Made by a program: the position numbers and the translations under genes
Virus record (IMG/VR): IMGVR_UViG_2671180674_000012
Location: 1 to 22,748 of that record
Direction: 5' to 3' (one strand)
Length of the DNA stretch: 22,748 nucleotides
From: a virus
Lineage: Duplodnaviria > Heunggongvirae > Uroviricota > Caudoviricetes
Notes under the pieces: generated by a model
Seen by the model: the letters and a program-made list of their open reading frames with translations, nothing else
Databases searched by the model: none
Told to the model about the DNA's origin: nothing
Shown here: positions 1 to 22,748 of the stretch, in pieces
How positions within the stretch are numbered: the stretch's first letter is position 1
How the letters are laid out: the number at the start of each line of letters is the position of its first letter

Positions 1-1020
1 TTACTTACTGACCACAAGAGGTAGATCCAGTGTTGGCGTGATTTTTGTTTTGCGATCATAAATCAACACCTGATTTTCTGTTTTGTGCCCACTGAAAATT
101 TGTTTGTCGCGGCTGCTGCCTTCGTAATCTGAAATCCCTTTGGCTTTTATGTCATGGAAGTTGCACCCAAACGGAACGTCGGCTTTTTGCTCGGCTGCAC
201 GTTTAGCCTGATTCCACCAGTTGTTCAGCGTTTTAGCTATGACCTTCCCGCCTTTGGTTGTGTTGATCACATACTCGCATGTGCCGGAAGATACATTTCG
301 GGCTAATTGGATCACTGTGCGTAATCGCGGAGACCATTCCTTGATTTGTTTAGTGCCGGTCTTGTTTTGCTCAATGTAAATCCCTTTATCCATAATATCC
401 TGCCATTTCAGCTCGAGTACATCACCGAGCCTTGCCGCACAAAGATAGGATATCTCCATTGCAATACGTAACTGTGGAATTGCTTCCGCATATATCGCAG
501 CATACTGTTCATCGGTGATGTAAACAGTACGGGCTTTAAGCGTGAATTTTCTGACTCCTTTGCATGGATTATTTTTCACATACCCACGCTCATACCCCCA
601 TCCATATACGCGACTCAGACTTGCCAGTTCATGATTTGCCTGGGTCTTGCTCTCAAGCCCCCGTTTATCCATGAAAATTCTTACCTGCTCAATTTTTACA
701 TTATCAGCAAGCACTTTTCCGAATACCGCCAGCAACGCCCTTTGATGTTGTCGATAATCTTTTTGAGTTCGGGGTGCCAATTCTGTAAATGCAGGGGAGT
801 CCATAAACATGTGCCATAATTTAGCGACGGTCATTATGTCGTGGAGTTTTGCCTTTTCCAGTTCATAATTTTGCCAGACTTTAGCCACGCTGGTTTCCCG
901 CACCCTTCCGAGCCTTATCGTTCTCGTGCTTCCTTTGGGTTTCCATACGTAACTGTAACCATTCGATCTAACCCGTGGTGGCAGTACATTATCTTTTTTG
1001 TTTATTCTTGGTCTTCCCAT
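1..1020 (-). CDS. int: Tyrosine recombinase, phage integrase
   Basis: 339-aa ORF; C-terminal SGHKTENQVLIYDRK resembles the His/catalytic-Tyr region of lambda-family Int; overlapped at its start by an xis-like ORF; RBS GAGG upstream of ATG at 1020. Confidence 0.85.
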   Translation of the reverse strand: MGRPRINKKDNVLPPRVRSNGYSYVWKPKGSTRTIRLGRVRETSVAKVWQNYELEKAKLHDIMTVAKLWHMFMDSPAFTELAPRTQKDYRQHQRALLAVFGKVLADNVKIEQVRIFMDKRGLESKTQANHELASLSRVYGWGYERGYVKNNPCKGVRKFTLKARTVYITDEQYAAIYAEAIPQLRIAMEISYLCAARLGDVLELKWQDIMDKGIYIEQNKTGTKQIKEWSPRLRTVIQLARNVSSGTCEYVINTTKGGKVIAKTLNNWWNQAKRAAEQKADVPFGCNFHDIKAKGISDYEGSSRDKQIFSGHKTENQVLIYDRKTKITPTLDLPLVVSK

Positions 1021-1240
1021 TATTTAGTGCCTCAAAATCAGGTTCGGCAGAAACCAGTTCAGATGCATCCGGTATCGATGTCAGCCCTAGCGGAACGTCC
1101 TTGCGAAGAACTATTGGTTCATTTTTAGGTCCGGTTACAAATGGAATTCCGTGCAGCCTTAACTGGTGTTGCTGTCTTGTGTATCGCTCGTATCTCGTGA
1201 TCTCTTGAATCTCTGCTGGCGATAGAGTTAATTCGTACAT
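989..1240 (-). CDS. xis: Putative excisionase / small DNA-binding recombination directionality factor
   Basis: 83-aa ORF directly upstream of int, overlapping its start by 32 nt, as xis-int pairs typically do. Assigned by position and size, not by clear sequence recognition. Confidence 0.5.
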   Translation of the reverse strand: MYELTLSPAEIQEITRYERYTRQQHQLRLHGIPFVTGPKNEPIVLRKDVPLGLTSIPDASELVSAEPDFEALNNGKTKNKQKR

Positions 1241-1306
1241 GTGGTCACGTGCCTTACAGCATGACCGCCGCCAATATAATTCGGAGACGGCGATCAGGGT
1301 TGAACA

Positions 1307-3628
1307 TTAAAAATCAACCTGACTCGGGATCAGTTTTTGCCAGATAGCTGAAACTTGTTTTGCCTGGTGGCGGGCATCATCCAGTGCATTATGGCGTACG
1401 CCTTCGAACGGAATAGCTGTTCTGGCATCGAAGTCTATGGCTTTTCCCAGATCAACGATTGTGCGCACATCGCGATCGTTGCAGTAACGCCACGGGCAGG
1501 GGATACCCTGCCGTTCATATGAACGGCGTAAAATCACGTTGTCGAAGCTGGCTCCATTTCCCCAGACCCGAACAAAAAATTCACCGGAGTTTTCGTCGAT
1601 AAATTCCCGCAATTGCAATAGTGCATCATCTAACGGAATTTGATTTACCAATATTGCAGATCTGGCCTCGCTGGACTGCGCCAGCCACCATTCGATTACG
1701 TCACCATCGGGAGTAGCACCTTTGTCCATTGCGTCAACCAGACTGATGACAACATAAAATATCGGTCCGATTTCCCCGGTCTGCGGATCGAAAAACACTG
1801 CAGCAATAACTACGATGGGCGCATTGCTGTTAATTCCCATCGTTTCAAGGTCGATCATCAGATGGTGCCATACCCTGCTGGTGGATGTGATAATGTGATG
1901 ACTGTTCACCGTAATTAAGGGATCTGCCGCCTCGCCCATCACCGCGCCACAATCAGGGCAGTTGCCGCCACCGCTCTGACCGCAGGCGGTGCAGACTTTT
2001 TCCGGTTCTTGTTGCTCTTCTGGTTCAGGCTGTTTCGTTTCTGGCTCGTTTTGTAACGTATTTGGGCTGTTCTGTTCCGCTTTCTGGTCGTTTTGTTCCG
2101 ATTCGGGCAGGTTCTGGTTCACAGAATCGCGGGTTTCAATCCCCTTAACCCATTTCGGATCATTCGGGTCGCTAATTCCGTCAACGAACTCACCGCGATG
2201 GACTGCCAGTATTTTGTCGGCATCAGGCTGGTTGATATTGGTTGCCTGCATAATTTTGTTTACTTCGTCAGCGGTAACTTTTACCTGTTTAACTGGATCT
2301 ACCTGTTCCTGAGTATCCAGCGATTGCGTGTCCTGGTGATGTTCAGTTGTATCCGGCTCCATTGCTTCGGCCGTTGCCTGTTCATCTGCCATTGCGTCAG
2401 ACGGTTGTGATTTTTCCTCATTATTTTTTTCTTCTTCTGTTTCGCGTTCAGCAGCCAGTTCGCGGTTAACTTCTTCCAGGATATCTTTTTCCGGTGTATG
2501 TCGTGCAGCAGCGAGAGTTTCCTCGGTAGGGTTCTCGTGATCAGTCTCCGTTAAATAGGCGTTGATATACCCCTGAAGGCGTCCCGGGTAATGATAAAAC
2601 TCAGGGTGTGCGCTCCGGATAAGTGCAAAAATAGCGGCGCGGGAATAATCCAGGATACCCGGGATTGCGCGAAGTGCTGCGGACCATTCTTTGAACGGAC
2701 TTTCTTTCTTCTGGACGACTTCTTTTGCGCGACGATAAACGCTGCCCGGAATTTCATAAATATTAAAATCCATCGGAAGTGTGGCCGCTGCAATCTCCAC
2801 ATCCAGCGTATCGAAGGTGTGTACTAAATTCGGATTGCGATCGGTTTTGTTCCCGCCACCGGCATTTGCACCGGAAGCCGTACGGGTGATACGCGAAACA
2901 CGATTTCCTTTCATCCACTCTTTTGTCAGCAGACCGCGATCGGTGTAGTCGGCGTCCAGGTATGCTTCGATAAAAGAAGTTATCAGTCCCAGGTCCGAAT
3001 TTACGGGGGCGGGGAAAACTTTGTCAGTGTCTCGCACCAGTTTGTGGAGATCGCGAATCTCCAGCGGTTCGAGTTGCGCTGCTTTATTTGAGATAGCCAG
3101 CGCGGTAACGGCGGGAAGTTTTTCATCCTGTGCGTTATGTAATGCGCGCAGTTCGTCCCGCGAAACGTGTGTGATCGGTTTTTCGCTGCCGTGCTGTGCC
3201 AGCCATCGAACAGGCAGAATCTGACCTGAAACCGGCAGGAGCATGTTCTCCTCAATCTCAGTCATGTCTTCGCTGTTGACGTTGGTATTGTCAGTGTTGG
3301 CTGGTTTGTCCTGCGCAGAGGGTGAGGGCGCGATAAATACCATTGTGATGCCATCTTCCCCGCCTTTTTCGTAACGGTTACAGAATTCAGTATCAAACAC
3401 GCCTTCAGGTGGAAGGTCATTCACAACGGGTAAATGGACGCGGACGGGTTTTTTAAAGTCGTCTTCATCATAATCGTTGTCATCCATTGCGGTAATGCAG
3501 CGGGAGATGGCAACAGATAATTTTTTTGCTGTAGTCCAGTAAAAACCACCTTTAATTCCAAGGCGTTTTCTGACTTTGTCATTTTTTGCTTCACAATATA
3601 ATGCAAATTCTTCTTTATCAGTGCTCAT
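1307..3628 (-). CDS. Large multi-domain exonuclease: acidic low-complexity linker, CxxC...CxxC zinc ribbon, C-terminal DEDDh-type 3'-5' exonuclease domain
   Basis: 773-aa ORF with GAGGT RBS. C-terminus carries DEDDh motifs (MIDLET, WGNGASFD, HNALDDARH). Middle region has CTACGQSGGGNCPDCG and a long E/Q/P/D-rich segment. Confidence 0.7.
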   Translation of the reverse strand: MSTDKEEFALYCEAKNDKVRKRLGIKGGFYWTTAKKLSVAISRCITAMDDNDYDEDDFKKPVRVHLPVVNDLPPEGVFDTEFCNRYEKGGEDGITMVFIAPSPSAQDKPANTDNTNVNSEDMTEIEENMLLPVSGQILPVRWLAQHGSEKPITHVSRDELRALHNAQDEKLPAVTALAISNKAAQLEPLEIRDLHKLVRDTDKVFPAPVNSDLGLITSFIEAYLDADYTDRGLLTKEWMKGNRVSRITRTASGANAGGGNKTDRNPNLVHTFDTLDVEIAAATLPMDFNIYEIPGSVYRRAKEVVQKKESPFKEWSAALRAIPGILDYSRAAIFALIRSAHPEFYHYPGRLQGYINAYLTETDHENPTEETLAAARHTPEKDILEEVNRELAAERETEEEKNNEEKSQPSDAMADEQATAEAMEPDTTEHHQDTQSLDTQEQVDPVKQVKVTADEVNKIMQATNINQPDADKILAVHRGEFVDGISDPNDPKWVKGIETRDSVNQNLPESEQNDQKAEQNSPNTLQNEPETKQPEPEEQQEPEKVCTACGQSGGGNCPDCGAVMGEAADPLITVNSHHIITSTSRVWHHLMIDLETMGINSNAPIVVIAAVFFDPQTGEIGPIFYVVISLVDAMDKGATPDGDVIEWWLAQSSEARSAILVNQIPLDDALLQLREFIDENSGEFFVRVWGNGASFDNVILRRSYERQGIPCPWRYCNDRDVRTIVDLGKAIDFDARTAIPFEGVRHNALDDARHQAKQVSAIWQKLIPSQVDF

Positions 3629-3705
3629 TGATAAACCTCATTACAGATTTAAGGGTGAACAAATCCCTGTCATTGCTGACATATAAAAATGAAACCGAAT
3701 ATCAA

Positions 3706-3909
3706 TTACGGCGCTGTTTTAAGTCCTGCCGGGATTTCGTTATTATCCTGGTGAATAACTTTATCGACCGGATAACAGTTACCGGGAATTTTCTGTTCAT
3801 CTGCGGCAGCCATGCATTCTTTCATTGAGCTGTATACGCCAATAACCATGTCAACTGGTTCACCGGAAACAAGAAAAACCGTCAGAACAAGTGCAAATGT
3901 GGTATTCAT
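3706..3909 (-). CDS. Small hypothetical protein with hydrophobic N-terminus (possible signal/TM segment)
   Basis: ATG at 3909 overlaps the upstream gene's TGA (ATGA coupling); product begins MNTTFALVLTVFLVSG. The ORF-track start at 3963 would overlap the upstream gene. Confidence 0.4.
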   Translation of the reverse strand: MNTTFALVLTVFLVSGEPVDMVIGVYSSMKECMAAADEQKIPGNCYPVDKVIHQDNNEIPAGLKTAP

Positions 3910-4094
3910 TGCCAGCATCCTTTTTGCGTCGGGCGTAAACGGGCCAGCATTGAAGCAATGCATATCTCATTTGATGAATCTGGCTCATGCTTTATCTGAT
4001 TAATGGCATCCTCAATAAAGTTTTTATCGCCAGTGATAACGCCAATTTCAAAACGAGTCTCAGGCGTAGTGGAATTGAGTAATAACGTTTCCAT
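3906..4094 (-). CDS. Small hypothetical early-left protein (62 aa)
   Basis: Internal ATG at 4094 is preceded by GAGGA at good spacing; the longer ORF-track version (to 4229) has no RBS. Confidence 0.4.
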   Translation of the reverse strand: METLLLNSTTPETRFEIGVITGDKNFIEDAINQIKHEPDSSNEICIASMLARLRPTQKGCWQ

Positions 4095-4584
4095 TATCGC
4101 GTCCTCAACAATGAATTTTGTGATGCGGTGCCTGGTGCCTCCAGGTGACGTTAACCAGTTAACAATTAACGCCGGAATACAGGGACCCGCCTGCAAGTAC
4201 CTACCCATAAGTATTGATACGGAGAACAAATGGTCTTTTAACTGTTCCGCGTGCGCTTAGCCGCATTCACCACATCACAAAATTCACTTTAAAAAGGGCG
4301 GACATCAGCCAGCAATTAAACTGATGCCGCCAAAGGTCAATACTCAACATGGAGTGTTGTAGCGGGGTTGTCACTTAAGCGTATGGTCAACCTGCCAACC
4401 CGGTGCCACAATGGGGTAAGGATAACCCCGCCATACTTACCGCCGCGCCATTTCGCGGATTGCCACAACCGGAAGCGCACGGTCGAAGAAATCTAACGAC
4501 AAGACTTCTAAGGAAAAGAAACCTTCGCCGTGCGCTTTCGTGTTGTGTGCCTGCTTTTAACCACATCAGGCGAGGTGGTTCCTG

Positions 4585-4615
4585 TTGTTCCCCAACAACA
4601 AGAAATTTGTATAAT
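4585..4615 (+). promoter_or_regulatory. Putative sigma70 promoter for the antisense moron (TTGTTC -35, consensus TATAAT -10 at 4610-4615)
   Basis: Perfect TATAAT about 28 nt upstream of the ATG at 4643; -35-like hexamer with a 19-nt spacer (slightly long). Confidence 0.35.
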
Positions 4616-4642
4616 CCGGATACCCCAACAACACAGAGAAGA

Positions 4643-5161
4643 ATGCTATCTGGAATAACTTCATCAATAACGGCAATTAAAGTCTCGATTGATTTATTAC
4701 AGGTAATACTTGATGCAAAAAGCCAATCTGAACGTGAAAAGGCTGTCTACGAAATGCGTCGCCAACTGGCAGACTTACAAATACAGAACGCAGAGCTAGC
4801 GAAAACGCTCGCGCTTCAGTACGAGGAAATACTCTTGCTTAAGCAAAAATGTCATGAAATTGACGAGCGTAATCGAAAACTTGAATGCTATACGATACAC
4901 AAAACTGGTTTTGGGCATTTTGTCTATGCTTTCAGGAACAGCCTCGACGAAGAAGACACATGTTTTCACTATGCCTGTCCCAATTGCTATCAGCATGGTG
5001 TAATAGCAATACTTCAACCTGTTAAAATTGGTGAGCATGATAAGTTCCATATTTCTAAATGCCTGAAATGTGATTCGCGCTTTAAATTTGAACGCAATGA
5101 TGACTATATACCGCCCCCATCTGAAGAAGAGATAGGTAGAGCATTGAGCAGCAATCCGTAG
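4643..5161 (+). CDS. Hypothetical protein, predicted coiled-coil N-terminus and C-terminal CxxC...CxxC zinc-ribbon-like domain; moron antisense to the early-left operon
   Basis: 172-aa ORF from ATG 4643; the Arg-rich N-terminal extension in the ORF track (from 4403) looks non-coding. CPNCYQHG and CLKCDSRF motifs; lower GC than flanks; own promoter-like element. Confidence 0.55.
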   Translation: MLSGITSSITAIKVSIDLLQVILDAKSQSEREKAVYEMRRQLADLQIQNAELAKTLALQYEEILLLKQKCHEIDERNRKLECYTIHKTGFGHFVYAFRNSLDEEDTCFHYACPNCYQHGVIAILQPVKIGEHDKFHISKCLKCDSRFKFERNDDYIPPPSEEEIGRALSSNP

Positions 5162-5323
5162 GTTATTGCTGTTGTGGATATCCAGATTGTTAAAGAGCAT
5201 GCCGGAAGGTTATCCGTGTCCGGCGCACGACCACACGTAGCAGCGTGTTGGTCTCCATTTTTAATTCACCCCTTAATGGAGGATAAAATAATCGTGGTGC
5301 TGGTCGGCTCGGTCCCGCAGGTG

Positions 5324-5959
5324 TTACCCTTTAAACCAGTCAATCCAGAGCGGATAGTGTTCAGCATAAATATAGCTATACACATCCAGGTTGTATTTGC
5401 GGTCTGTCCTTAGCAGGTCGCAAATACAGGCCGCAGCTTCCAGGGCAGCAGCTTTGTTGCTGAATAACCATGTAGCAACATTCCGGCGATTATCTGTATC
5501 CCACTCTTTTGTGAGGGCTGACACCACGAAGGAGCCGTTGGTGTTGCCATCAAATACTTCCGTTTCCAGATTTTTAAGTAATGCCTGGTGAATTTTTGCC
5601 AGGTATTCAGTCGGAATTTCGCCACGAATTCGGATAAGTTTGTCATAAACAAACATGTTCCCCGCATATGGCGATTTTTCTTTCTTTTGTTCACTGGCAG
5701 GCTGGTCAATTTCGTCTTCGGTTGGTTTCGTATTGATGTTTTGCACTGTCGTTTCTGCAATTTTCTTTGCCACACTCTCTGAGTCGTGTTTATTTACAGG
5801 CGCACAGGAATACAGTCCGACAAACGCATCTCGCACATTTCGAGCCATATTATCAGTGTCTTTTTTCGTTACCGATTCCAATGCAAGTTCGTTCAGACGT
5901 TGACGTAGTGTGTGTACTGCAATCTCCTGGATTGATAGCGATAAATCTTTAAATTCCAT
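5324..5959 (-). CDS. Hypothetical early-left protein (211 aa)
   Basis: ATG at 5959 with GAGGT RBS, 11 nt downstream of the preceding gene's stop (operon arrangement). No family recognised. Confidence 0.55.
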   Translation of the reverse strand: MEFKDLSLSIQEIAVHTLRQRLNELALESVTKKDTDNMARNVRDAFVGLYSCAPVNKHDSESVAKKIAETTVQNINTKPTEDEIDQPASEQKKEKSPYAGNMFVYDKLIRIRGEIPTEYLAKIHQALLKNLETEVFDGNTNGSFVVSALTKEWDTDNRRNVATWLFSNKAAALEAAACICDLLRTDRKYNLDVYSYIYAEHYPLWIDWFKG

Positions 5960-5970
5960 CGTTAACCTCA

Positions 5971-6123
5971 TCAGTCAGTATTTCTGGCTAACCAGCGACG
6001 CGCGCCAGCTTCGGTTTTAAACGTTTTGCTTTTTGTATACGTCATCGCGGTGAACGTGCCGTCCTGGTTTGGGAACACGCCGTATACCAGAGATTCGTTG
6101 TTGCCAAGATCGATAGTATCCAT
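5971..6123 (-). CDS. Small hypothetical protein (50 aa), first gene of the early-left operon
   Basis: ATG at 6123 with GAGGT RBS, immediately downstream of the pL-like promoter; product MDTIDLGNNESLVYGVFPNQDGTFTAMTYTKSK... Confidence 0.4.
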   Translation of the reverse strand: MDTIDLGNNESLVYGVFPNQDGTFTAMTYTKSKTFKTEAGARRWLARNTD

Positions 6124-6196
6124 GTTGACCTCATATCCCCTTAACGCCGGGGTAGCGGAACTAAGACCTGTCGCACCGTTGTGCTTTGATGACCGA

Positions 6197-6224
6197 ATAA
6201 TACTACTTGAAGTAGACGTGTCAA
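6197..6224 (-). promoter_or_regulatory. pL-like early-left promoter with embedded operator palindrome
   Basis: On the minus strand: TTGACA (6224-6219), 16-nt spacer, TATTAT (6202-6197). The spacer contains the 13-bp palindrome CTACTTGAAGTAG (6203-6215); an additional AAGTAG half-site lies at 6231-6236. Confidence 0.5.
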
Positions 6225-6277
6225 CACTAAAAGTAGAGTGTGTTGTGTTTTTGTCTACATAAAATTGTTTTTTAAGG

Positions 6278-6303
6278 CAAAAAAAACCCGGCAATACCGG
6301 GGG
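6278..6303 (-). terminator. Rho-independent terminator downstream of the repressor gene
   Basis: Stem CCCGG/CCGGG with 5-nt loop; the 9-A run on plus (6278-6286) gives a U-tract after the hairpin on the minus strand. Confidence 0.55.
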
Positions 6304-6319
6304 TTGTTAACAGATAAAG

Positions 6320-6808
6320 TCACTCAGAAGGTGGTGGGGTGCTGGCGTATTTCTCGTAGAAATCGTAAAGTTTCTTGAGTCTCATCTCAAAAGCCAGAAG
6401 CATATTCCTGGCTTCAACTGGCGGAAACTCCCGAAACGTTCGTATCAGTCGCTTTTCATCTTCACTTAACTCAGTAAATTCGCCATTGCTATTGGCACCA
6501 GATCTTTGTGTTACAAATGAATCTTCTGCTGGTTCAATTCCTTTCTCTGTTAGCTGACCGTATTCCAGCCATGCAGGTTCAACTCCCAGAAATTCTGCTA
6601 TTCGTTCGAGTTTTTCGTCGCGGGGTTTAGCTGTACCTAGGGTGTAGCGCCGCGCCATTTCGTATGTGACGCCCGTAGATAAGCTTAAGTCTTTGATGGA
6701 TTTGTTTTTTCTATCCATTTCTGACTTAAGTCTTGTTGCGAATGCGTGATGTTTATGTGCGTTTTCTACCATATGTAGAAGATTAAAGCAGTTGCCTTGA
6801 TTCGTCAT
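6320..6808 (-). CDS. CI-like phage repressor, XRE-family HTH, no S24 peptidase domain
   Basis: HTH signature HAFATRLKSEMDRKNKSIKDLSLSTGVTYEMARRYTLG; divergent from the cro-like gene across an operator-rich gap. Start is ambiguous (ATG 6808 or 6772, or TTG 6829) and there is no SD, so possibly leaderless. Confidence 0.75.
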   Translation of the reverse strand: MTNQGNCFNLLHMVENAHKHHAFATRLKSEMDRKNKSIKDLSLSTGVTYEMARRYTLGTAKPRDEKLERIAEFLGVEPAWLEYGQLTEKGIEPAEDSFVTQRSGANSNGEFTELSEDEKRLIRTFREFPPVEARNMLLAFEMRLKKLYDFYEKYASTPPPSE

Positions 6809-6878
6809 TTCTATTTTGTGTAGTTGCAAATTCTACTTTATGTAGTATTATTCTCTCGTTCTTGAAATGGAGCTGACG
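6809..6878 (+). promoter_or_regulatory. Divergent immunity control region: pR-like promoter with operator
   Basis: TTGCAA (6824-6829), 16-nt spacer, TATTAT (6846-6851), with the imperfect palindrome CTACTTTATGTAG (6834-6846) in the spacer; same half-sites as the pL operator. Confidence 0.5.
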
Positions 6879-7163
6879 ATGAGCACTACATACAAAAACA
6901 TTACAGAAAAGGCAGTTATGGTTATTGGTTCTCCCTCTGCTGTAAGTCGCATGTTTGGTTTCAAATCGCCTCAATCCATTTTTAATTGGATTATCAGGAA
7001 CAGGGTTCCTAGTGAGAGGGTTATTAGGCTTTGTGAGCTTGGGGAATGGATTGTTACTCCGCATGATCTCCGGCCTGATTTACACCCTACTCCAGTTAGT
7101 GGGATTCCAGAAGAAGTTATCAGATCCAAAAAAATAGGGTTGATTCATGAAAATCAAGCATGA
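6879..7163 (+). CDS. Cro-like / YdaS-family HTH protein
   Basis: ATG 6879 with GGAG RBS. Motif SIFNWIIRNRVPSERVIRLCELGEWIVTPHDLRPD resembles YdaS-type Cro proteins (GxxQxVxQWxxxxRVPxER...ELRPD). Confidence 0.6.
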   Translation: MSTTYKNITEKAVMVIGSPSAVSRMFGFKSPQSIFNWIIRNRVPSERVIRLCELGEWIVTPHDLRPDLHPTPVSGIPEEVIRSKKIGLIHENQA

Positions 7164-7572
7164 ACACATCCGTATGGCGATGAATGCCTGGGCGCATCCG
7201 GACGGTGAAAAAGTTCCGGCAGCTGAAATAACCCAGGCTTATTTTGAGTTGGGGCTGACGTTTCCTGAACTGTACGACGACAGCCATCCGGAAGCCCTGG
7301 GCCGTAACACCCAGAAAATTTTCCGCTGGGTGAAGAAAGACACTCCTGATGCGGTTAAAAAAATTCAGGCGTTGTTACCAGCGATCGAAAAAGCAATGCC
7401 GCCTCCGCTGGTGGCCCGAATGCGCAGCCACAGTTCCGCTTATTTTCGGGAGTTGGTAGAGACGAAGGAACGGCTGGTGAAAGATATTGATGATTTCGTT
7501 GCATCAGCGATCGTTCTGTTCGATCAGATGAATCGTGGTGGCCCGGCAGGAAACACTCTGGCTGTGCATTAA
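7147..7572 (+). CDS. YdaT-like protein (CII-position regulator of Rac-type prophages)
   Basis: Begins MKIKHEHI, which I recall as the YdaT N-terminus; overlaps the cro-like gene's end; Rac-like order racR-ydaS-ydaT. Confidence 0.5.
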   Translation: MKIKHEHIRMAMNAWAHPDGEKVPAAEITQAYFELGLTFPELYDDSHPEALGRNTQKIFRWVKKDTPDAVKKIQALLPAIEKAMPPPLVARMRSHSSAYFRELVETKERLVKDIDDFVASAIVLFDQMNRGGPAGNTLAVH

Positions 7573-7585
7573 TTGGGTAATAAAT

Positions 7586-8095
7586 ATGAGTAATGACAAA
7601 AAATTGACACTGAGCGTTTACGAAAACAGTCCGCACATCTGGCGTGGCGGTTTATCTGATGTGGAGCTGGCAGAGTGGTTGATACATAAAGCTAATGCGC
7701 TGCTCTGGCGTTTGTCAGCCAGAGAGCAGCGCAAGGAAACCAGAATAAAGCTGGCTGATGCAGAAGCGTGTGCCGGGCTTATTGAGGATTATACAAATCT
7801 TGGTATTTCTTCAGCAGAGAGTGATCCCATTCAGCCTCTGAGCAGGGAGTCAATCCAGCACGCTGGTTGTATGGCACATCTTGTAACTGCTCGTCAACAT
7901 GAGGTGGGTATTGGATCACTTTCGGTGGGATATTCGCTGATTCCAGAGCTGGTTGAAGCAAGAAAATCAGTTCAGAAAAAGAGAGATGACGCACTTCAAT
8001 TATTGAGAGAGCACTATGGCGCGATACCAGAATGCGAACAGCGTCGATACCCTGAAGGTTATGAATGGATGCAGTCTCTTTTTGAAGTTCGCTAA
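7586..8095 (+). CDS. Hypothetical phage early protein (169 aa)
   Basis: ATG 13 nt after the upstream stop; an alternative GTG at 7535 would overlap the upstream gene. No family recognised. Confidence 0.5.
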   Translation: MSNDKKLTLSVYENSPHIWRGGLSDVELAEWLIHKANALLWRLSAREQRKETRIKLADAEACAGLIEDYTNLGISSAESDPIQPLSRESIQHAGCMAHLVTARQHEVGIGSLSVGYSLIPELVEARKSVQKKRDDALQLLREHYGAIPECEQRRYPEGYEWMQSLFEVR

Positions 8096-8312
8096 TCAAT
8101 ATGTCGAGACGAAGGTATGTTTCGGCGCGCAGCCAGGCTCTGTAATCCGGGAGCATTTCGGGGCTGTTACACCAGCGGTTTGTTGCTGCAACATTTAATA
8201 CATGAGCCTGATAAAGGCTTTTCAAAAAATACATGTCGAACCTCCTCTGGTTCTGTTGATTGGGAACCACAGATTATATCCGGAGGAAGGTTCGGCACCA
8301 GATGAGGTAGCC

Positions 8313-9422
8313 ATGCGTGATTACGCAAAAGTTTCTCCGCGATTCTGGCTGGGAGAAACGGGGAGAGAACTTAGAAAGGCGGGTGCAGAAGCGCAAGTTG
8401 TTGCTTTTTACCTGATGACATCCCCTCACGCAAATATGCTGGGTTTGTATTACCTGCCAGTTTTATACCTTGCTCATGAAACCGGGCTTGGTCTGGAAGG
8501 GGCTTCAAAGGGGCTTAAAAGGGCTGTTGAAGCTGGTTTTTGTAGCTATGACCATGATGCCGAGATGGTCTGGGTCCATGAAATGGCAGCCTGGCAGGTT
8601 GGGGAAACGTTGAAGCCAGGCGATAACCGTTGTGCAGGTGTCAGGAATGAGTATGCATCATTACCTGAAAACGCTTTTCTGTCAGCGTTTTACGACAGAT
8701 ATAAAACGGATTTCCATCTTGATGTGAGGCGGAATAATAGCCGAAATTCGGTAAGGGGCTTTGAAGGGGCTTTTAAGGGGCTTCGAAGCCAAGAACAGGA
8801 GCAGGAGAAAGAACAGGAACAGGACAAAAACACTATGGTTCATGGCGAAAAAAACACCATGAACCAGGCAGGGGATGTTCAGACCGTAAATTCTGGTCAG
8901 CCAGCAGGCACGACACCGGAAGCCGATTCGGCGTATGCGCTGAAAGCCGATTCGGGCGCTGTGCAGCAGGTGATGACCGCAGGGTCGGAGCAATCACACC
9001 AACTGCAGCAGCCTGAAGCCGATTCCGCCATTCAGCGGGAAGCCGATCGGGTAGTCCCGGAAAACGCCGGGCGGCCTGTGGGACGAGTGGATTATCCGGA
9101 TGTGTTCGAACAGGTCTGGCGGGAATACCCGTTGCGTGCCGGGGCAAACCCGAAGAAATCCGCATTCAGTGCCTGGAAGGCCAGATTGCGCGAGGGGGTG
9201 CCACCAGAGACCATGCTGGATGGTGTGAGGCGTTACGCGAGATACCTGGCGGCGACCGGGAAAGCGGGAACGGAATTTGTTCAGCGAGCGACGACGTTTT
9301 TTGGACCGGACCGGAATTTTGAGAACCCCTGGTTGCTCCCGGTAAGCGGCACGAACAACCAGCGTTGCGTGAATCACATTTCTGAACCGGACACCGAAAT
9401 TCCGCCGGGATTCAGTGGGTAA
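8313..9422 (+). CDS. Putative replication initiator (YdaU/O-like) with internal iterons
   Basis: ATG 8313 with GAGGT RBS (the ORF-track start at 8202 lacks one). Immediately precedes the DnaC-like loader; contains two DNA iteron clusters. Confidence 0.6.
   Translation: MRDYAKVSPRFWLGETGRELRKAGAEAQVVAFYLMTSPHANMLGLYYLPVLYLAHETGLGLEGASKGLKRAVEAGFCSYDHDAEMVWVHEMAAWQVGETLKPGDNRCAGVRNEYASLPENAFLSAFYDRYKTDFHLDVRRNNSRNSVRGFEGAFKGLRSQEQEQEKEQEQDKNTMVHGEKNTMNQAGDVQTVNSGQPAGTTPEADSAYALKADSGAVQQVMTAGSEQSHQLQQPEADSAIQREADRVVPENAGRPVGRVDYPDVFEQVWREYPLRAGANPKKSAFSAWKARLREGVPPETMLDGVRRYARYLAATGKAGTEFVQRATTFFGPDRNFENPWLLPVSGTNNQRCVNHISEPDTEIPPGFSG
8496..8785. repeat. Putative replication origin: two clusters of three AAGGGGCTT iterons at 11-bp period
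   Basis: Cores at 8498-8505, 8509-8516, 8520-8525 and at 8753-8761, 8764-8772, 8775-8783. The 11-bp spacing is not a codon multiple, so this is a DNA-level repeat. Purine-rich tract follows the second cluster. Confidence 0.5.
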
Positions 9423-9428
9423 CGGGTT

Positions 9429-10157
9429 ATGAAAAATATTGCGGCAGGTGGTGTTCTTGAGCGTATCCGTAAGCTGGCCCCGCAGCATGTAACCGCGCCG
9501 TACCGGACAGTGGACGAGTGGCGAGAGTGGCAGCTTGCAGAAGGGCGAAAGCGTAGTGAGGAAATTAACCGCCAGAATCGCCAGATCCGGGTGGAGAAAA
9601 TTATGAAGCGTTCCGGTATCCAACTGTTGCACCAGAAGTGTTCGTTTGCGAATTACCAGGTGAAGAACGATGGCCAACGCCACGCGCTGAGCCAGGCAAA
9701 ATCCATCGCGGAAGAAATGATGACCGGATGCACAAATTTCGTGTTCAGCGGTAAGCCGGGTACCGGAAAGAATCATCTGGCAGCAGCCATTGGCAACCAT
9801 CTTCTGGCGAAAGGTCGCAGCGTGATTGTGGTGACGGTGGCGGATGTGATGCTGGCGTTACACGGCAACTACGACAACAAAAACTCGGGCGAAAAATTTT
9901 TGCAGGGGTTGTGTGAAGTTGACCTGCTTGTCCTGGATGAAATTGGTATGCAGCGGGATACGCGTAACGAACAGGTCACACTGAACCAGATAGTCGATCG
10001 CAGAACAGCCTCGATGCACAGCGTCGGGATGCTGACGAACCTGAACCATACGGCAATGAATACGCTGCTTGGCGAGCGCGTGATGGATCGCATGACCATG
10101 AACGGTGGTCGCTGGGTGAATTTTAACTGGGAGAGCTGGCGTTCAAATGTTGGTTAG
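9429..10157 (+). CDS. DnaC-like helicase loader (AAA+ ATPase)
   Basis: Walker A FSGKPGTGKNHLAAAIG and Walker B LLVLDEIG; position after the initiator as in lambdoid replication modules (Rac ydaV-like). Confidence 0.8.
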   Translation: MKNIAAGGVLERIRKLAPQHVTAPYRTVDEWREWQLAEGRKRSEEINRQNRQIRVEKIMKRSGIQLLHQKCSFANYQVKNDGQRHALSQAKSIAEEMMTGCTNFVFSGKPGTGKNHLAAAIGNHLLAKGRSVIVVTVADVMLALHGNYDNKNSGEKFLQGLCEVDLLVLDEIGMQRDTRNEQVTLNQIVDRRTASMHSVGMLTNLNHTAMNTLLGERVMDRMTMNGGRWVNFNWESWRSNVG

Positions 10158-10196
10158 CCAGGAATTGAGAAATAATTTTACCGGGAGGAAATTTTA

Positions 10197-10952
10197 ATGG
10201 AGACCGTTTTTGATGCACTGAAAGCAATGGGAAAAGCCACGTCGGTGGAACTGGTCGCACGACTTGAAATCAGTCGTGAAGAAGTGCTGAACGAGCTGTG
10301 GGAACTAAAAAGAAATGGCGTCGTTGATAAAACTGGCCACACCTGGTTTCTGGCTGGCGAAGGTGAATCCGGGGTAACCGAAGAGCAGCCAGCACAATCT
10401 GAAGCACCGGATGTGCTAACCGGGGTGGTCGAACAAAAAGTTACCGCTGACATGATGATTGAGTTTATCGGCCAGGAGGGGGCTAAAACGTGTGAGGAAC
10501 TGGCGGGTAAGTTCGGTGTCAGCATTCGCAAGGTTGCTTCCACGCTGGCGGTAGTAACCTCAACAGGGCGGCTGGCACGCGTTAATCAGAACGGTAAATT
10601 TCGTTACTGCATGCCGGGCGAGAATTTACCAGCAGAACCGAAAGCTGCATCGGTAGCGGAAACTGATGGTAAAGCCTTTCCTCAGCCAGCGGGTGTTGTG
10701 TTACCAGCACAGGAGGCTGCAACACAGGAAGATATTAAAACAGAAACTGTAGCGGACATTGTGCAGTCGCTGCCATCGTTTACTGCAACGCGAGCTGATG
10801 ATTTGATTTTGCCATCGCTGCATACGGCAAACCGCGAACTGCGTCGGGCGAAAAGTCATGTCCGGAAGTGGGAGCGAGTCTGCGCGGCGCTGCGGGAACT
10901 GTACAGGCACAAGGATATTGTCAGACAGATTATCGCCACCGGAGAACGGTAG
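10197..10952 (+). CDS. Hypothetical protein, possible N-terminal winged-helix domain
   Basis: ATG with GGGAGG RBS at 8-nt spacing; N-terminus [26 protein letters not shown] looks wHTH-like. Confidence 0.5.
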
Positions 10953-10954
10953 CG

Positions 10955-11272
10955 GTGAGTGGCTGGAAGAAGTGGTGCAGGGCTGAAATCATGGTGCTCC
11001 GGCAGTGTGCGGGAACGATGACAGTCGACAGCATCGGCAGTCTGATTGGTCGTAGTGAGCCGGCGGTCAGGGCGAAAGCACGGGAACTGGGTATCGGCAT
11101 GATGTTGCGTGGTGATTATCACCAGTCAACAAAATATCCGCAGAGCGATATTGAGCTGGTACGACAGTTGCATCAGCGTGGCGTGTCCAGGAGAGAAATT
11201 GCCAGAAAATTCGGAATGCCGTTGCGCACAGTGAATAACTACGTTTATTTCAACAGGAGGGTTCTGGAGTGA
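10955..11272 (+). CDS. Hypothetical protein with two HTH-like segments
   Basis: GTG start 3 nt after the upstream stop with GGAG upstream; segments GRSEPAVRAKARELGIG and GVSRREIARKFGMPLRTVNNYV. Confidence 0.45.
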   Translation: MSGWKKWCRAEIMVLRQCAGTMTVDSIGSLIGRSEPAVRAKARELGIGMMLRGDYHQSTKYPQSDIELVRQLHQRGVSRREIARKFGMPLRTVNNYVYFNRRVLE

Positions 11273-11559
11273 GGGTTTATATCGCCGGTCCAATGACGGG
11301 CTATGAAAATTTCAACCGTGAGGCGTTCCACAAGGCGGAAGAGGAACTGAAACGGGATGGGCACACAGTCTTAAATCCGGCAGTACTTCCGGACGGACTG
11401 ACGCAGCCGCACTACATGGATATTTGCATGGCAATGATTCGCTGCGTGGATGCGATCTACATGCTGAATGGCTGGCAGCGGTCGGCAGGTGCCAGGGCAG
11501 AACTGGCACTGGCGGAGAAGCTGGGGCATGCGGTTATTTTACAGAAGGCGATGCAGTGA
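11269..11559 (+). CDS. DUF4406-like protein (nucleoside 2-deoxyribosyltransferase-like fold)
   Basis: GTG start overlapping the upstream stop (GTGA); MRVYIAGPMTGYENFNREAF matches the N-terminal motif of this family as I recall it. Confidence 0.5.
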   Translation: MRVYIAGPMTGYENFNREAFHKAEEELKRDGHTVLNPAVLPDGLTQPHYMDICMAMIRCVDAIYMLNGWQRSAGARAELALAEKLGHAVILQKAMQ

Positions 11560-11561
11560 AT

Positions 11562-11738
11562 ATGTTCTGGATAATCAAAATTGAGCTGTTTGTTATTGTT
11601 TTCCTGATCAGTGCATTTCTGGCAGCGGCTTTTATTATCTGGGAAAATCCTTTTCGACATATCAGTCCACTGTTTGCAATCAGGGTGTTAATAGCATCGG
11701 TTGTAGAGGTGTGGTTAATTTGTTTTGCATTATTTTAA
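11562..11738 (+). CDS. Small predicted membrane protein (58 aa)
   Basis: ATG 3 nt after the upstream stop; hydrophobic product MFWIIKIELFVIVFLISAFLAAAFIIW; weak RBS. Confidence 0.3.
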   Translation: MFWIIKIELFVIVFLISAFLAAAFIIWENPFRHISPLFAIRVLIASVVEVWLICFALF

Positions 11739-11751
11739 TGGAGTTAATGTT

Positions 11752-12063
11752 ATGAACGAAATCAAAGAAATGCCGGTAGAACGTGATGCATATGGCTGCT
11801 GGACACATCCTGAATATGAAAAATTTTGTGATGGCCGGGAGTATATTTCGACGGAAGAATTTAATGCCTGGATGAAGGCAAATAATCTTCAGTGGACCAT
11901 TCGCGCAATGGATGAAGATGATTTTAATCCGGATGCGGATGGTCCTGATATTACCGCATGGGAGCCGGAACGACCAGAGGGTGAGGGGTGGTTTATTGGC
12001 TCCATTCATGACACGGAAGACGGCCCGGTTTGTGTATGGATGAGAAATAAGGTTCAGGCATAA
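11752..12063 (+). CDS. Hypothetical protein (103 aa)
   Basis: ATG with GGAG RBS at 10 nt; acidic product; no family recognised. Confidence 0.5.
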   Translation: MNEIKEMPVERDAYGCWTHPEYEKFCDGREYISTEEFNAWMKANNLQWTIRAMDEDDFNPDADGPDITAWEPERPEGEGWFIGSIHDTEDGPVCVWMRNKVQA

Positions 12064-12191
12064 AGCGATAAACAAACTGACAATAAGACACTGAAATTTA
12101 AATCAGAAGTGATTTTTATTAAATCCTTAACCGGAGGGATTTCTGCACCCTCAAAACATCAGGAGGCCGCCCGAAAGGGCGGTAATAAATA

Positions 12192-12782
12192 ATGCAAGAC
12201 ATCAAAGAAAATATCAGACAACAGCTTTACGGGTTTTATATTGCTTATGATTTGTGGCTGAGTAATGGGGCGAAACCAGGTGGGGTGTTTTCTCGAAATT
12301 ATGGTTTATGCGCCAATCTTTTCGATTATCTCACATCAATCGGTGCCTCCAGCGAAGCGGCACTGGAACAATTACACGCTGATTTCAGAAGTGCCGGGCT
12401 GAATGAGGTGTTGCCATTTAACGAGAGTAATGGGCATTACCATGAAGAAAAAAGGAACAACATGTGCCATGTGAATCCGGCGCGGGTGGCGTGGGTCAGG
12501 GCGCAGATTGCACTGGTATCACTGGAAGCAGAGCCGATAGCAGTAAGCGACGACATGGCTTACGCATTCCATCATGCACTGTCAGATTCATCGTCAGGTG
12601 CTGATGAGGTAGAGGAAATTAAGGCCGGGTTGCGTGCAGCCTTTGCCAATGTCACCGTCCAGCCGGTACTGATAGTGCCGGATGAAATGGATTTGCTTAC
12701 CTGCCATCTCGACGGTGTAACTGAAACATATGCTGATGGCTGGAACGCCTGTCGCGCCGCCATGCTTAAGGGAGATAAATAA
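12192..12782 (+). CDS. Hypothetical protein (196 aa)
   Basis: ORF preceded by an AGGAGG element and a GAAA-tetraloop hairpin; no family recognised. Confidence 0.55.
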   Translation: MQDIKENIRQQLYGFYIAYDLWLSNGAKPGGVFSRNYGLCANLFDYLTSIGASSEAALEQLHADFRSAGLNEVLPFNESNGHYHEEKRNNMCHVNPARVAWVRAQIALVSLEAEPIAVSDDMAYAFHHALSDSSSGADEVEEIKAGLRAAFANVTVQPVLIVPDEMDLLTCHLDGVTETYADGWNACRAAMLKGDK

Positions 12783-13366
12783 TGATTAATCGAACCAAAC
12801 TGGAGCACATTCTCGAATATGCCAGGCTGCAGAAATGTATTGGGCAACTTTGTAAAATTCCACCAGGAGATATGGTTGAAATCGTGGAAATGGCCATGCG
12901 TAAGGCTGGCAACTCTCCGGTAACTCCGGCTCGCCTGCCTGGTGGTTTCACCATTGAGGATGCGAAGGAGTTACATGAAGACTTGGTACGCAGCCACATA
13001 AGCCAGGCTTTAAGTTGTGAGAGGATGAAAAAGAACGATCGCGATGCTGATTTGCGCTGGATTCATGGCGTTATAGTTCAGGCCGCGTGGTTTGTAAAAG
13101 CGTCACTGGAGCAGAATGCGCTAACGGGCAACTCTCCGGTAACTCCGGCTGGCTGGATAAGCTGTAGTGAGCGAATGCCGGAAAAGAATCAGAACGTACT
13201 TATTTCGGTGAATTTTGATAGCTCTCTGGTTGAACCGCTAATATGCTCCGCACGCTATACCGGAAGCACATTCCGGCGCGGAGATGCAACGATTAAGCCG
13301 GGTAATGGTATTGAGTCGGCAACTCACTGGATGAAATTACCGGAACCGCCGCAGGAGGTGAACTGA
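12782..13366 (+). CDS. DUF551-like prophage protein with an internal duplicated GNSPVTPA segment
   Basis: GGGAG RBS; start overlaps the upstream stop (TAATG). C-terminal WISCSERMPE...VLISV...ATHWMKLPEPP resembles DUF551; contains the 24-bp exact direct repeat. Confidence 0.55.
   Translation: MINRTKLEHILEYARLQKCIGQLCKIPPGDMVEIVEMAMRKAGNSPVTPARLPGGFTIEDAKELHEDLVRSHISQALSCERMKKNDRDADLRWIHGVIVQAAWFVKASLEQNALTGNSPVTPAGWISCSERMPEKNQNVLISVNFDSSLVEPLICSARYTGSTFRRGDATIKPGNGIESATHWMKLPEPPQEVN
12908..13151 (+). repeat. 24-bp exact direct repeat (GGCAACTCTCCGGTAACTCCGGCT) at 12908-12931 and 13128-13151
   Basis: Read directly from the sequence; both copies lie inside the DUF551-like CDS and encode GNSPVTPA. 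Confidence 0.8.
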
Positions 13367-13758
13367 TGAATGAAGGCGACAATGTTATCACCCTGGTGCA
13401 GCCAAAATCAGAAGAGGAAGAACTTCTCAACGTTGTGATAACCGACGAAAAAAGCGTCGAGCAAAAATGCTGTCAGCATTTCCGTACAACAATTTCAGAA
13501 GTGAATCGTACGATTACCTGCAAACGGTGTGGATTGGCTTTAGATCCGTTTGAACTTGTTCTCGACCGTGCGAGAAACGGTGAAAACATCGTGTCAGAGA
13601 TTAAATCACTCTATACAAAGCGGGATGCTCTTCGTGAAGCTGTGGCAAAACTTGAACGTGAAGAGAAAAACGCCAAAGCGCGGTTACGAGCAGTCAGGAC
13701 AGCAATACTGTATGCGGAAAATGACCTTAAAAATATTGAGCAGGAGGTGAATCGATGA
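13366..13758 (+). CDS. Hypothetical protein with zinc-ribbon-like motif (130 aa)
   Basis: GGAGG RBS; start overlaps the upstream stop; CCQH...CKRCG motif and a coiled-coil-like C-terminus. Confidence 0.5.
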   Translation: MNEGDNVITLVQPKSEEEELLNVVITDEKSVEQKCCQHFRTTISEVNRTITCKRCGLALDPFELVLDRARNGENIVSEIKSLYTKRDALREAVAKLEREEKNAKARLRAVRTAILYAENDLKNIEQEVNR

Positions 13759-13832
13759 CCGAAGCATTCACAACGGCAGGAATTGCGATGGCGGTGGCGC
13801 TGGTGGTGTATTCGATTTGCCGCTGGGGATAA
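13755..13832 (+). CDS. 25-aa hydrophobic peptide (MTEAFTTAGIAMAVALVVYSICRWG), translationally coupled
   Basis: ATGA overlap with the upstream stop; strong GGAGG SD 8 nt upstream; followed directly by a terminator. Absent from the ORF track because it is under 60 aa. Confidence 0.35.
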   Translation: MTEAFTTAGIAMAVALVVYSICRWG

Positions 13833-13842
13833 CAAACAAAAA

Positions 13843-13868
13843 CCCCGGATTGACGGTCCGGGGTTTTT
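13843..13868 (+). terminator. Rho-independent terminator ending the early plus-strand gene run
   Basis: Stem CCCCGGA/TCCGGGG with 7-nt loop, then TTTTT. Confidence 0.5.
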
Positions 13869-14206
13869 GAAGGAAACAAACAGAAACAACAATTGCCGTT
13901 ATCTGTTGCCACCAATGACAAGTAAACGTATCTCAGGCGAGCGCATTGCGCCGTTCTGACGCGGATACATTAGCCTGGGCAGAAGGTTCTGGCAATAAAA
14001 AATAGCGTTTTCTTATCGGTGTCGGTAAGATTGTTGCGGGTGCTTGAGGCTGTCTGCCTCGGGCATGCCACTGTAAGGCAGACAGAGAAAAGCCCCAGTT
14101 AACATCACGCGTCCTGCAAGACGCTTAACATTAATCTGAGGCTCAATCCATGCTGAACACATGTAGGTTAGCCTCTTACGTGCCGAAAGGCAAGGAGAAG
14201 CAGGCT

Positions 14207-14362
14207 ATGAAGCAGCAAAAGGCGATGTTAATCGCCCTGATCGTCATCTGTTTAACCGTCATAGTGACGGCACTGGTAACGAGGAAAGACCTCTGCGAGG
14301 TACGAATCCGAACCGGCCAGACGGAGGTCGCTGTCTTCACAGCTTACGAATCTGAGGAGTAA
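14207..14362 (+). CDS. hok: Hok/Gef-family type I toxin (HokD/RelF-like membrane peptide)
   Basis: Product MKQQKAMLIALIVICLTVIVTALVTRKDLCEVRIRTGQTEVAVFTAYESEE is near-identical to Hok/Gef peptides as I recall them; AAGGAG RBS; structured leader and own terminator. Confidence 0.8.
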   Translation: MKQQKAMLIALIVICLTVIVTALVTRKDLCEVRIRTGQTEVAVFTAYESEE

Positions 14363-14432
14363 GAGACCTGGCGGGGGAGAAATCCCTCGCCACCTCTGAT
14401 GTGTCAGGCATCCTCAACGCACCCGCACTTAA

Positions 14433-14452
14433 CCCGCTTCGGCGGGTTTTTT
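14433..14452 (+). terminator. Rho-independent terminator after hok
   Basis: CCCGC-TTCG-GCGGG followed by TTTTTT. Confidence 0.55.
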
Positions 14453-14587
14453 GTTACGATTATTTTTAATCAAACAGGCTTTTTGTGTTTTTGTGATTTG
14501 TTGTTCTTGAGGCTAATTACGGGGGAAATAGAATCTCATTACTTGATTGGCGCGCAGGGAGAAGAAGGATGGTCCCCTTAAGGGGAG

Positions 14588-14782
14588 GTGTTTAAAGTTC
14601 ACGGGATTTTGGTTATGAACGATAAGGAATTAATTGCTGCGCTTTCTATACCAGGTAATTATGAAGTAATAGTTCTTGAGAATGGTGAGTTTATCGTAAT
14701 GCCATTGCCATCCGATGTTATTCTGATCACCAAAGAATCACATGCGGATTCGGTCAGTCACTTCAGCATTAAGAAAGACTAG
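14588..14782 (+). CDS. Small hypothetical protein; start uncertain (GTG 14588 or ATG 14615)
   Basis: ORF of 64 codons; the SD-like AGGGGAGG lies at a poor distance from either candidate start. Confidence 0.3.
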   Translation: MFKVHGILVMNDKELIAALSIPGNYEVIVLENGEFIVMPLPSDVILITKESHADSVSHFSIKKD

Positions 14783-14848
14783 ATTATAATGTTGTAGTTA
14801 AAGCCAGCCTGAACAACTGGCGTCTGTCGCACCATTACGAGGATAGTA

Positions 14849-15121
14849 GTGGTGCATTACAAGAAAATTAACAATTCTGATGCCGCCCCTGCCAGCAGAT
14901 ACGGGCGGCGTTCTCACACATTCAAATATGACTGGTATCAGCATGCCCCCTGCACTGAAGAACAGGCCGAATGGCTGATACAGAACTACCGCAGACGTGG
15001 GTATGAGTTTAGGAAAGCCCTCAGCCTCGATTATCGTCACTGGATAATCTCCGTCAGGCTTCCTTACTCCGAACGCCCACCGCGTCCGTCCCGCACATAC
15101 CAGCAACGCATCTGGAGATAA
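14849..15121 (+). CDS. Hypothetical protein (90 aa)
   Basis: GTG start with GAGGA upstream; its stop is 1 nt before the DUF968 gene start. Confidence 0.45.
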   Translation: MVHYKKINNSDAAPASRYGRRSHTFKYDWYQHAPCTEEQAEWLIQNYRRRGYEFRKALSLDYRHWIISVRLPYSERPPRPSRTYQQRIWR

Positions 15122-15122
15122 C

Positions 15123-16172
15123 GTGCGGGTATTACTTCGACCTGTTCTGGTACCGGAACTTGGGCTGGTTATCGTTAAGCCAGGCCGTGAATCCATGCAG
15201 GTATTCCATAACGGCAGGGTGCTGGTGGAGCCGGAACCGAAAAACATGCGCGGTCTGCCGTCCGGAGTCGTTCCTGCCGTTCGCCAGCCGCTGGCGGAAG
15301 ATAAAACATTGCTGCCGTTTTTCAGCGATGAGCGTGTGATTCGTGCTGCTGGCGGCGCTGGCGCACTGTCTGACTGGCTCCTGCGTCATGTTAAATCCTG
15401 CCAGTGGCCTCATGGAGACTATCACCACAGTGAAACCGTCATACATCGTTACGGTACCGGCGCAATGGTGTTGTGCTGGCACTGCGACAACCAGCTGCGC
15501 GACCAGACATCCGAATCACTCGGGCAGCTTGCTCAACAAAATCTGACCGCCTGGATGATTGACGTCATACGTCACGCAATAAGTGGTGCACAGGAACGGG
15601 AATTATCGCTGGCTGAATTATCCTGGTGGGCGCTCTGCAATCAGGTAGCGGACGCACTACCGGAGGCAGTATTACGTCGTTCTCTGGGGTTACGCGCGGA
15701 AAAAATCCACTCAGTATACCGCGAGAGTAACATCATACCGGGAGAACAGACAGCCACCAGCATACTGAAGCAGCGCACAAAAAATTTTGCGCCGTTGCCT
15801 CACGCCCACCAGCAACAGAACCCACCACAGGAAAAGACGGTTGTAAGTATCACAGTTGATCCGGAGTCACCGGAATCATTCATGAAGCGGCCTAAACGTC
15901 GCCGCTGGGTGAATGAGAAATACACGCGCTGGGTAAAGACACAGCCGTGTACGTGTTGTGGTAAGCCAGCAGACGATCCCCATCACCTGATTGGTCACGG
16001 TCAGGGCGGAATGGGGACAAAAGCCCACGATATTTTTACGTTGCCGCTGTGCCGGGAACATCACAACGAACTTCATGCAGATCCGCAGGCGTTCGAAGAA
16101 AAGCATGGTTCTCAGGTTGATTTAATTTTTCGTTTTCTTGATCACGCCTTTGCAACTGGCGTACTCGGATAA
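15123..16172 (+). CDS. DUF968-family prophage protein with C-terminal HNH-like zinc-binding motif
   Basis: C-terminal CTCCGKPADDPHHLIGHGQGGMGTKAHDIFTLPLCREHHNELH; sits upstream of rusA and Q as ydfU does in Qin-like prophages. Confidence 0.6.
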   Translation: MRVLLRPVLVPELGLVIVKPGRESMQVFHNGRVLVEPEPKNMRGLPSGVVPAVRQPLAEDKTLLPFFSDERVIRAAGGAGALSDWLLRHVKSCQWPHGDYHHSETVIHRYGTGAMVLCWHCDNQLRDQTSESLGQLAQQNLTAWMIDVIRHAISGAQERELSLAELSWWALCNQVADALPEAVLRRSLGLRAEKIHSVYRESNIIPGEQTATSILKQRTKNFAPLPHAHQQQNPPQEKTVVSITVDPESPESFMKRPKRRRWVNEKYTRWVKTQPCTCCGKPADDPHHLIGHGQGGMGTKAHDIFTLPLCREHHNELHADPQAFEEKHGSQVDLIFRFLDHAFATGVLG

Positions 16173-16184
16173 AAGAGGTTACTG

Positions 16185-16559
16185 ATGGGGATAGAATTTG
16201 TTTTGCCTTACCCGCCGACGGTAAACACCTACTGGCGACGCCGTGGCAGCACATATTTTATATCGGAAGCCGGTAAGCGTTATCGCCGTGATGTGGCACT
16301 TATAGTTCGCCAGCAGAGGCTGAAATTAAACCTGTCCGGAAGGCTGGCGATAACGGTTATTGCCGAGCCTCCGGATAAGCGCCGTCGTGATCTGGACAAT
16401 ATCCTGAAAGCGCCACTGGATGCACTGACACATGCGGGGTTGCTCATAGACGATGAGCAGTTTGATGAAATCAATATTGTGCGCGGTCAGCTCGTTCCTG
16501 GTGGGCGGCTGGGCGTGAAGATTTACGAAATAATGCATGACGGGCAGGTCCAAAAATGA
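16185..16559 (+). CDS. rusA: RusA-family Holliday junction resolvase
   Basis: LPYPPTVNTYWRRRG...PPDKRRRDLDNILKAPLDALTHAGLLIDDEQ matches the RusA signature; AGAGG RBS. Confidence 0.85.
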   Translation: MGIEFVLPYPPTVNTYWRRRGSTYFISEAGKRYRRDVALIVRQQRLKLNLSGRLAITVIAEPPDKRRRDLDNILKAPLDALTHAGLLIDDEQFDEINIVRGQLVPGGRLGVKIYEIMHDGQVQK

Positions 16560-17377
16560 AACTGGAAGATTTACCGAAATACTATTCCCCAAAATCGCCA
16601 GGCCTGACTGATGTATCCGCCTCGACGTCAAAAGATGCACTGAGTATCACTGATGTGATGGCTGCGCAGGGGATGACACAGAACCGGGCTGAGATGGGAT
16701 TTTCTGCGTTCCTGGGGAAAATGGGTATTAGTATGAATGACAGGGTGCGGGCAACAGAATTACTGACAGATTATGCATTAAGTCAGTGCGATCGTGTGGC
16801 GGCGTTAAGGAAACTTCCGGCAGAAATAAAACCGGCAGTGATGCGTATTATGGCTTCGTATGCTTTTGAGGATTATGCCCGCAGCGCAGCGAGTAAAAAG
16901 CAGTGCCCTTGTTGCCATGGGGAAAAATTTATTGAAAGCGAAGTTTTTACAAACAAGGTTCAGTATCCGGATGGTAAGCCGCCAGTATGGGCAAAGTGTA
17001 CAAAAGGCGTGTATCCGTCTTACTGGGAAGAATGGAAAAAAATCCGGGAGGTGGTGAAAGTTTCCTGTCCTGAATGTAAAGGGAAGGGGGAGATCTCCAC
17101 TGCCTGTAAAGACTGCCGTGGGCGTGGTGTTGCCATTCATCGTGAAGAGTCAGAAAAACGGGGTATGCCTGTTATCAGGGGCTGCCGGCGTTGTGGCGGT
17201 CGTGGCTATGAAAGACTGCCATCAACGGAGGCATTTAATGCCATATGCAAAGTGACGAGTGCTATCACGCTTGATACATGGAAAAAATCAGTGAAACGCT
17301 TTTACGATACGTTGGTGGTTCGGTTTGACATTGAAGAGGCATGGGCGGAGCGGCAGTTAAAGATGGTAACGCGATAG
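16556..17377 (+). CDS. Putative late antiterminator (Q-like) with four CxxCxGxG zinc-finger repeats
   Basis: ATGA overlap with rusA; CPCCHGEKF, CPECKGKG, CKDCRGRG, CRRCGGRG; positioned directly upstream of a promoter/terminator pair. Identity as Q is inferred from position. Confidence 0.55.
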   Translation: MKLEDLPKYYSPKSPGLTDVSASTSKDALSITDVMAAQGMTQNRAEMGFSAFLGKMGISMNDRVRATELLTDYALSQCDRVAALRKLPAEIKPAVMRIMASYAFEDYARSAASKKQCPCCHGEKFIESEVFTNKVQYPDGKPPVWAKCTKGVYPSYWEEWKKIREVVKVSCPECKGKGEISTACKDCRGRGVAIHREESEKRGMPVIRGCRRCGGRGYERLPSTEAFNAICKVTSAITLDTWKKSVKRFYDTLVVRFDIEEAWAERQLKMVTR

Positions 17378-17382
17378 TGTTG

Positions 17383-17410
17383 TTGATTTTTCCCGAATCT
17401 GTGGTAAATT
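17383..17410 (+). promoter_or_regulatory. pR'-like late promoter
   Basis: TTGATT (17383-17388), 16-nt spacer, TAAATT (17405-17410), immediately after the Q-like stop. Confidence 0.4.
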
Positions 17411-17458
17411 CGCCCTAACGATGGGCGTTTTGTGCCTGACGTTAGCGTGATTTCTACA

Positions 17459-17481
17459 ACCCGCCAGCGAGCGGGTTTTTT
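17459..17481 (+). terminator. tR'-like terminator downstream of the late promoter
   Basis: Short GC stem (CCGC/GCGG, loop CAGCGA) followed by TTTTTT; an earlier hairpin CGCCC/GGGCG with TTTT lies at 17411-17431. Confidence 0.5.
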
Positions 17482-17642
17482 GTTGTGATAGATAACAACT
17501 CCAGGTGGCATTCATTAGTGAATATTAGTTAATGTGTGCTGCCATGCGTTAAAAGATGTCAATTCGTTATTGACCGATATCAAATTATGGAAAGATGAAT
17601 TTCATTACTATTGAAAATCCGTTGTTTCAATAGGTGATATTT

Positions 17643-18359
17643 ATGCATAAACTAATTAAGCTGTTTTCATTTTTTATTGCACTATCGATATCTCAGTGTT
17701 ATGCCACTAGTAATGAATTCATAAGCGCCAGTAACAGTAGGGCATTTTCATTTTTTTTGCCTACAGGGCAAGCAATGGCTATCCAGTATCTTGATGGACT
17801 TAAAAGATATTCAGCGAGTGAGATTATAGACGATTTCAATAATAATGAATTGAGAGCAAAGAAAAAGTATAAAGATATATTCATCATAAACTCAACAGCG
17901 CGGGCGATTAAGCAAGACCTTGATGATAGGTTTTTTGTTCTGCTAAGGGATGGTAATAGTGGATTTGAATCGTTTTATGCTTACTATGATAAGAAATCAG
18001 AAGGTGACTTAGAGTTTCTTAACGAAGGTGATAATGTGGAGTTTATTTGCTCCAATGTTAAAAACATCATTATGCCAAGAGCGGAATGTTTTTCTATCGC
18101 TTTAAATCTTGAATCTAAAAATATTCAGGGAAACCCTATAAGATTTTTTGATAATGCTTATAAGTTGCAAAACACTTATAAGGCTACAAAAATAACATTT
18201 ATACTTTATTCTCTTCTGAAGGATAAAATTGAAAAGGACTGCGAAGAATCTATTGAAGCATGCAACCTGGCTGCCAGGAGGTTTACGGATAATGGCGCAT
18301 TACTTGACTCCATGCTTGAACCTTATGCGGATATGTTAAGTAAAATCGGTAACAATTAA
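17643..18359 (+). CDS. Secreted protein with Sec-type signal peptide and OB-fold (tRNA_anti-like) domain; AT-rich cargo
   Basis: AGGTGA RBS 5 nt before ATG; N-terminus MHKLIKLFSFFIALSISQCYA; central region resembles the tRNA_anti-like OB-fold pattern from memory; markedly AT-rich. Confidence 0.55.
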   Translation: MHKLIKLFSFFIALSISQCYATSNEFISASNSRAFSFFLPTGQAMAIQYLDGLKRYSASEIIDDFNNNELRAKKKYKDIFIINSTARAIKQDLDDRFFVLLRDGNSGFESFYAYYDKKSEGDLEFLNEGDNVEFICSNVKNIIMPRAECFSIALNLESKNIQGNPIRFFDNAYKLQNTYKATKITFILYSLLKDKIEKDCEESIEACNLAARRFTDNGALLDSMLEPYADMLSKIGNN

Positions 18360-18481
18360 CAAGGTTACATTCCAGGCATCCTGCCAGGGCTGCTTTTTTT
18401 ACCTCATTTACATCTATTGCTTGCTGGCTTTTTGGACAAGAGTTATTGGTATGTCACGTTAACCAGAAAAGGAAAAAAGAC

Positions 18482-18679
18482 ATGCTAAAACAGCAGGATA
18501 TGACCGAAACCGCCAGAGTGGTGTTTAATGAGTTAAGCGTCACCGAACCGGCGACCGTCGGGGAGATTGCACAGAATACTTACCTTTCACGCGAACGCTG
18601 CCAGTTAATACTGACCCAGCTTGTTATGGCGGGTCTGGCAGATTATCAGTTCGGTTGTTACAGACGCCTTTCGCAGTGA
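18482..18679 (+). CDS. Small HTH/winged-helix-like protein (65 aa), possible controller-type regulator
   Basis: ATG with AAAGGA RBS; TVGEIAQNTYLSRERCQLILTQLVMAGL is HTH-like; directly upstream of the methyltransferase. Confidence 0.45.
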   Translation: MLKQQDMTETARVVFNELSVTEPATVGEIAQNTYLSRERCQLILTQLVMAGLADYQFGCYRRLSQ

Positions 18680-18692
18680 AGGCTTTTTTATT
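18665..18692 (+). terminator. Putative terminator overlapping the HTH gene stop
   Basis: GCCTT-loop-AAGGC followed by TTTTTTATTT. Confidence 0.4.
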
Positions 18693-18829
18693 TGTGGTAA
18701 TGGGCGGCTGGTGGGTGTTAGCGGCACCTGCCAGCCATCTGCTCATGCGTTGGGGTCACAAGCAAACCTCAGGCCCATCTGCTTTGCGCAAAAGCGGAAT
18801 GAGCCTATCAGAGAAGTGCTTATTGATCT

Positions 18830-19876
18830 ATGATTAATACTGTAAAAATATCCAGTTGTGAGTTAATCAACGCTGATTGCCTGGAATTTATCCAGACCTT
18901 ACCGGAAAACTCTGTCGATCTGATAGTCACAGACCCGCCATACTTTAAAGTGAAGCCCGAGGGCTGGGATAACCAGTGGAAGGGCGACGCTGATTACCTG
19001 CAATGGCTGGACCAGTGTCTTGCGCAGTTTTGGCGGGTATTAAAACCCGCCGGAAGTCTTTACCTGTTCTGTGGTCATCGCCTGGCATCTGACACCGAAC
19101 TCATGATGCGTGAACGTTTTAATGTGCTGAACCACATTATCTGGGCGAAGCCGTCCGGACGCTGGAATGGGTGCAACAAGGAAAGCCTGCGGGCGTATTT
19201 CCCGGCAACAGAGCGCATTCTGTTTGCCGAACATTATCAGGGGCCATACCAGCCCAAAAGTGACGGTTATGCAGCAAAGGGGCGCGAGCTTAAGCAGCAT
19301 GTCATGGCCCCGCTGATTTCTTACTTTCGTGATGCGCGCGAATCACTGGGGATAACGTCAAAACAGATAGCAGAAGCCACCGGAAAGAAAAACATGGCTT
19401 CGCACTGGTTTGGTACCAGTCAGTGGCAGTTACCGAATGAGGCCGATTACAGTAAACTGCAGGCGCTGTTTGCACGTGTGGCGGCAGAAAAACACCAGCG
19501 CGGTGAACTGGAGCAGCCACACCACCAGCTGGTCAGCACATACAGCGAACTGAACCGGCAATATGCCAGCCTGCTGGAGGAATACAAATCACTGCGGCGT
19601 TATTTTTCCGTATCGGCTGTCGTTCCTTATACGGATGTCTGGACGCACAAGCCCGTGCAGTATTATCCGGGTAAGCATCCCTGTGAAAAACCGGCGGATA
19701 TGTTGCGTCAGATAATTACTGCCAGCAGCCGTCCAGGCGATTTGGTCGCAGATTTTTTTATGGGGTCGGGGTCGACAATAAAAGCGGCACTGTCGCTGGG
19801 ACGCAGGGCGATTGGCGTGGAACTGGAAGAGGAACGTTTTAATCAGACGGTCAGAGAAATAACGAAAGATTTTTAA
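18830..19876 (+). CDS. DNA methyltransferase, N6-adenine/N4-cytosine type, beta-class motif order
   Basis: DPPY catalytic motif near the N-terminus (LIVTDPPYF) and AdoMet motif FFMGSGST near the C-terminus; 348 aa. Confidence 0.85.
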   Translation: MINTVKISSCELINADCLEFIQTLPENSVDLIVTDPPYFKVKPEGWDNQWKGDADYLQWLDQCLAQFWRVLKPAGSLYLFCGHRLASDTELMMRERFNVLNHIIWAKPSGRWNGCNKESLRAYFPATERILFAEHYQGPYQPKSDGYAAKGRELKQHVMAPLISYFRDARESLGITSKQIAEATGKKNMASHWFGTSQWQLPNEADYSKLQALFARVAAEKHQRGELEQPHHQLVSTYSELNRQYASLLEEYKSLRRYFSVSAVVPYTDVWTHKPVQYYPGKHPCEKPADMLRQIITASSRPGDLVADFFMGSGSTIKAALSLGRRAIGVELEEERFNQTVREITKDF

Positions 19877-19984
19877 TTCAGTGATGATATAAGTTGTATA
19901 TTTCTGATACAGATGTATACACATATTTAAAACTGAACACCAAATATATTTTTGATGCCCACACAATCATTGTTAGTATTTGTG

Positions 19985-20008
19985 ACGACCTGAAGGTGGT
20001 CGTTTTGT
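19985..20008 (+). terminator. Putative terminator after the methyltransferase
   Basis: ACGACC/GGTCGT stem with 7-nt loop followed by a T-rich tract. Confidence 0.4.
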
Positions 20009-20433
20009 GTTCACAGGGTGTTAATACCACCGGAAAGGTCAGTGCTGACTTCCTGGTGATCAGTTTGTTGATTCAGTAATAACCGGTCAGCAGTGTGATT
20101 CCGGAAGTCAGCATTTTATGTGTGAGGGTAATTTCTGCTACCCGCACTGGTAAACAAATGAGGCATATCGTTTCAGCACTGGCGAGTTTCGCGGAGAACA
20201 GGTTTTGCAAGCGCCTTTGTCGTTCTTCATTCTGTAATATCTGACTGATTACAGTTTCGGTGCTGTTTTTTACATTGTTAACGTTGTGTATCATCGGATG
20301 GTTTTTATCAGAATGAGTCGCTGCCTGTTTCGGGGTCTGTGATTCGTCAGAATTACGTTGCAGGCTGACGAATCATTCTGGTAGTAACCATACAATTAAA
20401 CGCTGTCTAATTCTTATACGATGAATGCTTTGG

Positions 20434-20459
20434 GCCCGTCTCATGACGGGCATTTTTTT
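20434..20459 (+). terminator. Rho-independent terminator closing the repeat-rich noncoding segment
   Basis: GCCCGTC-TCAT-GACGGGC followed by ATTTTTTT. Confidence 0.5.
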
Positions 20460-20556
20460 ATCCGTGCGCAATGCCTGTTCTGTTATGGCATTTTTCATCT
20501 TTTCCCGGTTGGCTATTATTATGTTTTATTTTTCTGTATACAGGAGAATTGAGACT

Positions 20557-21048
20557 GTGATCACATATGCAGACATTCGGGCAAAGCAGGCTGAAATTCA
20601 GGAGGCCAGACAGGAGTACATCCAGCGACTGCGGGATATGGCAAAAAGGCTGGTCAAGACCTATGAAGACTCACTGGCATTGCCGAAACCACGATGGCTG
20701 GATATTGAGGGTAACTCCCATCCCTATGTTTATCTTTCTCATGATAGTTGTTGTGAGAAACCGGAGGATTTGCAGGTAGATTTTCAGGATGGGGTTACTT
20801 TTAATTTATATACGGTTGTTGATGATGATCCCCGCCAGTCTGTAAGTGTGAATATTACAGTGAGTATTCTGTTACTTGATGGCGACAACATGACGATTTC
20901 GGTTGATGGTTATCAGGCCAGGACATTTTCGCATGTGGATACCAACGCAAAAATTAATGAAGTGTGCGAATACATTAAAGACAGCATACTTATGTCAATG
21001 AATGAAGTGACGTTTGGCAAAAAATCCCTTTCAGAAGTGAAAGGGTAA
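20557..21048 (+). CDS. Hypothetical protein (163 aa)
   Basis: GTG start with AGGAG 10 nt upstream (the ORF-track start at 20425 lies inside the terminator and has a hydrophobic junk-like N-terminus); followed by its own terminator. Confidence 0.5.
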   Translation: MITYADIRAKQAEIQEARQEYIQRLRDMAKRLVKTYEDSLALPKPRWLDIEGNSHPYVYLSHDSCCEKPEDLQVDFQDGVTFNLYTVVDDDPRQSVSVNITVSILLLDGDNMTISVDGYQARTFSHVDTNAKINEVCEYIKDSILMSMNEVTFGKKSLSEVKG

Positions 21049-21083
21049 ACCAGCTGACACTCCGCTGATTCAGAAAATTATCA

Positions 21084-21108
21084 GGCTGCGCACGTGCGTG
21101 GCCTTTTT
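21084..21108 (+). terminator. Putative terminator after the 163-aa gene
   Basis: Imperfect stem GGCTGCG/CGTGGCC around the palindrome CGCACGTGCG, followed by TTTTT. Confidence 0.4.
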
Positions 21109-21245
21109 CATATCTGCGCCACGCCCGGCGCACATCAAAAAACCACAGAGCCTTTCAGGGGGGAGCTTACGGGATGGTCAGTGTGACTTTCTCTGTGGGC
21201 TGCTCATCCCGGGGCGAGGCTCACCCACTAAAAGGAAAAGTCACG

Positions 21246-21671
21246 ATGTTTGGTATTTTCAAAAAGAAAACCCGTAAGGCTATTACTGAAGTGAAGAAAA
21301 TGGAGAACCGCGACGCGGTGGAGGCGACCGTCTGGGGCGCGTATTCCATTGCATACGCTGACGACACCTGTGACGCGAAAGAAATTGCGGTACTGGAGAA
21401 AACCATTGCAGCACTTCCTGCCTTTGCGCCGTTCTCCGGTGAGATTGCCCAGATGAGCGCGAATATCCGCGCCCGTTATGAAGCATCGCCGCGTTCTGCC
21501 AATGCTGAAGCCCTCCGTCAACTGGCTGATGTCGCCGGTACTGATGATGCCGTTAATGTGCTGTGCCTGTGTCTGGATATCGCAGACCAGGATGGCATTG
21601 GTCCGGATGAAGAAGCACAGCTCAAGAAAATTGCTCAGGCGCTGCAGTTACCGCTGGAGCAGTACCTGTGA
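21246..21671 (+). CDS. TerB-like (tellurite-resistance TerB family) protein
   Basis: 141-aa product with AAGGA RBS; helical, acidic composition and motifs (EIAVLEKTIAALP, VNVLCLCLDIADQDGIGPDEEAQLKKIAQAL) resemble the TerB fold from memory. Confidence 0.6.
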   Translation: MFGIFKKKTRKAITEVKKMENRDAVEATVWGAYSIAYADDTCDAKEIAVLEKTIAALPAFAPFSGEIAQMSANIRARYEASPRSANAEALRQLADVAGTDDAVNVLCLCLDIADQDGIGPDEEAQLKKIAQALQLPLEQYL

Positions 21672-21826
21672 AAAGCGCACGCCTTGCGCTGGCTGCCGTC
21701 CTGCTGTTTCTGGTAGTGGCGGTGGATTTCACCGGACGGCTGATGTCGGTACTGGCTGATGGTGTACTGGTGGCGATGGCGCTGGTCGTGCTCCGGCCTT
21801 TATTCCGGAACAAAAACAACAGCTGA
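21668..21826 (+). CDS. 52-aa hydrophobic peptide, start overlapping the TerB-like stop
   Basis: GTG at 21668 overlaps TGA at 21669-21671; product VKSARLALAAVLLFLVVAVDFTGRLMSVLADGVLVAMALVVLRPLFRNKNNS has two hydrophobic segments. Absent from the ORF track because it is under 60 aa. Confidence 0.35.
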   Translation: MKSARLALAAVLLFLVVAVDFTGRLMSVLADGVLVAMALVVLRPLFRNKNNS

Positions 21827-21834
21827 TTATTTGA

Positions 21835-21862
21835 GCGGGCATTGAAAGCCCGCTGCATTTTT
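21835..21862 (+). terminator. Terminator between convergent genes
   Basis: GCGGGC-ATTGAAA-GCCCGC followed by TGCATTTTTA; overlaps the stop codon of the minus-strand DUF4145 gene. Confidence 0.45.
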
Positions 21863-22541
21863 ATTGCTGCTGTTCCTTAATGCGTTCCGGTAGCACAAAT
21901 GCCACTTCAAGGAACAGGCGGAGAAACGCCACAAACTCTTTTGCCTGTTCACCACTGGCCTCGAGCTCGTGCACAGCCTCATTGCCTTCCATACGGATTC
22001 GGTGAGCCCAGTTTCTCATTGATTCCGTCAGTATGCCGTCCTGCCGTGCCAGTTCAATGCGTGACAGCAGATTGCCTTTTTCGTACCCCAGGGCACGGAG
22101 GGCAACCTCGAGGACGCTACGGCAGCCAACAATGATACGCGGGGCGGTTCTGCCGGACCGAACATCCTCCTGCAACTCGGTGAAGACTGCGCGAATTTTT
22201 TCGGGATAGTGGGGGGAGTCATCGGGCAGCCTGAGTTCAGGATAGATTTTGATGCTTCCCTCAAGTGGAGCATTCAGCACCCAGGCTTTGTTGTTGATGG
22301 CTTTTTTCATGTCCACCAGTTCACTGACTGAACATTCGAATGCGATCATTAATGGGTTGTTACATTCTGTGCAAAAGTCTGTTGAGTATGCTTTTGCTGA
22401 TGTTATTTCAGAGGTGCGCGGCTGTTGCACGTAAAGCTTGTTTTCTGTAGCCGGGCGCCTGCTGTGGTACTGGGTGACCTCATTCAGAGAAATATGAACC
22501 TGATGAAGGCAGTACGGGCATCTAATTTTCAGGGAGTACAT
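21861..22541 (-). CDS. Zinc-ribbon plus DUF4145-domain protein
   Basis: ATG at 22541 with AAGAGG upstream; N-terminus MYSLKIRCPYC...CTECNNP; C-terminus matches my recollection of DUF4145 (RSVLEVALRALG...NWAHRIRMEGNEAVHE...FVLPERI). The ORF-track extension to 22730 lacks an RBS. Confidence 0.6.
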   Translation of the reverse strand: MYSLKIRCPYCLHQVHISLNEVTQYHSRRPATENKLYVQQPRTSEITSAKAYSTDFCTECNNPLMIAFECSVSELVDMKKAINNKAWVLNAPLEGSIKIYPELRLPDDSPHYPEKIRAVFTELQEDVRSGRTAPRIIVGCRSVLEVALRALGYEKGNLLSRIELARQDGILTESMRNWAHRIRMEGNEAVHELEASGEQAKEFVAFLRLFLEVAFVLPERIKEQQQ

Positions 22542-22748
22542 ATGACCTCTTCGACAGAAGTGATAACTGAATTTGAAAATTGCATAGCAGATTCTGCCAT
22601 TGATTCTGTAGCAGCGATAGAACGAAGGTTTGCTGCTGCTCAGACCCGGTATGGTCATGATGCAGCCGTCAAAGGGCTGGCAATGGCGTTTGTTATTGCG
22701 GAGAACCGCCGTCGCTTTATTGAAGCGCAAATGACACTAAAGCAATAA
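22542..22748 (+). CDS. Small hypothetical protein (68 aa), divergent from the DUF4145 gene
   Basis: ATG 22542 with AGGGAG SD at 5-nt spacing; product MTSSTEVITEFENCIADSAIDSVAAIERRF... ; the window ends at its stop codon. Confidence 0.5.
   Translation: MTSSTEVITEFENCIADSAIDSVAAIERRFAAAQTRYGHDAAVKGLAMAFVIAENRRRFIEAQMTLKQ

Follow-up and report, generated by a model that had tools for sequence, protein, structure and literature searches.

A two-part exonuclease gene, an excisionase-like gene (xis) and an integrase gene (int) lie one after the other on the minus strand at the start of the window, that is, of the whole 22,748-nt stretch of phage DNA analyzed here (Table 1). The earlier note had placed the exonuclease gene in the slot next to xis, and this is where it was found: xis and int adjoin it downstream on the same strand, and past its stop codon at 1307 the next gene is xis, at 1240, with no recT adjacent. 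A ydfD-like gene and dicB precede it in the same operon. Phages vB_EcoS-640R1 and mEp460 as well as K-12 Qin share the gene order dicB-ydfD-exo-xis-int. Scans of the window for promoters and terminators gave counts no higher than those of shuffled sequence and no promoter-like site directly upstream of the exonuclease gene. This, together with the gene order, suggests that the gene is expressed from the early-left promoter. No tRNA was found by a scan of the window.

Table 1. Features of the exonuclease locus, in window coordinates. Residue numbers are those of the 773-aa protein.
Feature	Position	Strand	Remarks
Tyrosine integrase gene int	1..1020	minus	downstream of the exonuclease gene, same strand
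Excisionase-like gene xis (DUF4224)	989..1240	minus	immediately downstream of the exonuclease gene
Two-part exonuclease gene	1307..3628	minus	complete ORF, 773 aa; RecE N-terminal region and DEDDh exonuclease
DEDDh 3'-5' exonuclease domain, Rv2179c/DexA family, residues 588-763	1340..1867	minus	Pfam, PDB sequence match and alignments
Chi site GCTGGTGG inside the exonuclease gene	1877..1884	plus	antisense to the gene; orientation active in the lambda map
Four-cysteine zinc-ribbon-like motif CTACGQSGGGNCPDC, residues 546-560	1949..1993	minus	last element common to RecE (RecE CNACGQTGGDNCPDC)
Acidic Q/P/E-rich linker, residues 401-545	1994..2428	minus	predicted disordered; in RecE too; island at about 453-500, RGEFVDGISDPNDPKWVKGI
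Mostly helical domain, residues 113-400	2429..3292	minus	common to RecE; conserved loop RTASGANAGGGNKTDR at 248-263
Small alpha/beta domain, residues 1-100	3329..3628	minus	takes in the start of the Exonuc_VIII match (57-189)
Shine-Dalgarno sequence GAGG	3636..3639	minus	7 nt upstream of the ATG of the exonuclease gene; read from the sequence
ydfD-like gene (DUF1482) and dicB	3706..4229	minus	upstream genes of the same operon

The exonuclease gene is intact, one unbroken reading frame from an ATG start by ORF reading of the window, and is very common in E. coli prophages. Concern that the protein might be a fusion artefact of two genes separated by a frameshift could be set aside, since NCBI holds proteins 100% identical to it over all 773 aa, on many contigs, and the same two-part architecture was found in 15 separate 50%-identity clusters. 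Decay of the gene to a functionless remnant was also considered. Many copies in complete genomes are indeed partial, the complete-genome copy closest to the window gene (E. coli C5) is broken up into a CDS named "exonuclease" and a pseudogene for part of a "RecE family" protein, and in K-12 IS2 has truncated ydfE, a copy of the mEp460-type variant. The window copy, by contrast, is intact, with every catalytic residue and a ribosome-binding site in place, full-length proteins identical to it recur on many contigs, and the architecture is kept across at least 10 genera (at 30-50% identity) and in viable phages, which makes the remnant explanation highly improbable.

The C-terminal domain was matched by Pfam PF16473 (Rv2179c-like 3'-5' exoribonuclease domain) at residues 588-763 with an E-value of 1e-65 (221 bits against a cut-off of 27) and over the full length of the profile (positions 1-177 of 177). 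The five DEDDh residues, D593, E595, D696, H746 and D751, are all present and fall in the same alignment columns as their counterparts in T4 DexA and in 12 representatives of the family, and a sequence search of the PDB retrieved T4 DexA (8KEL, E 4e-6). No match to PF12684, the nuclease family of RecE, was detected by Pfam in the 773-aa protein. Thus, the domain is of the DEDDh type and not a PD-(D/E)XK nuclease, in agreement with the earlier note, which had also correctly assigned a PD-(D/E)XK nuclease to RecE. Rac RecE (exodeoxyribonuclease VIII) continues into this 5'-3' nuclease (PF12684 at residues 615-850) and is followed by recT, whereas the window protein has the DEDDh 3'-5' domain at the exact point where the RecE nuclease starts and lacks a recT.

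The remainder of the protein resembles RecE. Residues 58-567 are 54% identical to residues 50-538 of K-12 RecE by BLASTP, in a stretch that takes in a glycine-rich loop, the acidic linker, a conserved island and the zinc ribbon and ends just past the latter; beyond residue 567 no similarity to K-12 RecE was detected by the same search. Pfam Exonuc_VIII (PF06630) was matched at residues 57-189 (E 3e-27; 96 bits, above the cut-off of 25). By contrast, the RecE equivalog of NCBIfam (PRK09709 / NF007259) was matched only at profile positions 1-550 of 877, and its score of 811 bits lies below the cut-off of 1269, so the protein does not qualify as a RecE equivalog. It is a RecE chassis with its C-terminal domain exchanged and not a novel protein: residues 1-567 are homologous to the RecE N-terminal region, the zinc ribbon belongs to this homologous part, and only the C-terminal nuclease is exchanged relative to RecE. 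The domain search and structure prediction that had been suggested for the N-terminal half gave, besides this homology, a confidently predicted fold for residues 1-400 (AlphaFold), for which a fold search with the predicted module found no solved structural relative. Of the RecE N-terminal region itself, the only known effect is an enhancement of linear-linear recombineering (PMC11611040).

An acidic low-complexity linker of roughly 200 residues had been described for this protein. The linker is present but the length was set slightly too high: by composition the acidic stretch covers residues 365-541 (177 aa, 26% D/E, net charge -30), and is broken up by the conserved island at about 453-500; in the linker segment 401-545, pLDDT is below 50 apart from helices at 453-477. 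The CxxC...CxxC motif was borne out, with pairs at residues 546-549 and 557-560; this four-cysteine motif is present in only 7 of the 84 long representatives of the family.

The architecture exists as described and forms a family that is already on record. DNA matches to the DEDDh domain were found in 4058 of 5426 complete E. coli genomes, at 8006 places, compared to 1750 genomes with the recE C-terminus plus recT. The earlier description of the architecture as unusual therefore does not hold, as this is the commoner occupant of the slot in E. coli, already catalogued and found in viable phages. The impression of rarity had come from Rac RecE as the only known reference. Names assigned by PGAP are "exonuclease", "3'-5' exonuclease" and, often, "3'-5' exoribonuclease"; in PHROGs the families are phrog_2082 and phrog_20376.

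By similarity, the closest characterized relatives are T4 DexA and E. coli EcD, both of which are 3'-5' DNA exonucleases (PMC12153337). DexA (exonuclease A; PDB 8KEL/8KEN) belongs, like the window protein, to the DEDDh fold family and has the same full set of catalytic residues, at about 30% identity, yet is a stand-alone protein of 227 aa with extra loops and lacks a RecE-type N-terminal part. EcD (the DexA homologue of E. coli in the proposed HREX defence, PMC12153337) is of the same Pfam family and likewise prophage-encoded, but stands alone at 189 aa, and its gene belongs to another type of phage, where its neighbor is a Dam-like methylase gene. The EcD-like 189-aa gene used for comparison was located via the forward PCR primer (with the reverse primer, viral contigs yielded a single chance match), and its product is 37% identical to residues 591-773 (E 2e-33).

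These relationships raise the possibility that the protein is an HREX-type nuclease of phage competition or defence, which would digest the 5hmC-type DNA of superinfecting T-even phages, as EcD does, and spare unmodified host and prophage DNA. The shared family, the protection against T4 conferred by plasmid-expressed EcD (PMC12153337) and the status of EcD itself as a temperate-phage early-region gene are consistent with such a role, which we nevertheless regard as unlikely. DexA residues W152 and D169, which have been proposed to recognize 5hmC, are not evidently conserved, nor is S87: in MAFFT, W152 aligns with C716 (a W in EcD) and D169 with A730, in a region of uncertain alignment where W713, D732 and D734 lie near the same columns. 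The residue whose loss marks the EcD-like dimeric state (the tetramer-forming D90 of DexA, A78 in EcD) is kept as D668. The gene also stands at the end of a repressed early-left operon and has no promoter-like site of its own, so expression in the lysogen is not expected, and PADLOC gave no match for the 773-aa protein.

A different substrate is suggested by the name of the domain family. Rv2179c of Mycobacterium tuberculosis, a stand-alone enzyme and the founding member of PF16473, is itself an exoribonuclease, and sequence alone is compatible with DNA or RNA as substrate. A phmmer search of the PDB with the window protein did not recover Rv2179c at E ≤ 0.01, and a literature search on ydfE and on Rv2179c found nothing on function. 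An Rv2179c-like exoribonuclease would trim RNA 3' ends, whether of early transcripts, of small RNAs such as DicF (encoded upstream in related prophages) or of host RNA. Both the Pfam name and the frequent PGAP name fit this activity; however, the nearest characterized phage and prophage relatives, DexA and EcD, act on DNA, the domain takes the place of a DNA exonuclease on the RecE chassis, and stand-alone homologues adjoin genes for SSB and RdgC. An RNA substrate is thus quite improbable. The stand-alone homologues are DEDDh exonucleases of 182-200 aa in Enterobacterales prophages, 55-63% identical to the C-terminal domain, which lack the RecE N-terminal module, lie directly before xis-int and are often preceded by SSB, RdgC and DUF2303/YfdQ genes. 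They correspond to the "DnaQ-type nuclease near int" of PMC12315714, and the DNA around them is equally Chi-rich and orientation-biased.

The absence of a recT-like annealase next to the gene, as reported earlier, was confirmed over the whole window. Pfam and PHROG scans of the window ORFs detected no RecT, Red-beta, lambda Exo, Gam or RecE-type PD-(D/E)XK nuclease, and phmmer on the six-frame translation of the window found no homologue of an annealase, Gam or Exo and nothing with RecE 606-866 as query. Among all but the very small ORFs of the window, which is part of a prophage and runs from int to the late region, neither a strand-annealing protein nor a RecBCD inhibitor was recognized. The search for an annealase partner was extended to related prophages, as had been proposed, and none was found: in 78 loci drawn from various Enterobacterales species, the DEDDh gene immediately precedes xis-int, and none of these 78 has a homologue of RecT, Bet, lambda Exo, Gam or the RecE nuclease within 7 kb; RecT and Bet homologues were absent from 80 related loci. 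The viable phage mEp460 carries the fusion without an annotated annealase. A RecET-like system with an unrecognized annealase partner could still be imagined, as the gene has the same position as recET and exo-bet and some neighboring ORFs are without known function, for example 5324-5971 (phrog_2151) and 4403-5161. This is very unlikely. RecT and Red-beta act on 3' tails made by 5'-3' resection, whereas a 3'-5' exonuclease leaves 5' tails; no neighboring gene of unknown function is conserved across the related loci; in mEp460 only small ORFs lie between cI and the exonuclease gene; and strong Chi enrichment points to the host pathway. The most likely identity of the protein is that of an early-left operon exonuclease acting 3'-5' on DNA, and not of a RecET-type recombinase.

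Chi sites were counted in the window and in the related loci. The window has 8 (0.62 expected; none of 100 shuffles reached 8), of which 5 are in the orientation active in lambda; the density of 8 in 22.7 kb is not significantly greater than that of the E. coli chromosome (P = 0.13), and for this one element host-like drift of a resident prophage could account for it. Among the 78 related loci, by contrast, 201 Chi sites are in the active orientation vs. 35 in the other (p = 2e-29), and the density is 0.35-0.73 per kb compared to 0.14-0.19 per kb in DNA more than 2.5 kb beyond the gene. The related exonuclease genes themselves have 56 Chi sites antisense and 7 sense. A lambdoid class termed "no Rec module, Chi-rich", which uses host RecBCD, has been described, and DnaQ-type nuclease genes near int were noted in lambdoid phages in the same work (PMC12315714). 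Based on its Chi-rich DNA and on the lack of an annealase and of a recognizable RecBCD inhibitor, the prophage can probably be placed in this class.

Taken together, we consider it probable that this intact and widespread RecE-N plus DEDDh protein serves as an early-left 3'-5' DNA exonuclease in a Chi-rich, RecBCD-reliant lambdoid prophage rather than as a recombinase of the RecET or Red type. The protein would be made on induction from the leftward early promoter, as the product of the last early-left gene before xis-int, and would act on DNA 3' ends as an Mg2+-dependent 3'-5' exonuclease. Its RecE-type N-terminal module may be a scaffold or targeting part that is independent of nuclease polarity. 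Exonuclease-plus-annealase recombination of the RecET or Red type would not be carried out by the protein, and the prophage would rely on host RecBCD and RecA. More speculatively, 3' tails on phage DNA ends may be trimmed such that RecBCD, which needs flush ends, loads and reaches Chi. It is known that 3' tails hinder RecBCD reloading and that 3'-5' single-strand exonucleases remove such tails (PMC5592934). Counting against this explanation, 3'-5' DnaQ-like exonucleases usually inhibit homologous recombination.

The N-terminal module occurs in several settings. In addition to its pairing with a 5'-3' PD-(D/E)XK nuclease in RecE and with the 3'-5' DEDDh domain here, it is found in "RecE family" proteins of Stx-type phages that measure about 690 aa (termed "RecE-2" in PMC12315714), in which the module is 45% identical over residues 1-566, no nuclease domain is recognizable and the gene lies immediately upstream of gam-bet-exo. 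Among the 84 long representatives of the module, 15 have a DEDDh domain, 21 a PD-(D/E)XK domain and about 45 neither. The module thus occurs with nucleases of either polarity and without one beside a lambda-type Exo. We tentatively propose, at a rather low likelihood, that the RecE-type N-terminal region (residues 1-400) is a self-contained unit which directs the protein to DNA ends or to a host partner, whatever the polarity of the attached nuclease. The DEDDh fusion would then be a phage-encoded RecBCD-Chi helper that trims 3' tails, lets RecBCD load on phage DNA ends and reach the oriented Chi sites of the phage, and so gives concatemers for packaging.

The finding itself is an ordinary one, as the protein is already catalogued. 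However, many phage records label it "exodeoxyribonuclease VIII", a name that misleads as to both the polarity and the fold of the nuclease, and approximately three quarters of complete E. coli genomes have this DEDDh domain in prophages, with a role that is here predicted from sequence. The N-terminal 400 residues, shared with RecE, confidently predicted to fold and paired with nucleases of opposite polarity, make the function of this region an approachable question. The exonuclease genes also go together with Chi-rich, orientation-biased prophage DNA, which provides a link to the recently described RecBCD-dependent lambdoid phages. Two K-12 genes were considered as fragments of the window protein and rejected: exoD of DLP12 showed no similarity, and ydfE of Qin, which gave no match, is the truncated N-terminus of the mEp460-type variant. 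RecE-N::RecT fusions were also present among the representatives; the clearest, P0244, joins RecE 50-527 to RecT 83-269, seemingly as the outcome of a deletion and not as a designed architecture.

The 773-aa exonuclease was found to be encoded by a single unbroken ORF with an ATG start, preceded by a ydfD-like gene (DUF1482), dicB, a DUF1391 gene and a cI-like repressor gene. Further rightwards in the window were YdaS/YdaT-type cro/cII genes, replication genes, a nin-like region (DUF968/HNH, RusA), Q and a DNA methylase gene. This layout is that of a lambdoid prophage with the exonuclease ORF as the final gene of the leftward early operon, and no promoter-like site was seen directly upstream of the exonuclease gene.

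Coordinates of the exonuclease gene, neighbouring features and Chi sites in the window
Feature	Position	Strand	Remark
Exonuclease ORF	1307-3628	-	773 aa
Ribosome-binding site GAGG		-	7 nt upstream of the exonuclease ORF start
Excisionase-like gene (DUF4224)	989-1240	-	same strand as exonuclease; downstream
Tyrosine integrase	1-1020	-	same strand as exonuclease; downstream
phrog_1244 ORF	4403-5161	+	252 aa; within early-left region, opposite strand to early-left genes
Low-GC island	~17400-18500		just downstream of Q antiterminator
ORF in low-GC island	17634-18359	+	241 aa
N6/N4 DNA methyltransferase (PF01555, E 4e-44)	18830-19876	+	between Q and late region
DUF4145 protein	21861-22730	-	289 aa
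Chi sites (n=5)	1877-1884, 7407-7414, 13799-13806, 15221-15228, 18707-18714	+	
Chi sites (n=3)	15754-15761, 15806-15813, 19522-19529	-	

The domain composition of the protein was compared to that of RecE. By Pfam analysis, an Exonuc_VIII domain (RecE N-terminus) was detected at residues 57-189 and an Rv2179c-like 3'-5' exoribonuclease domain at 588-763 (E 1e-65, full profile covered). Direct comparison revealed that residues 58-567 are 54% identical to residues 50-538 of K-12 Rac RecE, with no similarity to this protein past residue 567. Beyond the common region RecE runs into a PD-(D/E)XK nuclease (PF12684, 615-850), whereas the 773-aa exonuclease runs into a DEDDh domain. Consistent with this swap, only the first 550 of the 877 positions of the NCBIfam RecE equivalog model were matched, and the score of 811 bits did not reach the cut-off of 1269. 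The protein thus belongs to the Rv2179c/DexA DEDDh family, carries a RecE N-terminal module and, by the defining tests, is not RecE itself. The earlier note had reported a DEDDh C-terminus unlike the RecE nuclease, CxxC...CxxC motifs, an acidic linker and no annealase, and these observations were confirmed as a whole. The CxxC motifs (546-549 and 557-560) and the acidic linker (residues 365-541, 26% Asp/Glu, net charge -30) fall, however, in the part shared with RecE, where the four-cysteine motif reads CNACGQTGGDNCPDC in RecE compared to CTACGQSGGGNCPDC in the 773-aa exonuclease; thus, the zinc ribbon and linker are RecE features and not new to this protein.

An artefactual fusion of two frameshifted genes was ruled out by NCBI proteins 100% identical across all 773 residues. 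Their precomputed Pfam architecture is likewise PF06630 plus PF16473, and they are named 'exodeoxyribonuclease VIII', 'exonuclease' or '3'-5' exoribonuclease'. The architecture is also catalogued in PHROGs (phrog_2082 and phrog_20376), and the family is already known. Of 5426 complete E. coli genomes, 4058 contained DNA matching the DEDDh domain, with 8006 matching places in all and up to seven per genome; in an evenly spaced sample of the ranked matches, coverage stayed at 58% or more to about rank 3900. By comparison, the RecE nuclease part and recT matched 1750 genomes, which reveals the DEDDh form to be the commoner at this position. Thus, the reading in the earlier note held for the nuclease type and the missing annealase but not for the architecture as an oddity, which is instead a common domain swap on a RecE chassis.

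When one genome per species was scanned outside E. coli, the fusion was found in Escherichia albertii, E. ruysiae, Klebsiella, Citrobacter, Kosakonia, Kluyvera, Atlantibacter, Buttiauxella, Dryocola, Phytobacter, Enterobacter and Leclercia. By the same survey, stand-alone DEDDh proteins of 182-200 aa (55-63% identical to the DEDDh domain) were detected in Salmonella, Erwinia, Serratia, Pantoea, Photorhabdus, Providencia, Arsenophonus and others. Fusions and stand-alone genes alike are followed directly by excisionase and integrase genes, and in isolated phages with the fusion the order is always dicB-ydfD-exonuclease-xis-int. The stand-alone loci (L028-L089) were often preceded by a phage SSB gene (position -1), RdgC and DUF2303/YfdQ, and often also by an unclassified protein of 188 aa that lacks a Pfam match and may resemble YfdR. 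In the closest complete genome, E. coli strain C5 (L001 4307-6673), the prophage is integrated next to yccA and the orthologue is broken, being annotated as an 'exonuclease' CDS and a partial 'RecE family exodeoxyribonuclease' pseudogene. Close homologues on contigs labelled Veillonella parvula MAG (a full-length fusion, 79% identical), Actinomycetes MAG, Chryseobacterium sp. and Streptomyces plumbiresistens (L010, L047, L072 and L079) are most likely Enterobacteriaceae contaminants from binning or assembly.

An exhaustive, profile-free search of residues 1-570 against 1.84 billion cluster representatives recovered just 243 clusters, indicating a narrow family for the N-terminal module. Of the representatives, 84 were 450 aa or longer; 15 of these had a DEDDh domain, 21 a PD-(D/E)XK domain, about 45 neither and three a RecT domain. 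The clearest of the latter (P0244, 703 aa) joins RecE N-terminal 50-527 straight to RecT 83-269 and appears to be a deletion fusion inside a recET operon. A nuclease-less 690-aa form ('RecE family') is widespread in E. coli and is located directly upstream of gam-bet-exo in phage PhiR5_2 (L006 4001-6073) and Shigella phage 75/02 Stx; 'RecE-2' proteins have likewise been described without a nuclease domain (PMC12315714). A fourth form, of 823 aa in phage mEp460, has a distinct first 270 residues followed by the common middle part and DEDDh domain; K-12 ydfE (Qin pseudogene, L091 7079-7999) is the IS2-truncated start of this form (96% identical over 256 aa). AlphaFold2, given 84-85 aligned family members, predicted two folded parts of pLDDT >90, a small alpha/beta part (residues 1-100) and a mostly helical part (113-400), with a mean pLDDT of 91.3 for the 1-405 model and residues 401-590 disordered except for short helices at 453-477. 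No convincing structural relative was found by Foldseek (best E 0.57 in PDB and 0.19 in BFVD). The RecE N-terminal domain enhances linear-linear recombination and is not needed for basic recombination, and a 2023 review gives no known function for it (PMC11611040). The predicted fold itself does not point to a function and is a modest point of interest.

The catalytic residues of the DEDDh domain (D593, E595, D696, H746 and D751) were all conserved when the domain was aligned to T4 DexA and 12 distant family members. With this active site in an unbroken ORF, a decayed remnant seems most improbable. The only solved structure recovered by sequence with the C-terminal domain was T4 DexA (8KEL/8KEN, E 4e-6), a 3'-5' DNA exonuclease (PMC12153337); an exoribonuclease, as the Pfam name would have it, is an improbable reading. 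The same 2025 paper shows that EcD, an E. coli homologue of DexA, digests T4 DNA containing 5hmC and that its plasmid-borne expression gives protection against T4, an activity termed 'HREX' (PMC12153337). An EcD-like gene recovered through the published forward primer encodes 189 aa beginning MIDTET, with Ala at residue 78, matching the published description (PMC12153337). Its product is 37% identical to residues 591-773 of the window protein, and the gene lies in the early region of another temperate phage type, adjoining a Dam-like methylase, repressor and integrase. An HREX-like nuclease is unlikely, if somewhat less so than an exoribonuclease. The HREX-linked features (PMC12153337) were not evident in the 773-aa exonuclease: the equivalent of DexA D90 is retained as D668, and W152 and D169 align to C716 and A730, in a stretch of uncertain alignment.

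No strand-annealing protein was found among the window ORFs by Pfam and PHROG scans. Similarly, no homologues of RecT, Bet, lambda Exo, Gam or the RecE nuclease were detected by phmmer in a six-frame translation of the window, or in 80 related loci searched to 7 kb from the exonuclease gene. In the viable phage mEp460, whose complete genome has 60 genes, the fusion and RusA are present and no annealase is annotated. A partner annealase hidden from these searches is given very little credence. In surveyed lambdoid phages, DnaQ-type nuclease genes 'very near int' were not counted as Rec-module genes, and DnaQ-like exonucleases are usually inhibitors of recombination (PMC12315714). The type phage of the 'no Rec module, Chi-rich' class grows better with RecBCD, and the class has no universal early-left gene (PMC12315714).

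The window was found to contain 8 Chi sites (GCTGGTGG) compared to 0.62 expected from dinucleotide-preserving shuffles, none of 100 shuffles reaching 8, and five of the eight are on the strand matching the lambda top strand, the orientation active in lambda. This is 1.6-fold the average density of the E. coli chromosome and on its own not significantly above it (P = 0.13). The related loci gave a much clearer signal. Chi sites in the active and other orientation numbered 145 and 28 in prophage DNA upstream of the exonuclease gene (5.6 per strand predicted from base composition) and 56 and 7 inside the exonuclease genes, for a combined 201 versus 35 (p = 2e-29); in DNA lying over 2.5 kb past the gene they numbered 32 and 17 (0.14-0.19 per kb). 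Thus, prophages carrying this exonuclease in either form, fusion or stand-alone, fall in the Chi-rich class, for which use of host RecBCD and RecA is expected; this link to RecBCD-dependent lambdoid phages is a further point of interest.

With its domain composition, swap point, intact active site, gene position, lack of an annealase and Chi-rich setting established, a most likely course of action may be proposed for the exonuclease. The protein would be made on induction from the leftward early promoter and would act as a metal-dependent 3'-5' exonuclease on DNA 3' ends, with the N-terminal module as a putative scaffold or targeting part indifferent to nuclease polarity. A RecET-type system is highly improbable, since a 3'-5' enzyme would leave 5' tails and no annealase was found. 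RecBCD requires flush ends and is kept from reloading by 3' tails until 3'-5' single-strand exonucleases remove them (PMC5592934). We speculate that the exonuclease may trim such 3' tails, a role consistent with host biology.

Other genes of the window were also observed. The 252-aa ORF in the early-left region matches phrog_1244, has no Pfam match, carries C-terminal CxxC...CxxC motifs and is annotated as a hypothetical protein in the closest E. coli genome; it may be an accessory gene expressed in the lysogen. The site just downstream of the Q antiterminator is a frequent place for cargo genes, and the island located here has a GC of 0.35 versus about 0.48 in its flanks, its 241-aa ORF having only a weak tRNA_anti-like (OB-fold) match. 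The DUF4145 protein, with a weak PADLOC match to PD-T7-4 (E 0.001), is a possible defence gene.

Follow-up and report, generated by a model that had tools for sequence, protein, structure and literature searches.

What does a gene contribute that lies on the opposite strand to the early operon of the prophage carrying it, and how does that prophage live with its product? The question is raised by a plus-strand gene in the window, by which we mean the whole stretch of 22,748 nucleotides analysed here. That stretch forms the left arm of a lambdoid, Rac/Qin-like prophage from E. coli, and the prophage's own terminase is located beyond it. Minus-strand genes border the open reading frame on both sides, and an earlier note on this DNA was right in placing it amid the early-left genes, with frame and flanking genes as described there (Table 1). 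In our reading, to which we give a probability of roughly 0.75, the segment 4559-5201 is a moron cassette of the Rip1 family seated in a dicF-dicB early operon. Its product would act as a pore-forming defence triggered by phage rings, and a sas-like RNA would allow the prophage to silence it.

The prophage of strain C5 that adjoins yccA-tusE is 99.3% identical to the window across the region, and an identical gene order is found in an E. coli draft assembly. The C5 copy has IS elements, and that prophage may be defective. The order of the leftward genes is int, RecE-like exonuclease, ydfD, dicB, dicF, the rip1-like frame (antisense), the phrog_2151 gene, DUF1391 and the repressor; dicB is a downstream gene of this operon. 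The strong sigma-70-like promoter next to the repressor gene is likely the early-left promoter, and a transcript from it would cross the rip1-like gene in antisense. At gathering thresholds Rfam gave no match in the region. The DicF-like sRNA of Table 1 nonetheless occupies the place of DicF ahead of dicB, and phage Tritos has a DicF annotation at the homologous site. The sRNA carries its own terminator hairpin (4301-4328) followed by a T run, a site that the terminator scan also called terminator-like.

Table 1. Features of the left arm of the prophage, in window coordinates, with the evidence behind each assignment.
Feature	Position	Strand	Evidence or remark
Integrase	1-1020	minus	
DUF4224 Xis-like gene	right of integrase	minus	
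RecE-like exonuclease, 773 aa	between DUF4224 gene and ydfD	minus	
DUF1482/YdfD	3706-3963	minus	
dicB, cell-division inhibitor	3906-4229	minus	Pfam DicB E 1e-25; annotated dicB in E. coli C5
DicF-like sRNA	4296-4342	minus	Rfam RF00039, 37.9 bits, E 2e-6, full length; gathering score 48
sas-like antisense RNA region	4532-4647	minus	boundaries by homology only
Near-invariant 30-nt core, GCCTGCTTTTAACCACATCAGGCGAGGTGG	4549-4578		conserved upstream of rip1 and sieB
Inserted cassette, 643 bp	4559-5201		blastn against empty-slot E. coli PK8241 and phage Tritos
Middle hairpin of sas-like RNA, CUUGUUGUU-GGGG-AACAACAGG	4581-4602	minus	RNAalifold
Two copies of CCCCAACAAC	4590-4599 and 4623-4632	plus	flank the -10
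-10 hexamer TATAAT, sieB-type promoter	4610-4615	plus	aligns with -10 of annotated P22 sieB promoter
Predicted transcription start, A before CCCCAACAAC	4622	plus	aligns with 'sieB RNA start site' of P22 NC_002371.2
SD-like GAGAAGA	4636-4642	plus	
Rip1-family gene, 172 aa plus stop	4643-5161	plus	phrog_1244, PDB 9oox profile match, Foldseek, BLASTP
Inverted repeat GCCGGA..TCCGGC	5201-5224		fold -13.2 kcal/mol, z -1.4; no U tract
Second hairpin (5229-5253), then CUCCA and U5	5229-5262	plus	fold -13.9 kcal/mol, z -4.3
phrog_2151 protein, 211-215 aa	5324-5971	minus	upstream gene of leftward operon
DUF1391/YdfA-like protein	5971-6123	minus	upstream gene of leftward operon
Sigma-70-like promoter, strong	6197-6224	minus	TTGACA-16-TATTAT, 11/12, promoter scan; placed after repressor terminator
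Terminator-like site ending repressor gene	6287-6301		
HTH repressor	6320-6829	minus	

The product of the gene had been thought to match no recognisable family; it matches both phrog_1244 (E 7e-32, residues 3-156 of the 172-aa product) and the solved Rip1. Pfam (E<=0.01), NCBIfam and PADLOC gave no match, and a word-indexed protein search returned near-identical sequences only. More distant members were recovered by tblastn in phages and by using hkaP and DMS3-25 as further queries. By tblastn, full-length relatives at 25-32% identity are present in HK620 (hkaP), HK629/HK630, PhiR29/PhiR49 and Klebsiella phages as well as in the Pseudomonas Mu-like phages DMS3, JBD30, D3112 and MP38. We aligned 43 sequences, namely the window protein and hkaP-like and DMS3-25-like proteins, with HK446 Rip1 left outside the set. 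Six residues are invariant across this alignment (L66, Y83, C112, C115, C140 and C143), and the four cysteines, which are spaced CxxC-x24-CxxC in the window protein, are also present in HK446 Rip1. Compared with the PDB, the alignment profile picked out 9oox_L, the Rip1 (ring interacting pore 1) of phage HK446, with an E of 1e-34 over profile positions 3-147, the second-best match reaching just E 0.002. A BLASTP comparison with HK446 Rip1 gave 24% identity over nearly the full length (E 6e-12). The family is large, given that the same profile retrieves 4231 cluster representatives (50% identity, E<=1e-3) out of 1.8 billion proteins.

Structure prediction, which the earlier note had proposed as a check, points the same way. 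The AF2 model (pLDDT 82) consists of a helix at 2-24, a long helix at 28-81 and then five strands, with residues 83-150 making up a beta-rich domain that holds the four cysteines; the helical N-terminal half and the CxxC...CxxC C-terminal half that had been described are visible both in this model and in the alignment of 43 homologues. When the model was searched against the PDB with Foldseek, chains 9oox_M/L, which are Rip1, were the sole hits at E<0.001 (2.5e-6, probability 1.0; TM 0.45/0.57), and the next hit stood at E 0.39. The helix at 2-24 is hydrophobic/amphipathic, and residues 1-26 have a mean KD of 1.2-1.4 and a muH of 0.26-0.29, similar to HK446 Rip1, with pore formation itself a prediction. 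The maximum KD over 19 residues is 1.55, and the product has no transmembrane-grade hydrophobic segment. Because of the sequence homology and the predicted fold, we assign the product of 4643-5161 to the Rip1 family as a divergent member. Longer frames for the gene (from a GTG at 4403, 252 aa; 211 or 267 aa in database versions) were considered and rejected: the family profile begins at residue 1-3, and the N-terminal extension falls in backbone DNA common to prophages with an empty site.

Rip1 is described as a prophage-encoded, single-protein abortive-infection defence (Patel et al., 2026, Nature 651:1060, as summarised in a review, PMC13434031). According to that summary, Rip1 alone is not toxic; during infection 12 monomers gather around the 11-subunit ring of the small terminase, the N-terminal amphipathic helices form a membrane pore, and the C-terminal half touches the terminase ring (PMC13434031). 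[quoted passage not shown] PDB entry 9oox is HK446 Rip1 in complex with the small terminase of T6. HK446 Rip1 (gp37, YP_007111990) resembles the window protein in size (164 vs 172 aa), in its helix-helix-beta-domain architecture and in its four cysteines, and its gene likewise lies antisense in an early-left operon, behind the conserved leader. The two carriers differ: HK446 is an N-dependent lambdoid phage with the slot between N and ral/cIII, whereas the window is Rac/Qin-like with the slot between the phrog_2151 gene and dicF, and the leader class is CCCCTACAG in HK446 as against CCCCAACAAC here.

An orientation opposed to that of the neighbours was found for the rip1 homologue in every annotated context examined. 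In HK446, rip1 is antisense within the pL operon, and hkaP of HK620 is antisense in the same slot; the homologue of PhiR29_2 is found, again antisense, between cI and yfdP, and that of DMS3 between the terminase genes. A Salmonella allele, 88% identical, is antisense to its neighbours in a Rac-like prophage in which a ParE/Phd pair takes the place of dicB. The DMS3-like homologues of Pseudomonas, which are 26-28% identical to the window protein over its full length and also opposed to their neighbours, belong to the late operon of Mu-like Casadabanvirus, whereas the window gene sits in an early-left operon; their escape mutants, again as the review summarises it, are in the portal and not in the small terminase.

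Homology by blastn to PK8241 and Tritos ends at 4558 and restarts at 5202, and the GC content is ~39-42% in the cassette vs 47-54% in the flanks. The flanking DNA was found in 4606 genomes and the coding sequence of the window allele in 3 of the 5426 complete E. coli genomes. Alleles 31-36% identical occupy the same slot in further prophages, and some prophages have it empty. Across the genomes compared, the gene is variably present, a point that the earlier note had proposed to check, and is not a uniformly conserved core early gene. The allele of O55:H7/O157:H7 is matched in 738 of the 5426 complete genomes (646 at >=80% coverage). The placement of the rip1-like gene is cassette-like, antisense and variable. 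The earlier reading of an accessory or defence moron set against the early-left operon is supported by the homology of the product to an experimentally characterised Rip1, by an antisense slot like that of HK446, by the variable presence and by the upstream region, which resembles that of P22 sieB, the textbook case of an exclusion gene expressed by a prophage.

The promoter had been proposed from a consensus TATAAT. The hexamer is indeed present, but it is not significant by itself, with 8 occurrences in the window vs 9.2 expected by chance. A generic scan did not call the promoter of the rip1-like gene, because its -35 region is poor (TTCCCC/GTTCCC). The claim stands because of homology to the mapped sieB promoter of P22, and not because of the hexamer; other rip1 cassettes keep the -10 as TATAAT, TAAAAT or TTAATC. 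The P22 start, an A before CCCCTACAG, aligns to A4622 of the window, and by homology the leader of the rip1-like mRNA is predicted to be ~21 nt. The long AT-rich leader that had been described had to be given up: positions 4300-4600 have a GC content of 53-54%, and what lies there instead is the minus-strand DicF-like sRNA together with backbone DNA common to prophages without the gene.

In a comparison of eight rip1 cassettes, conservation is far higher over the ~100 nt that precede the start codon than in the proteins, and on sequence comparison this block is homologous to the sieB promoter and sas region of P22 and lambda. Its near-invariant core is found upstream of rip1 in HK446, HK620, PhiR29_2 and O55:H7 prophages and, in lambda and P22, directly before sieB, and the P22 record has the sieB promoter and RNA start annotated immediately downstream of it. 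Scanning IMG/VR with the core returned at least 120 viral contigs. Among the matches listed, a Rip1-like frame follows the core in 17 of the 113 contigs with enough downstream DNA, and the first frames at 102 core loci fall into ~23 clusters, among which are true SieB (PF14163) as well as numerous unknown proteins of small size. The two motif copies that flank the -10 co-vary between leader classes (CCCCTACAG, TCCACAGTCA, CCCCAATGCAA and CCCCCACAA).

The antisense RNA sas of P22 is 127 nt long and has been sequenced by RNA-seq (PMC13397905). It is the exact reverse complement of the P22 leader block from the start codon to just beyond the core, and from this alignment we predict a sas-like RNA for the minus strand of the window, at ~4647-4532. 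Both the SD and the start codon of the rip1-like mRNA are complementary to this region, whose end is in the conserved core. In P22, sas stops SieB from being translated and thereby spares the phage its own exclusion (as related in reviews citing Ranade & Poteete, 1993). RNAalifold on 26 leaders finds compensatory changes in 5 of the 7 pairs of the middle hairpin, and 29 G.U cells occur on the minus strand vs 4 A.C cells, so that the helix forms better on the strand of sas and the covariation favours the minus strand. The stem of the core is uninformative in this respect because it is invariant. An H-type pseudoknot (GCCUG/CAGGC plus ACCAC/GGUGG) was considered in the invariant core.

At the 3' side of the gene, the hairpin that had been pointed out exists as an inverted repeat. 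Its fold is unremarkable, it lacks a U tract, and it is kept in empty-site prophages, which makes it backbone DNA; on these grounds it was rejected as the terminator of the cassette. The second hairpin, at 5229-5253, is possibly a weak terminator of the plus-strand transcript, a better candidate than the first and still an imperfect one; the terminator scan did not call it.

The kinship of the upstream block with sieB calls for a comparison with superinfection exclusion of the SieB type, in which an inner-membrane protein halts the macromolecular synthesis of superinfecting lambdoid phages with no sensing of rings. The window gene is in the slot of sieB, and the promoter, start region and sas region are homologous to those of SieB/Esc/sas in P22 and lambda; HK620 hkaP, whose product is 28% identical and which has the same slot and leader, is annotated 'putative superinfection exclusion protein', an annotation that is positional. 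The cargo of P22 and lambda is nonetheless unrelated. True SieB proteins behind the same leader match PF14163 at E 1e-27 to 1e-30, whereas the window protein has no Pfam hit at E<=0.01, a test that excludes its identity as SieB. Considering also the missing transmembrane-grade segment, where SieB has N-terminal transmembrane helices, and the strong homology to Rip1, we regard exclusion by a SieB-like mechanism as improbable. A helical coiled region followed by CxxC-x24-CxxC is also superficially reminiscent of DksA/TraR, and the prophage could in principle express a zinc-finger regulator of this or another type, acting on host or phage transcription. Neither zf-dskA_traR nor any other Pfam or NCBIfam family matches, and DksA is absent from the Foldseek hits in the PDB, where Rip1 is the sole significant one. 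Sequence and fold together exclude a DksA-like regulator, and a role of this general kind seems to us very hard to credit.

That the plus-strand frame is not a functional unit is barely conceivable. It would then be untranslated spacer or an antisense region of dicF-dicB, or the minus-strand frame at 4796-5200 would be the real gene; such a frame of 134 aa is present, and leftward transcription can get to dicF and dicB only through this region. This frame has no family match, for which it was rejected as a gene, whereas the family of the plus-strand product numbers more than 4000 cluster representatives and shows invariant cysteines and a full-length alignment. More serious is the thought that the protein keeps the Rip1 fold and has diverged in function, either by responding to a different oligomeric trigger of phage or host, or by acting with no pore, for instance by sequestering the terminase ring and so blocking packaging. 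The solved Rip1 is just 24% identical, alleles of the same slot differ by 64-69%, the family spans thousands of 50%-identity clusters, and the known triggers, as the review gives them, differ by host, being the portal in Pseudomonas and the small terminase in E. coli. The alignment nevertheless extends over the full length, taking in the pore-forming helices at the N-terminus of Rip1, and the invariant residues are retained, so that we consider a changed function unlikely.

If the cassette indeed provides a Rip1-type defence, the lysogen would make the Rip1-like protein from the gene's own sieB-type promoter, with the start near 4622, and the protein would be harmless by itself, as published for Rip1. 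Once a superinfecting phage enters late expression, the C-terminal four-cysteine domain would bind the phage's small-terminase or portal ring. On this template a Rip1 ring would assemble, and its N-terminal helices would enter the inner membrane as a pore. The cell would then die ahead of finished progeny, i.e. by abortive infection. Expression in the lysogen and a pore triggered by terminase or portal rings are what we infer by analogy with sieB and Rip1. Self-silencing is the more tentative part, as it carries over to another cargo what is known of sieB. On induction of the prophage, the early-left promoter would transcribe antisense across the gene and yield the sas-like RNA, by analogy with P22 sieB/sas; by pairing at the SD and start codon, this RNA may stop Rip1 synthesis and spare the phage its own defence. 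A comparable arrangement is Tab/anti-Tab of Pseudomonas phage JBD26, which is also a prophage-expressed, antisense, promoter-equipped moron acting late on virion-assembly proteins. Its inter-terminase slot is shared with the Pseudomonas Rip1 homologues; Tab differs in its size (83 aa), in targeting the tape-measure protein and in being neutralised by a protein partner.

The upstream block also lends itself to a broader reading, which we put forward tentatively and would not yet bet on. Its parts are the near-invariant 30-nt core, the covarying hairpin, the -10 and a duplicated motif of 9-11 nt. These ~100 nt might together be a portable platform for expression and self-immunity, a sieB-type promoter under a sas-like RNA, reused by lambdoid phages for interchangeable defence cargos; Rip1 and SieB would be two of these cargos, next to at least 20 further families of small proteins. 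In the literature searched we found no description of an antisense-controlled leader with swappable cargos. If the platform is real, any cargo would be expressed in the lysogen and silenced automatically when the carrier phage goes lytic, and the co-varying motif classes would decide which antisense RNA neutralises which cassette.

The Rip1 family is already known; the novelty here is a rare, highly divergent allele together with its backbone context, the dicF-dicB operon of a Rac/Qin-like prophage. The window allele is a natural candidate for mapping how the Rip1 sensor diversifies toward different terminase and portal rings. Because a related allele is found in 738 of 5426 genomes, O157:H7 and O55:H7 included, the family may affect how susceptible pathogenic strains are to phages. 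How a prophage escapes its own late-acting abortive-infection protein may have a simple answer in the shared sieB/sas-type leader, and the slot is a place to find further uncharacterised defence genes.

Behind the promoter leader of the rip1-like gene, the plus-strand gene lying antisense within the early-left operon, other phages and prophages carry a wide range of genes. The leader spans window positions 4532-4647, and within it a 30-nt core (4549-4578) is near-invariant; core and leader together are homologous to the sieB promoter and sas RNA of P22/lambda. Among the matches listed, which cover at least 120 viral contigs (loci L013-L132), about 23 distinct clusters of downstream genes, or cargos, were found behind core and leader, including Rip1-like proteins, SieB and uncharacterised small membrane or zinc-ribbon proteins. 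The leader-plus-cargo locus looks like a reusable slot for defence genes.

One IMG/VR contig (L054) carries a 136-aa cargo behind the same leader, with a coiled coil and a CxxC...CxxC arrangement as in Rip1. It gave no match to the Rip1 profile, built from the window protein and its homologues, at E<=1e-3, and it may be a very distant relative of Rip1. Other loci (e.g. L016, L023, L069) have what we call type-2 leaders, in which the cargo starts just 30-40 nt past the core and a single hairpin sequesters the SD; a -10-like hexamer is absent from these leaders.

Immediately to the right of the slot of the rip1-like gene, other prophages contain an extra segment of 164 bp with a 69-aa plus-strand ORF (L007 2590-2754, L008 1981-2145). 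In the window, this second small site of variable insertion lies at 5289/5290. The near-consensus promoter listed in the table is probably the early-left promoter of the DUF1391-...-dicF-dicB operon.

Features of the early-left operon and of the right part of the window
Feature	Position	Strand	Remarks
DicF-like sRNA variant	4296-4342	-	own terminator; upstream of dicB; Rfam 37.9 bits, below gathering threshold of 48
Near-consensus promoter (11/12)	6197-6224	-	directly after strong terminator
Strong terminator	6287-6301	-	ends repressor gene
Q antiterminator	16556-17377		upstream of the three genes below
DNA methylase	18830-19876		right end of window
TerB-like protein	21174-21671		right end of window
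DUF4145 protein	21861-22730	-	right end of window

Elsewhere in the prophage, a 773-aa exonuclease (1307-3628, minus strand) joins an Exonuc_VIII (RecE) segment at its N-terminal end to an Rv2179c-like 3'-5' exoribonuclease domain at its C-terminal end (E 1e-65), a fusion that is unusual compared with classical RecE. A toxin-antitoxin locus of the hok/sok type lies at 14038-14362 (plus strand): its sok RNA scores 114 bits in Rfam, and its protein, of 70 aa, matches Hok/Gef in Pfam at E 3e-23. The methylase, TerB-like and DUF4145 genes downstream of Q are possibly additional accessory or defence genes.

Returning to the leader, a motif of 9-11 nt occurs in two copies per leader (leaders in L013-L134; window copies at 4590-4599 and 4623-4632), the first in a hairpin upstream of the -10 and the second at +2 of the predicted mRNA. 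From one leader class to the next, both copies change together (CCCCAACAAC, CCCCTACAG, TCCACAGTCA, CCCCAATGCAA and CCCCCACAA), and these motif classes may represent specificity classes in antisense recognition.

Follow-up and report, generated by a model that had tools for sequence, protein, structure and literature searches.

A predicted lambdoid prophage switch with a DicA-type repressor and two triplets of CTAC-N5-GTAG operators

In the analysed stretch of 22,748 nucleotides (the window), the immunity region is very probably the lysis–lysogeny switch of a lambdoid prophage with a backbone of the Qin/Rac/CP-933P type, and this reading is the best explanation of the region as a whole. Six 13-bp sites of the CTAC-N5-GTAG type flank the repressor gene, three on each side (OL1–OL3 and OR1–OR3, Table 1). 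The sequence shows the layout of a lambdoid switch: divergent repressor and Cro genes, a multi-operator OR over PR and PRM, and an OL set over the early-left promoter. An immunity region with mirrored promoters, as proposed in a sequence-only reading of this DNA, is supported: the repressor is of the DicA type, PL- and PR-like promoters mirror each other on its two sides, and the genes of the Cro-like YdaS and the CII-like YdaT come next. The region is a fully parsable lambdoid switch whose repressor is not SOS-cleavable, and the 3+3 operator map is backed by cross-genus footprinting. A system of this kind is already described, and the current understanding is not overturned. Within this class of switches the operator specificity appears to be new; a search of the accessible literature with the operator strings gave no relevant match.

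Table 1. Positions of the features in the window; the strand is given where one was assigned.
Feature	Position	Strand	Sequence	Description
First gene of the PL operon, DUF1391, YdfA/YdaF-like	5971..6126	-		Preceded by a sequence-conserved leader, 6127-6190
PL-like early-left promoter	6197..6224	-		Positional homologue of Qin dicBp
OL1	6203..6215		CTACTTGAAGTAG	Perfect 6+1+6 palindrome; fills the PL spacer and abuts the -10
OL2	6224..6236		CTACTTTTAGTGT (minus strand)	One good half-site; overlaps the PL -35
OL3	6255..6267		CTACATAAAATTG	31 bp from OL2; between the terminator and PL
Repressor intrinsic terminator	6279..6301	-	CCCGGTATTGCCGGG	Followed by T8
Repressor gene, 150 aa	6320..6772	-		HTH, residues 4-71; disordered linker, 74-95; three-helix C-terminal domain, 104-143; no S24
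OR3	6766..6778		CTACATATGGTAG (minus strand)	Dyad centred on the A of the repressor ATG
Predicted weak PRM	6780..6808	-		-35 ATGACG, 6808-6803; 17-nt variable spacer; -10 TAATCT, 6785-6780
OR2	6811..6823		CTACACAAAATAG (minus strand)	Conserved weaker site; ATAG replaces GTAG
PR-like early-right promoter	6824..6851	+		Mirror image of PL
OR1	6833..6845		CTACTTTATGTAG	Imperfect palindrome, half-sites CTACTT and CTACAT; fills the spacer of PR, directly next to the -10
Cro analogue, YdaS family, 94 aa	6879..7163	+		GGAG 6 nt upstream of the ATG
YdaT operator	7140..7157		TTGATTcatgaaAATCAA	Perfect; spans the end of ydaS and the start of ydaT
CII analogue YdaT, 141 aa	7147..7572	+		phrog_163, CII-like
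55-aa ORF, phrog_34610	14615..14782	+		Weak candidate antirepressor; slot of Rem in Qin

The leftward promoter on the minus strand consists of the -35 hexamer TTGACA (6224-6219), a 16-nt spacer and the -10 hexamer TATTAT (6202-6197), and 11 of the 12 positions match the consensus. The rightward promoter on the plus strand consists of TTGCAA (6824-6829), a spacer of 16 nt and TATTAT (6846-6851), with 9 of 12 matches. The two promoters are the arms of a 31-nt inverted repeat, which is 81% complementary (6195-6225 against 6823-6853). The mirrored promoters are present as previously described. The promoter consensus scan by itself is not significant here (3 sites against 2.1 expected). The PL architecture and the conserved downstream leader recur in K-12 Qin and 10 related loci. 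As a structured RNA, the PL leader folds no better than its shuffles in the single-sequence prediction (z = +1.4), RNAalifold gave 7 pairs with no compensatory change, and only sok was found in the Rfam scan of the window. The elements of PRM are conserved blocks around a variable spacer in the alignment of 11 loci; its hexamers are weak and were not called by the promoter scan. On the minus strand, the terminator hairpin (6301-6287) with its T8 run is located 19 nt past the repressor stop codon. A hairpin and a T-run are located at this position in every related locus and the stem sequences differ, which agrees with the earlier proposal that the repressor has its own terminator.

A 13-bp palindrome had been proposed in the spacers of both promoters. 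Both sites are present and OL1 is perfect, whereas OR1 is imperfect. One site per spacer was correctly located, but four more (OL2, OL3, OR2 and OR3) were missed, and the arrangement is 3+3, not 1+1. All related loci have an equivalent of OL1 in the spacer of PL. OL2 is located 21 bp from OL1, centre to centre, within the block TCTACTTTnnGTnTTGAC, which is conserved across related loci, and a near-perfect palindrome is present at the OL3 position in Citrobacter, Buttiauxella and strain G50. OR2 is located 22 bp from OR1; it abuts the -35 of PR on one side and is 2 bp from the -35 of PRM on the other side. All three exact CTAC-N5-GTAG matches of the 22.7-kb window fall within 6190-6860, a segment that makes up 3% of its length (binomial P = 2.6e-5), and simulated sequences contain 0.08 exact matches per window. 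The clustering of operators is thus beyond chance.

The phylogenetic footprint covers loci from E. coli, Citrobacter, Buttiauxella, Entomohabitans, Phlomobacter, Cronobacter, Salmonella and strain G50. OR1, OR2 and OR3 precede the conserved ATG of the repressor by 73, 51 and 6 nt, and OL1–OL3 are located over PL. Ten diverged loci, ranging from Citrobacter to Salmonella, have the operator layout at identical positions, and in every enterobacterial locus OR3 is found 6 nt before the ATG. The repressors of the footprint loci are 44% to 82% identical to that of the window, and the sequence between the conserved blocks is variable. This HTH (VTYEMARRYTLGTAKPR) and this OR layout are also found where the repressor bears S24, namely in Pantoea, Mixta, Rouxiella, Haemophilus, Aggregatibacter and Acinetobacter. 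These results indicate that the operator motif tracks this DNA-binding domain. The joint conservation of HTH and motif in different genera suggests that the repressor binds to the operators and represses PR and PL.

The conserved ATG of the repressor is located at the OR3 dyad, 7 nt after the conserved -10 of PRM, and has no Shine–Dalgarno sequence. The M of MVE is invariant. The upstream ATG at 6808 (the PGAP start) was ruled out as the true start, because in-frame stops are present between this ATG and the conserved one in Cronobacter and Salmonella. The distance of 7 nt between the -10 and the ATG implies a leaderless mRNA, and the exclusion of the longer annotated start makes it likely. 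The repressor mRNA, with its start predicted from the position of PRM, is probably leaderless, as had been suggested; the conserved -35 and -10 and the stops in two genera agree with this. For this repressor family, RefSeq probably places the start 12 codons too far upstream, with the promoter buried within the annotated coding sequence. The frame upstream of the ATG is open in most loci, and a longer minor isoform may be produced by analogy with GfhR* of Gifsy-3. The GfhR promoter is located between two in-frame AUGs (PMC3121763), which is the same arrangement as that of 6808 and 6772 in the window.

The repressor resembles the DicA/Gifsy-type short repressors in its N-terminal Cro/C1-type HTH and its length of 150 residues (about 130-160 in this class). 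The domain scan detected HTH_3 only (E = 2e-8). In the AlphaFold2 model, the HTH is followed by a disordered linker and a three-helix domain, and the C-terminus is all-helical. Foldseek superpositions of the N-terminal domain gave 1.4 Å with 434 Cro and 0.8 Å with the N-terminal domain of P22 c2. The fold search with the whole model gave HTH matches only, with no informative match for the small C-terminal domain, and the sequence search of the PDB gave noise and weak HTH matches only. According to hhalign, the repressor is aligned with DicA over 105 columns in both domains (probability 95.3%, E = 2.3e-8); BLASTP gave E = 2e-5, and the identity is only about 18-20%. The score against the NCBIfam DicA model NF007257 is 28.6 bits, which is far below the cut-off of 101. 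The repressor is thus a remote relative of DicA and not an orthologue. Homology to RacR was not detected (BLASTP E = 0.37, hhalign probability 0.3%), and the full-length repressor was found in no record of the phage collection.

According to the model and the homology, the C-terminal part of the repressor is a small DicA-type helical domain and not an S24 peptidase. The sequence-only reading had claimed that no autocleavage module is present, and the careful check for a functional S24 domain agrees with this claim. No match to PF00717 was obtained, no AG or CG dipeptide is present anywhere in the protein, and the alignment to the S24-bearing relative P0072 ends at residue 85. Only about 65 residues follow the HTH, and these are predicted to be a disordered linker and three helices. 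Since the S24 peptidase is absent, RecA cannot trigger self-cleavage. It might be argued that the repressor is cleaved with RecA through a cryptic or divergent module, as its HTH is 55% identical to the HTHs of genuine S24 repressors. However, all of the features described above and the uncleaved state of the homologous DicA and Gifsy repressors oppose this, and the chance of such a module is almost negligible.

The two genes to the right of PR belong to families with toxin names in Pfam. The product of the first gene scores 30.4 bits against YdaS_toxin (cut-off 30), belongs to phrog_35, and is 39% identical to K-12 YdaS; it matches the Cro structure 3bd1 in the PDB with E = 9e-6. The product of the second gene scores 38.9 bits against YdaT_toxin (cut-off 21) and is 33% identical to Rac YdaT. 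It matches the CP-933P YdaT structure 8bt1 with E = 2.5e-80 and 3c4r with E = 2.7e-82, and the CP-933P YdaT is about 90% identical by reading of the alignment. The operator motif of YdaT was defined by footprinting (PMC9986795), and the CP-933P operator is intact in the window, where 7140-7157 is the only zero-mismatch match to TTGATT-N6-AATCAA. The window carries intact-looking int, xis, exo, replication and Q genes, and ends shortly past Q.

The Pfam names, and two papers from 2017 in which racR is portrayed as the repressor of toxic ydaS and ydaT, would also fit a toxin–repressor module or an atypical toxin–antitoxin system of the RacR-YdaS-YdaT kind in place of a phage switch. This is very unlikely. 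The module is located in a full lambdoid early region, YdaS behaves as Cro, and YdaT is a DNA-binding equivalent of CII whose defined operator is present. In addition, recombination, excision and integration genes are under PL with an operator triplet of its own. The toxin names of YdaS and YdaT are misleading here.

For the lambdoid switch, the following mechanism is proposed. The 150-aa repressor would bind the two triplets of 13-bp CTAC-N5-GTAG operators through its 434/P22-type HTH. Occupancy of OR1 and OR2, which are two helical turns apart, may be cooperative and would block transcription of ydaS (Cro-like), ydaT (CII-like) and the replication genes. As OR2 is adjacent to the -35 of PRM, its occupancy probably activates the weak repressor promoter too. 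OR3 is centred on the repressor start codon and the predicted transcription start, and would thus turn off this promoter at high repressor levels. OL1 and OL2 would lie across the strong promoter from which the ydfA-dicB-exo-xis-int operon is transcribed leftward. The transcript of the repressor, translated probably from its 5' end, would end at its own terminator before OL3 and PL. YdaT bound at 7140-7157 probably drives repressor transcription in the establishment phase. Derepression would occur through an antirepressor that strips the repressor off the DNA, as in the cases of Rem and DicA or GfoA/GftA and Gifsy, or through stochastic flipping driven by the Cro-like protein.

Among the closest known systems is Qin (DicA-DicC-dicBp), which has the same gene order, with ydfA/DUF1391 ... 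dicB and ydfD to the left of the repressor and a gene for a Cro-like protein to its right. DicA is also a short repressor without Ala-Gly, with an HTH, a linker and a helical C-terminal domain containing LSxxExxL..F..LP..E. Qin also shares the operator in the spacer of the leftward promoter, the conserved leader to ydfA and the hok-X-ydfU slot. In contrast, the Qin operators are TTAGT/ACTAA-type repeats by reading of the alignment, the Cro analogue of the window is of the YdaS type and not DicC, a YdaT/CII gene is present in the window, and neither a Rem homologue nor dicF was found in it. PaaR2 of CP-933P, with OR1-3 and OL1-3, is translated from a leaderless mRNA and has no S24 (PMC8630535). 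Its region, compared by the published description, is similar to the window in the YdaS-type Cro, the non-cleavable repressor, the leaderless mRNA (probable in the window), the 3+3 operators and the mirrored PR and PL. The published operator consensus (GTTTAGTAA repeats) is unrelated, and according to the gene order the repressor of the window is followed by the terminator and PL, not by paaA2-parE2.

Rac (RacR-YdaS-YdaT) shares the organization, with YdaS and YdaT related as described above, and three operators that are inverted repeats, of which O3 overlies the ATG of the repressor (PMC9638921), whereas RacR is not detectably homologous to the repressor and its operator is TAGGC-n3-GCCTA. 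The Salmonella repressors GfoR, GtgR/GftR and GfhR of Gifsy-1/2/3 are also short uncleaved lambdoid repressors of the DicA superfamily (PMC3121763). In a tblastn search of the phage collection with the repressor (E limit 1e-5), none of the matching records, judged by names only, was named Gifsy. Unlike in Gifsy, no cassette of dinI, LexA box and antirepressor is present downstream of the replication genes in the window. Lambda has the same tripartite OR and OL, with OR1/OR2 over PR, OR2 adjoining the -35 of PRM and OR3 over PRM. Its repressor mRNA is leaderless, as is probable in the window, and terminates before PL, and the Cro and CII functions are encoded rightward. In contrast to lambda, the window has no S24/RecA-cleavable domain and no recognizable N gene, the operators are 13 bp and not 17 bp, OL and OR are about 630 bp apart and not 2.4 kb, and the unrelated YdaT fold replaces CII.

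The previous suggestion that induction uses an antirepressor or another route fits the published class of homologous systems (DicA/Rem, Gifsy and PaaR2); the search for an antirepressor, as run within the 22.7-kb window, gave no recognizable component. Ant, Rha, KilA-N, Bro-N and ORF6N domains were detected in none of the approximately 45 ORFs of the window (Pfam, PHROG and NCBIfam), and tblastn with Rem, DicA and DicC against the window gave nothing significant. LexA boxes (CTGT-N8-ACAG, at most one mismatch) number 5 in the window against 6.6 expected, and none is near a small ORF. The 215-aa ORF at 5324-5971 was considered as Rha and rejected, as it is unrelated to the Rha protein found at this position in relatives.

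DicA has no Ala-Gly, and its repression is relieved by Rem (PMC10448788). The Gifsy repressors also stay uncleaved and are the targets of antirepressors under LexA control, in trans across prophages (PMC3121763). The repressor of the window belongs to this class, for which stripping by an antirepressor has been shown. It is quite possible, at somewhat less than an even chance, that a small antirepressor encoded outside the window, in the late region or in another prophage, removes the repressor from the DNA, perhaps under LexA control. This mechanism is the model for Gifsy, 186 and N15. The lack of a candidate with known domains in the window is consistent with such a distant gene, but the data indicate no specific one. 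Moreover, no LexA box above the background given above is present in the 22.7 kb, whereas the Gifsy box is located just 1.3 kb downstream of the replication genes.

It is also conceivable, with a lower probability, that no dedicated inducer exists and that the bistable switch flips at random or in response to general stress, by way of the Cro-like protein or of repressor proteolysis. Precedents are reported for DicA/DicC and PaaR2/YdaS in cryptic prophages. The dicBp promoter switches spontaneously without RecA or Rem and is induced by urea and heat (PMC10448788), and CP-933P is bistable and does not respond to mitomycin C. The window, in which no inducer gene was found, fits this route. However, its intact-looking int, xis, exo, replication and Q genes fit a phage that still needs efficient induction.

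The 55-aa ORF is an unlikely but specific candidate for a cognate antirepressor that targets the C-terminal domain of the repressor. It is located between hok and the ydfU/DUF968 gene, exactly at the position of rem in Qin, and belongs to a real phage family (phrog_34610, E = 4e-38). A homologue is found in the same slot in Cronobacter, beside a repressor of 52% identity (hhalign probability 86%, E = 5e-6). The N-terminal motif MN..EL...(P/D)G.Y.V.V.NG is common to the 55-aa ORF and Rem, although the similarity of the two is not significant (hhalign probability 5-8%, tblastn E = 3). Among complete E. coli genomes, the ORF is present in 80, and accompanies either this repressor (5) or a repressor with a different HTH and the same C-terminal subtype (82), the accession lists overlapping. 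Clonal O157 genomes dominate this co-occurrence, however, and a shared backbone could explain it. None of the 50,697 phage records carries the ORF, not even Kp4882-1, the repressor of which is the closest in its C-terminal domain, and no LexA box or evident regulated promoter is located upstream of it.

In a more far-reaching but improbable reading, a single DNA-binding module, composed of the HTH described above and the CTAC-N5-GTAG layout of OR1/OR2/OR3, is carried by gamma- and betaproteobacterial prophages, fused either to a self-cleaving S24 domain or to the small DicA-type helical domain. The induction signals would then differ between phages that share this module and its operator motif, and with them possibly their immunity. 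We tentatively propose, within this reading, that with the helical version the 55-aa protein after hok represents a new antirepressor family which recognizes the C-terminal and not the DNA-binding domain. A conserved DNA-binding module with alternative C-terminal domains is a natural system for studying how the input to induction is rewired while immunity stays unchanged. The immunity type itself is rare, and is present in 8 of 5,426 complete E. coli genomes.

The control region is compact (coordinates 6197-6878). The sequence-only reading described mirrored promoters with a 13-mer in each spacer, and this description is accurate, as both hexamer pairs and both 13-mers were read in the sequence. 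The two promoters form the arms of a 31-nt inverted repeat (6195-6225 versus 6823-6853, 81% complementary). Consensus promoter matches by themselves are not significant in the region (3 found against 2.1 expected). The argument draws its weight from the repeats and from conservation. This region, 3% of the 22,748-bp window, contains all 3 of the window's exact CTAC-N5-GTAG matches (binomial P = 2.6e-5), and Markov-simulated windows contained 0.08 exact matches on average. One palindrome per promoter spacer is correct, but the total had been undercounted: a motif search allowing mismatches and a separate scan gave three sites on each side of the repressor gene. The centre-to-centre spacings are 21 and 31 bp for OL and 22 and 45 bp for OR; about 630 bp separate OL from OR.

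Features of the immunity region and of the candidate antirepressor locus
Feature	Coordinates	Strand	Description
PL-like promoter	TTGACA 6224-6219; TATTAT 6202-6197	minus	16-nt spacer; sigma-70 consensus 11/12
PR-like promoter	TTGCAA 6824-6829; TATTAT 6846-6851	plus	16-nt spacer; sigma-70 consensus 9/12
PRM (predicted)	-35-like 6808-6803; TAATCT 6785-6780	minus	17 variable nt between; 7 nt to ATG; from conservation
OL1	6203-6215		CTACTTGAAGTAG, 13-mer in PL spacer; perfect palindrome
OL2	6224-6236		overlaps PL -35
OL3	6255-6267		motif search with mismatches and own scan
OR1	6833-6845		CTACTTTATGTAG, 13-mer in PR spacer; half-site pair imperfect
OR2	6811-6823		abuts PR -35
OR3	6766-6778		motif search with mismatches and own scan
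Repressor terminator	6301-6279	minus	CCCGGTATTGCCGGG + T8, 19 nt past stop codon
ydaS	6879-7163		YdaS-family Cro analogue, right of repressor; GGAG 6 nt upstream
ydaT	7147-7572		YdaT-family CII analogue, right of repressor
55-aa ORF (doubtful antirepressor)	14615-14782	plus	between hok and ydfU/DUF968-like gene

Relatives of the repressor form about 60 full-length clusters in Enterobacteriaceae. The loci compared were from E. coli (three lineages), Citrobacter, Buttiauxella, strain G50, Entomohabitans, Phlomobacter, Cronobacter and Salmonella, and their repressors are 44-82% identical to that of the window. OR1, OR2 and OR3 lie 73, 51 and 6 nt upstream of the conserved ATG, and these offsets are kept across the loci; on the left, the PL spacer contains OL1, OL2 covers the -35, and OL3 follows at a distance of about 30 bp. 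When 11 loci were aligned, exactly these blocks were conserved: ATAATACTAC..AAAGTAG, CAACTAC..AAAATAGAAATGAC and TTAATCTTCTAC..ATGGTAGA; the sequence between them is variable. The deviation of OR2 (ATAG for GTAG) is identical in every locus compared. Thus, OR2 is a conserved weaker site, as would fit if filling is cooperative and starts at OR1. The recognition region VTYEMARRYTLGTAKPR and the tripartite OR1/OR2/OR3 layout of CTAC-N5-GTAG sites recur upstream of 232-240-aa S24-bearing repressors from Pantoea, Mixta, Rouxiella, Haemophilus, Aggregatibacter and Acinetobacter (L009-L036 among the related loci). The motif tracks the DNA-binding domain, which is the strongest computational indication available that these sites are read by the repressor. 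Judged from these comparisons, both the DNA-binding module and its operators are old and broadly distributed, and the C-terminal domain has been swapped. It is mildly interesting that one HTH-operator module, combined with different C-terminal domains, is conserved across phyla.

The repressor had been said to lack an autocleavage module, and the alignments bear this out. Pfam detected only HTH_3 and HTH_26 on the minus-strand ORF ending at 6320, and neither Ala-Gly nor Cys-Gly occurs anywhere in the repressor sequence. The S24-bearing relatives are 55% identical over residues 1-85 and show no alignment beyond; the repressor carries no S24 domain. An AlphaFold model (50-sequence alignment, mean pLDDT 76) has a five-helix HTH domain at residues 4-71 and, modelled with confidence, a three-helix C-terminal domain at 104-143; the linker between them (74-95) is disordered, with pLDDT below 50. 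The modelled N-terminal domain superposes on 434 Cro at 1.4 Å and on the P22 c2 N-terminal domain at 0.8 Å. According to profile comparison, the whole repressor including the C-terminal domain matches DicA of Qin (95.3%, E = 2.3e-8), and no link to RacR was found (0.3%). The score against the NCBIfam DicA model is far below the cut-off; thus, the repressor is a remote DicA-type member and not DicA itself. The C-terminal domain is portable: repressors with unrelated HTH domains in Klebsiella phage Kp4882-1 and E. coli prophages carry it at up to 68% identity, and more distant copies are found in mEp237, SEN34 and others.

In the RefSeq/PGAP models of the repressor family, the start lies 12 codons ahead of the conserved ATG, at the equivalent of 6808 in the window. 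One such modelled repressor is at 6404-6892 of the related locus L001, and the window counterpart of its extra stretch is 6773-6808 on the minus strand. The M of MVE (start at 6772) is invariant among the homologues, several of which are called from that M, and the annotated "MT" codons are the conserved ATGAC of the -35-like hexamer. In Cronobacter and Salmonella, a stop codon is present in the upstream frame while the surrounding DNA blocks are still conserved. Because the -35 and -10 of the predicted PRM lie inside the extra 12 codons and these stops are in frame, the annotated N-terminus is probably wrong, and the start codon of the family is probably mis-annotated in RefSeq/PGAP, a mildly interesting point.

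The dyad centre of OR3 is the A of the repressor ATG, and no Shine-Dalgarno sequence precedes the ATG at 6772. The Haemophilus relatives have the same -10 and OR3, followed by a normal Shine-Dalgarno sequence and a later ATG; transcription starting inside OR3 in all lineages would fit this arrangement. Leaderless mRNA is published for cI and paaR2 (PMC8630535), and the Gifsy-3 gfhR promoter lies between two in-frame AUGs (PMC3121763). With the conserved -10 just before the invariant ATG and the upstream stops in two genera, a leaderless PRM transcript, as proposed from the sequence, is predicted as the best reading. The repressor also has its own terminator, as claimed. A hairpin and T-run are located at the same place in every related locus with different stem sequences. 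The terminator of the window ends the repressor transcript ahead of OL3 and PL.

By analogy, the region would work like the lambda switch. We infer the binding and regulatory steps from the geometry and from lambda, PaaR2 (PMC8630535) and RacR (PMC9638921). The repressor at OR1 and OR2 would occlude PR, and OR2, 2 bp from the PRM -35, would probably stimulate PRM. OR3, over the transcription start and the start codon, would give negative autoregulation. Occupancy of OL1 and OL2 would occlude PL, a homologue of Qin dicBp in both position and sequence, leader included. Looping between OL and OR through the C-terminal domain may be possible. YdaS presumably competes for the same sites, and YdaT presumably drives establishment transcription from its operator. 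This operator, TTGATT-N6-AATCAA, was defined by footprinting (PMC9986795), and its single perfect copy in the window (TTGATTcatgaaAATCAA, 7140-7157) covers the end of ydaS together with the ATG of ydaT.

YdaT matches the crystallized CP-933P YdaT with E = 2.5e-80 (about 90% identity, read from the alignment), but the repressor, Cro and operators differ from those of CP-933P. Thus, the immunity region is a mosaic. The right arm, with YdaT and its operator, is like CP-933P and the left arm is like Qin, whereas the repressor-operator cassette differs from both. Farther right are DnaD-like and DnaC-like replication genes, a hok/sok module, RusA and Q; on the left are DUF1391/YdfA, DicB, DUF1482/YdfD, a RecE-like exonuclease, xis and int. 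These genes make up the early region of a Qin/Rac/CP-933P-type lambdoid prophage. Only 8 of 5,426 complete E. coli genomes carry the cassette, which is therefore rare, and the same flanks carry other repressor/Cro cassettes elsewhere, which suggests that the immunity core is exchanged as a cassette within a common backbone. The DUF1391 gene and ydaT flanks (window 5900-7600 compared with the related loci L049, L050 and L051) show up to 95-99% identity around quite different cassettes. The operator strings had no match in the searchable open-access literature. The reading of the immunity region as a whole was essentially right. The region falls among the short, non-cleavable systems of the DicA/Gifsy/PaaR2 type and is ordinary for that class.

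The PL leader of roughly 60 nt (6127-6190, minus strand; CATCAAAGCACA..GGTGCGACAGG..GTTCCGC.ACCCCGGCGTTAAGGGG) lies between PL and the DUF1391/ydfA-like gene. Its primary sequence is conserved from K-12 Qin to Cronobacter and Salmonella (2440-2500 of locus L046; L042, L044, L004-L007), and neither a stable fold (z = +1.4) nor covarying pairs were found in it. This sequence-conserved leader is a mildly interesting point. The early-left exonuclease (773 aa, 1307-3628, minus strand) has an Exonuc_VIII (RecE-like) region, and its C-terminal part is an Rv2179c-like 3'-5' exoribonuclease domain (E = 1e-65).

RecA-stimulated self-cleavage of the repressor is excluded with high confidence. In the homologous class, the small protein Rem relieves repression by DicA, and the DicA switch also flips spontaneously and under stress (PMC10448788). 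In the Gifsy prophages, antirepressors under LexA control strip the repressors off DNA, and their genes lie about 1.3 kb downstream of the replication genes (PMC3121763). PaaR2 does not respond to mitomycin C (PMC8630535). The window contains no LexA box beyond chance. The sequence-only reading implied an antirepressor or another route, and an antirepressor was sought in the window; no known antirepressor domain or Rem homologue was detected, and one candidate, the 55-aa ORF, was obtained. This ORF belongs to phage family phrog_34610 and lies in the hok-X-ydfU slot, which in Qin holds rem; its homologue in the Cronobacter locus L042 (2236-2415, hhalign 86%) has the same slot. Among complete E. 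coli genomes, it accompanies repressors of the same C-terminal domain subtype, whatever the HTH, but this linkage could be just a shared backbone. Its similarity to Rem is not significant, and none of the sequenced phages in the collection searched carries it. We consider it unlikely, though possible, that this ORF is the antirepressor of the switch. In the neighbouring hok/sok type I toxin-antitoxin module, the sok RNA (RF01794, 114 bits) is located at 14038-14212 and the Hok ORF within 14150-14362, and a terminator-like hairpin is observed past the module near 14420-14450.

Follow-up and report, generated by a model that had tools for sequence, protein, structure and literature searches.

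Two arrays of near-palindromic 11-bp iterons inside a prophage replication initiator gene form a candidate origin of replication

In phage lambda, the origin is a single array of ~19-bp iterons within the gene of the initiator O, which is accompanied by an A+T-rich block, and P acts as helicase loader. Two clusters of 11-bp direct repeats are known from parC of plasmid R1, where they are bound by ParR, in an arrangement that permits cooperativity on the same face of the DNA. In case of replisome organisers of the SPP1 type, the origin lies within the organiser's own gene. Binding of an origin was reported for the SPP1 organiser G38P (PMC5615212). Furthermore, Eru types of phages are defined by two genes next to cI, with the Eru4 protein being listed as a protein of unknown function, and an origin is not described in the Eru papers (PMC8951638).

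The locus described here is situated in a stretch of DNA of 22,748 bp, hereafter the window, which represents a lambdoid or Rac-like prophage of E. coli; at least 80% of its segment 8200-9500 is present in more than 500 complete genomes of this species. An HTH repressor gene (6320-6829, minus strand) and a YdaT-family gene (7147-7572) are followed by an antisense ECs1072-family gene and by a plus-strand CDS of 369 aa (8313-9422), whose start codon ATG at 8313 agrees with the homologues and with the RefSeq annotation of the closest genome. Directly downstream, a DnaC/IstB-type helicase loader gene (9429-10157, plus strand; Pfam IstB_IS21 5.5e-18, NCBIfam PRK12377 7.8e-145, and DnaC 1.9e-93), whose product is presumed to be the partner of the initiator, and subsequently a DUF1627 gene are located. 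The 369-aa product matches PHROG 1701 ('DnaD-like helicase loader') and weakly PHROG 6251 (E 3.6e-4), and each of its halves matches a separate PHROG, namely phrog_25210 in the N-terminal and phrog_3729 ('replication initiation protein') in the C-terminal half. A Pfam or NCBIfam family was not found for it, in case of Pfam even at E<=5. Due to the PHROG matches and the gene order, this CDS occupies the position of lambda O, directly 5' of the DnaC-type loader gene, in accordance with the original prediction of a replication initiator gene. A scan for DnaA boxes revealed none in or near the initiator gene, and a promoter and terminator scan gave scores not above those of shuffles.

AlphaFold2, based on a 72-sequence alignment, modelled residues 4-143 confidently (pLDDT 83) with the topology alpha1-beta1-alpha2-alpha3-beta2-beta3, and residues 144-165 as disordered. 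The N-terminal domain (aa 4-143) is thus predicted to be a winged helix, in which we take helix 60-73 to be the recognition helix by canonical winged-helix topology. It is followed by a disordered acidic linker from aa 144 and by a C-terminal module from ~aa 213, to which the PHROG match of this half belongs. The last 22 residues of the initiator show sub-threshold similarity to the DnaT tail (E 0.1-0.4, PDB sequence search).

The exact motif AAGGGGCTT occurs at 8497, 8508, 8753, 8764, and 8775, always on the plus strand and nowhere else in the window; shuffles of the 22,748 bp contained 0.22 copies on average and 1 copy at maximum, compared to the 5 observed. Iteron array 1 (8496-8533, plus strand, period 11 bp) is composed of GAAGGGGCTTC, AAAGGGGCTTA, a degenerate AAAGGGCTGTT, and GAAGC, and encodes E62-A74; the degenerate third unit reads AAAGGGCTG, in which one G is missing. 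Iteron array 2 (8752-8790, plus strand, period 11 bp) is composed of three exact AAGGGGCTT closed by cGAAGCC and encodes residues 147-159 of the linker. TRF assigned a period of 11 to 8497-8523 (2.5 copies) and to 8753-8788 (3.3 copies), and the first units of both arrays are 256 bp apart. Two clusters about 260 bp apart inside the initiator CDS, with a purine-rich tract behind the second one, had been predicted from the sequence, and all of this was recovered, the tract being (GAACAG)n at ~8788-8832. The claim that three units occur twice at 11-bp spacing is correct for array 2 with its three exact units, but not for array 1, which has two exact units and a degenerate third. As a period of 11 bp is not divisible by 3, the reading frame changes from unit to unit, giving E-G-A, K-G-L, and K-R-A in array 1 and R-G-F, E-G-A, and K-G-L in array 2, and due to this use of three frames no peptide repeat arises.

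For comparison, 78 genome loci with N-domain relatives of 43-66% identity were fetched from Enterobacterales, Acinetobacter, Burkholderiales, Xanthomonadales, Rhizobiales, and metagenome-assembled genomes, and phage loci were added. Loci were retrieved by two peptide patterns, one of which overlaps E62-G63 and thereby biases the ascertainment mildly with respect to the peptide, but not to the codons. Nearly all fetched loci carry two exact forward units at positions +185 and +196 of the gene, followed by 2-4 units at ~+429 to +463. Out of 77 genome loci, ~60 possess both clusters. Measured from the first array 1 unit to the last array 2 unit, 55 out of 67 loci span 254-278 bp, and steps of exactly 11 bp account for 66/71 in array 1 and 77/93 in array 2. 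The split layout, initially considered unusual, is hence the norm in this family, and it recurs with other iterons in phage Tritos (see below). An exception is given by some divergent homologues (the Undibacterium group, L073, L075, and L078), which lack array 1; thus array 1 is dispensable for some members. In one metagenome-assembled genome, array 1 of a frame-broken gene copy has grown to 7 units.

The logo of 304 units reads cG-AAGGGGCTT-Cg, i.e., GAAG-SSS-CTTC, a near-palindrome of 4+3+4 positions, and the junction between units, CTTC followed by GAAG, is likewise palindromic. Array 2 of the homologues comprises 2-4 units in forward, inverted, or mixed orientation. In most homologues it is inverted (AAGCCCCTT), by which the encoded peptide changes from EGAxKGL to EAPSKPL. 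Regarding the genome loci, array 2 consists of two inverted units in 28 and of three inverted units in 15 cases, is mixed in about a dozen, and is forward in the window and some enterobacteria. For the 80 viral contigs, the array orientation patterns were three forward (35), two inverted (27), and two forward units (17). A direct example is provided by phage PhiR5_2 and Shigella phage 75/02 Stx, whose genes are 76% identical to that of the window: array 1 is kept and array 2 is inverted (AAGCCCCTTcaGAGCCCCTT). An inverted unit was never seen at the position of the recognition helix, the start of which is predicted to be encoded by array 1 (E62-A74). Presumably, array 1 is always forward because an inverted unit would introduce prolines (CCC, CCT) into a helix, whereas array 2 would tolerate either orientation because it encodes a disordered linker. 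Both peptides, EGAxKGL and EAPSKPL, are related only through the DNA. The locus represents an unusually clean natural case of selection on the DNA dictating protein sequence: a flip of the site turns EGASKGL into EAPSKPL.

The codon usage of 74 homologous genes, with GC3 values of 0.30-0.93, points in the same direction. Within the motif, E62 is encoded by GAA in 64 of 65 genes (background use 45%), G63 by GGG in 63 of 66 (23%), A64 by GCT in 55 of 65 (16%), K66 by AAG in 63 of 63 (63%), G67 by GGG in 58 of 68 (23%), and L68 by CTT in 62 of 73 (11%). The third base of the spacer codon S65 is free (TCG 26, TCA 14, TCT 8, TCC 4), and the flanking codons G58 and L59 make use of the full range of synonymous codons. 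Codons 60-68 form the sole strong island of synonymous constraint among the 145 codons of the N-domain, with -log10 p values of 12-37 and of 4.3 for S65; as the homologues share ancestry, these binomial p-values are inflated, and it is the difference from the codons next to the motif that carries this evidence. The refuting outcome named at the outset, a DNA repeat destroyed by synonymous variation in homologues, did not occur, as the motif codons are near-fixed in the 74 genes. Together with the orientation flips, the synonymous-site test confirms the proposed DNA-level signal superimposed on the coding sequence: the AAGGGGCTT arrays are maintained across Proteobacteria by selection on the DNA itself.

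The motif is largely confined to this gene. In 77 genome loci, the density of the exact motif is 6.4 per kb in the region +150 to +520 versus 0.062 per kb in 434 kb of flanks, and in the 80 viral contigs 302 motifs are located inside arrays versus 1 in 1.24 Mb of neighbouring DNA (up to 10 kb per side), which corresponds to an enrichment of about 100-fold to more than 1000-fold. Neither a second motif cluster nor another origin-like repeat set was found within 10 kb on either side in these viral contigs. The family as a whole counts at least 471 viral loci. The N-domain is the only constant companion of the motif, in hosts belonging to the alpha-, beta-, and gamma-proteobacteria. The C-terminal parts of the family members are mutually unalignable, some of them with PF09524, and the downstream gene encodes a DnaC/IstB loader, a DnaB helicase, or a Toprim-AAA primase-helicase. 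In case of the Klebsiella homologue L086, a ParB/RepB/Spo0J-family gene is located two genes downstream. Homologues of Acinetobacter possess 2-3 additional units directly 5' of the ATG, which overlap the Shine-Dalgarno sequence. A search of plasmid databases gave no replicon evidence for the module; the only small 'plasmid' match, NZ_CP069825.1, carries chromosomal and prophage genes on a linear fragment and thus provides no evidence for an autonomous replicon.

Array 2 is directly followed by a purine-rich hexamer repeat (GCCAAG AACAGG AGCAGG AGAAAG AACAGG AACAGG ...; 8788-8832, plus strand, TRF), which encodes SQEQEQEKEQEQ and is a candidate unwinding element. In the window, this tract has an AT skew of 0.63-0.71 and a GC content of 0.42-0.47, lower than that of its surroundings. 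Every typical family member shows cGAAGCC and then a 6-bp repeat with the consensus ARCARG behind array 2, with C at 0.91 and A at 0.94 in fixed phase. Due to its GC content and its occurrence as (GAGCAG)n in high-GC hosts, the tract is no classical A+T-rich unwinding element. It is read as (QE)n in 67 out of 76 loci, and selection for an acidic EQ linker could account for most of its conservation. In seven of the 76 loci it is read in other frames (L047, L053, and L080, which are Ala-, Gly-, and Arg-rich, as well as L061, L070, L074, and L076); the tract of L061 and L070 is Val-rich from the assumed gene start and Ser-rich in the sole frame without a stop codon in the tract. Since the CA periodicity is retained in all seven of these loci, there is moderate evidence that the tract is also an element at the DNA level. 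Many E. coli phages share the C-module of the window at 94% identity, only from position 8827 on, which places a recombination joint just 3' of array 2 and the hexamer tract. Array 2 and this tract are thus located at the joint of the N- and C-modules.

The locus resembles lambda ori/O in several respects. An array of sites with internal dyad symmetry lies inside the initiator CDS, at the boundary of the putatively DNA-binding N-domain and the putatively partner-recruiting C-domain, and is adjoined by a strand-asymmetric purine-rich tract, the helicase-loader gene follows immediately downstream, and N-domain and iterons act jointly as a specificity module, which is combined with varying C-modules by recombination. 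In contrast to lambda O, the N-domain of the window is not Phage_rep_O (no Pfam match at E<=5), units of 11 bp, one helical turn each, adjoin head to tail where lambda has ~19-bp iterons, two arrays ~256 bp apart replace the single one, a hexamer repeat of 42-47% GC takes the place of the A+T-rich block, and the loader is of the DnaC type, not P. Similarly, loader or helicase genes follow the organisers of Gram-positive phages (SPP1 G38P/oriL and the lactococcal Tuc2009 and TP901-1 type), but the window initiator lacks a match to PF09681 (Phage_rep_org_N) at E<=5 and has another motif. With the DnaA-box/DnaA-trio system, the locus shares only the layout of a binding-site array abutting a repeat of 6-bp period, as no DnaA box is present here.

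Phage Tritos shares the C-module at 94% identity. Its two arrays, of 4 and 5 units, have a period of 10-11 bp, are 260 bp apart, and are followed by a purine-rich repeat (ACAGATAAAGAT)x3 and then by the shared C-module. The unit is GTCACG instead of AAGGGGCTT, and the N-domains have no detectable sequence relation: hhalign of the window N-domain against that of the Tritos organiser, which matches PF09681 only below threshold, gave a probability of 0.2%, i.e., no detectable profile similarity. Considering the layout in Tritos and the family-wide spacing, the split layout is a rule for this initiator class. Its occurrence beside an unrelated N-domain as well suggests a geometric rule with arrays ~255-280 bp apart, which could aid the prediction of phage origins and the design of orthogonal phage-derived replicons. 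Regarding the N-domain itself, the product of Shigella phage 75/02 Stx, which belongs to the 'Eru4' replication type, is 78% identical over this domain and 76% identical at the DNA level, and both arrays are found in this phage, array 2 in inverted orientation; its immunity region is unlike the Rac-like one of the window (HTH repressor, YdaT). In a search of a literature collection with a minority of the subscription journals, covering the motif, replisome organisers with iterons, Eru types, and Rac oriJ, we found no description of the motif or of the origin, and an earlier description elsewhere is possible; matches to the motif string were unrelated primer sequences only. Likewise, no work on binding, unwinding, or replication by the N-domain family was found in the literature searched.

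By analogy with lambda ori/O and SPP1 oriL/G38P, from which we infer initiator binding and origin activity, both arrays are probably the iterons for the N-terminal winged-helix domain of the initiator and, together with the hexamer repeat, form a prophage origin inside the initiator gene. We assign a probability of roughly 0.65 to this interpretation. Indirect pointers to binding by the N-domain are its exclusive association with the motif, its predicted winged-helix fold, and the change of iterons along with the N-domain type. Each 11-bp near-palindromic unit probably binds a symmetric dimer of the N-domain, and this symmetry would account for the tolerance of flips (GGG to CCC). With directly adjoining units of 11 bp, roughly one helical turn, adjacent dimers would come to lie on one face of the DNA, possibly in a cooperative manner. 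The arrays, ~255-280 bp apart, may be bridged or wrapped into one nucleoprotein complex similar to the lambda O-some, which would destabilise the neighbouring purine-rich (ARCARG)n tract, after which the helicase would be brought in by the exchangeable C-terminal module via the DnaC-type loader of the adjacent gene. Most probably, the locus is an iteron origin within an initiator gene that shows a new architecture, and hence a variant, not a categorically new feature. It would provide a candidate origin for a replication module without a Pfam family and without a described ori, which ranges from 'Eru4'-type Stx phages of Shigella and E. coli and phages of Klebsiella, Acinetobacter, and Ralstonia to prophages across the Proteobacteria.

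Arrays bound by the initiator might mainly serve regulation, as an autoregulatory transcriptional roadblock or by titration or handcuffing, with the unwinding site situated elsewhere. The Acinetobacter units over the Shine-Dalgarno sequence 5' of the ATG are operator-like, array 1 is dispensable in some divergent members, and the flanking tract is not strongly A+T-rich; yet alternative origin-like repeats are absent within 10 kb on either side in the 80 viral contigs, and the hexamer repeat always directly adjoins array 2 where the two modules meet, as befits an origin core more than an operator. A mainly regulatory function therefore seems unlikely to us, and since iterons of lambda and of plasmid systems have both origin and regulatory roles, it overlaps with the proposed origin and does not exclude it. 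We consider it distinctly improbable that the motif is recognised by another protein of host or phage, e.g., for packaging, partition, or nucleoid organisation. Such a protein is suggested by the resemblance of the two clusters of 11-bp direct repeats to parC of R1, and the N-domain is tied to the motif by analogy. But parC flanks a promoter 5' of parM/parR, and its ligand is a ribbon-helix-helix protein, whereas the arrays of the window are intragenic and the protein associated with them is a predicted winged helix encoded beside helicase or loader genes. Furthermore, neither in the window nor in the loci checked is a par or terminase gene located next to the initiator, the N-domain is the sole constant partner across alpha-, beta-, and gamma-proteobacterial hosts and changing neighbours, and a host factor common from Rhodopseudomonas to E. 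coli would hardly be confined to one gene.

Constraint could also act on the mRNA, either by pairing of array 1 with an inverted array 2 or by another structure relevant to translation or stability. In most homologues array 2 is indeed the reverse complement of array 1, allowing ~20 nt to pair across ~250 nt, but same-orientation arrays that are unable to pair occur in the window, Raoultella, Citrobacter, Proteus, Rahnella, Fraca, and many E. coli relatives, by which long-range RNA pairing is largely refuted. Orientations are even mixed within one array, and the tolerance of array 2 to flips excludes a strand-specific RNA element and fits a symmetric protein on a palindromic duplex site, so that an RNA-based constraint is very improbable. 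Hardly any weight is left for the repeats as a mere by-product, i.e., a repeated peptide, functionless slippage-prone DNA, or chance. Variable repeat numbers and the array of 7 units in the frame-broken copy testify to slippage, but the units are read in three frames, the synonymous sites are fixed beside variable neighbours, and the motif is enriched about 100-fold to more than 1000-fold over the flanks and conserved across classes of the Proteobacteria; a peptide repeat or chance is refuted by these frames, codons, and flanks.

Extending the proposed prophage origin, it is tempting to speculate that the locus stands for a widespread, unrecognised origin type of non-AAA+ winged-helix organisers, in which arrays ~24-26 turns apart would clamp a loop, (ARCARG)n would be a dedicated unwinding or single-strand engagement element similar to the DnaA-trio and more than linker-coding sequence, and the recognition helix would be encoded by its own sites and co-evolve with them. 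We put this forward tentatively and regard it as rather doubtful in its entirety. If true, the specificity of the protein and the sequence of its sites would be physically coupled and would evolve together.

Two further sets of repeats are located in the C-module. Four GAAGCCGATTC-like repeats at 8919, 8943, 9015, and 9039 (8919-9049, plus strand) lie in its linker and share 9 out of 11 positions with the inverted iteron GAAGCCCCTTC; the fourth copy is in a different frame in PhiR5_2. They follow the C-module, not the N-domain, being present in Tritos and absent in Fraca, and may or may not be part of the origin. At the start of the exchangeable C-module, an inverted repeat TGGTTCATGG-N11-CCATGAACCA (8836-8866) is found, which possibly forms a single-strand hairpin (dG -9.8 kcal/mol as ssDNA, z -5.0). 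On the minus strand it is similar to an intrinsic terminator, and it is partly conserved in PhiR5_2, POCJ13, and Tritos.

A sharp mosaic joint is located at window position ~8827, within the initiator gene. Only in the part from ~8827 to the end of the gene is the window 94% identical to thousands of prophages of E. coli as well as to phages such as Tritos, Evi, and vB_EcoS-689R5. Thus, the N-terminal domain plus the iterons on the one hand and the C-module on the other recombine as separate units. The initiator of phage Tritos (locus L003) carries the same C-module as the window initiator, whereas its N-terminal domain is unrelated. The iterons of Tritos (GTCACG) represent a type of their own, arranged in the two-array layout of the window with 4 and 5 units in arrays located 260 bp apart, and (ACAGATAAAGAT)x3 follows next after them (array and repeat coordinates in L003: 2154-2192, 2414-2462, and 2461-2495).

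Directly 3' of the purine-rich hexamer tract, where the exchangeable C-module begins, an inverted repeat with perfect 10-bp arms and an A-rich loop of 11 nt is situated at 8836-8866. Folded as ssDNA it reaches a dG of -9.8 (z -5), and its minus strand resembles an intrinsic terminator. Comparison of the window with phage PhiR5_2 revealed a compensatory change in this repeat (n=1). Further downstream, four GAAGCCGATTC-like repeats occur at 8919-9049 with spacings of 24, 72, and 24 bp, sharing 9 out of 11 positions with the inverted iteron. In PhiR5_2, the fourth copy is shifted to another reading frame by compensating -1/+1 indels with the DNA being kept. The GAAGCCGATTC-like repeats go with the C-module, being present in Tritos but absent from Fraca. 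The last 22 codons of the initiator (9357-9422) encode a C-terminal tail, ...EPDTEIPPGFSG, with below-threshold similarity to the DnaT C-terminus (PDB 6aep, 2ru8, and 9zbt; E 0.1-0.4). The Salmonella homologues P0030 and P0034 end in a similar IPxGFxG tail, the rest of their C-terminal domain being different. This tail may represent a docking peptide for a helicase or loader.

In case of seven homologous loci (L047, L053, L080, L061, L070, L074, and L076), the hexamer repeat directly 3' of array 2 is read in a different frame, resulting in Ala/Gly/Arg-rich, Val- or Ser-rich (frame uncertain), Thr/Val-rich, or Asn-rich peptides, and the 6-bp CA periodicity is retained in all of them. Some of these loci belong to metagenome-assembled genomes, so that sequencing frameshifts are possible.

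The arrays themselves vary among homologues. Array 1 is missing in divergent homologues (43-47% identity), namely the Undibacterium group (L056, L059, L060, and L062), L073, L075, and L078, all of which differ in the recognition-helix peptide. At the position of array 2, L059, L060, L062, and L073 possess GAAGGACCTTC palindromes or half-sites. Except for L073 and L078, the homologues lacking array 1 retain the purine-rich hexamer tract, which reads (CAAGAG)n in the Undibacterium members. The Burkholderiales metagenome-assembled genome L066 contains a second, frame-broken initiator gene copy with arrays at 1483-1549 and 1770-1803. In this copy, array 1 has grown to 7 perfect 11-bp units and array 2 comprises one forward and three inverted units; this arrangement either points to slippage or arose as an artefact of the assembly. 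Six Acinetobacter loci (L013, L023, L024, L030, L032, and L042) carry 2-3 additional motif units immediately 5' of the ATG (approximately 40 bp upstream), overlapping the Shine-Dalgarno sequence (AAGGAGCTT); these units could constitute an autoregulatory operator. Unlike these loci, the window lacks extra units upstream of the ATG.

The YdaT-like gene is separated from the initiator gene by an antisense phage-associated gene of the ECs1072 family (7779-8234, minus strand), which breaks up the rightward early operon. The linear 32-kb record of locus L086 (NZ_CP069825.1) is catalogued as a plasmid of Klebsiella. It contains part of a Rac-like prophage, including the initiator, together with genes for cytosine permease, and is probably a chromosomal contig wrongly labelled as plasmid.

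Follow-up and report, generated by a model that had tools for sequence, protein, structure and literature searches.

An apparently selection-maintained small gene of lambdoid phage early operons, predicted to encode a single-helix membrane peptide

Small membrane proteins and the accessory genes of lambdoid phages

Small inner-membrane proteins such as KdpF and PmrR (29 aa each), MgtS (31 aa), YohP (27 aa) and AcrZ (49 aa) act by binding to a larger membrane protein. The peptide family described here resembles them in size class, in its single hydrophobic helix, in having been missed by annotation and in the mode of binding that is proposed for it below. It has no sequence relationship to any of these proteins, and it differs from them in being phage-borne and coupled to early phage genes. 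Short hydrophobic single-helix peptides are also encountered among the type I toxins (Hok, ShoB, DinQ, TisB, Ibs), and a hok/sok locus adjoins the gene under study. In contrast to the type I toxin genes, the peptide gene was found with neither an antisense RNA, nor a promoter of its own, nor a translation-blocking leader; it has an open and strong ribosome-binding site that is coupled to the upstream gene. A third point of comparison is offered by the Pf3 coat, a mini-membrane protein of N-out/C-in topology that is inserted by YidC. As in the Pf3 coat, the acidic N-terminus of the peptide is short and is followed by about 18 hydrophobic residues and by R-W at what would be the cytoplasmic end. 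This is an analogy only: the peptide is not homologous to the Pf3 coat and is not a virion protein.

With respect to genomic neighbourhood, the closest described genes are the small ORFs from two regions of lambdoid phages, exo-xis and nin (orf60a, orf61, orf63, orf73, ea8.5 and ea22). The small proteins of the exo-xis region are soluble. Members of the peptide family follow Ea22-like/DUF551 genes in N-dependent early operons, either upstream of xis-int, as in VT1-Sakai, or in a nin-like region, as in the DNA analysed here. The exo-xis proteins orf60a, orf61, orf63, orf73, ea8.5 and ea22, which are listed in PMC10789677, have been described without a membrane helix (PMC10789677; PMC10834534), and it is the predicted membrane helix that distinguishes the peptide from the exo-xis/nin proteins. 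The exo-xis literature examined contains no mention of the small ORF, and the sequence of the peptide was found in none of the papers searched, nor in the supplements, some of which were covered in part.

The small ORF in its prophage

The DNA analysed, referred to as the window, is the whole 22,748-nt stretch of IMG/VR record IMGVR_UViG_2671180674_000012. It is a lambdoid prophage, with an integrase gene (1-1020) and a gene for a RecE-like exonuclease (1307-3628), both on the minus strand, followed by a cII-like gene (7147-7572) and the replication genes, among which is a DnaC/IstB-like gene (9429-10157). Next come DUF1627, a DUF551 protein (12782-13366), a phrog_1621 protein (13366-13758), the small ORF, a terminator, hok/sok, DUF968, RusA and the antiterminator gene Q (16556-17377). 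It follows from this order that the small ORF is the last in a series of accessory genes within the nin-like portion of the early operon that is read rightward, in agreement with the initial annotation, which had placed it at the end of the early gene run. One IMG/VR contig (L190) is 100 % identical to positions 12109-19449 of the window. Among the complete E. coli genomes there is no close match to the window as a whole; the best one covers 63 % of it at 94.7 % identity.

The small ORF (13755-13832, plus strand) consists of 25 codons and a TAA stop codon (13830-13832) and would specify the product MTEAFTTAGIAMAVALVVYSICRWG. Its ATG (13755-13757) overlaps the TGA (13756-13758) of the upstream gene, the 130-aa ORF at 13366-13758 that encodes the phrog_1621 protein, in an ATGA junction at 13755-13758. 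A Shine-Dalgarno sequence, AGGAGG (13742-13747, plus strand), is located within the last codons of the upstream gene and is separated from the ATG by a 7-nt spacer; the sequence of the window across the junction reads GAGCAGGAGGTGAATCGATGACCGAAGCA. Both the ATGA overlap and the ideally spaced GGAGG had been pointed out in the initial annotation and are present as described. The arrangement of the overlap is typical of translational coupling. The SD-bearing junction, GCAGGAGGTGAAnnATGA, is portable, and a second copy of it is located at 13350-13369 of the window. A short ORF combined with such an SD is rare in this DNA: only 4 of the 488 ATG or GTG starts of ORFs of 20-60 aa on both strands are preceded by GGAGG or AGGAG at a distance of 5-12 nt, and these four include the starts of hok and of the small ORF. 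The initiation region of the latter is no more structured than shuffled sequences (z = +1.2), and a sequence scan revealed no promoter-like site opposite or just upstream of the ORF. A programmed frameshift that would fuse the peptide to the product of the upstream gene is given little weight, since no slippery heptamer was seen by eye at GGTGAATCGATGACC and the upstream genes differ from one context to another.

An intrinsic-terminator hairpin (13837-13869) starts 4 nt past the stop codon. It comprises 15 bp with a folding energy of -23 kcal/mol (z = -4.2), and none of 200 shuffled sequences folds as well. An A-run precedes the hairpin and a T-run follows it, which makes it bidirectional in form. 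Further downstream, an Rfam match to sok (114 bits) extends from 14038 to 14212 and hok from 14207 to 14362; the phrog_251 match of the latter (6e-33) also served as the positive control of the search for toxin families. The terminator straight after the ORF and the hok unit downstream of it were thus both recognized correctly at the outset.

Distribution, conservation and annotation of the 27-residue family

The usual product of the family is 27 aa long and conforms to the pattern M-[T/S/N]-W-P-E-A-F-x-x-x-G-x-A-x-A-x-A-[L/F]-x-x-Y-S-I-C-R-W-G. Variation is absent or almost absent at E5, A6, F7, G11, A13, A15, Y21 and W26 (27-aa numbering), and A17, R25 and G27 are highly conserved as well. 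Among the 69 unique 27-codon ORFs, W3 is present in 66 and P4 in 68. The conservation of WPEAF is in part fixed by one of the search anchors, and the motif is retained too in loci that were retrieved via the other anchor. In the window, an in-frame deletion of 6 nt between 13760 and 13761 removes W3 and P4, by which the N-terminus becomes M-T-E-A-F: the M-x-W-P-E-A-F motif is lost while E-A-F is retained. This allele was found only in the window and in L190, its identical twin, and its function may be impaired. In other respects the window copy agrees with the family. Its core FTTAGIAMAVALVVYSIC and the RWG that follows are identical or nearly identical to the consensus, with G9, A11, A13 and A15 corresponding to G11, A13, A15 and A17 in the 27-aa numbering, and it has an (A)GGAGG of its own and an overlap with the preceding stop codon, which is of 4 nt or 1 nt in the family. 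The DNA identity between the small ORF of the window and the E. coli copies amounts to 88-93 %.

Family members are widespread in E. coli and its phages. The reading frame was detected by tblastn in 91 phage records, including 933W, VT1-Sakai, VT2-Sakai, Min27, BP-4795 and many Stx1 and Stx2 phages, and a pattern back-translated from the peptide was found in 520 IMG/VR contigs. A blastn search of 5426 complete E. coli genomes located 3024 places, which are spread over 1589 of the genomes (roughly 29 %), with up to seven in a single genome. A tblastn search also yielded 181 plasmids (155 from Escherichia, 25 from Salmonella and 1 from Klebsiella), which are mostly about 90-130 kb in size and of which 174 are non-mobilizable. 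The Salmonella plasmid that was inspected is of the IncY (P1) type, on which ground the 181 plasmids are read as phage-plasmids. On this Salmonella IncY phage-plasmid, an 84-nt ORF (2501-2584 of L298) fills an 85-nt gap left by PGAP between eaa, which ends at 2501, and the next CDS, which starts at 2587. A scan of contigs of species representatives with a gapped pattern produced nine loci, one from Escherichia sp. and eight that were chance matches in unrelated taxa, so that it says little on the taxonomic range of the family beyond its absence from most species representatives. No family copy is present between ea22 and ea8.5 of lambda or in the K-12 prophages DLP12, Rac and Qin. As lambda and these prophages do without it, the gene is accessory, and their lack of a copy is a plausible reason for its absence from catalogues of small proteins in model organisms, which, to our knowledge, do not list the peptide.

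Conservation was assessed in 192 places in 191 loci, which represent 129 distinct contexts (-200 to +300). The ORF was intact in 126 of these 129 contexts, in a sample retrieved by exact 14-mers inside the ORF or by the peptide pattern and therefore favouring conserved, intact copies. Loss of the frame in homologues had been named beforehand as the observation that would speak against the ORF; instead, the frame, the start, the SD and the position of the stop codon are retained in these contexts. Of the three broken copies, one carries a 1-nt deletion just after ATGAC (vB_EcoS-689R5, L185), while in POCJ13 and, independently, in another locus (L145) codon 3 has changed from TGG to TAG. Of the 126 intact contexts, 122 start with ATG and 4 with GTG; the position of the stop codon is constant, whereas its identity is not (TAA in 114, TGA in 11, TAG in 1). 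In 114 contexts the start overlaps the end of an upstream ORF, 50 codons or more in length, by the 4 nt of ATGA, and in 112 there is an (A)GGAGG at a spacing of 7 or 10 nt.

The flanks, in contrast to the ORF, vary, falling into 23 upstream and 24 downstream clusters. The upstream genes encode several Ea22-like/DUF551 proteins, phrog_1621, phrog_660 or phrog_2814 ('eaa') proteins, and others without Pfam domains. Downstream of the ORF, hok/sok follows directly in 48 contexts; elsewhere there are inverted repeats, or the next gene starts 2-4 nt away. The inverted repeats are of several unrelated sequences and were read as hairpin terminators by eye, unfolded. The hairpin of the type seen in the window is present in 15 of the 126 contexts and is thus not a constant part of the family. 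The gene behaves as a portable cassette, consisting of the SD and 27 codons, that is placed behind unrelated genes and ahead of unrelated flanks.

The 59 unique sequences were joined in a minimum spanning tree and the changes along its branches were counted, a procedure that takes no account of recombination and falls short of full phylogenetic modelling. Counted in this way, 108 synonymous and 96 non-synonymous changes were obtained in the frame of the ORF, a synonymous fraction of 0.53 against an expected 0.27-0.28 (omega ~0.32, p = 1.5e-15). When the two 14-mer search anchors were left out, omega was 0.34 (p = 1e-11). In the other two plus-strand frames and in two of the three minus-strand frames, omega was about 1.4-2.5. 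An omega of about 0.3 corresponds to only moderate constraint. Replacements in the ORF frame are conservative, with a mean BLOSUM62 score of +0.14 as compared to -0.5 to -1.5 in the other frames, and three independent in-frame indels (-6, -6 and -9 nt) were observed against one frameshift. Both the synonymous bias and the mostly in-frame indels back the reading of the conserved frame as a real gene. Alignment folding of ten diverse copies with RNAalifold gave -4.9 kcal/mol with a covariation term of 0.02, a value near zero that indicates that no RNA structure is conserved. A leader peptide or attenuator was rejected because the downstream sequences fall into 24 unrelated clusters, RNA structure is not conserved and it is the amino acid sequence that is constrained. 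Judged by these sequence comparisons, the 25-codon ORF is a real small gene maintained by selection, and a rare deletion allele of the 27-residue family. We consider it highly probable that the gene is both real and translated.

The designation of the ORF as unannotated, given to it initially, holds for RefSeq/PGAP, in which no annotation of it was present in any row inspected; it does not hold for GenBank, since some submitters have called the 27-aa form. Proteins of 27-28 aa belonging to the family have been deposited as 'bacteriophage protein' or 'hypothetical protein' (AOM45384.1, ASL59396.1, ETI78407.1, ASL58468.1 and EIL24003.1), entries that carry neither a family name nor a function. 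The consensus 27-aa form and several clade variants are exact entries in a collection of 15 billion proteins, from which, unlike the GenBank-called forms, the 25-aa allele of the window is absent (exact look-up, plus two variants). The existence of exact GenBank entries means that the ORF has been called sporadically and has never been named or studied.

Some partial entries of 30-31 aa are misnamed 'DUF551 domain-containing protein, partial'. The peptide also shares a 90 %-identity cluster with DUF551 proteins of 121 and 185 aa. A fusion with DUF551 was nevertheless rejected, as both of these proteins end in ...PEPPQEVNQ and lack the peptide; the shared cluster is an artefact of clustering and naming. 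Likewise, membership of the DUF551/Ea22-like family (PF04448) was dismissed because the peptide has no PF04448 match and because upstream genes other than DUF551 equally precede the ORF. Searches of Pfam, NCBIfam and PHROG gave no significant family match for the peptide. Below the cut-offs were KdpF TIGR02115 (E = 0.024, 14.7 bits versus a cut-off of 26.85) and DUF883_C (E = 0.04-0.08), and one clade only showed a weak match to phrog_38566 (E = 0.0065). A library-wide phmmer search with a 30-aa in-frame translation of the window returned only 12 cluster representatives. Each of these was the peptide itself, aberrantly extended or fused through a frameshift, and the search brought up no distant family whose function is known. 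Rare fusions to upstream ORFs include proteins of 78 aa (P0049) and 41 aa (P0038).

Predicted properties and possible role of the peptide

The product of the window ORF contains an 18-residue hydrophobic core (F5-C22, encoded by 13767-13820 on the plus strand) with a mean Kyte-Doolittle hydropathy of 1.99, which is predicted to form a single transmembrane helix, in line with its earlier description as a hydrophobic peptide resembling a single helix. A hydrophobic stretch of 17-18 residues is present in all 38 distinct peptides of the family (mean Kyte-Doolittle 1.7-2.8). With fewer than 50 aa and one predicted transmembrane helix, the peptide falls in the size class of the small membrane proteins. 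Summing the values of the Hessa scale yields a dG of about +0.5 kcal/mol for the core of the window peptide, about +0.1 for the commonest form and about -2.8 to +3.1 across the family; a sum near 0 is borderline for membrane insertion. The family peptide has only two charges, E5 close to its N-terminus and R25 close to its C-terminus. Given the positive-inside rule, the acidic N-terminus and the basic/aromatic C-terminus (R-W) lead to a predicted N-out/C-in topology in the inner membrane. The stretch MTWPEAFTTVGIAMAVALVVYSICR would be suited to detection of the product by mass spectrometry.

The explanation that is preferred here, to which a probability of about 60 % is assigned, is that the product is a translationally coupled inner-membrane microprotein of the early operon. 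Ribosomes that terminate on the preceding gene would restart on the stop/start overlap, making use of the SD that the peptide gene has within the last codons of that gene. With the SD and the restart placed in this way, the peptide would be made together with the early genes whenever the N-antiterminated operon is transcribed, that is, upon infection or induction. It would then insert into the inner membrane, and may bind and modulate a larger membrane protein of the host or the phage in the early phase of phage development. Small residues recur at G11, A13, A15 and A17, at a spacing that fits helix-helix packing. Together with the conserved WPEAF and CRWG, this spacing would point to a specific helix-helix contact, which the peptide would make with itself or with a membrane protein, rather than to non-specific damage to the membrane. 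Binding of a membrane partner as the actual mechanism is given somewhat less than an even chance.

Non-specific damage is what the main rival explanation entails. According to this, the peptide is a type I-like or holin-like toxin by which the inner membrane is depolarised or permeabilised once expression of the early operon sets in. The peptide does resemble ShoB, DinQ, TisB and the Ibs-type toxins in size and composition, and it is preceded by a strong SD. The ORF is often adjacent to hok/sok, which follows it directly in 48 of the 126 contexts, while 15 further contexts carry the window-type terminator after the stop codon, beyond which, in the window, hok is located. This adjacency is common but not obligatory, and nothing links the peptide functionally to hok. 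In phage-plasmids the ORF takes a mid-operon position, which speaks against a toxin. Neither a promoter of its own nor a structured 5' UTR is present; the ORF is instead coupled to ordinary early genes and has an open ribosome-binding site. The only Rfam match at the gathering score in the region 13300-14700 is the sok of the neighbouring hok, albeit that a novel RNA could escape such scans, and no match to Hok/Gef or to any other toxin family was obtained in Pfam, NCBIfam or PHROG. As the conserved polar end motifs WPEAF and CRWG, too, point to specific contacts, a toxin is considered unlikely.

It could also be the act of translation that matters and not the peptide, in that translation of the ORF modulates termination, shields the 3' end from Rho or RNases, or hands ribosomes on to the next gene. 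The proximity of downstream elements would be in keeping with such a role: in the window the stop codon is 4 nt away from the stem of the terminator, and in several other contexts a hairpin terminator, as read by eye, follows the ORF, or the next gene starts 2-4 nt past the stop. These downstream elements are, however, unrelated (24 clusters), so that they offer no common regulatory structure. Purifying selection acts on the amino acid sequence, replacements are conservative, and the length and the end motifs are retained. This explanation is judged distinctly improbable.

The location of the ORF at a recurrent module junction, GCAGGAGGTGAAnnATGA, brings up the possibility that it is a functionless remnant, such as a split-off tail of an Ea22/DUF551-type protein or the boundary of a recombination event, that has been retained by hitch-hiking through recent spread. 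Many of the copies are nearly identical, with one and the same peptide being encoded in 58 of the 126 contexts, three copies are broken, and there are rare fusions to upstream ORFs (P0049, 78 aa; P0038, 41 aa). Against a remnant stand the divergent clades. These go down to about 58-67 % aa identity and yet retain length, frame, hydrophobicity, SD and overlap, with an excess of synonymous change, and the 121-aa and 185-aa DUF551 proteins with which the peptide was clustered do not contain it. A remnant is therefore very improbable.

A minus-strand coding unit, such as the 64-aa ORF at 13727-13921, can be set aside as having a negligible probability: its frame also has a synonymous excess (omega ~0.31), and 55 of the 59 variants keep it open over all 84 nt, but this signal is the expected mirror effect of third codon positions shared with the plus-strand frame, replacements are less conservative than in the sense frame (mean BLOSUM62 -0.51 versus +0.14), a covering ORF with any start codon exists in only 41 of the 126 contexts and would have its ends in unrelated flanks, and the conserved SD, ATGA and stop codon all belong to the plus strand.

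Returning to the inner-membrane microprotein, a more far-reaching and speculative proposal is that a mobile cassette provides lambdoid phages either with a membrane microprotein that has a specific host target, or with a tether that is co-translated in stoichiometric amounts with the preceding proteins of the Ea22/DUF551 type. In the first version, the target would be, for example, a transporter or a sensor that plays a part in the lysis-lysogeny decision or in superinfection. The rare natural in-frame fusions P0049, P0040 and P0041 hint at the second version. As part of the same tentative proposal, the cassette would have spread by recombining behind many unrelated early genes of Stx and lambdoid phages and of P1-like phage-plasmids. 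If true, the cassette would constitute an unrecognised player in the early development of Stx phages.

In conclusion, the family is a test case for small-ORF annotation: the ORF is 84 nt long, has a strong SD, overlaps the preceding gene by ATGA and is clearly under purifying selection, and annotation has repeatedly passed over it as an 'intergenic gap'. In practical terms the gain is modest, since it would amount to a further conserved membrane protein of small size and to nothing mechanistically unprecedented. If the peptide is made, an early membrane protein that is omitted by standard annotation is encoded by many clinically important Stx prophages, of which an EHEC genome has several copies, and by P1-like phage-plasmids of E. 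coli and Salmonella. The peptide would then also be a candidate to be added to the poorly understood exo-xis/nin sets of accessory genes that affect lysogeny, induction and host physiology.

Repeated junction upstream of the small ORF

The sequence GCAGGAGGTGAA-nn-ATGA, in which a Shine-Dalgarno (SD) sequence precedes a stop/start overlap, occurs twice in the window: the DUF551 gene meets the phrog_1621 gene at one copy (13350-13369), and the phrog_1621 gene meets the small ORF at the other (13740-13758). In other phages, the small ORF lies behind unrelated genes and is preceded by the identical junction. The junction looks like a common module-boundary sequence that is the source of the SD plus the stop/start overlap.

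The phrog_1621 gene between the two copies (13366-13758) ends with codons for EQEVNR, similar to the PPQEVN(Q) end of DUF551 proteins. Its 130-aa product carries the cysteine pattern CC-x22-C-x2-C and, beyond this pattern, a long tail that is charged and coiled-coil-like; no Pfam domain was found in the protein.

Region downstream and a second small ORF

A spacer of approximately 150 nt (13870-14020), in which no convincing ORF was found, separates the terminator behind the small ORF from the hok/sok unit. In phages of the 933W type, by contrast, both spacer and terminator are lacking and the hok promoter region directly follows the stop codon of the small ORF. A sub-threshold Rfam match to isrK (14371-14452; 30.5 bits versus a gathering score of 50) spans the 3' end of the hok transcript and its terminator.

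Among ORFs of 20-60 aa in the window, only one besides hok and the small ORF combines a strong SD with a hydrophobic stretch: a 39-aa ORF, MVLVGSVPQVLPFKPVNPERIVFSINIAIHIQVVFAVCP, at 5294-5413 (+). It is nested in a longer plus-frame ORF, lies opposite a 215-aa ORF (5324-5971, minus strand) and is probably spurious.

Names and records of the peptide in databases

In the 90%-identity clusters (protein entries P0003-P0036, P0013 and P0018), the 27-aa peptide is grouped with DUF551 proteins of 121 and 185 aa, from which the peptide sequence is absent. Partial NCBI entries of 30-31 aa, named "DUF551 domain-containing protein, partial," consist of the peptide and three to four upstream residues. 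The DUF551 label on the peptide is an artefact of name propagation. A 96%-identical copy of the Escherichia-type peptide is present in the record of "Actinobacillus phage vB_Apl-pPE4" (PP818812.1); it is unusual for an Actinobacillus host, and the sequence may be mislabelled or contaminating.

Broken and variant family copies

An identical nonsense change at codon 3 (TGG to TAG) was observed in the copies of Shigella phage POCJ13 (locus L006, approximately 790-873) and of locus L145, which are otherwise divergent from each other. In both, the frame beyond the TAG is still intact and hydrophobic. The peptide variant P0048 has an in-frame AM-repeat expansion within the helix (AMAMAMAMAMAV). In rare longer ORFs (protein entries P0038, P0040, P0041, and P0049), an Ea22-like or eaa-like N-terminal part is in-frame with the peptide; single-nucleotide changes at the ATGA overlap are apparently the route to these fusions.

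Follow-up and report, generated by a model that had tools for sequence, protein, structure and literature searches.

A predicted hok/mok/sok cassette in a lambdoid-type prophage of Escherichia coli, and the conserved module that adjoins it

The hok, mok and sok elements and their surroundings

The DNA analysed here (the window) comprises 22,748 nucleotides of a caudoviricete virus record, IMGVR_UViG_2671180674_000012. The features described below are listed in Table 1. The product of the hok reading frame matched the Pfam family PF01848 (Hok/Gef) with 82.9 bits, against a cut-off of 22, and PHROG 251 ('MokW-like host killing') with 113.5 bits, which bears out the preliminary description of this gene as a Hok-family type I toxin. 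The protein showed 98% identity to HokD (RelF) of E. coli K-12, 94% to HokW (three C-terminal residue differences), 84% to HokC and 41-43% to R1-type Hok. It carries the family hallmark, an N-terminal membrane helix followed by a TRK-LCE ... E-VA-F-AYE core, and the invariant columns were kept in an alignment of seven Hok proteins. We inspected the hok locus for an insertion sequence (IS) element or a frameshift and found neither; the reading frame is intact. The mok-like frame that the preliminary description had proposed looking for is also present. It overlaps hok in frame, has its own Shine-Dalgarno (SD) sequence upstream of hok and ends at the stop codon of hok, in the same layout as annotated for mokW/hokW of 933W and mokC/hokC of K-12.

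Table 1. Coordinates of the features of the hok/mok/sok cassette and of the adjoining module in the window
Feature	Position	Strand	Description
Small hydrophobic peptide gene	13755-13832	+	25 aa; MTEAFTTAGIAMAVALVVYSICRWG; start overlaps upstream stop (ATGA)
Bidirectional terminator	13837-13869	both	closes upstream gene run; belongs to upstream module, not to hok
Candidate small RNA	13995 to 13837	-	-35 TTGCCA (13995-13990), -10 TAATGT (13972-13967), block 13963-13919, variable hairpin, terminator
hok promoter, -35 TAGCGT	14003-14008	+	poor, unconvincing match
hok promoter, -10 TAAGAT	14026-14031	+	assigned by position only; consensus match 4/6
Full-length hok mRNA	14038-14452	+	about 415 nt; 3' end set by terminator; predicted
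tac	14038-14049	+	translational activator; mRNA 5' end; pairs with 14412-14424 in full-length fold, with 14090-14096 in 3'-truncated fold
Upper tac stem hairpin	14050-14085	+	arms 14050-14059 / 14076-14085; in Rfam consensus structure
Sok antisense RNA	14158 to 14088	-	about 71 nt; complementary to mok start region; predicted
ucb (mok anti-Shine-Dalgarno)	14090-14098	+	pairs with mok SD region 14136-14143 in full-length fold, with tac in truncated fold
mok Shine-Dalgarno GAGG	14138-14141	+	8 nt 5' of ATG 14150; motif of the R1 mok SD
mok frame	14150-14362	+	70 aa; in frame with hok, common stop codon
Sok promoter	14193-14165	-	-35 TTGCCT (14193-14188), 17-nt spacer, -10 TAACCT (14170-14165); start 7 nt on
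dcb	14170-14175	+	downstream complementary box; pairs with 14138-14143 in truncated fold and in Rfam consensus structure
hok toxin gene	14207-14362	+	51 aa; MKQQKAMLIALIVICLTVIVTALVTRKDLCEVRIRTGQTEVAVFTAYESEE; SD AGGAG at 14193-14197
3' stem-loop	14370-14391	+	helix GGCGGGGGA/UCCCUCGCC in both folds
fbi	14412-14424	+	fold-back inhibition element; 12 bp with tac 14038-14049 in minimum free energy (MFE) fold
hok mRNA intrinsic terminator	14431-14454	+	hairpin 14431-14448, then T-run

On the opposite strand, the annotated sokW of 933W maps exactly onto the interval given for Sok in Table 1, and the annotated 5' end of K-12 sokC falls on the same base (14158), 8 nt inside mok. Folding of the predicted RNA gave an extended hairpin (-34.1 kcal/mol, z -4.9) that leaves the 5' tail unpaired and finishes in a U-rich 3' stretch. 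The Sok promoter together with the Sok region is identical in the window and in 933W/Sp5, and among distant plasmid hok loci no stretch is better conserved than this promoter. Two northern probes, YO-592 (sokW) and YO-597, are 100% identical to positions 14129-14158 and 14166-14195, respectively; these probes detected sokW RNA in prophage Sp5 (Takada et al. 2021, PMC8621323). In the same prophage, the 'pro-less' mutation abolished antitoxin activity (PMC8621323), and, judging from primer YO-421, this mutation replaced TAGGTTA. At the sequence level, the locus thus contains a Sok gene in antisense that overlaps the start of mok, has a promoter lying within mok and is provided with a terminator. 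The earlier suggestion that a Sok-like antisense RNA may exist here fits the sequence, with a conserved promoter and a template that matches the Sp5 sokW probes exactly; its position had been guessed as 14100-14210, but Sok maps to about 14088-14158, with the promoter at 14165-14193.

The hok and Sok promoters were assigned from their conserved positions and the experiments on Sp5; a generic promoter scan flagged neither of them. At an equal distance from the sequence GGGTGC/GGCGC, the -10 element reads TAGAAT in 933W, TATAAT in hokC and R1-type loci, and TACAAT in a P1-like plasmid. The conserved position places the start of the hok mRNA at about 14038, 6 nt past the -10 element, so that the leader measures 112 nt up to the start codon of mok and 169 nt up to that of hok. 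The interval 14038-14212 (+) matched the Rfam family RF01794 ('sok') with 114.1 bits (E 1e-25; gathering score 59) over the full model (1-157), and this was the sole Rfam family reaching its gathering score across the whole window. Since this model of 157 positions matches the sense strand, it describes the leader of the hok mRNA; the match is proof of that leader and of the template for Sok, not of Sok transcription.

The preliminary description had portrayed hok as a stand-alone unit between two terminators within a plus-strand early gene run, with no adjacent relBE genes, and this picture holds. Both hairpins, at 13837-13869 and 14431-14448, were confirmed. The upstream one is GC-rich (-23.0 kcal/mol on the plus strand, -20.7 on the minus strand, the latter being the strand flagged by the scanner), and it also occurs in prophages without hok, with one compensatory change from A-U to G-C. 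The hok terminator is identical in K-12 hokD, and different terminators are found in the P1-like and R1-type loci. RelB and RelE domains were sought in the upstream ORFs and none was found; the relBE-hokD operon arrangement does not occur here. The neighbouring genes from about 8200 to 17377 all lie on the plus strand, in the same orientation as hok. In annotated relatives, the order is integrase, excisionase, RecE-type exonuclease, DicB, repressor region, replication genes, hok, DUF968/HNH, RusA and Q antiterminator, which would place the cassette in the nin-like region (replication genes to Q) of a Rac/Qin-like lambdoid E. coli prophage. This prophage is a mosaic: 63% is the largest share of the window that any complete E. 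coli genome covers.

Predicted alternative folds of the hok mRNA

The 415-nt RNA (14038-14452) folded with an MFE of -174.8 kcal/mol (z -7.2). In this fold the two ends of the full-length mRNA pair with each other through tac and fbi. The duplex has an energy of -21.5 kcal/mol, and 33 of the 2000 dinucleotide-shuffled 3' UTRs did equally well; taken alone it is only moderately unusual. It is kept in R1-type loci, where a U-A pair of the window corresponds to C-G, a compensatory exchange. In the full-length fold, positions 14091-14098 also cover 14136-14143, and the start of mok pairs with 14407-14411. Upon removal of the last 41 nt (374-nt RNA), the predicted fold switched to the tac/ucb and SD/dcb pairings. 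The folding predictions indicate an alternation between a closed form (ucb/SD) and an open form (tac/ucb and SD/dcb). The tac/fbi, ucb/SD, tac/ucb and SD/dcb pairings are those defined for R1 hok, for which the same switch has been described.

When six hok loci were compared, three base pairs of the upper tac stem proved to have changed in a compensatory way. This stem contains the two complementary 9-mers CTGTCTGCC (14050-14058) and GGCAGACAG (14077-14085), 18 nt apart, which had been noticed before and taken as long-range segments for fold-back control. Their existence and their pairing beyond chance are supported by the Rfam structure and by covariation, one base away from where they had been placed; they form a local hairpin, however, and the actual long-range pair is 14038-14049 with 14412-14424. 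In the centroid structure of the truncated RNA, a metastable 5' hairpin (14042-14050 / 14056-14064), as would be expected, competes with the tac stem. By analogy with the mutagenesis of R1, the 3' stem-loop is expected to protect the processed (active) mRNA.

We also considered the small RNA IsrK (RF01394) as an identity for the hok 3' UTR (14371-14452). It was rejected: the score was 30.5 bits against a gathering score of 50, and the similarity rests on two hairpins. Among the best 30 of 180 records obtained in a distant BLAST search of 14300-14470 against phages, only hok loci or bare terminators appeared, and no link of the IsrK-like match to Salmonella was seen among the best 30 of the 180 matching records.

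Related loci, proposed mechanism and role

The closest known system is hokW-mokW-sokW of the Stx2 phage 933W and the Sakai prophage Sp5 (AF125520), which carries the same cassette from the -10 element to just past fbi. The homology spans about 14026 to about 14436, and 380 of 411 positions (92.5%) are identical in an ungapped alignment. The Sok promoter, the start of mok and the 5' half of hok are identical in both, and mok is in frame in both. The 3' terminator of 933W differs from that of the window, and its cassette lies at the far end of the phage genome, opposite in orientation to its neighbours, whereas that of the window lies in the nin region.

K-12 hokD (relF), in the cryptic prophage Qin, lies at the prophage position that hok takes in the window, ahead of the DUF968/Q genes. 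Its coding sequence differs from that of the window by one codon (S49 in the window, P49 in K-12), and fbi and the terminator are identical. In K-12, however, relB-relE replaces the leader, and tac, ucb, the mok start, the Sok target and the Sok promoter are absent; similarity to the window does not set in until the hok SD, and relE sequence stands at the position of the leader. Because the homology starts there while the coding sequence, fbi and terminator match, the window carries intact a locus of which K-12 has a truncated version. It shows, at the same prophage position, what the intact ancestor of hokD looks like.

More distant loci share the architecture. In plasmid R1 and R1-type IncFII plasmids, tac, ucb, the mok SD, dcb, the Sok promoter, fbi and the terminator follow one another as they do in the window, and the same refolding is predicted for R1-type loci as for the window. 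In the single R1-type copy for which an ATG could be made out by eye, that of a Klebsiella IncFII plasmid, mok seems to be out of frame with hok, while in the window it is in frame. The -10 element of R1 is a strong TATAAT, compared with TAAGAT here. The hok/sok locus of R1 is plasmid-borne, and its function in post-segregational killing is established. As in the window, the chromosomal hokC/mokC/sokC (gef) locus of E. coli has mok in frame with hok, both ending at one stop codon, and the 5' end of Sok lies 8 nt within mok. Its leader is built in the same way, with a Sok-target hairpin shorter by 19 nt; in K-12, IS186 interrupts this locus on the downstream side.

Every element of such a cassette is present, intact and conserved in the window, with the predicted alternative pairing, and the locus is nearly identical to loci that have been tested. 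We consider it very probable that positions 14026-14454 are a complete hok/mok/sok type I toxin-antitoxin cassette working by the R1-type mechanism. The locus is an allele of the hokW/hokD family, which is already known, annotated and experimentally tested, and its value as a discovery is small.

Transcription, processing and toxicity of the cassette would follow those of its tested relatives. According to the R1 paradigm, a weak constitutive promoter would produce the hok mRNA of about 415 nt from about 14038. In the full-length RNA, tac would be paired with fbi and ucb would lie over the mok ribosome-binding site, allowing neither translation nor Sok binding. Slow 3' trimming would take off the terminator and fbi (about 40 nt), after which tac would pair with ucb and the mok ribosome-binding site would enter the dcb hairpin, making the RNA both translatable and a target of Sok. 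As long as it is made, the short-lived Sok would pair over the mok start, and RNase III would cut the duplex. With Hok translation coupled to that of mok, no Hok would appear in the presence of Sok. Once Sok synthesis stops, the stable mRNA pool would be translated, and the 51-aa Hok would depolarise the inner membrane. The HokD coding sequence has been reported to be toxic.

The hokW-sokW locus of Sp5 is the only phage-borne hok locus tested experimentally (PMC8621323). There, mutation of the -10 element of sokW unmasked toxicity, which was relieved in part by Sok supplied in trans; loss of sokW RNA and appearance of HokW followed only upon RecA-dependent induction, and smaller hokW RNAs were also seen (PMC8621323). 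Upon induction, the locus brought about earlier lysis and a twofold increase in phage release, and in its deletion growth arrest came about 40 min later and phage release was halved (PMC8621323). By analogy with Sp5, the most likely role of the window cassette is that of a membrane-damaging helper, freed when Sok disappears at induction, which would advance lysis and phage release. This induction-linked role may not transfer to the window, because the 933W/Sp5 cassette has a different genome place and orientation. The exclusion of other phages is a secondary possibility, and post-segregational killing is a possible role as well. R1 hok/sok is known to exclude T4, the chromosomal hok loci tested earlier are reported to have given no post-segregational killing, and an enrichment of hok loci in prophages is known.

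A purely inferential model, compatible with the R1-type mechanism and not exclusive of it, is that, at induction, hok depends for most of its expression on antiterminated early rightward transcription that reads through into it, not on its own promoter. Such read-through would also occlude the convergent Sok promoter, and Sok would be lost at induction in this way. The common orientation of hok and all the flanking early genes (about 8200 to 17377), the weakness of the hok promoter and the behaviour of Sp5 at induction agree with it. However, a strong terminator stands upstream, tac would be buried within a longer transcript, and the 933W/Sp5 cassette behaves as described even though it lies elsewhere and opposite to its neighbours. 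We regard this model as unlikely to be the main route of hok expression. Still less probable, to a point at which we give it little weight, is that the locus is a decayed, silent remnant like K-12 hokD (relF) or hokC, a coding sequence without working control or expression. Identical proteins are named 'HokD' by PGAP, in K-12 the leader of hokD is gone and hokC is interrupted by IS186, and the hok promoter here is weak, all of which could be read in that sense; but, unlike K-12 hokD, the window copy still has its complete leader together with mok, the Sok promoter, fbi and terminator, it is free of IS elements and frameshifts, and its regulatory core is identical to that of the functional hokW-sokW.

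The upstream edge of the cassette and the adjoining module

The upstream limit of the complete cassette favoured here was defined by comparison with other loci. Homology to the P1-like plasmid and R1-type loci begins at the same place as that to 933W (14026-14030). Further upstream, the stretch from 13755 to about 14006 is also found, with 82-100% identity, in prophages without hok, in which a different minus-strand gene replaces it. Because of the start of the Rfam match, the homology edges, the -10 element and these hok-less prophages, we assign 13870-14006 to a neighbouring module and retain leaders of 112 and 169 nt. A transcript from about 13870, with a structured leader of about 340 nt in which the 9-mer pair exerts fold-back control, as the preliminary description had it, could draw on the lack of any other annotated gene in 13870-14037 and on the reality of the 9-mer hairpin, but it was rejected in view of the homology boundaries with three hok cassettes and of the occurrence of 13836-14006 in hok-less prophages, and, with the Rfam leader model beginning exactly at 14038, the conserved -10 element and 14038-14049 as the fold-back partner of fbi, its chance of being correct is close to nil. 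The mapped boundaries delimit a mobile unit that approximately equals the hok transcript, from the -10 element to fbi, with a new terminator in each host element.

Since it is also present in prophages without hok, the stretch 13755-14006 appears to be a module separate from hok. Its small ORF keeps its frame in all 22 nucleotide variants collected from E. coli prophages and viral contigs, in spite of two distinct 6-nt deletions among them. The changes in the hydrophobic membrane segment are mostly synonymous, the peptide measures 25-27 aa, and the start codon always overlaps the stop of whichever gene lies upstream, as ATGA.

The rest of the module contains a block (13919-13963) that is invariant in six aligned sequences and has two variable sites among 20, with flanks that vary; the motif CTGGCAATAAAAA (13989-14001) is nearly invariant. 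A coding reading of the block was discarded, as short ORFs on either strand fall out of frame among the variants. On the minus strand, a T-tract precedes the -35 element of the candidate promoter, the -10 element keeps TAnnnT in all three haplotypes, the hairpin keeps its pairing through G-U-compatible changes, and the terminator ends in the tail UUUUUGUUUGUU. The consensus fold reached -45.6 kcal/mol on the minus strand versus -38.0 on the plus strand; 98% of the cells were paired, and the covariation score was reached by 6 of 500 shuffles. This comparative support for a small RNA is weak to moderate.

No Rfam family matched the candidate, and a literature search with the nucleotide and peptide strings of the module found no match. 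Within the window, the search for targets gave as its best repeat a single 12-mer at 21424, close to chance, and no outstanding duplex. Among one genome per species, 40 matches to the block were obtained, of which those in E. coli and Shigella were real and the rest were chance matches in GC-rich genomes; outside Escherichia/Shigella the block had no occurrence in the genomes searched, and it had no match in the phage collection.

That the conserved block is a real small RNA is conceivable, though we think it rather doubtful; if so, it would be one more prophage-encoded regulator restricted to Escherichia/Shigella. We are similarly tentative about 13755-14006 as an independent, undescribed module in which a conserved membrane peptide of 25-27 aa ends the upstream operon and a small RNA of about 125 nt converges on it from the minus strand. 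This RNA would begin with the invariant block, 45 nt long, and finish at the terminator common to both, with a long U-tail. [quoted passage not shown]

In the loci of RefSeq identical to this one, only hokD is annotated, and mok, Sok and the small upstream peptide gene are missing; the identical proteins carry the PGAP name 'HokD'. The small ORF is likewise unannotated in 933W and in the RefSeq relatives examined. The distance from it to the start of the hok mRNA is about 42 nt in 933W versus about 205 nt in the window.

Extent and replacement of the hok cassette

We compared positions 14026-14436 with four related loci (L001, L005, L006 and L007), and observed that the shared unit runs from the −10 element to just past the fold-back inhibition element (fbi). 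The terminator and the −35 region are supplied by the host element and differ with each one. The mobile unit thus essentially amounts to the hok transcript. The placement of the cassette also varies: here it is within the nin region, in the Stx2 phage 933W it occupies the far end, and it is also found in P1-like IncY phage-plasmids.

At the position equivalent to 14007-14450, the prophages of E. coli C5 (L009), RM11911 (L010) and FHI_NMBU_10 (L011) carry, instead of the cassette, a minus-strand gene that has its own terminator and encodes a hypothetical protein of 93-110 aa. The replacement is a clean module swap, with its junction at ...CTGGCAATAAAAA.

Features neighbouring the hok cassette
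Feature	Position	Strand	Basis
Unannotated hydrophobic peptide gene, 25 aa, MTEAFTTAGIAMAVALVVYSICRWG	13755-13832	+	frame kept among variants
Candidate small RNA, between the bidirectional terminator and hok	13837-13995	-	sequence conservation and pairing
Sigma-70-like site (TTGAGG, 16 nt, TAGAAT)	14507-14534	+	promoter scan

Small ORF, terminator and candidate small RNA upstream of hok

The peptide gene, which lacks annotation in 933W and in the RefSeq relatives examined, is carried by hok-containing prophages and also by those that lack hok. Whichever gene precedes it, the ATG of the peptide gene overlaps with that gene's stop codon, and the peptide frame remains intact in 22 nucleotide variants, including two different 6-nt deletions; the peptide is two residues longer (27 aa) in most relatives. 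In the IMG/VR contig L023, the region homologous to 13830-13880 lacks the entire terminator hairpin, yet both the small ORF and the conserved block in the spacer are retained, indicating that the terminator is a separable insertion or deletion.

The candidate small RNA contains a near-invariant block (13919-13963) and ends in a long U-tail. The −35 element (TTGCCA) is nearly invariant, TAnnnT is kept in the −10, and G-U-compatible changes preserve the hairpin pairing. Its sequence was without a match in Rfam or the literature. Of 5426 complete E. coli genomes, only about 30 carry it, and it was otherwise found only in 37 viral contigs.

The 3′ end of hok and its downstream region

The hok 3′ UTR (14371-14452, +), specifically its protective hairpin and terminator, resembles IsrK, a small RNA of a Salmonella prophage, with a sub-threshold Rfam score (30.5 bits; gathering score, 50). 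This likeness is probably merely structural, since none of the 30 distant BLAST matches listed gave supporting homology.

The sigma-70-like site was the sole one that the scan detected near the hok locus. Given that it lies just past the hok terminator and upstream of an ORF of unknown function (14588-14782; PHROG 34610), transcription of the downstream genes may restart there.

The Tyr47 codon of hok (TAC in CTTACGAA; 14345-14347, +) is within a TACG motif. A recent preprint reported that TadA A-to-I editing in the hokC, hokD and hokE mRNAs recodes this Tyr to Cys; the putative edited A would be 14346 here. The gene differs from K-12 hokD at only one nucleotide, a T instead of C at 14351, which is located 5 nt downstream of this A.

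Follow-up and report, generated by a model that had tools for sequence, protein, structure and literature searches.

The 5.3 kb downstream of the Q antiterminator gene (17486-22748; the window is the whole stretch of DNA analysed, 22,748 nt) are a known accessory ("moron") slot of a lambdoid, E. coli-type prophage, running from Q to the lysis genes. The slot is ordinary and the combination of cargo in it is new: it is a mosaic of a common backbone and three rare, cleanly bounded insertions, one of which is a rare two-gene module whose predicted zinc-finger RNase is distantly related to the anti-phage protein RAZR. We consider this explanation likely, namely a late-promoter-proximal accessory region between Q/pR'/tR' and a lysis cassette that very probably lies, judging from aligned relatives, just past the window end. 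As a whole the island is unsurprising, being one more cargo combination in a slot that is already familiar as a site of Stx toxin and other morons, and of all its units only the RAZR-like pair is worth an experiment.

Table 1 Features of the region (positions in the window).
Feature	Position	Strand	Basis or detail
Q antiterminator, 273 aa	16556-17377	+	PF03589 1e-49; phrog_127
Candidate late promoter pR'	17383-17410	+	TTGATT-16 nt-TAAATT, TGn upstream of -10; by eye
Two tR'-like hairpin + U-run terminators	17411-17427; 17458-17477, T-run to 17485	+	-10.0 and -11.2 kcal/mol
OB-fold moron, 934-bp insertion, ~34% GC	17486-18419	+	Replaces 58 bp in EC12
Secreted OB-fold gene, 238 aa	17643-18359	+	Signal peptide + OB fold
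Hairpin + U-run of the OB-fold unit	~18374-18402	+	Hairpin analysis
Winged-helix protein (wHTH), 65 aa	18482-18679	+	phrog_331 1e-37; weak TrmB match
Beta-class N6-adenine DNA methyltransferase (MTase), M.EcoGII family, 348 aa	18830-19876	+	PF01555 4e-44; PADLOC MTase_II 4e-152
Noncoding tRNA slot	19877-20556	+	Relatives carry tRNAs here
Decayed 3' half of tRNA-Gly(UCC)	~20107-20152	+	Alignment with relatives
Terminator-like hairpins in the tRNA slot	19984-20004; 20434-20451	+	Terminator scan
163-aa protein	20557-21048	+	GTG start, AGGAG upstream
Terminator of the 163-aa ORF	21083-21104	+	Terminator analysis
TciA, TerB domain, 141 aa	21246-21671	+	PF05099, phrog_632
TciB, DUF3927, 52 aa, two TM helices	21668-21826	+	PF13064, phrog_1470
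Hairpin between convergent DUF3927 and DUF4145 genes	21834-21861		-16.0 kcal/mol on +, -15.0 on -; U-run on + strand
226-aa protein, Cys4 zinc ribbon + DUF4145/HEPN (RAZR-like)	21861-22541	-	Antisense to late operon
68-aa partner gene	22542-22748	+	ATG abuts ATG of zinc-finger/HEPN gene (CATATG)

The slot between Q and the lysis genes

A first-pass annotation had described the region as a cargo island lying where lysis genes would be expected, in the slot in which Stx phages carry stx. That location agrees with the published arrangement (PMC8065619), and the genes and coordinates listed at the time hold, with corrections, in domain and profile searches. The lysis genes, however, have not been displaced by cargo. 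Domain and PHROG searches found no holin or endolysin domain within 17486-22748, because the window stops exactly at the stop codon of the 68-aa gene; PADLOC turned up no other defence genes elsewhere in the window. In the two closest relatives, strain C5 and L019, homology reaches the final base of the window and an intact holin-holin-M15 endolysin-terminase series starts 93-95 bp later. C5 matches 18419-22748 at 95%, and 93 bp further on it encodes two holins and an M15 peptidase; L019, a draft-genome locus, shows the gene order in full (Q, OB-fold, wHTH, MTase, tRNAs, 163-aa-family gene, TerB, DUF3927, DUF4145, 68-aa gene, holin, holin, endolysin, Nu1). The source DNA is available to 22748, and the downstream lysis cassette is taken from relatives at 89-95% identity.

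Both edges of the cargo are sharp. Strain PapRG-04-4 carries only wHTH, MTase, tRNA and holin, with 71 bp in place of the equivalent of ~20464-22748 (2285 bp in C5); the cargo boundary against it coincides exactly with the window end, and the common lysis module resumes at the next base. On the left, strain EC12 shares the Q and wHTH genes of the window and has the short replacement segment where the OB-fold unit sits, and its homology stops exactly at 17485. The identical Q allele of EC12 and SC407 is named "antitermination protein" in RefSeq.

The candidate promoter after Q, which we infer to be pR', scores 8/12 against consensus, below the threshold of our promoter scan. Every plus-strand unit is followed by a hairpin and U-run; eight such structures stand at unit ends (-7 to -16 kcal/mol), and the terminator scan returned 17 sites against 6.8 +/- 2.7 in shuffled sequence (~2.5x expectation), which bears out the earlier claim that the units have terminators of their own. 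A consensus scan found promoter-like sites to be no commoner than chance (9 versus 9.5 +/- 3.0 expected). The scan gave one candidate upstream of the 163-aa ORF (20492-20519), from a count at chance level, and no minus-strand promoter for the DUF4145 gene. From this layout we infer the timing of expression. In the lysogen, transcription from pR' would end at tR' (17458-17485), and the eight intrinsic terminators would insulate the units, so that only those with their own, putative, promoters would be expressed. Upon induction, Q-modified RNA polymerase would pass all terminators over ~5.3 kb to reach the holin, transcribing the plus-strand genes as late genes en route.

Common backbone and rare insertions

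Among 5426 complete E. coli genomes, >2000 partly match the region, mostly at the wHTH-MTase segment. The TerB/DUF3927 pair occurs in 366 (~90-kb plasmids included), the OB-fold unit in 9, the DUF4145 cassette in 6 and the 163-aa unit in 3. The backbone, present in prophages of 366 to >2000 of these genomes and also in Stx phages, thus consists of the wHTH and M.EcoGII-family MTase genes, a tRNA slot that is decayed here, and P1-type TciA/TciB; the OB-fold gene, the 163-aa gene and the antisense cassette are the rare insertions. The units vary independently among relatives: besides PapRG-04-4, EC12 has no OB-fold, 163-aa or DUF4145 unit, and three further loci (L017, L018 and L020) are each missing one or two units, the DUF4145 cassette in every case. 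The earlier view of the units as insertions holds in part, for the OB-fold unit and the right-hand block. About half of the "cargo" (wHTH + MTase, the tRNA slot and TerB + DUF3927) is conserved, annotated backbone of related prophages, which in part refutes the earlier reading on its own terms. Its description of AT-rich segments also holds in part. Three segments fall below the 48% GC of the window outside them, the OB-fold unit at 34%, the noncoding block at 40% and, weakly, the 163-aa ORF at 43%, whereas the MTase, TerB, DUF3927 and DUF4145 genes lie at 51-58%. Finally, where no unit had seemed assignable, functions can be proposed for three: the M.EcoGII-family MTase, P1 TciA/TciB and a RAZR-like HEPN RNase.

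The signal peptide of the OB-fold protein, identified by eye, is MHKLIKLFSFFIALSISQCYA, ending before TS. The protein matches PF12869 below the cutoff (E = 5e-4), and homologues do carry this domain; only eight homologues were found, and homologues at 64-70% identity are full-length. As a low-confidence guess, a periplasmic protein of this kind could act in lysogenic conversion or envelope exclusion.

The wHTH gene, labelled "TrmB family transcriptional regulator" by PGAP, is always upstream of the MTase gene, and a terminator (18666-18683) overlaps its stop codon. The MTase follows the beta-class order of DPPY, target-recognition domain and FxGxG (DPPY at residues 35-38, F(F)MGSG at ~310) and is 86% identical to the enzyme of phage 1720a-02, which has been named very similar to M.EcoGII, a non-specific adenine DNA methyltransferase from E. 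coli O104:H4 prophages (PMC5778455). We thus place it by sequence in the M.EcoGII family, through the 1720a-02 enzyme rather than M.EcoGII itself. Presumed to be non-specific, it would probably place broad adenine methylation on progeny DNA in the late phase of infection and so help the phage to evade restriction.

What had been read as a noncoding repeat block is a phage tRNA slot with a decayed tRNA-Gly. Its direct repeats are short and weak (at most 19 nt), and we rejected that reading. ARAGORN detected no tRNA in the block, and no Rfam family matched it at E <= 1 except for a chance match to Lambda_thermo. Relatives have tRNA-Gly at this slot, or tRNA-Thr and tRNA-Gly, or three tRNAs, the last called Ile/Arg/Arg by PGAP and Met(CAT)/Arg/Arg by ARAGORN. 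The start of the 163-aa ORF that follows agrees with the point at which conservation among homologues begins. Its product, predicted from the model to be an alpha/beta protein, has no domain match in Pfam, PHROG, NCBIfam or PADLOC; the family keeps frame and length at 66-76% identity with a confident AF2 fold, and the L019 member is called at 194 aa. The tciA and tciB genes are translationally coupled through an overlapping GTGA, and TciA is 85% identical to TciA of phage P1. They would form a membrane-associated TerB pair, with tellurite, colicin or phage resistance suggested by homology only.

The zinc-ribbon/HEPN gene and its divergent partner

The DUF4145 protein noted in the first-pass annotation is present, and we corrected its length to 226 aa with an N-terminal zinc ribbon; the adjoining 68-aa gene was missing from the earlier list. 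The RefSeq gene model in C5 is 162 aa against the conserved 226 aa and is likewise corrected here. C8, C11, C57 and C60 are kept without exception by 17 homologues, the AF2 model shows a beta-strand ribbon that would bind zinc, and the HEPN domain of the family has an invariant Rx7H. In a comparison with a profile of the family, RAZR (PD-T7-4, PDB 9Y9C) matched at E = 3e-7, and the catalytic motif R-x-x-G-N-x-A-V-H lined up, R183/H191 of the window protein falling on R146/H154 of RAZR. The PADLOC PD-T7-4 model matched the HEPN part only (E = 5.9e-4, 17.4 bits), so that by PADLOC the protein is not a PD-T7-4 member, and none of ten family relatives is a true member either (<=32 bits). The family is large, with 2385 cluster representatives at E <= 1e-3. 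Another candidate relative, DS-38 (DefensePredictor; WP_001313577.1, 366 aa), was rejected; it has an N-terminal HEPN and C-terminal multiple zinc fingers, the reverse order, and is unrelated in sequence.

RAZR assembles around phage ring proteins and causes abortive infection through RNA cleavage (PMC13017515; Zhang et al., Nature 2026). The 226-aa product most likely works in the same way: its N-terminal zinc ribbon would sense an assembly of phage proteins, and the HEPN domain (R183/H191), thereby activated, would cleave RNA, so that infections by competing phages are aborted.

A partner of 68-78 aa lies head-to-head with the HEPN gene from Escherichia to Paraburkholderia, the two start codons 0-2 nt apart, with the RNase gene always antisense and the partner always along the phage operon. 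This geometry is the same in the Q-to-holin slot, in the Rz-to-terminase slot of lambdoid prophages of Salmonella and of an environmental genome (L010), as well as in a Mu-like prophage of Paraburkholderia. The 68-aa protein had no match in Pfam, PHROG, NCBIfam or PADLOC, retains 41% identity as far as Paraburkholderia, and its gene differs from that of Salmonella at 8, 11 and 43 sites by codon position. No exact match to the cassette junction was found in species-representative genomes, and a profile scan returned only 3 loci. The partner is intact in all loci checked except one group (L014), where it is a pseudogene beside an intact HEPN gene.

The partner has the orientation of the phage operon and would therefore be made once the prophage itself enters the lytic cycle. 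We hypothesized that the pair is an undescribed two-gene, RAZR-type immunity variant adapted to prophage life, a proposal to which we assign a low probability. The lysogen would make the RNase from the antisense strand as a guard against superinfecting phages; after induction, late read-through would yield antisense RNA across the RNase gene together with the 68-aa protein. By inhibiting the RNase, that protein would keep the prophage's own portal or other ring assemblies from triggering suicide. The fixed geometry of the pair fits this proposal. Alternatively, the pair could function as an addiction or toxin-antitoxin module, or combine a toxin with its transcriptional regulator, and so stabilise the prophage rather than sense phages. 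We regard this as unlikely, though it deserves some weight: classical type II pairs are co-transcribed and not head-to-head, RAZR, the closest characterised relative, is a phage-triggered single-gene defence, and an intact HEPN gene next to a partner pseudogene argues against an essential antitoxin.

It is very improbable that the units form one integrated defence island with cooperating parts, whether an R-M-like pairing of MTase and DUF4145 or a Ter-linked pairing of TerB/DUF3927 and DUF4145. DUF4145 domains are indeed known as fusions to R-M and TerD systems or as members of their operons (PMC3710099), and the DUF4145 gene directly adjoins the MTase gene in the L014 group and TerB/DUF3927 in the window. 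The distributions of the units are nevertheless independent (>2000, these being partial region matches, versus 366 versus 6 genomes), for which reason we rejected a functional coupling of TerB and DUF4145 of the kind described there. The cassette also occurs with neither MTase nor TerB adjacent in Salmonella, L010 and Paraburkholderia, each unit is terminated separately, and the DUF4145 gene is oriented the other way. It is likewise very improbable that the 163-aa, 68-aa and OB-fold ORFs are non-functional remnants and the hairpins chance structures: the first two are without domain matches and belong to taxonomically narrow families, but the third-position bias and long-range identity of the 68-aa gene, the preserved frame, length and fold of the 163-aa family, the full-length OB-fold homologues and the excess of terminator-like sites over shuffled expectation all speak against it. 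That the prophage is defective, with cargo in place of its lysis module, is also very improbable: holin and endolysin domains are missing from the region and the decayed tRNA gene indicates some erosion, but C5 and L019 continue from the final base into intact lysis genes, and against PapRG-04-4 the shared lysis module resumes at the next base.

Comparison with known systems

The layout of the region is that of the Stx and lambdoid phages 933W, phiP27 and 1720a-02, which share Q, tR', a small wHTH gene, a ~350-aa MTase, a tRNA slot, variable cargo, holin and endolysin; nucleotide identity to such phages over the wHTH-MTase segment is 86-92%. In Stx phages Q-wHTH-MTase is followed by tRNAs or stx and then the lysis genes, and the cargo is transcribed together with the late genes (PMC8065619). 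The window differs in having no stx or nanS-p and decayed tRNAs, and in carrying the OB-fold gene, the 163-aa ORF, TciA/TciB and the zinc-finger/HEPN cassette. Its MTase (348 aa) falls in the size class of M.EcoGII (349 aa), and the two share the beta-class order of motifs and a location in prophages. As in P1, a TerB-domain TciA is followed by a DUF3927 peptide, and both adjoin phage tRNA genes; P1 has tciA-tciB-tciC flanked by tRNA genes, with functions annotated by homology only, whereas no tciC was seen in the window.

Measured against the morons defined in HK97 and HK022 (PMC3594210), the units are presence/absence insertions with exact boundaries (in the EC12, PapRG-04-4 and L017/L018/L020 comparisons) and their own terminators, and the OB-fold unit has deviant GC. 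Unlike those morons, most units are without deviant composition, and their own promoters are putative, the scan being at chance level.

The domains of the 226-aa protein follow the order of RAZR: a Cys4 zinc ribbon at the N terminus, then a conserved linker and, at the C terminus, a DUF4145/HEPN domain. As with PD-T7-4, its carrier is a mobile element. Overlap with an integrase gene is frequent among PD-T7-4 homologues, whereas this family is antisense inside prophage operons. RAZR is a single-gene system, and the RAZR literature examined makes no mention of a divergent partner gene; the family described here has a conserved one, which offers a direct route to how a prophage with an abortive-infection RNase avoids self-triggering in its lytic cycle. 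Similarity to RAZR is limited to the linker and HEPN domain: in sequence the zinc-ribbon region shows no resemblance to the zinc-finger domain of RAZR and gives no alignment to 9y9c, and the protein has ~37 extra residues ahead of the catalytic R/H dyad. Its trigger may therefore differ from that of RAZR. The compact, cloneable 0.9-kb cassette (21830-22748) thus represents a sizeable, distant sister family of RAZR whose different zinc-ribbon sensor may recognise different phage triggers.

The Q-to-lysis region and the lysis genes

The window is an Escherichia-type lambdoid prophage in which an integrase ORF at the left is followed by a RecE-like exonuclease, a cI/cro-like region, replication genes, hok/sok, DUF968, RusA and Q. 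None of the 5426 complete E. coli genomes searched carries the whole window, and the best matches reach 63% coverage (identity 92-95%), in keeping with the make-up of a mosaic prophage. An integrase-like ORF on the minus strand (1-1020) has its stop codon at the very left end (1-3). Two ORFs in the early-left region (4403-5161, +, 252 aa; 5324-5971, -, 215 aa), one opposite in strand to its neighbours, have no Pfam or PADLOC match and may be further cargo. Upstream of DUF968-RusA-Q, positions 14038-14362 hold a type I toxin-antitoxin locus, hok/sok; its sok RNA (14038-14212; Rfam RF01794, 114 bits) overlaps a hok-like ORF (14150-14362), and hokD is annotated at the same position in relatives.

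All genes that the first-pass annotation listed in the 5.3 kb stretch 3' of Q (17486-22748) were found. PF12869 is also on record for homologues of the OB-fold protein.

Features from Q to the right end of the window
Feature	Position	Strand	Remarks
Q antiterminator	16556-17377		PF03589, 1e-49
Secreted OB-fold protein	17643-18359		signal peptide judged by eye; PF12869 weak
Winged-helix protein (wHTH), 65 aa	18482-18679
N6/N4 methyltransferase (MTase), 348 aa	18830-19876
Noncoding stretch	19877-20556
163-aa ORF	20557-21048
TerB protein	21246-21671		translationally coupled to DUF3927 peptide
DUF3927 peptide, two TM	21668-21826
DUF4145 gene, 226 aa	21861-22541	-
Partner ORF, 68 aa	22542-22748	+

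The first-pass annotation had also proposed that cargo displaces the lysis genes, and no holin or endolysin domain occurs within 17486-22748. E. coli C5 aligns to 18419-22748 as a single piece at 95% identity, and its annotation continues past the window end with 'putative holin', 'phage holin family protein' and 'M15 family metallopeptidase', the first starting 93 bp after the equivalent of 22748. A draft-genome locus (L019) matches the complete gene order at 89-90% nucleotide identity, reading Q(273)-OB(238)-wHTH(65)-MTase(348)-tRNA-Thr/Gly-163-aa family and then TerB-DUF3927-DUF4145(226, antisense)-68 aa-holin-holin-M15 peptidase-Nu1-terminase. Displacement is not supported, as both C5 and L019 run on into holin-holin-M15 peptidase. 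In strain PapRG-04-4 the tRNA slot is followed directly by holin, and C5 has 2285 bp where PapRG-04-4 has 71 bp. The lysis module common to these two strains restarts one base past the window's last base, so the end of the window and the right boundary of the cargo coincide. Judged from these alignments, the absence of lysis genes is very probably an edge effect of the window end. The 68-aa gene has its stop codon in the last three bases (22746-22748), which also mark the right cargo boundary relative to PapRG-04-4. Just 3' of the C5 terminase genes, in the expected portal place, a 478-aa gene (L001 20454-21890) is named 'anti-CBASS protein Acb1 family protein', a label that may be a naming artefact.

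Backbone and insertions

Parts of the stretch were found in 2304 of the 5426 genomes and, among phages, in 47 records, most of them Stx-converting. The core common to these relatives is wHTH plus MTase, followed in phage 1720a-02 by stx2 and the S-R lysis genes, and in PPyecE_EH1910 by a toxin-antitoxin pair, TciA/TerB, nanS-p, holin and endolysin. E. coli EC12 has the same Q allele, then wHTH, MTase, three tRNAs, TerB, DUF3927, holin and lysozyme. The Q-to-lysis slot was correctly named as a cargo site, since Stx phages keep stx there under pR' control (PMC8065619).

Against this background, the OB-fold unit (17486-18419) stands out as 934 bp inserted in place of 58 bp in EC12; it starts one base past the tR' T-run and stops after its own terminator. 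It occurs in 9 of the 5426 genomes, the 163-aa unit in 3 and the DUF4145 cassette in 6, against 366 for TerB/DUF3927, some on plasmids of about 90 kb. Three further loci (L017, L018 and L020) carry the units in different combinations, which indicates that units move independently. The proposed cargo island therefore holds for these three real insertions, but its foreign share was over-stated, as wHTH-MTase and TerB-DUF3927 are widespread. GC content is 34% in the OB-fold gene, 40% in the noncoding block and 43% in the 163-aa ORF, compared with 48% in the rest of the window and 51-58% in the other genes of the stretch. In a Salmonella prophage (L007, 12597-14196), an OB-fold homologue occupies the Q-to-MTase slot beside an ORF6N gene, and homologues of the zinc-finger/HEPN pair sit in the lysis-to-terminase slot; these cargo genes recur together, in differing slots.

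The noncoding block had been called a repeat block, a poor description given that its repeats are short and it holds a tRNA-Gly remnant. ARAGORN found no tRNA in the window, and an Rfam search returned nothing at E <= 1 except one chance match. At the same place, relatives carry tRNA-Gly(UCC), tRNA-Thr plus tRNA-Gly, or three tRNAs (Ile/Arg/Arg by PGAP, Met(CAT)/Arg/Arg by ARAGORN), and alignment to C5 revealed that of tRNA-Gly the window retains just the 3' half, in degenerate form (about 20107-20152). The block is a decayed, hairpin-rich tRNA slot. The Rfam match taken as chance lies outside the block, at the TerB/DUF3927 junction (21671-21703); it is weak (20 bits, below the gathering score of 50; E = 0.49) and points to the lambda cIII thermoregulator.

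The window TerB protein is 85% identical to TciA of phage P1, whose tciA-tciB-tciC lie between tRNA genes, much as TerB/DUF3927 follows the tRNA slot in lambdoid prophages. In P1 (L024, 69348-71008), tRNA-Asn and tRNA-Thr are upstream and tRNA-Ile downstream. A block of tRNAs plus tciAB may have been exchanged between P1-type and lambdoid phages. The P1 tci genes bear the putative annotation 'tellurite or colicin resistance or inhibition of cell division (by homology)'.

Separate termination of the units was borne out: terminator-like sites number 17 against 6.8 ± 2.7 in shuffled sequence, and folding placed a hairpin and U-run (-7 to -16 kcal/mol) 3' of each unit. Promoter-like sites were not enriched (9 against 9.5 ± 3.0 expected). 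In the lysogen, terminators would hold the units apart transcriptionally; upon induction, Q-modified polymerase would override them.

The MTase (METHYLTRANSFERASE) shows DPPY and FxGxG, motifs of the beta class, and is 86% identical to the 1720a-02 enzyme, which has been called very similar to M.EcoGII (PMC5778455). According to that paper, M.EcoGII is encoded by a prophage and methylates adenine independently of sequence; it is silent in the lysogen, and its constitutive expression is harmful. The window MTase gene lies 3' of Q, beyond a terminator overlapping the wHTH stop codon, a placement that fits expression in lytic growth only, when the enzyme might shield progeny DNA from restriction. 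Together, these data are best explained by an ordinary Q-to-lysis accessory region, in which a common late-expressed backbone carries three rare morons (the OB-fold, 163-aa and DUF4145 units).

The zinc-ribbon/HEPN gene, its partner and RAZR

The DUF4145 gene of C5 (L001 12457-12945, RG28_RS31875) is 162 aa in RefSeq/PGAP, with the zinc-ribbon domain left out. We prefer the 226-aa reading because it is supported by 29 homologues, many of which have 226-236 aa and align at full coverage (45-78% identity), and the L019 gene call agrees; GAGG lies 4-5 nt upstream of the 226-aa ORF's ATG. No promoter was found for this putative RNase gene when one was sought. Its ATG abuts that of the 68-aa partner on the opposite strand (CATATG).

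In Salmonella lambdoid prophages, the same head-to-head pair separates the lysis region from Nu1 terminase (both proteins 73% identical to the window's); it lies between Rz and small terminase in an environmental lambdoid prophage, and between gemA/mor and DUF3164 in a Mu-like Paraburkholderia prophage (partner 41% identical, 16 invariant positions). It also occurs in Trabulsiella, Pantoea and Budvicia, in the last between Q and holin as in the window. In the L014 group, the zinc-finger/HEPN gene directly follows an M.EcoGII-like MTase and the partner is a pseudogene, reduced to 32 aa beside an intact RNase gene in L014, L015 and L016 (about 5913-6011). Between the window and Salmonella partners, substitutions fall 8/11/43 at codon positions 1/2/3; of the codon changes, 31 are synonymous and 17 non-synonymous. 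This indicates a protein-coding ORF under purifying selection. Pfam, PHROGs, NCBIfam and PADLOC gave no match to the partner. In every locus with readable phage context (L007-L010, L012, L014, L022, the window, C5 and L019), the RNase gene is antisense and the partner co-directional with the surrounding phage genes. We consider it improbable that the partner gives the prophage self-immunity against the RNase.

The family of the window protein comprises 2385 cluster representatives at E <= 1e-3; among sequenced phages, no relative exceeds 33% identity. DS-38, a validated HEPN plus zinc-finger system, was rejected as its identity, being unrelated and reversed in domain order. The closest comparison is RAZR (formerly PD-T7-4), which joins a Cys4 zinc-finger domain that sets specificity to a DUF4145/HEPN RNase (R146/H154), and which forms a 24-mer around portal or recombinase rings of phages, whereupon it cleaves RNA and aborts infection (PMC13017515). 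The window protein shares this architecture, although its zinc-ribbon region fails to align. The PADLOC PD-T7-4 model scores it at 17 bits, through the HEPN part alone, and ten relatives at <= 32 bits. A 51-sequence family profile has RAZR chain 9y9c_OA as its best PDB sequence (E = 3.4e-7), aligning RleGNeAvH on RIVGNQAVH such that the invariant R/H fall on R146/H154. On sequence grounds the protein thus appears RAZR-like, yet falls outside PD-T7-4 by the PADLOC model. We lean slightly towards the RAZR-like pair being an anti-phage RNase system, and it is the only part of the stretch that merits experiment.

Follow-up and report, generated by a model that had tools for sequence, protein, structure and literature searches.

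A rare AT-rich cargo gene directly after the late terminator of a lambda-like Escherichia coli prophage encodes an OB-fold protein with a predicted signal peptide

What kind of gene stands directly behind the late terminator of a lambda-like Escherichia coli prophage, and what might its product do for the phage or its host? The question is raised by an AT-rich gene in a tailed-phage sequence of 22,748 nucleotides (IMG/VR record IMGVR_UViG_2671180674_000012, positions 1 to 22,748), the whole of which is referred to here as the window. The original prediction, made from the letters alone, was that this gene encodes a secreted protein with an OB-fold-like core, that it occupies the position held by stx in Stx phages and is expressed at high level by Q-dependent read-through, and that a palindrome just upstream may be an operator. 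The gene and its product are called the OB gene and the OB protein below. We analyzed the gene, its transcriptional setting and its leader, then the protein, its relatives and the explanations that may account for it.

The OB gene, its late promoter and its leader

The OB gene extends from ATG 17643 to TAA 18359 on the + strand (17643..18359) and encodes a precursor of 238 aa, the mature form of which has 217 aa, a mass of 24.8 kDa and a pI of 5.0. The mechanical list of open reading frames starts this frame at GTG 17634; homologues begin with MHK or MRK at ATG 17643. The letters show a Shine-Dalgarno sequence, AGGTGAT (17632..17638, +), whose 7 nt are complementary to the 3' end of 16S rRNA and which has good spacing to the ATG. 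When the gene was compared with homologues from E. coli, Salmonella and metagenomes by the Nei-Gojobori method, every pair gave a dN/dS value within 0.16-0.34 (about 0.25). The OB gene is therefore under purifying selection, and the region is coding in homologous prophages. Both this coding signal and the Shine-Dalgarno sequence bear out the prediction of a real gene with a strong ribosome binding site. The low GC content that had been noted was also found, as the GC of the OB gene is 0.339 (GC3 0.314), far below that of its left (0.505) and right (0.472) flanks, and the neighbouring genes lie at 0.48-0.54.

An identical protein is present in public E. coli assemblies, where it is named 'hypothetical protein' or 'OB-fold protein'; some database names read 'OB-fold putative lipoprotein'. 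Many public records use the internal Met45 as the start, which yields a 194-aa protein (72 contigs for one entry; L041, L042 1501-2085), and these entries lose the signal peptide because they are annotated from this internal codon. For the 194-aa entries, the comparison covered 43 nt of upstream DNA and the initial 148 nt of the gene (corresponding to 17600-17790 of the window), and this DNA was identical to the window. Pseudogenisation was thus rejected as the cause of the shorter entries, which are start-codon miscalls. The C-terminal domain is lost through a frameshift after residue 169 in E. coli SC407 (L001 5260-5769), whose copy is one of nine in complete genomes.

Upstream of the OB gene, 16556..17377 (+) encodes a late antiterminator Q of 273 aa (PF03589, E 1e-49), the RefSeq homologues of which are named 'antitermination protein'. 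A DnaJ-type CXXCXGXG zinc-finger match (PF00684, E 4.6e-7) lies within its PF03589 domain. Alignment with lambda pR' located a lambda-type late promoter at 17383..17422 (+). Its -35 element is TTGATT (17383-88) in the window versus TTGACT in lambda. The -10 region GGTAAATT, with the TG-extended hexamer TAAATT at 17405-10, is identical to lambda, as is the pause-inducing -10-like element AACGATGGG (AACGAT, 17417-22), which is found at equal spacing. The roles assigned to these elements are those of lambda pR', which we take to be established knowledge. A terminator scan identified the intrinsic terminator tR' at 17458..17483 (+), with a 7-bp stem containing five GC pairs and followed by T6. The segment 17405-17490 folds with -28.7 kcal/mol (z -2.7), and tR' is kept in all related loci. 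A transcript that runs from pR' and terminates at tR' would be only about 67 nt long; the 6S RNA of lambda has 194 nt. A search of Rfam with 17300-18500 returned just Trp_leader; its 19.7 bits are below the gathering score of 41, and this match was judged to be due to chance.

pR', the pause element and tR' all precede the OB gene on its own strand, no strong terminator lies in between, and the OB gene is indeed the first gene after the late terminator, as had been predicted. No sigma-70 promoter-like site was found on the + strand of its 159-nt leader. Because the leader is devoid of such a site and the gene comes first after the late terminator, the simplest reading is late Q-dependent transcription, and it is natural to infer from this arrangement that the OB gene would be transcribed in this way. 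Some prophages of E. coli and Salmonella have a gene with an ORF6N domain after Q and before the terminator in front of the OB gene (L002 4359-4925; L009 7124-7687), which means that the terminator adjoining the cassette is not always the first element after Q.

The palindrome proposed as an operator (17558..17574, no strand assigned) consists of GTCAAT, a 5-nt spacer and ATTGAC, and thus has arms of 6 bp. The window contains 64 perfect inverted repeats with arms of 6 bp and loops of 3-8 nt, this one included, and the homologous leaders from Salmonella have lost it. As it is present at chance level, the proposed 17558-74 operator can be dropped. A different repeat in the leader, CUAUUGAAA-N8-UUUCAAUAG (17608-33), is perfect over 9 bp and is expected 0.0125 times in leader shuffles. 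Its arms form the inner 9-bp stem (17608-16/17625-33) of a leader hairpin at 17602..17637 (+), the outer stem of which is formed by UCAU (17602-05) and GUGA (17634-37). This hairpin, with a dG of -9.4 kcal/mol (z -2.7), masks the Shine-Dalgarno sequence. The same two-tier architecture is also found in L011, a homologue with 37% aa identity, and partly in Salmonella. Among the more distant relatives, L012 and L020 have an unrelated hairpin that occludes the Shine-Dalgarno sequence, and no occluding hairpin is present in L013, L015 and L016. Translation thus seems to be restrained by a leader hairpin in part of the OB family, and in the window the hairpin may restrain or switch translation of the OB gene. 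The 'high level' of expression in the original prediction is uncertain, because the conserved hairpin occludes the Shine-Dalgarno sequence.

Signal peptide, OB fold and C-terminal domain

Residues 1-21 of the precursor (17643..17705, +) were read by rules as a signal peptide, with the n-region MHKLIK, an h-region of 11 residues (LFSFFIALSIS), the c-region QCYA and cleavage between A21 and T22 at the signal peptidase I (SPase I) site CYA|TS. The features used as criteria for Sec export and SPase I cleavage, i.e., a positively charged n-region, a hydrophobic core of 7-15 residues and small residues at -3 and -1, are all present, as judged by rules and not by a trained predictor. At the cleavage site the close relatives read SQSYA|AD. 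The signal peptide is the sole hydrophobic segment of the OB protein (KD19 maximum 1.45). These observations agree with the predicted Sec-type signal peptide, and the OB protein would be Sec-exported and cut by SPase I after A21. The alternative that it is a lipoprotein processed by SPase II was also considered, with [LVI][ASTVI][GAS]C and a conserved Cys at +1 as the lipobox criterion. It was rejected, since the window reads ISQC and C19 is replaced by Ser in all other close relatives. A signal peptide, lipobox or membrane anchor is found at the start of nearly all of the 150 relatives listed, and the extra domains that co-occur in relatives are of extracytoplasmic types (SH3, PG_binding, MlaD).

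The OB-fold domain, which is of the PF12869 type, spans residues 53-152 (17799..18098, +) and contains an NELRAKKKYK motif and the conserved pair C136/C149. When the single window sequence was compared with PF12869, the score of 20.0 bits (E 5.4e-4, residues 53-134) was below the gathering cut-off of 23.5. The domain is recorded in six of the eight close relatives. A profile built from the close family retrieved 204 proteins at E <= 1e-3 from 1.84 billion representatives, mainly over residues 53-145. Among the listed profile relatives that were scanned, PF12869 was matched by 55 of 55 (E <= 0.01) and by 99 of 100 (E <= 0.001), and the wider family profile matched PDB 3F1Z at E 1e-3. Structure prediction by AF2 with seven close relatives was unusable (pLDDT 42.7), and an alignment of 55 diverged sequences was used instead. 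The resulting model reached a pLDDT of 74.3 overall and of 80-95 over residues 55-150, and showed a helix followed by five strands, which corresponds to an OB barrel with a preceding helix. Its structural fold matches share just 4-17% identity. Several phage proteins of the same fold were found in BFVD; they are annotated as tRNA_anti-like or lipoprotein, and one of them as 'host cell surface-exposed lipoprotein'. The OB fold of the cargo protein is thus confirmed by the PF12869 profile homology of the family and the five-stranded AF2 model. The original prediction had named three points on which it was to be judged, namely the signal peptide, the OB fold and coding in homologous prophages, and it stands on each of them; the region is both coding and conserved.

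Other searches with the OB protein gave no match in NCBIfam and two matches in PHROGs, phrog_13333 and phrog_14355, both of which have no assigned function. When the close family was compared with PDB by sequence, the only match was 8HER, an 'anti-sigma factor' (E 0.02), which was judged to be due to chance. A literature search for functional studies of PF12869, of the 'OB-fold putative lipoprotein' or of exclusion combined with an OB fold found none.

The OB domain is followed by a helical C-terminal domain (residues 153-238; 18099..18356, +) with a Y...CxxxxxxC motif (C200/C207) and AF2 helices at residues 178-202, 204-212 and 219-237. This domain alone had no match in Pfam or, by sequence, in PDB. 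In the alignment of the 55 diverged sequences, N68, C136 and C149 never vary, and E69, I89, G129, C200 and C207 are kept in 90% or more. An oxidising compartment is suggested by the two conserved pairs of Cys residues, and each domain probably contains one disulfide, C136-C149 and C200-C207, respectively.

The two-domain organization distinguishes the OB protein from the structure to which its family is linked. PDB 3F1Z, a PF12869 protein from Klebsiella pneumoniae that its depositors named 'putative nucleic acid-binding lipoprotein', is a single domain of 119-133 residues. In comparison, the OB protein has an SPase I signal and no lipobox, an extra N-terminal helical segment and the 86-residue helical C-terminal domain with CxxxxxxC. 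The BOF family (YgiW/YdeI, PF04076) differs in that it has neither the N-terminal motif helix nor the C-terminal domain, and its members are chromosomal stress genes and not phage cargo. In the Pfam scan, PF04076 did not match the OB protein.

A swappable cassette and its relatives in other phages

The boundaries of the cargo (moron) cassette were set by alignment with an empty site in strain PSS-15 and with the alternative cassette of a Stx2g phage. The cassette extends over about 17491..18418 (+) and consists of the leader, the gene and a 3' hairpin with a T-run. The latter is a weak terminator-like hairpin followed by T7 (18374..18400, +), with a fold of -10.1 kcal/mol that is not different from that of shuffles. 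Other cassette variants likewise end in a hairpin and a T-run. Downstream of the cassette lies a conserved backbone (18482..19876, +), which comprises a 65-aa gene at 18482-18679 (phrog_331) and an N6/N4 DNA methyltransferase gene at 18830-19876 (PF01555, E 4e-44), both present with or without the cassette. The 65-aa gene gave weak winged-helix matches (TrmB, E 2.5e-3; MarR_2), and a terminator-like hairpin was found at 18666-18683. In the segment after the methylase gene (19877-21050), the window has no tRNA genes, where related prophages have tRNA-Thr/Gly or Ile/Arg. The GC of this segment is lower (0.38-0.44), it contains a 207-aa ORF at 20425-21048 (phrog_5091, no assigned function), and it may be a second cargo site.

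The OB gene is present in nine of 5426 complete E. coli genomes, six of which are STEC strains. At least one flank was matched in 1939 of the same 5426 genomes; most of these match the pR'/tR' segment alone, and some are true empty sites, as in PSS-15. A Stx2g prophage with the same Q and flanks (L004 4244-4957, NZ_CP169399.1) carries an unrelated 237-aa gene in the slot (phrog_1521, no assigned function, GC 0.38), which identifies the site as a cargo exchange point. In this phage, stx is located about 2 kb further downstream, beyond the 65-aa gene, the methylase gene and three tRNAs. The statement that the OB gene occupies the position of stx therefore has to be corrected, as the two belong to a common late transcription unit but to different slots. 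Behind the same pR'/tR', the arrangement differs again in prophages of O157:H7 and ST131. In Salmonella prophages, this slot is occupied by homologues with 63-70% aa identity, which in some cases are preceded by the ORF6N gene, and conservation between E. coli and Salmonella extends to the 159-nt leader.

The close family is small, with eight clusters in 5.8 billion proteins. It was absent from 185,579 species-representative genomes (GTDB, one per species), and a tblastn search of 50,697 GenBank phage records gave no match to the OB protein. It is present in two IMG/VR contigs. Relatives were also found in a water isolate and in Entomohabitans teleogrylli. The fold of the product and the position, rarity and cassette nature of the gene are established, and the OB gene is a rare, swappable piece of AT-rich phage cargo (a moron) just after tR' of a lambda-like E. 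coli prophage.

With stx and the other lambdoid morons located between Q and the lysis genes, the OB gene shares its AT-richness, its presence or absence at a fixed site, its place in the late unit after Q/pR'/tR' and an exported product, which in this case is predicted. It differs from stx in that it comes immediately behind tR' and ahead of the 65-aa gene, the methylase gene and the tRNAs, and it has neither toxin similarity nor a detectable promoter of its own. The OB gene thus combines a PF12869 OB-fold protein, predicted to be exported, with lambdoid late-region cargo, and is an ordinary kind of phage accessory gene.

More distant relatives, at 17-26% aa identity, have the same two-domain build, with a signal peptide, an OB domain and a CxxxxxxC helical domain, and all their readable contexts are a prophage or a viral contig. 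In myovirus-type prophages, the relatives are located between Baseplate_J and a wedge gene (L012, L013, L015, L020, L024-26), where about 35-50 bp separate the gene from the late gene before it. Other relatives follow a tail-fibre gene (L016) or, in another phage type, a baseplate wedge gene (L027), and one is located between an anti-repressor and a small terminase gene (L029). In every context examined, the OB gene and the genes of its relatives are AT-rich compared with their surroundings (GC 0.31-0.39 vs 0.44-0.54 in the flanks). This distribution across unrelated prophages is the behaviour of mobile phage cargo.

Possible roles of the OB protein at the envelope

We read the OB protein as a soluble periplasmic ligand binder that is made late. 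In the explanation that we prefer, the OB gene is a horizontally acquired moron directly after tR' of a lambda-type late promoter, where Q would let RNA polymerase read through tR' and the gene would be transcribed with the late genes. Translation would start from the strong Shine-Dalgarno sequence, partly masked by the leader hairpin. The precursor would then be exported by the Sec pathway and cut by SPase I after A21, giving a soluble, acidic periplasmic protein of roughly 25 kDa, composed of the PF12869-type OB domain and the undescribed helical C-terminal domain, with one probable disulfide in each. During lytic growth, this protein would bind a component of the envelope other than nucleic acid. 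Access to the surface would thereby be altered, and the resulting superinfection exclusion or receptor masking may protect the producing cell and the phage progeny. Taken as a whole, the explanation of a late-transcribed, exported OB-fold moron that acts at the envelope has, in our estimate, about an even chance of being correct.

The last steps of this explanation, i.e., envelope binding and exclusion or receptor masking, are a guess made by analogy and held with low confidence. The guess was made because relatives of the OB gene adjoin tail genes, where known receptor-blocking genes sit, such as llp of T5, cor of phi80 and N15, and Z/fun of P2. Cor (phi80/N15/HK022), Llp (T5) and Ltp (TP-J34) resemble the OB protein as small phage cargo located at the envelope, which for the OB protein is predicted, and cor and llp adjoin tail genes much as the OB relatives lie beside tail or baseplate genes. 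However, these exclusion factors are lipoproteins and none was matched by sequence, whereas the OB protein has no lipobox. In addition, a protein that is expressed only late cannot protect a quiescent lysogen. A PADLOC search with the OB protein gave no match.

That the ligand would not be nucleic acid is suggested by the pI of 5.0 and by the profile-related OB domain of TcdC, which was reported to be located outside the membrane and surface-exposed (bioRxiv 10.1101/872283). The TcdC profile matches PF12869 (PMC3575817). TcdC of Clostridioides difficile, the OB domain of which is C-terminal, is a membrane-anchored protein of a Gram-positive organism, encoded in a pathogenicity locus, and is linked to the OB protein via the PF12869 profile only. 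The Pfam name would instead make the OB protein a periplasmic nucleic-acid binder that captures incoming phage or plasmid DNA to block its entry. We consider this very unlikely, as the mature protein is acidic, also in its OB domain, all of the family is extracytoplasmic, and the fold matches at 4-17% identity carry no ligand information. A role as an accessory of lysis or envelope integrity, e.g., by modulating the timing of endolysin, spanin or holin from the periplasm, would fit a gene that precedes the lysis genes in the late operon and has a product predicted to be periplasmic. Most prophages with the same Q and lysis backbone nevertheless have no OB gene, and relatives are found in tail modules far from lysis genes, so this role appears just as improbable as nucleic-acid binding.

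Somewhat less improbable, though still unlikely, is a host-directed virulence or colonisation factor, i.e., a periplasmic protein that is released at lysis like Stx and binds a host glycan or surface molecule through its OB domain. OB folds are used by the B subunits of AB5 toxins, the OB protein is predicted to be exported, and STEC strains prevail among the complete genomes that hold the gene. Furthermore, stx of related phages is part of the same late transcription unit (PMC6266700). On the other hand, no gene for a partner A subunit is present, the STEC005 prophage carries the OB gene with no stx in the region shown, and relatives occur in the water isolate, in E. teleogrylli and in tail modules of unrelated prophages. 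The narrower proposal of an AB5 toxin B subunit was rejected, as there was neither a structural match to the subunits of B pentamers nor an adjacent A-subunit gene. We give similarly little credence to a lysogenic-conversion gene, which would be expressed from its own promoter in the quiescent prophage, with 17558-74 or the TTGAAA..TTTCAA repeat as the operator, and would be active at the envelope all the time. Morons frequently have a promoter of their own, and the leader, including the inverted repeat at 17608-33, is conserved between E. coli and Salmonella. This repeat, however, overlaps the Shine-Dalgarno sequence and is better explained by an RNA hairpin, and the 17558-74 repeat is unconserved and at chance level. 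The leader also has no sigma-70-like site on the + strand, and the myoviral relatives follow the preceding late gene closely.

Beyond the window, the preferred explanation of an envelope-acting late moron may extend to the family. The two-domain subfamily could be a so far unrecognised class of periplasmic proteins that phages carry for exclusion or receptor masking. It would move as AT-rich cargo in the late operons of unrelated phages, and some of its members would have their translation gated by the Shine-Dalgarno hairpin, possibly in response to temperature or a signal. This extension is doubtful, although it seems to us less so than any of the rival explanations above. Most deserving of follow-up in this otherwise modest lead are the pattern across the family and the leader hairpin. 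For the phages that share this common Q module, the slot after tR' is a point of cargo exchange distinct from the slot of stx. If the OB protein acts at the envelope, a soluble type that is not a lipoprotein would be added to the short list of phage exclusion and receptor-masking factors. It would also provide the first functional handle on PF12869, a domain that is widespread in extracytoplasmic proteins and bears a misleading nucleic-acid name.

Follow-up and report, generated by a model that had tools for sequence, protein, structure and literature searches.

Adenine-methylation footprinting makes wide use of M.EcoGII as a reagent. The C proteins of restriction-modification (R-M) systems, such as C.PvuII and C.AhdI, are Xre-type helix-turn-helix (HTH) proteins which are encoded alongside the endonuclease gene and bind tandem palindromic C-boxes; and the Com protein of phage Mu is a small zinc-finger protein, which opens a translation-inhibiting stem-loop and activates translation of the toxic mom. 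M.EcoGII itself is a 349-aa beta-class non-specific N6-adenine enzyme from a prophage of E. coli O104:H4 strain C227-11 (Murray et al. 2018, PMC5778455), and the enzyme of phage 1720a-02 was named in the same study as very similar to it (PMC5778455). M.EcoGI and M.EcoGII stay silent in lysogens, and clones that express them constitutively grow poorly (PMC5778455), homologues in two O111 STEC strains give no methylation signal (PMC6602927), and both the silence and the harm to the cell are also covered by a review, in which a parallel is drawn between Mom and M.EcoGII (PMC12707154). The literature treats M.EcoGI and M.EcoGII as orphans (PMC5778455, PMC6602927). A reconstructed ancestor, Anc291, is active, methylates both DNA and RNA, and is largely non-site-specific with no discernible motif. 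No description of how the natural host silences M.EcoGII was found in the papers searched.

The stretch of DNA analysed here (the window) is 22,748 nucleotides long and is a mosaic lambdoid E. coli prophage. The genes and signals around its methyltransferase (MTase) gene are as follows:

15123-16172, DUF968 gene
16185-16559, RusA gene
16556-17377, antiterminator Q gene (Pfam PF03589)
17411-17427, + strand, terminator-like hairpin 3′ of Q, from the terminator scan
17458..17485, + strand, strong intrinsic terminator just 3′ of Q (hairpin 17458-17477), from the terminator scan
17634-18359, low-GC gene for an OB-fold protein
18420-18456, + strand, bipartite motif CTTGCTG-N12-AGAGTTA..GT.TGT, 26-62 nt upstream of the ATG of the next gene
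18482-18679, + strand, 65-aa stand-alone winged-helix protein (wHTH; phrog_331), the usual upstream partner of the MTase
18830-19876, + strand, orphan beta-class N6-adenine DNA methyltransferase of the M.EcoGII family, 348 aa, identified by PF01555, PADLOC and sequence identity
20557-21048, gene for a phrog_5091 protein
21246-21671, gene for a TerB-like protein
21861-22541, minus strand, gene for a DUF4145 protein

The small gene and the MTase gene reported as a pair in the earlier note were confirmed, the 65-aa ORF lying 150 nt upstream of the 348-aa ORF. The terminator at 17458..17485 is presumed to be the tR′ that late transcription must pass, and the part of the Q block shared with other phages ends at about 17481-17485, directly past it. 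In E. coli strain C5 the same layout runs on into two holin genes and an endolysin gene just beyond the position where the window ends. The end of the Q-block homology and the lysis genes downstream in C5 thus place the pair between Q and the lysis genes of the late operon, in the slot where Stx phages carry stx. A tRNA search of the window found none; relatives carry tRNA-Gly, or ileZ and argO, 3′ of the MTase gene, and in the window that stretch is replaced.

The MTase had been assigned to the beta class from its DPPY and FxGxG motifs, and this assignment is correct: TDPPY is found at residues 33-37 and FMGSG at residues 310-314, in beta-class order. The protein matches Pfam PF01555 (N6_N4_Mtase) over residues 29-340 at E 4e-44 and the PADLOC model MTase_II at 4e-152. 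It is identical to M.EcoGII at 294 of 345 residues (85%) and to Anc291 at 306 of 345 (89%); both alignments run end to end, that with M.EcoGII including the target-recognition region, and both reference sequences were machine-read from the supplement of PMC11551740 with a few reading errors. A solved-structure search returned no M.EcoGII structure, the best sequence matches being distant beta-class MTases. Judged by its sequence, the window MTase is an M.EcoGII orthologue, a prophage-borne and quite ordinary version of an orphan anti-restriction methylase that is already well studied, and by orthology (85-89% identity) it would be expected to methylate adenine in nearly any context.

The block at 18419-19858 recurs at 81-92% nucleotide identity in phages phiP27 and 1720a-02 and in many Stx2a, Stx2c and Stx2d phages, so that the homologue named in the M.EcoGII study carries the same wHTH-leader-MTase block as the window. 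Genomic comparison found it in 2157 of 5426 complete E. coli genomes (about 40%), and 80 species-level loci with the MTase (61-87% identity) were found from Escherichia to Proteus, Morganella, Xenorhabdus and Photorhabdus. A profile-based viral scan for more distant relatives of the MTase returned close relatives only. In Escherichia, Salmonella, Klebsiella, Buttiauxella and metagenomic contigs the block always lies 3′ of Q and 5′ of the lysis cassette. Four Q families precede it (PF03589, PF06530, PF06323 and DUF1133); it is followed by holin and endolysin genes, or by tRNAs and stx; and the variable genes that flank it include OmpC, a GIY-YIG protein, an OB-fold protein, a toxin-antitoxin pair and a truncated stx2A gene. 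We take 18420-19876 to be a mobile late-region cassette, made up of the motif, the wHTH gene, a hairpin (P1), a leader of about 135 nt and the MTase gene.

The earlier note had offered two roles for the MTase, an orphan phage enzyme for evading host restriction or the modification half of a system with a neighbour as effector, and had seen no restriction endonuclease nearby. This absence stands, as the PADLOC restriction models match none of the neighbours in the window, and none of the more than 200 loci compared has an endonuclease in its cassette. The orphan role is supported and can be refined to that of an M.EcoGII orthologue, while the other finds no backing in the comparison, as the wHTH-leader-MTase block is kept as a unit and the flanking genes differ between phages. 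If the pair were the control and modification half of an R-M system, the nuclease would be the 20557-21048 protein or the DUF4145 protein. The former has no assigned function, and DUF4145 belongs to the HEPN nuclease superfamily and is sometimes fused or linked to R-M components (PMC3710099). However, both neighbours are missing from most cassette loci: in Salmonella and Klebsiella phages a holin or TerB-like gene stands directly 3′ of the MTase gene, and in phiP27 tRNAs and stx2e are found there. Since the neighbours vary and a holin sometimes directly follows, the cassette has no conserved nuclease partner. Moreover, with a methylase that modifies almost every adenine, a cognate endonuclease would have no defined site to spare. 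The published status of M.EcoGI and M.EcoGII as orphans also speaks against a nuclease among the neighbours, which we regard as extremely improbable, and we conclude that the cassette is an orphan anti-restriction late gene and not half of an R-M system.

Of the two neighbours, one shows signs of a nuclease fold. The 20557-21048 protein gave a confident model (pLDDT 82), for which the fold search matched no solved structure (best E 0.49), and it was dropped as a nuclease candidate on these grounds. The DUF4145 protein appears to have the HEPN RNase fold: the DUF4145 domain is matched at E 2e-11, the N-terminal part contains the Cys pairs CPYC and CTEC, and the segment RMEGNEAVH keeps the R-x7-H spacing of R146/H154 in RAZR. 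Its match to the PADLOC PD-T7-4 model is weak (E 0.0011). RAZR (formerly PD-T7-4) is a stand-alone single-gene abortive-infection RNase triggered by phage portal rings, and its architecture of zinc ribbon, DUF4145 HEPN domain and R-x7-H seems also to be that of the 21861-22541 protein. These features are of the RNase kind and not of a DNA endonuclease, which again argues against an R-M partner; the gene appears instead to be a separate candidate defence gene of the HEPN RNase kind, and not to encode a methylation-sensitive DNA nuclease.

The 65-aa ORF is a real and strongly conserved gene. It has a good Shine-Dalgarno sequence (AAGGA), its product matches phrog_331 at E 1e-37, and the family comprises 335 clusters at 90% identity. 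The AlphaFold model (pLDDT 73.8) is a canonical winged helix with the order H1-strand-H2-H3-wing. There is a weak match to TrmB (E 0.0025, below the Pfam cut-off) and no match to HTH_3 of Pfam; the nearest structures in the fold search are generic winged helices of the IclR, MarR, SelB and methyltransferase-dimerisation kinds, none of them significant (best E 0.0036). DpnI-type m6A readers are absent from the top fold matches, and the idea of an m6A reader was dropped. The protein had been described as reminiscent of R-M controller proteins, a likeness that does not hold, as it is a winged helix and not an Xre-type HTH and its context lacks an endonuclease.

A wHTH homologue is found directly upstream of the MTase gene in about 57 of the 80 species-level loci, even at 38-50% protein identity. 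About 18 of the 80, from several genera, have an intact MTase gene without wHTH, with unrelated genes in its place (about 20% of intact loci). In IMG/VR, 119 loci were examined: 104 have both genes, 5 only the MTase gene and 4 only the wHTH gene, and 7 are cut by contig ends. The absence of the wHTH gene from about 20% of intact loci indicates that it is not essential for the MTase. It probably encodes an accessory regulator, most likely a DNA-binding autoregulator or a repressor that tightens silencing; because the cassette survives without it, a repressor or autoregulator is more likely than an obligatory activator.

The bipartite motif at 18420-18456 occurs once per locus, on the same strand and directly 5′ of the wHTH gene in every locus with context that was checked, and loci with the MTase gene but no wHTH lack it. 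Its two halves are 12 nt apart wherever it occurs (166 of 166). It has the geometry of a promoter (TTGCTG, 17 nt, TAYNNG, about 30 nt before the Shine-Dalgarno sequence), fits the sigma-70 consensus poorly (3 of 6 positions in each hexamer), and is often preceded by a terminator. The motif is bipartite and promoter-like and not a tandem palindrome; we read it as a promoter-like or protein-binding site, and as the putative promoter and operator of the wHTH gene itself. Such a layout, with the gene's own upstream motif, often 3′ of a terminator, and with the P1 hairpin after the gene, would also suit an independent moron that travels with the MTase gene and regulates, for example, host or other phage genes rather than the MTase; the 4 IMG/VR loci with wHTH alone and the loci with MTase alone point the same way. 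The two genes do, however, stay linked across Enterobacterales even where protein identity falls to 38-50%, always in the same order and about 150 nt apart, and in every fetched locus with visible context the wHTH gene adjoins the MTase gene or a leader remnant. The family is also very narrow: when 1.84 billion proteins are clustered at 50%, it accounts for 61 representatives. An independent moron is therefore unlikely, and an accessory regulator of the cassette is preferred.

The spacer between the two genes contains the following elements:

18666..18693, + strand, P1, hairpin GCCTTTCGCAGTGAAGGC followed by TTTTTTATTT (hairpin 18666-18683 + T6), covering the stop codon of the wHTH gene
18699..18829, + strand, structured leader core, covariation-supported
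18699-18719, invariant 21-mer AATGGGCGGCTGGTGGGTGTT, inside the leader core
18700-18705/18741-18746, leader helix Ha
18706-18717/18725-18736, leader helix P2
18753-18763/18818-18829, leader helix P3
18771-18778/18799-18806, leader helix P4
18779-18785/18791-18797, leader helix P5

P1 resembles an intrinsic terminator. Loci with wHTH and loci without it both retain a hairpin at this place, in differing sequences, and under strict criteria a terminator-like site is present in 30 of 74 spacers (about 40%), compared with 5.6 in shuffles.

The 150-nt spacer is at least as conserved as the flanking coding DNA, and besides the invariant 21-mer it contains several 1-nt indels. The spacer of the window folds at -68.7 kcal/mol (z = -3.2 versus shuffles). 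Using nhmmer and covariance model R1, the leader was found abutting the MTase ATG in 46 species-level loci; 13 of these have no wHTH gene, and the leader thus belongs to the MTase gene and not to the small gene. In Xenorhabdus and Photorhabdus only the 5′ half is kept, consisting of P1 and a P2-like hairpin with a shorter 3′ domain, and several Xenorhabdus loci have a U-tract after the P2-like hairpin.

Alignment of 45 distinct sequences with MAFFT gave 93.9% of cells paired, against 29-41% when the partners were slid, and the model-fitted alignment gave 95.7%. Compensatory double changes were found at 12 pairs in the MAFFT alignment and 13 in the model-fitted one, versus about 4.5 in shuffles (4.3 for MAFFT); none of 500 shuffles reached the observed number, and the slid controls gave 3-7. 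In P2 the two strands read GGCUGG/CCAGCC, GACUGU/ACAGUC, GACAGU/GCUGUC or GGCCAG/CUGGCC in different sequences; in P3, AAGC/GCUU is exchanged for GGA/UCC; and in P4, G-C changes to A-U and U-A to C-G. The abundant G-U pairs and the weak reverse-strand scores (26 bits at most) identify the leader as a sense-strand RNA and rule out a minus-strand or DNA cruciform reading. No Rfam family for the leader was found when the whole window was searched against Rfam 15 at gathering thresholds, and a search of the cassette at E up to 10 gave one chance hit only, on the opposite strand.

Not all of the conservation lies in helices. The unpaired stretches AACC, UAUCAGAG, the GCGCA loop and the invariant 21-mer are highly conserved, which suggests a function beyond simple occlusion, such as binding of a ligand or protein or a tertiary fold. 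The invariant UGGGC (18701-18705) can alternatively pair with an invariant GCCCA, a pairing on which covariation is silent, so the leader fold may switch between states. The 21-mer and the unpaired stretches are not explained by pairing alone, and could also be taken as a signal at the DNA level (promoter, operator or recombination joint) or as part of a leader peptide; recombination breakpoints fall inside P2, and the AUG in the 21-mer opens a short ORF, encoding MGGWWVL in 21 of 50 sequences. Against both stand the compensatory double changes in P2, P3 and P4 (12-13 pairs; 0 of 500 shuffles), and the G-U pairs make the fold strand-specific, contrary to a DNA signal. As for a peptide, leader lengths range over 133-138 nt, every frame is closed in at least one of the sequences, and no conserved ORF was found in the leader; in Proteus the peptide is wholly changed and the helices are kept. 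The ORF from the invariant AUG runs from 3 to 45 codons, being 7 codons in most sequences, and coupling through the 45-codon ORF of the window, from the invariant AUG to a TAA that overlaps the MTase ATG, was rejected as this ORF is not conserved. We consider a DNA-level signal or leader peptide quite unlikely as the cause of the conservation, and treat the spacer as encoding a folded RNA.

The 3′ strand of P3 (18818-18829) ends one base before the MTase ATG, which has no Shine-Dalgarno sequence ahead of it, and the predicted unpaired probability of the start region is 0.30 for the MTase gene versus 0.62 for the wHTH gene. With a covariation-supported helix predicted to occlude the start region and a small gene directly 5′ of a toxic DNA-modification gene, the wHTH protein could be a Com-like activator that binds the leader RNA, opens P3 and allows translation of the MTase. 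Winged helices can bind RNA hairpins, SelB winged-helix domains are among the fold matches, and the published parallel between Mom and M.EcoGII (PMC12707154) is in line with it. However, about 18 of 80 loci in several genera keep the MTase gene and the leader without wHTH, which an obligatory activator would forbid; the promoter-like DNA motif of the wHTH gene speaks rather for a DNA-binding regulator; Com belongs to the zinc fingers and not to the winged helices, and the wHTH family has only two conserved cysteines; and the fold matches, SelB included, are generic (best E 0.0036). A Com-like activator is therefore unlikely, and we return to the accessory regulator. As regards the RNA, our tentative reading, held with a little less than even confidence, is that the spacer (about 135-175 nt) represents an undescribed class of cis-regulatory RNA with five helices, which gates the translation, and perhaps the transcription, of a toxic non-specific methylase, and which may work with the 65-aa wHTH protein or a ligand in a com-mom-like lock built of unrelated parts.

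Taken together, the orthology, the late-region position, a cassette that is conserved among neighbours that vary, and an RNA fold backed by covariation make it probable that the MTase is an orphan late enzyme, dependent on Q and silenced in the lysogen by terminators and leader, with wHTH as an accessory. Q would let RNA polymerase pass the terminators downstream of pR′, and the MTase would then be transcribed only late in lytic growth. With the published non-specific activity, progeny DNA would be broadly N6-methylated before packaging and could be protected from adenine-methylation-sensitive restriction in the next host. As the constitutive enzyme harms the cell, several layers of control appear to keep it off in the lysogen, consistent with the silence described in the literature: the gene lies behind tR′; P1, with its likeness to a terminator, stands directly 5′ of it; and P3 stops one base short of the ATG and may limit translation of the MTase. 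The wHTH protein, with its own promoter-like motif, would act as an accessory regulator of the cassette.

The answer to the question raised by the earlier note is thus an ordinary one, a known orphan anti-restriction methylase with no hidden R-M system. The part worth following is the leader RNA, the dedicated wHTH gene and the upstream motif, which appear to be undescribed in the papers searched, the leader being absent from Rfam; literature searches for the leader sequence or for an account of the upstream gene came back empty. A folded, conserved RNA that Rfam lacks, together with a protein dedicated to it, gives experiments a definite target, and the leader and the small partner protein probably keep a toxic enzyme off. 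About 40% of complete E. coli genomes carry the cassette and many Stx phages have it directly 5′ of stx, so that the transcript running into the toxin genes includes its terminators and leader.

The window MTase shares with M.EcoGII and M.EcoGI the length class (348 versus 349 aa), the motif order and the origin in a lambdoid prophage. It diverges from M.EcoGII by 15% in sequence, and its activity and specificity are predicted from orthology; the published descriptions of M.EcoGII, among the papers searched, mention neither an upstream wHTH gene nor a structured leader. P1 Dmt, T4 Dam and the multispecific C5 methylases of Bacillus phages are likewise phage-encoded without a cognate nuclease, are expressed on induction or infection, and protect phage DNA (PMC12707154). 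They are site-specific or multispecific, whereas enzymes of the M.EcoGII family modify adenine with essentially no sequence preference and do the cell corresponding harm.

Like the C proteins, the wHTH is a small protein of the DNA-binding type, whose gene stands just 5′ of a methylation gene and is itself preceded by a conserved motif. Unlike them, it folds as a winged helix and has no endonuclease in its cassette, and its upstream motif lacks the tandem palindromic form of C-boxes. The com-mom operon of phage Mu resembles the cassette in its small gene directly 5′ of a late DNA-modification gene that is toxic and stays silent in lysogens, in an RNA helix over the start region, as predicted for P3, and in layered transcriptional and translational control, as proposed here. 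There is no homology between the two: Com is a zinc finger and the small protein here a winged helix, which about 20% of loci do without; Mom does not belong to the class of SAM methyltransferases represented by the window MTase; and a single stem-loop in Mu compares with a five-helix leader of about 135 nt here. By analogy of function, com-mom would be the nearest counterpart of the cassette among described systems, from which it is set apart by the nature of its small protein.

The winged-helix gene of the cassette is preceded by a conserved bipartite motif:

Window 18420-18456, + strand: CTTGCTG-N12-AGAGTTA..GT.TGT, 5′ of the winged-helix gene

The spacing of this motif is constant in all of its occurrences (166/166), and it precedes this gene even at loci whose winged-helix proteins share only about 40% identity. 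The motif is promoter-like, though it matches the sigma-70 consensus poorly.

Two further elements concern the leader and the start region of the MTase gene:

Window 18825-18828, + strand: Dam site (GATC), separated by a single base from the MTase ATG that follows; its partner strand is at 18754-18757
Window 18700-18837, + strand: short reading frame from the AUG that opens the invariant 21-mer

The GATC before the MTase ATG is nearly invariant across genera, and the 5′ strand of the closing helix P3 likewise reads GATC in some relatives. The site may merely serve P3 pairing; alternatively, by analogy with Mu mom, it may confer Dam/SeqA sensitivity on the MTase start region. The reading frame from the 21-mer encodes MGGWWVL followed by a stop codon in 21 of 50 relatives, and in the window it runs to 45 codons, with its terminal TAA overlapping the MTase ATG. 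Comparison of the 50 relatives found no conservation of the peptide.

Decayed or recombined cassettes were also observed at other loci (L007 at 6196-6882; L032, L070, L096 and L115). One Klebsiella locus has lost the MTase and retained the winged-helix gene, and four IMG/VR loci carry the winged-helix gene and the 5′ half of the leader followed by unrelated AT-rich DNA, the breakpoint in these four lying within the 3′ arm of P2.

The region between Q and the cassette differs in content among phages:

Window 17634-18359, + strand: OB-fold protein gene (tRNA_anti-like, weak match), with a hydrophobic N-terminus
phiP27 locus (L002) 4618-5847: GIY-YIG family protein of 409 aa, between Q and the winged-helix gene

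The OB-fold gene, with a G + C content of 35% against about 50% in its surroundings, is an insertion between tR′ (the presumed terminator 3′ of Q) and the cassette; in other phages the corresponding position is either empty or occupied by OmpC or a GIY-YIG protein. Enzymes of the wH-GIY-YIG type include m6A-dependent nucleases. If the phiP27 protein were such a nuclease, its proximity to a hypermethylating enzyme would be surprising.

Two stretches were considered 3′ of the MTase:

Window 19877-20424, + strand: post-MTase stretch; also 3912-3984 of locus L215
Window 20557-21048, + strand: protein of phrog_5091, a very small family

Similarity to the relatives breaks at about 20115. In relatives, tRNA genes lie 3′ of the MTase: strain C5 has tRNA-Gly, and phiP27 has ileZ and argO. 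The window contains no tRNA. The phrog_5091 family comprises 19 clusters, exclusively from Enterobacteriaceae. Its member in the window has a confidently predicted fold that combines a beta-sheet with two helices, one long and one C-terminal, and for which no PDB counterpart was matched.

Candidate defence and toxin-antitoxin elements in the window were as follows:

Window 14038-14212, + strand: sok antitoxin RNA (Rfam RF01794, 114 bits, E 1e-25)
Window 21861-22541, - strand: DUF4145 protein, with two N-terminal Cys pairs (CPYC, CTEC) and R-x7-H

The sok match points to a putative toxin-antitoxin module of the hok/sok type within the nin region; its mok/hok frame may correspond to ORF 14150-14362. 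The DUF4145 gene is oriented opposite to the late operon, as would be expected for a defence gene expressed in the lysogen. Its product matches the PADLOC PD-T7-4 model only weakly, and is alike in architecture to the abortive-infection RNase RAZR (PD-T7-4).

Follow-up and report, generated by a model that had tools for sequence, protein, structure and literature searches.

The non-coding block that follows the methyltransferase gene in the window (the whole stretch of DNA analysed here, 22,748 nucleotides, IMG/VR record IMGVR_UViG_2671180674_000012) is in all likelihood a decayed phage tRNA operon, that is, a ‘moron’ which carried tRNA-Thr(UGU) and tRNA-Gly(UCC) and lies in a lambdoid E. coli prophage, within its Q-dependent late operon. 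In the window copy, the tRNA cloverleaf is lost and about 28 nt of the glycine gene are left, and the promoter hexamers, the leader, the trailer domains and the terminator are kept. Judging from its sequence, the block is not a free-standing new riboregulator, because its core repeat is the acceptor stem of tRNA-Thr, followed by the stub of tRNA-Gly, at the place where relatives have intact tRNAs. A previous, sequence-only reading had described the segment as a structured RNA or a protein-binding array, a view to be given up if no transcript appeared and alignment to related prophages revealed the decayed remnant of a coding gene. The alignments do reveal decayed genes, which agrees with that objection in spirit, and these are tRNA genes, not coding ones.

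Genomic setting of the block

The window is a mosaic lambdoid prophage of E. coli, and the features relevant to this study are listed in Table 1. In E. coli strain EC11 (NZ_CP027255, 4893070-4893780), whose locus is 99.7% identical, as well as in other relatives including C5, genes for TerB, DUF3927, holins and endolysin are found downstream of the block. Since Q lies upstream, and holins and endolysin lie downstream in relatives, the block is located in the late operon, at the lambdoid cargo site. This is the location expected for a lambdoid moron or a phage tRNA operon, namely within the late operon, from Q to the lysis genes, and in Stx phages the same cargo site is occupied by ileZ-argN-argO and stx. 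The lysis genes are outside the window, and any argument about their insulation therefore depends on the relatives. The block is flanked by short direct and inverted repeats (19901-14/20531-45 and 19914-33/20523-42), and relatives vary across it by non-triplet indels and by whole tRNA genes.

Table 1 Features of the non-coding block and of its surroundings in the window
Feature	Position	Strand	Description
Antiterminator Q (PF03589)	16556-17377		Followed by terminator-like hairpins
N6/N4 DNA methyltransferase	18830-19876		A 241-aa ORF and a 65-aa ORF lie between Q and this gene
Non-coding block	19877-20556
Candidate promoter, sigma-70-like	19952-19979	+	-35 TTGATG (19952-57), 16-nt spacer, -10 TAGTAT (19974-79)
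Terminator-like hairpin	19984-20004 (to 20014 with tail)	+	ACGACC/GGTCGT, then UUUUGUGUU; found by scan
Leader hairpin	19987-20040	+	Outer stem GACCU/AGGUC, purine-rich internal loop, inner stem GGUGGU/ACCACC, apical region of ~27 nt
Pseudo-tRNA-Thr	20043-20113 (homologous span 20044-20113)	+	Identified by alignment to intact relatives
tRNA-Gly(UCC) stub, ~28 nt	20120-20147	+	Best alignment to T arm and 3' acceptor strand; small hairpin
Trailer domain 2	20174-20271	+	Multi-branch, closed by CAGCACUG/CGGUGCUG, then U6 (20266-71)
Trailer domain 3	20305-20384	+	Imperfect hairpin of ~25 bp, arms CAGAAUGAGUCGCUGCCUG / CAGGCUGACGAAUCAUUCUG
AU-rich linker	20385-20433	+	Mostly single-stranded; varies by type except GAUGAAUG right before the terminator
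Intrinsic terminator	20434-20459	+	GCCCGUC-UCAU-GACGGGC, then A and U7; 7 pairs, 6 of them G-C; found by scan
Downstream ORF	Best start GTG 20557		Followed by TerB and DUF3927

tRNA ancestry of the block

Homologous intergenic regions were found in 26 of the 5426 complete E. coli genomes, in 13 viral contigs and in 6 metagenome contigs; the trailer domains are present in about 30 of these genomes. Each prophage has a single copy, and the syntenic position is the same throughout. The set comprises 19 distinct homologues, of which 4 have both tRNAs, 5 have tRNA-Gly only and 10 have none. In the L008, L014, L017 and L026 loci, tRNA-Thr(TGT) is directly followed by tRNA-Gly (ARAGORN/PGAP), and the tRNAs of intact relatives score 65-70 bits with Rfam. 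The order of elements in these relatives is a sigma-70-like promoter, a leader hairpin, tRNA-Thr, tRNA-Gly, two trailer domains and an intrinsic terminator. Promoter, leader, tRNA-Thr and tRNA-Gly are also found between stxAB and holin S in the Stx phage phi467, the promoter-leader-tRNA module of L008 being 91% identical to that of the phage. A distant-mode search of the phage collection (50,697 records) with 19877-20560 as query gave no match, and when an intact-tRNA relative was used instead, only the tRNA and leader part was matched in that collection, with the trailer domains absent. All 120 loci among the matches listed for a scan of the genome contigs with a too permissive gapped pattern (L031-L150) are chance matches, and scans of the metagenome and viral sets with a 23-base terminator pattern yielded no sequences beyond those already found. 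Four unrelated loci from the viral pattern scan (L015, L016, L025 and L029) were dropped after alignment.

Compared with the intact tRNA-Thr(TGT) of L008, the window is identical at 48 of the 63 aligned positions, a score reached by none of 3000 shuffles, and MAFFT places 20044-20113 column for column on tRNA-Thr. The first inverted repeat of the segment (TGCTGACTTCC, 20043-20053, and GGAAGTCAGCA, 20103-20113; 11 nt, fully complementary, arms 49 nt apart) corresponds to the 7-bp acceptor stem (GCUGACU/AGUCAGC), extended by three pairs inside and one outside. The sequence-only reading was right as to the existence of this repeat and had placed it at 20053-63/20113-23, 10 nt downstream of its true site. 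The second repeat (TGATTCGTCAG, 20340-50, and CTGACGAATCA, 20365-75; a perfect 11 bp) is found close to the span of 20338-20376 given by that reading, and is an alternative inner pairing of trailer domain 3. The segment 20009-20460 has two perfect 11-bp inverted repeats within 120 nt, against a mean of 0.0105 in dinucleotide shuffles, of which 0.25% contain two or more. The repeats are thus real and non-random, and the inverted-repeat arms in the block are explained by tRNA ancestry. This provides an ordinary origin for unannotated repeat-rich prophage DNA, in that its “long-range inverted repeats” are leftover acceptor stems.

A functional tRNA gene would be recognized by a cloverleaf with an anticodon arm, detected by both a gene finder and a covariance model. 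ARAGORN found no tRNA gene in the window, nor did a threshold of 80% reveal one in 19877-20560; the Rfam tRNA model RF00005 had no match in the window at E<=10; and the minimum free energy (MFE) fold is a rod. It is hence to be expected that no functional tRNA would be made from the window copy. Both tRNA-Thr and tRNA-Gly have what characterizes a tRNA pseudogene, namely homology, a syntenic position and homologous flanks. Where relatives align with 20120-20147, they have an annotated or called tRNA-Gly(TCC), and both flanks of the stub are homologous to the flanks of the intact gene. The similarity of the stub to the tRNA-Gly of L008 is equalled by 5 of 3000 shuffles, and its hairpin has an energy of -10.7 kcal/mol. 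The motif GCGGGU is present twice in tRNA-Gly, at the 5' end and in the T stem, and we infer that a deletion between these direct repeats would yield the stub as it is observed. Decay is graded among the relatives, with the Gly copy of the ETEC type (L003) scoring 23 bits against a threshold of 29, and with L006 and L009 carrying 1-nt deletions in the acceptor strand. Once in a lysogen, the tRNA genes that a phage carries in its late operon undergo decay.

The nearest known counterpart is the tRNA cluster that lambdoid and Stx phages carry, and the window contains a decayed member of this kind. The late-region tRNA genes of these phages (ileZ-argN-argO of Sakai Sp5/933W, and tRNA-Thr and tRNA-Gly of phi467) occupy the same site between Q/pR' and the lysis genes, beside cargo and in the same orientation, and those of phi467 are the same two tRNA species as the ones ancestral to the block. 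The window differs from them in that its tRNAs are dead and that its lineage has two extra structured trailer domains. Morons of lambdoid phages are reportedly inserted units with their own promoter and terminator, situated in the late operon. Like them, the block is a compact unit with a promoter-like site, a strong terminator, a mosaic distribution and short repeats at its ends. Unlike them, it carried RNA and not protein as cargo, this cargo is now inactive, and its promoter is putative.

Structure of the plus strand

When folded as plus-strand RNA, 19985-20461 reaches -168 kcal/mol (z = -6.6), which was equalled by none of 100 shuffles, and each sub-domain taken separately also folds better than shuffled sequence. 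With three exceptions, the elements of the various sequence types fold better as plus strand than as minus strand, and nearly all G.U pairs are on the plus strand. Structure prediction and covariation across homologous prophages had been named as ways of checking the proposal of a structured RNA. Both speak in its favour for the plus strand, with the fold z-scores and the strand bias on the one hand, and on the other compensatory changes in the leader and both trailer domains among about seven sequence types, a small sample because the element is rare.

The -10 hexamer of the candidate promoter is preceded by TGn, and an AT-rich stretch lies upstream. Both hexamers and their 16-nt spacing are kept in all sequence types, with the sequence of the spacer diverging (TTGATG/TAGTAT, TTGATG/TAATAT, TTGCAT/TATTAT and, in phi467, TTGAAC/TATGAT). 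We infer from this pattern, taken as a phylogenetic footprint, that a sigma-70 promoter lies at 19952-19979 and that transcription would start near 19986; since only 8 of 12 positions agree with the consensus, the promoter scan passed over the site. The leader hairpin begins directly at this predicted start and ends 3 nt before the tRNA-Thr position. Its MFE is -19.4 kcal/mol (z -2.05). The same two-stem architecture is seen with different sequences in six types, RNAalifold shows compensatory changes in 5 of the 7 pairs of the inner stem, and the leader is also present upstream of the intact tRNA-Thr in L008 and in phage phi467. The segment had been thought to be bounded by two terminators, and this is correct for the right end only. 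The pairing at 19984-20004, on the left, is specific to the sequence type of the window, is lost in the C5, RM11911 and ETEC types, and overlaps the covarying, promoter-proximal leader hairpin. This “methyltransferase terminator” is probably nothing other than the 5' half of the leader hairpin in an alternative pairing.

Trailer domain 2 has an inner hairpin formed by CUGUAAU (20232) and AUUACAG (20248), and its fold has a z-score of -2.3. According to RNAalifold and pair counts for 12 sequences, 92% of the cells are paired and both sides have changed in 9 of 22 pairs. Five measures were compared with 500 shuffles: for four of them no more than 1 shuffle does as well as the real sequences, and for the fifth, further pair types, 20 shuffles do. 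The domain was also considered as a third tRNA, given its four-way-junction topology and an ARAGORN call at the 60% threshold. This candidate was rejected: the call was taken to be noise, because there is neither a T-loop motif nor a match to the tRNA model.

For trailer domain 3, which folds at -35.9 kcal/mol (z -4.8), 15 sequences were available, with 97% of the cells paired and compensatory changes in 6 pairs. Of the five measures, four have values that not one of 500 shuffles attains, and the fifth, further pair types, is no different from the shuffles. A covariance model of this domain (R1) scores 83-108 bits on the plus strand versus 28-50 bits on the minus strand, and picks up a diverged copy in L012 with 28.7 bits. 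The perfect 11-bp stem at 20340-50/20365-75 is unique to the sequence type of the window, relatives having GACTCA for GAATCA. Two further candidates were rejected for this domain. A promoter of its own (TTTACA-N17-TATCAG, in some types) is broken in the window by a 14-nt insertion and is absent in L008. Homology to the long hairpin after tRNA-Gly in phi467 was suggested by the arms GAAUGA...UCAUUC, which are present in both, but R1 has no match there. Rfam gave nothing for the leader or the trailer domains, either at gathering thresholds or at E<=10.

All 7 pairs of the intrinsic terminator at 20434-20459 are kept in 15 of 15 relatives, one of them via a compensatory change. The right-hand boundary proposed earlier is therefore sound, and the block ends in a terminator of its own, as is expected of a lambdoid moron or a phage tRNA operon. 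As a side observation, genome annotation overlooks tRNA remnants of this kind and places the start of the next ORF wrongly, inside the terminator.

By analogy with lambda biology, the local promoter would give rise in a lysogen to a highly structured non-coding RNA, of up to ~475 nt if transcription continues past the U6 at 20266-71. The transcript would stop either at this U6 or at the terminator (20434-59), and we propose that the downstream cargo and lysis genes would in this way be insulated from a constitutive promoter. After induction, Q-modified RNA polymerase coming from pR' would be expected to read through the whole block.

Alternative readings of the block

Plain decay leaves two things unexplained, which are the stability of the dead tRNA-Thr hairpin and the role of covarying trailer domains that have neither an Rfam match nor a promoter of their own. 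One reading, which extends the decayed-operon explanation and does not exclude it, is that the tRNA-Thr body has been reshaped into a maintained hairpin and forms, together with the leader and trailer domains, a functional RNA of ~475 nt made from the old tRNA promoter in lysogens. We regard this as possible, if rather doubtful. The pseudo-tRNA-Thr folds into a 29-bp rod instead of a cloverleaf, with an energy of -32.7 kcal/mol (z -5.8 to -6.2). Other dead tRNA-Thr copies have -31.4 kcal/mol (z -7.0) in the ETEC type and -21.6 kcal/mol (z -4.0 to -4.6) in the C5 type, whereas the intact tRNA-Thr has -22.3 kcal/mol with a z-score of -1.6. Simulated neutral decay by substitution and indel (5000 runs) reaches the observed energies in a fraction of 0.0002 to 0.0006, and with the acceptor stem held fixed the observed energy is reached in a fraction of 0.013. 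This suggests a stability beyond that of plain decay, arising either from selection for a hairpin RNA or from a palindrome-extending mutational bias; template-switch mutation in a quasipalindrome could extend the 7-bp inverted repeat in the absence of selection. Differences between the decayed types in the acceptor helix involve both partners of a pair (position 5, A-U to G-C; position 3, U-A to A-U), but these types are not independent, since they share derived features, and they amount to one or two evolutionary events and not three. In the L022 variant, moreover, the helix has two mismatches. The preference for the plus strand, which carries the G.U pairs, also fits a maintained RNA, although a T/G-rich strand inflates G.U pairing. 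The covariation of the leader and trailer domains points in the same direction, as does the presence of trailer domain 3 in loci lacking the tRNA part (L004 and L019), while the rarity of the element (26 of 5426 genomes, 6 metagenome and 13 viral contigs) argues against it.

Several roles are possible for such an RNA: processing or stabilising of the late or cargo transcript through RNase III, RNase P or RNase E, insulation of the lysis genes, a regulatory RNA derived from the trailer, or a sponge or decoy. The predicted helices at 20043-20113 and 20305-20384 have 25 to 29 bp, whereas an RNase III processing hairpin would be recognized by about 20 bp or more of near-continuous double-stranded RNA together with cleavage by the enzyme. 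The 3'ETS-leuZ sponge of E. coli and the stable RNAs C and D of the phage T4 tRNA cluster are RNAs that come from the spacers or trailers of tRNA operons. By analogy, the window may likewise contain a structured RNA that is co-transcribed 3' of tRNAs and ends at the operon terminator; sequence similarity to the T4 tRNA region was found for the tRNAs only. Minihelices made of the tRNA acceptor and T arm are also known structures. The C5-type remnant resembles them: the acceptor stem and a portion of the T stem make up its 12-bp helix, and an intact tRNA-Gly follows 5 nt downstream. It lacks, however, both a CCA end and a canonical T loop. The window differs further, with a rod as its hairpin and with the downstream tRNA gone. 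If this reading is true, a phage tRNA gene has been exapted into a different RNA element. If functional, the leader and trailer domains, which are outside the described RNA families, would add a sense-strand structured RNA to the few RNAs at the Stx/moron site.

It is improbable that the 3' end of the block (~20382-20461) is an Hfq-binding sRNA of the AgvB/AsxR or STnc100/EcOnc27 groups, and membership in these families is largely refuted. STnc100/EcOnc27 and the anti-sRNAs AsxR and AgvB are found at the lambdoid moron site (Tree et al. 2014, PMC4104026; Rfam RF02076, RF02703 and RF02702), which is of the same kind as the site of the block, following pR' and preceding the lysis genes. In the 3' end of the block, a variable, AU-rich stretch precedes a conserved GCCCG...CGGGC-U7 terminator, and STnc100 (~200 nt) is, like the element studied here, on the sense strand, structured and ended by a terminator between pR' and the lysis genes. 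There are also weak Rfam matches, with the AgvB model scoring 14.6 bits in the window and 22.4 bits in L008, and the STnc100 3' end model scoring 11.7 and 18.5 bits, respectively. These are far under the gathering thresholds of 56 and 47, come mostly from the terminator (exclusively so for STnc100), and amount to no detectable homology with these families, from which the window also differs by its tRNA origin. AsxR is not listed among the Rfam matches of the window. As a positive control, the same tool readily detected the genuine STnc100 (plus strand, 207.7 bits) in Sakai Sp5, downstream of stx2B and convergent with AsxR (minus strand, 88 bits). AsxR is antisense to the late transcript (PMC4104026), as it is in Sakai Sp5, whereas the window element is sense. 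AgvB and AsxR are characterized by a primary antisense transcript of 51-60 nt within a convergent pair; in the window the terminator is sense, with no convergent terminator or partner, and there is no conserved promoter just upstream of the 3' end. Weak matches to RprA, AgvB, STnc100 and other families were all rejected as terminator-driven, and the whole-window Rfam scan at gathering thresholds returned sok only. The prophage sRNA svsR was considered as well and is unrelated, being located at the 3' end of cI (PMC12803456).

An element acting at the DNA level, either an array of protein-binding sites (GGTCAG cores and inverted-repeat operators) or a small mobile palindromic element, is very unlikely, even though the perfect 11-bp inverted repeats and the short repeats around the whole block would be in keeping with it. 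The GGTCAG cores had been described as recurring, but the region contains just two copies, at 20037 and 20085, and the motif is over-represented throughout the window (17 copies against 8.4 expected), therefore it does not form a local array. One copy is at the leader-hairpin junction, and the other is in the variable/T-stem region, which reads GGTCACCAG in the intact tRNA-Thr. Each is thus inside a structural part with a counterpart in relatives, and a protein-binding array finds no support. Furthermore, pairing is kept via G.U pairs, which are valid on one strand only, the element is present as a single copy per prophage at a constant syntenic position, and the repeats are already accounted for by the tRNA ancestry of the decayed operon.

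Lastly, a protein-coding gene remnant or a featureless spacer is scarcely credible and may be regarded as refuted on sequence grounds, since the longest ORFs of the block encode 73 aa (minus strand) and 49 aa (plus strand), match no Pfam family and are not annotated by RefSeq in the EC11 copy, as anticipated when the segment was said to have no convincing ORF, and since relatives show non-triplet indels and tRNA genes in the same place, together with strong fold z-scores and covariation.

Possible boundaries and pairings of the decayed tRNA unit

The non-coding block that holds the remains of the phage tRNA operon is flanked by two kinds of repeats. Near-identical short direct repeats, TTTCTGATACAG and TTTCTGTATACAG, lie on either side of it (at 19901-19914 and 20531-20545, respectively), and a 20-nt inverted repeat with 80% complementarity (19914-19933 and 20523-20542) also encloses the whole block. 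These direct and inverted repeats could mark where the tRNA unit was inserted, or where it joins the rest of the mosaic.

Within the block, UCAGCACUG (20173-20181) has two possible partners. One option is pairing with CAGUGCUGA (20040-20048), on the 5' border of the pseudo-tRNA-Thr, which would form a candidate long-range stem around both pseudo-tRNAs. The other is pairing with CGGUGCUG (20258-20265), at the end of trailer domain 2, which would give the closing stem of that domain; this closing stem is conserved when compared across relatives.

The tRNA-Gly copies of the relatives (see the table) have decayed independently. Those of L006 and L009, whose 3' acceptor strand is short by a 1-nt deletion, are annotated as tRNA-Gly by PGAP, yet neither is called by ARAGORN, while the ETEC-type copy (L003) scores 23 bits against an Rfam threshold of 29. 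In the Stx phage phi467, the trailer between tRNA-Gly and the holin gene S (2750-3040 of locus L158) likewise consists of long hairpins in series (z -4.3). The arms of one of them, UAUGAAUGAUCGC/GCGAUCAUUCAUA, are reminiscent of the trailer domain 3 arms CAGAAUGAGUCG/CGACUCAUUCUG; this phi467 hairpin was not detected by the covariance model built on trailer domain 3.

Features of the window and tRNA-Gly copies in related loci
Feature	Sequence	Position	Strand	Match
sok antisense RNA (Rfam RF01794)	window	14038-14212	+	full-length, 114 bits (threshold 59)
Terminator-like hairpin directly 3' of Q (16556-17377)	window	17411-17427	+	
Second terminator-like hairpin 3' of Q	window	17458-17477	+	
241-aa ORF between Q and methyltransferase	window	17634-18359	+	
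tRNA-Gly copy	L006	3126-3199		
tRNA-Gly copy	L009	2922-2992		
tRNA-Gly copy	L003	2777-2835		

Start of the downstream ORF

In the identical locus of E. coli EC11, RefSeq places the start of the downstream hypothetical protein at an ATG corresponding to window position 20443, within the loop of the terminator hairpin, and the C5 annotation likewise has it upstream of the GTG at 20557. This GTG, which is preceded by AGGAG (20542-46), is the more plausible start. A Pfam search with the 163-aa product gave no match.

Cargo and regulatory elements upstream

The two hairpins following the antiterminator gene Q are plausible candidates for tR', where the short transcript from pR' would end. Further downstream, the 241-aa ORF has a weak OB-fold (tRNA_anti-like) match, under the Pfam threshold (E 4e-4). 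Its position is occupied by a reverse-strand ompC-like porin in EC11 and by a CPBP protease in other relatives, which shows that cargo is swapped at this site between Q and the methyltransferase gene. The prophage also has a hok/sok-type type I toxin-antitoxin locus, based on the full-length sok match, and the strain C5 annotation has hokD at the equivalent position.
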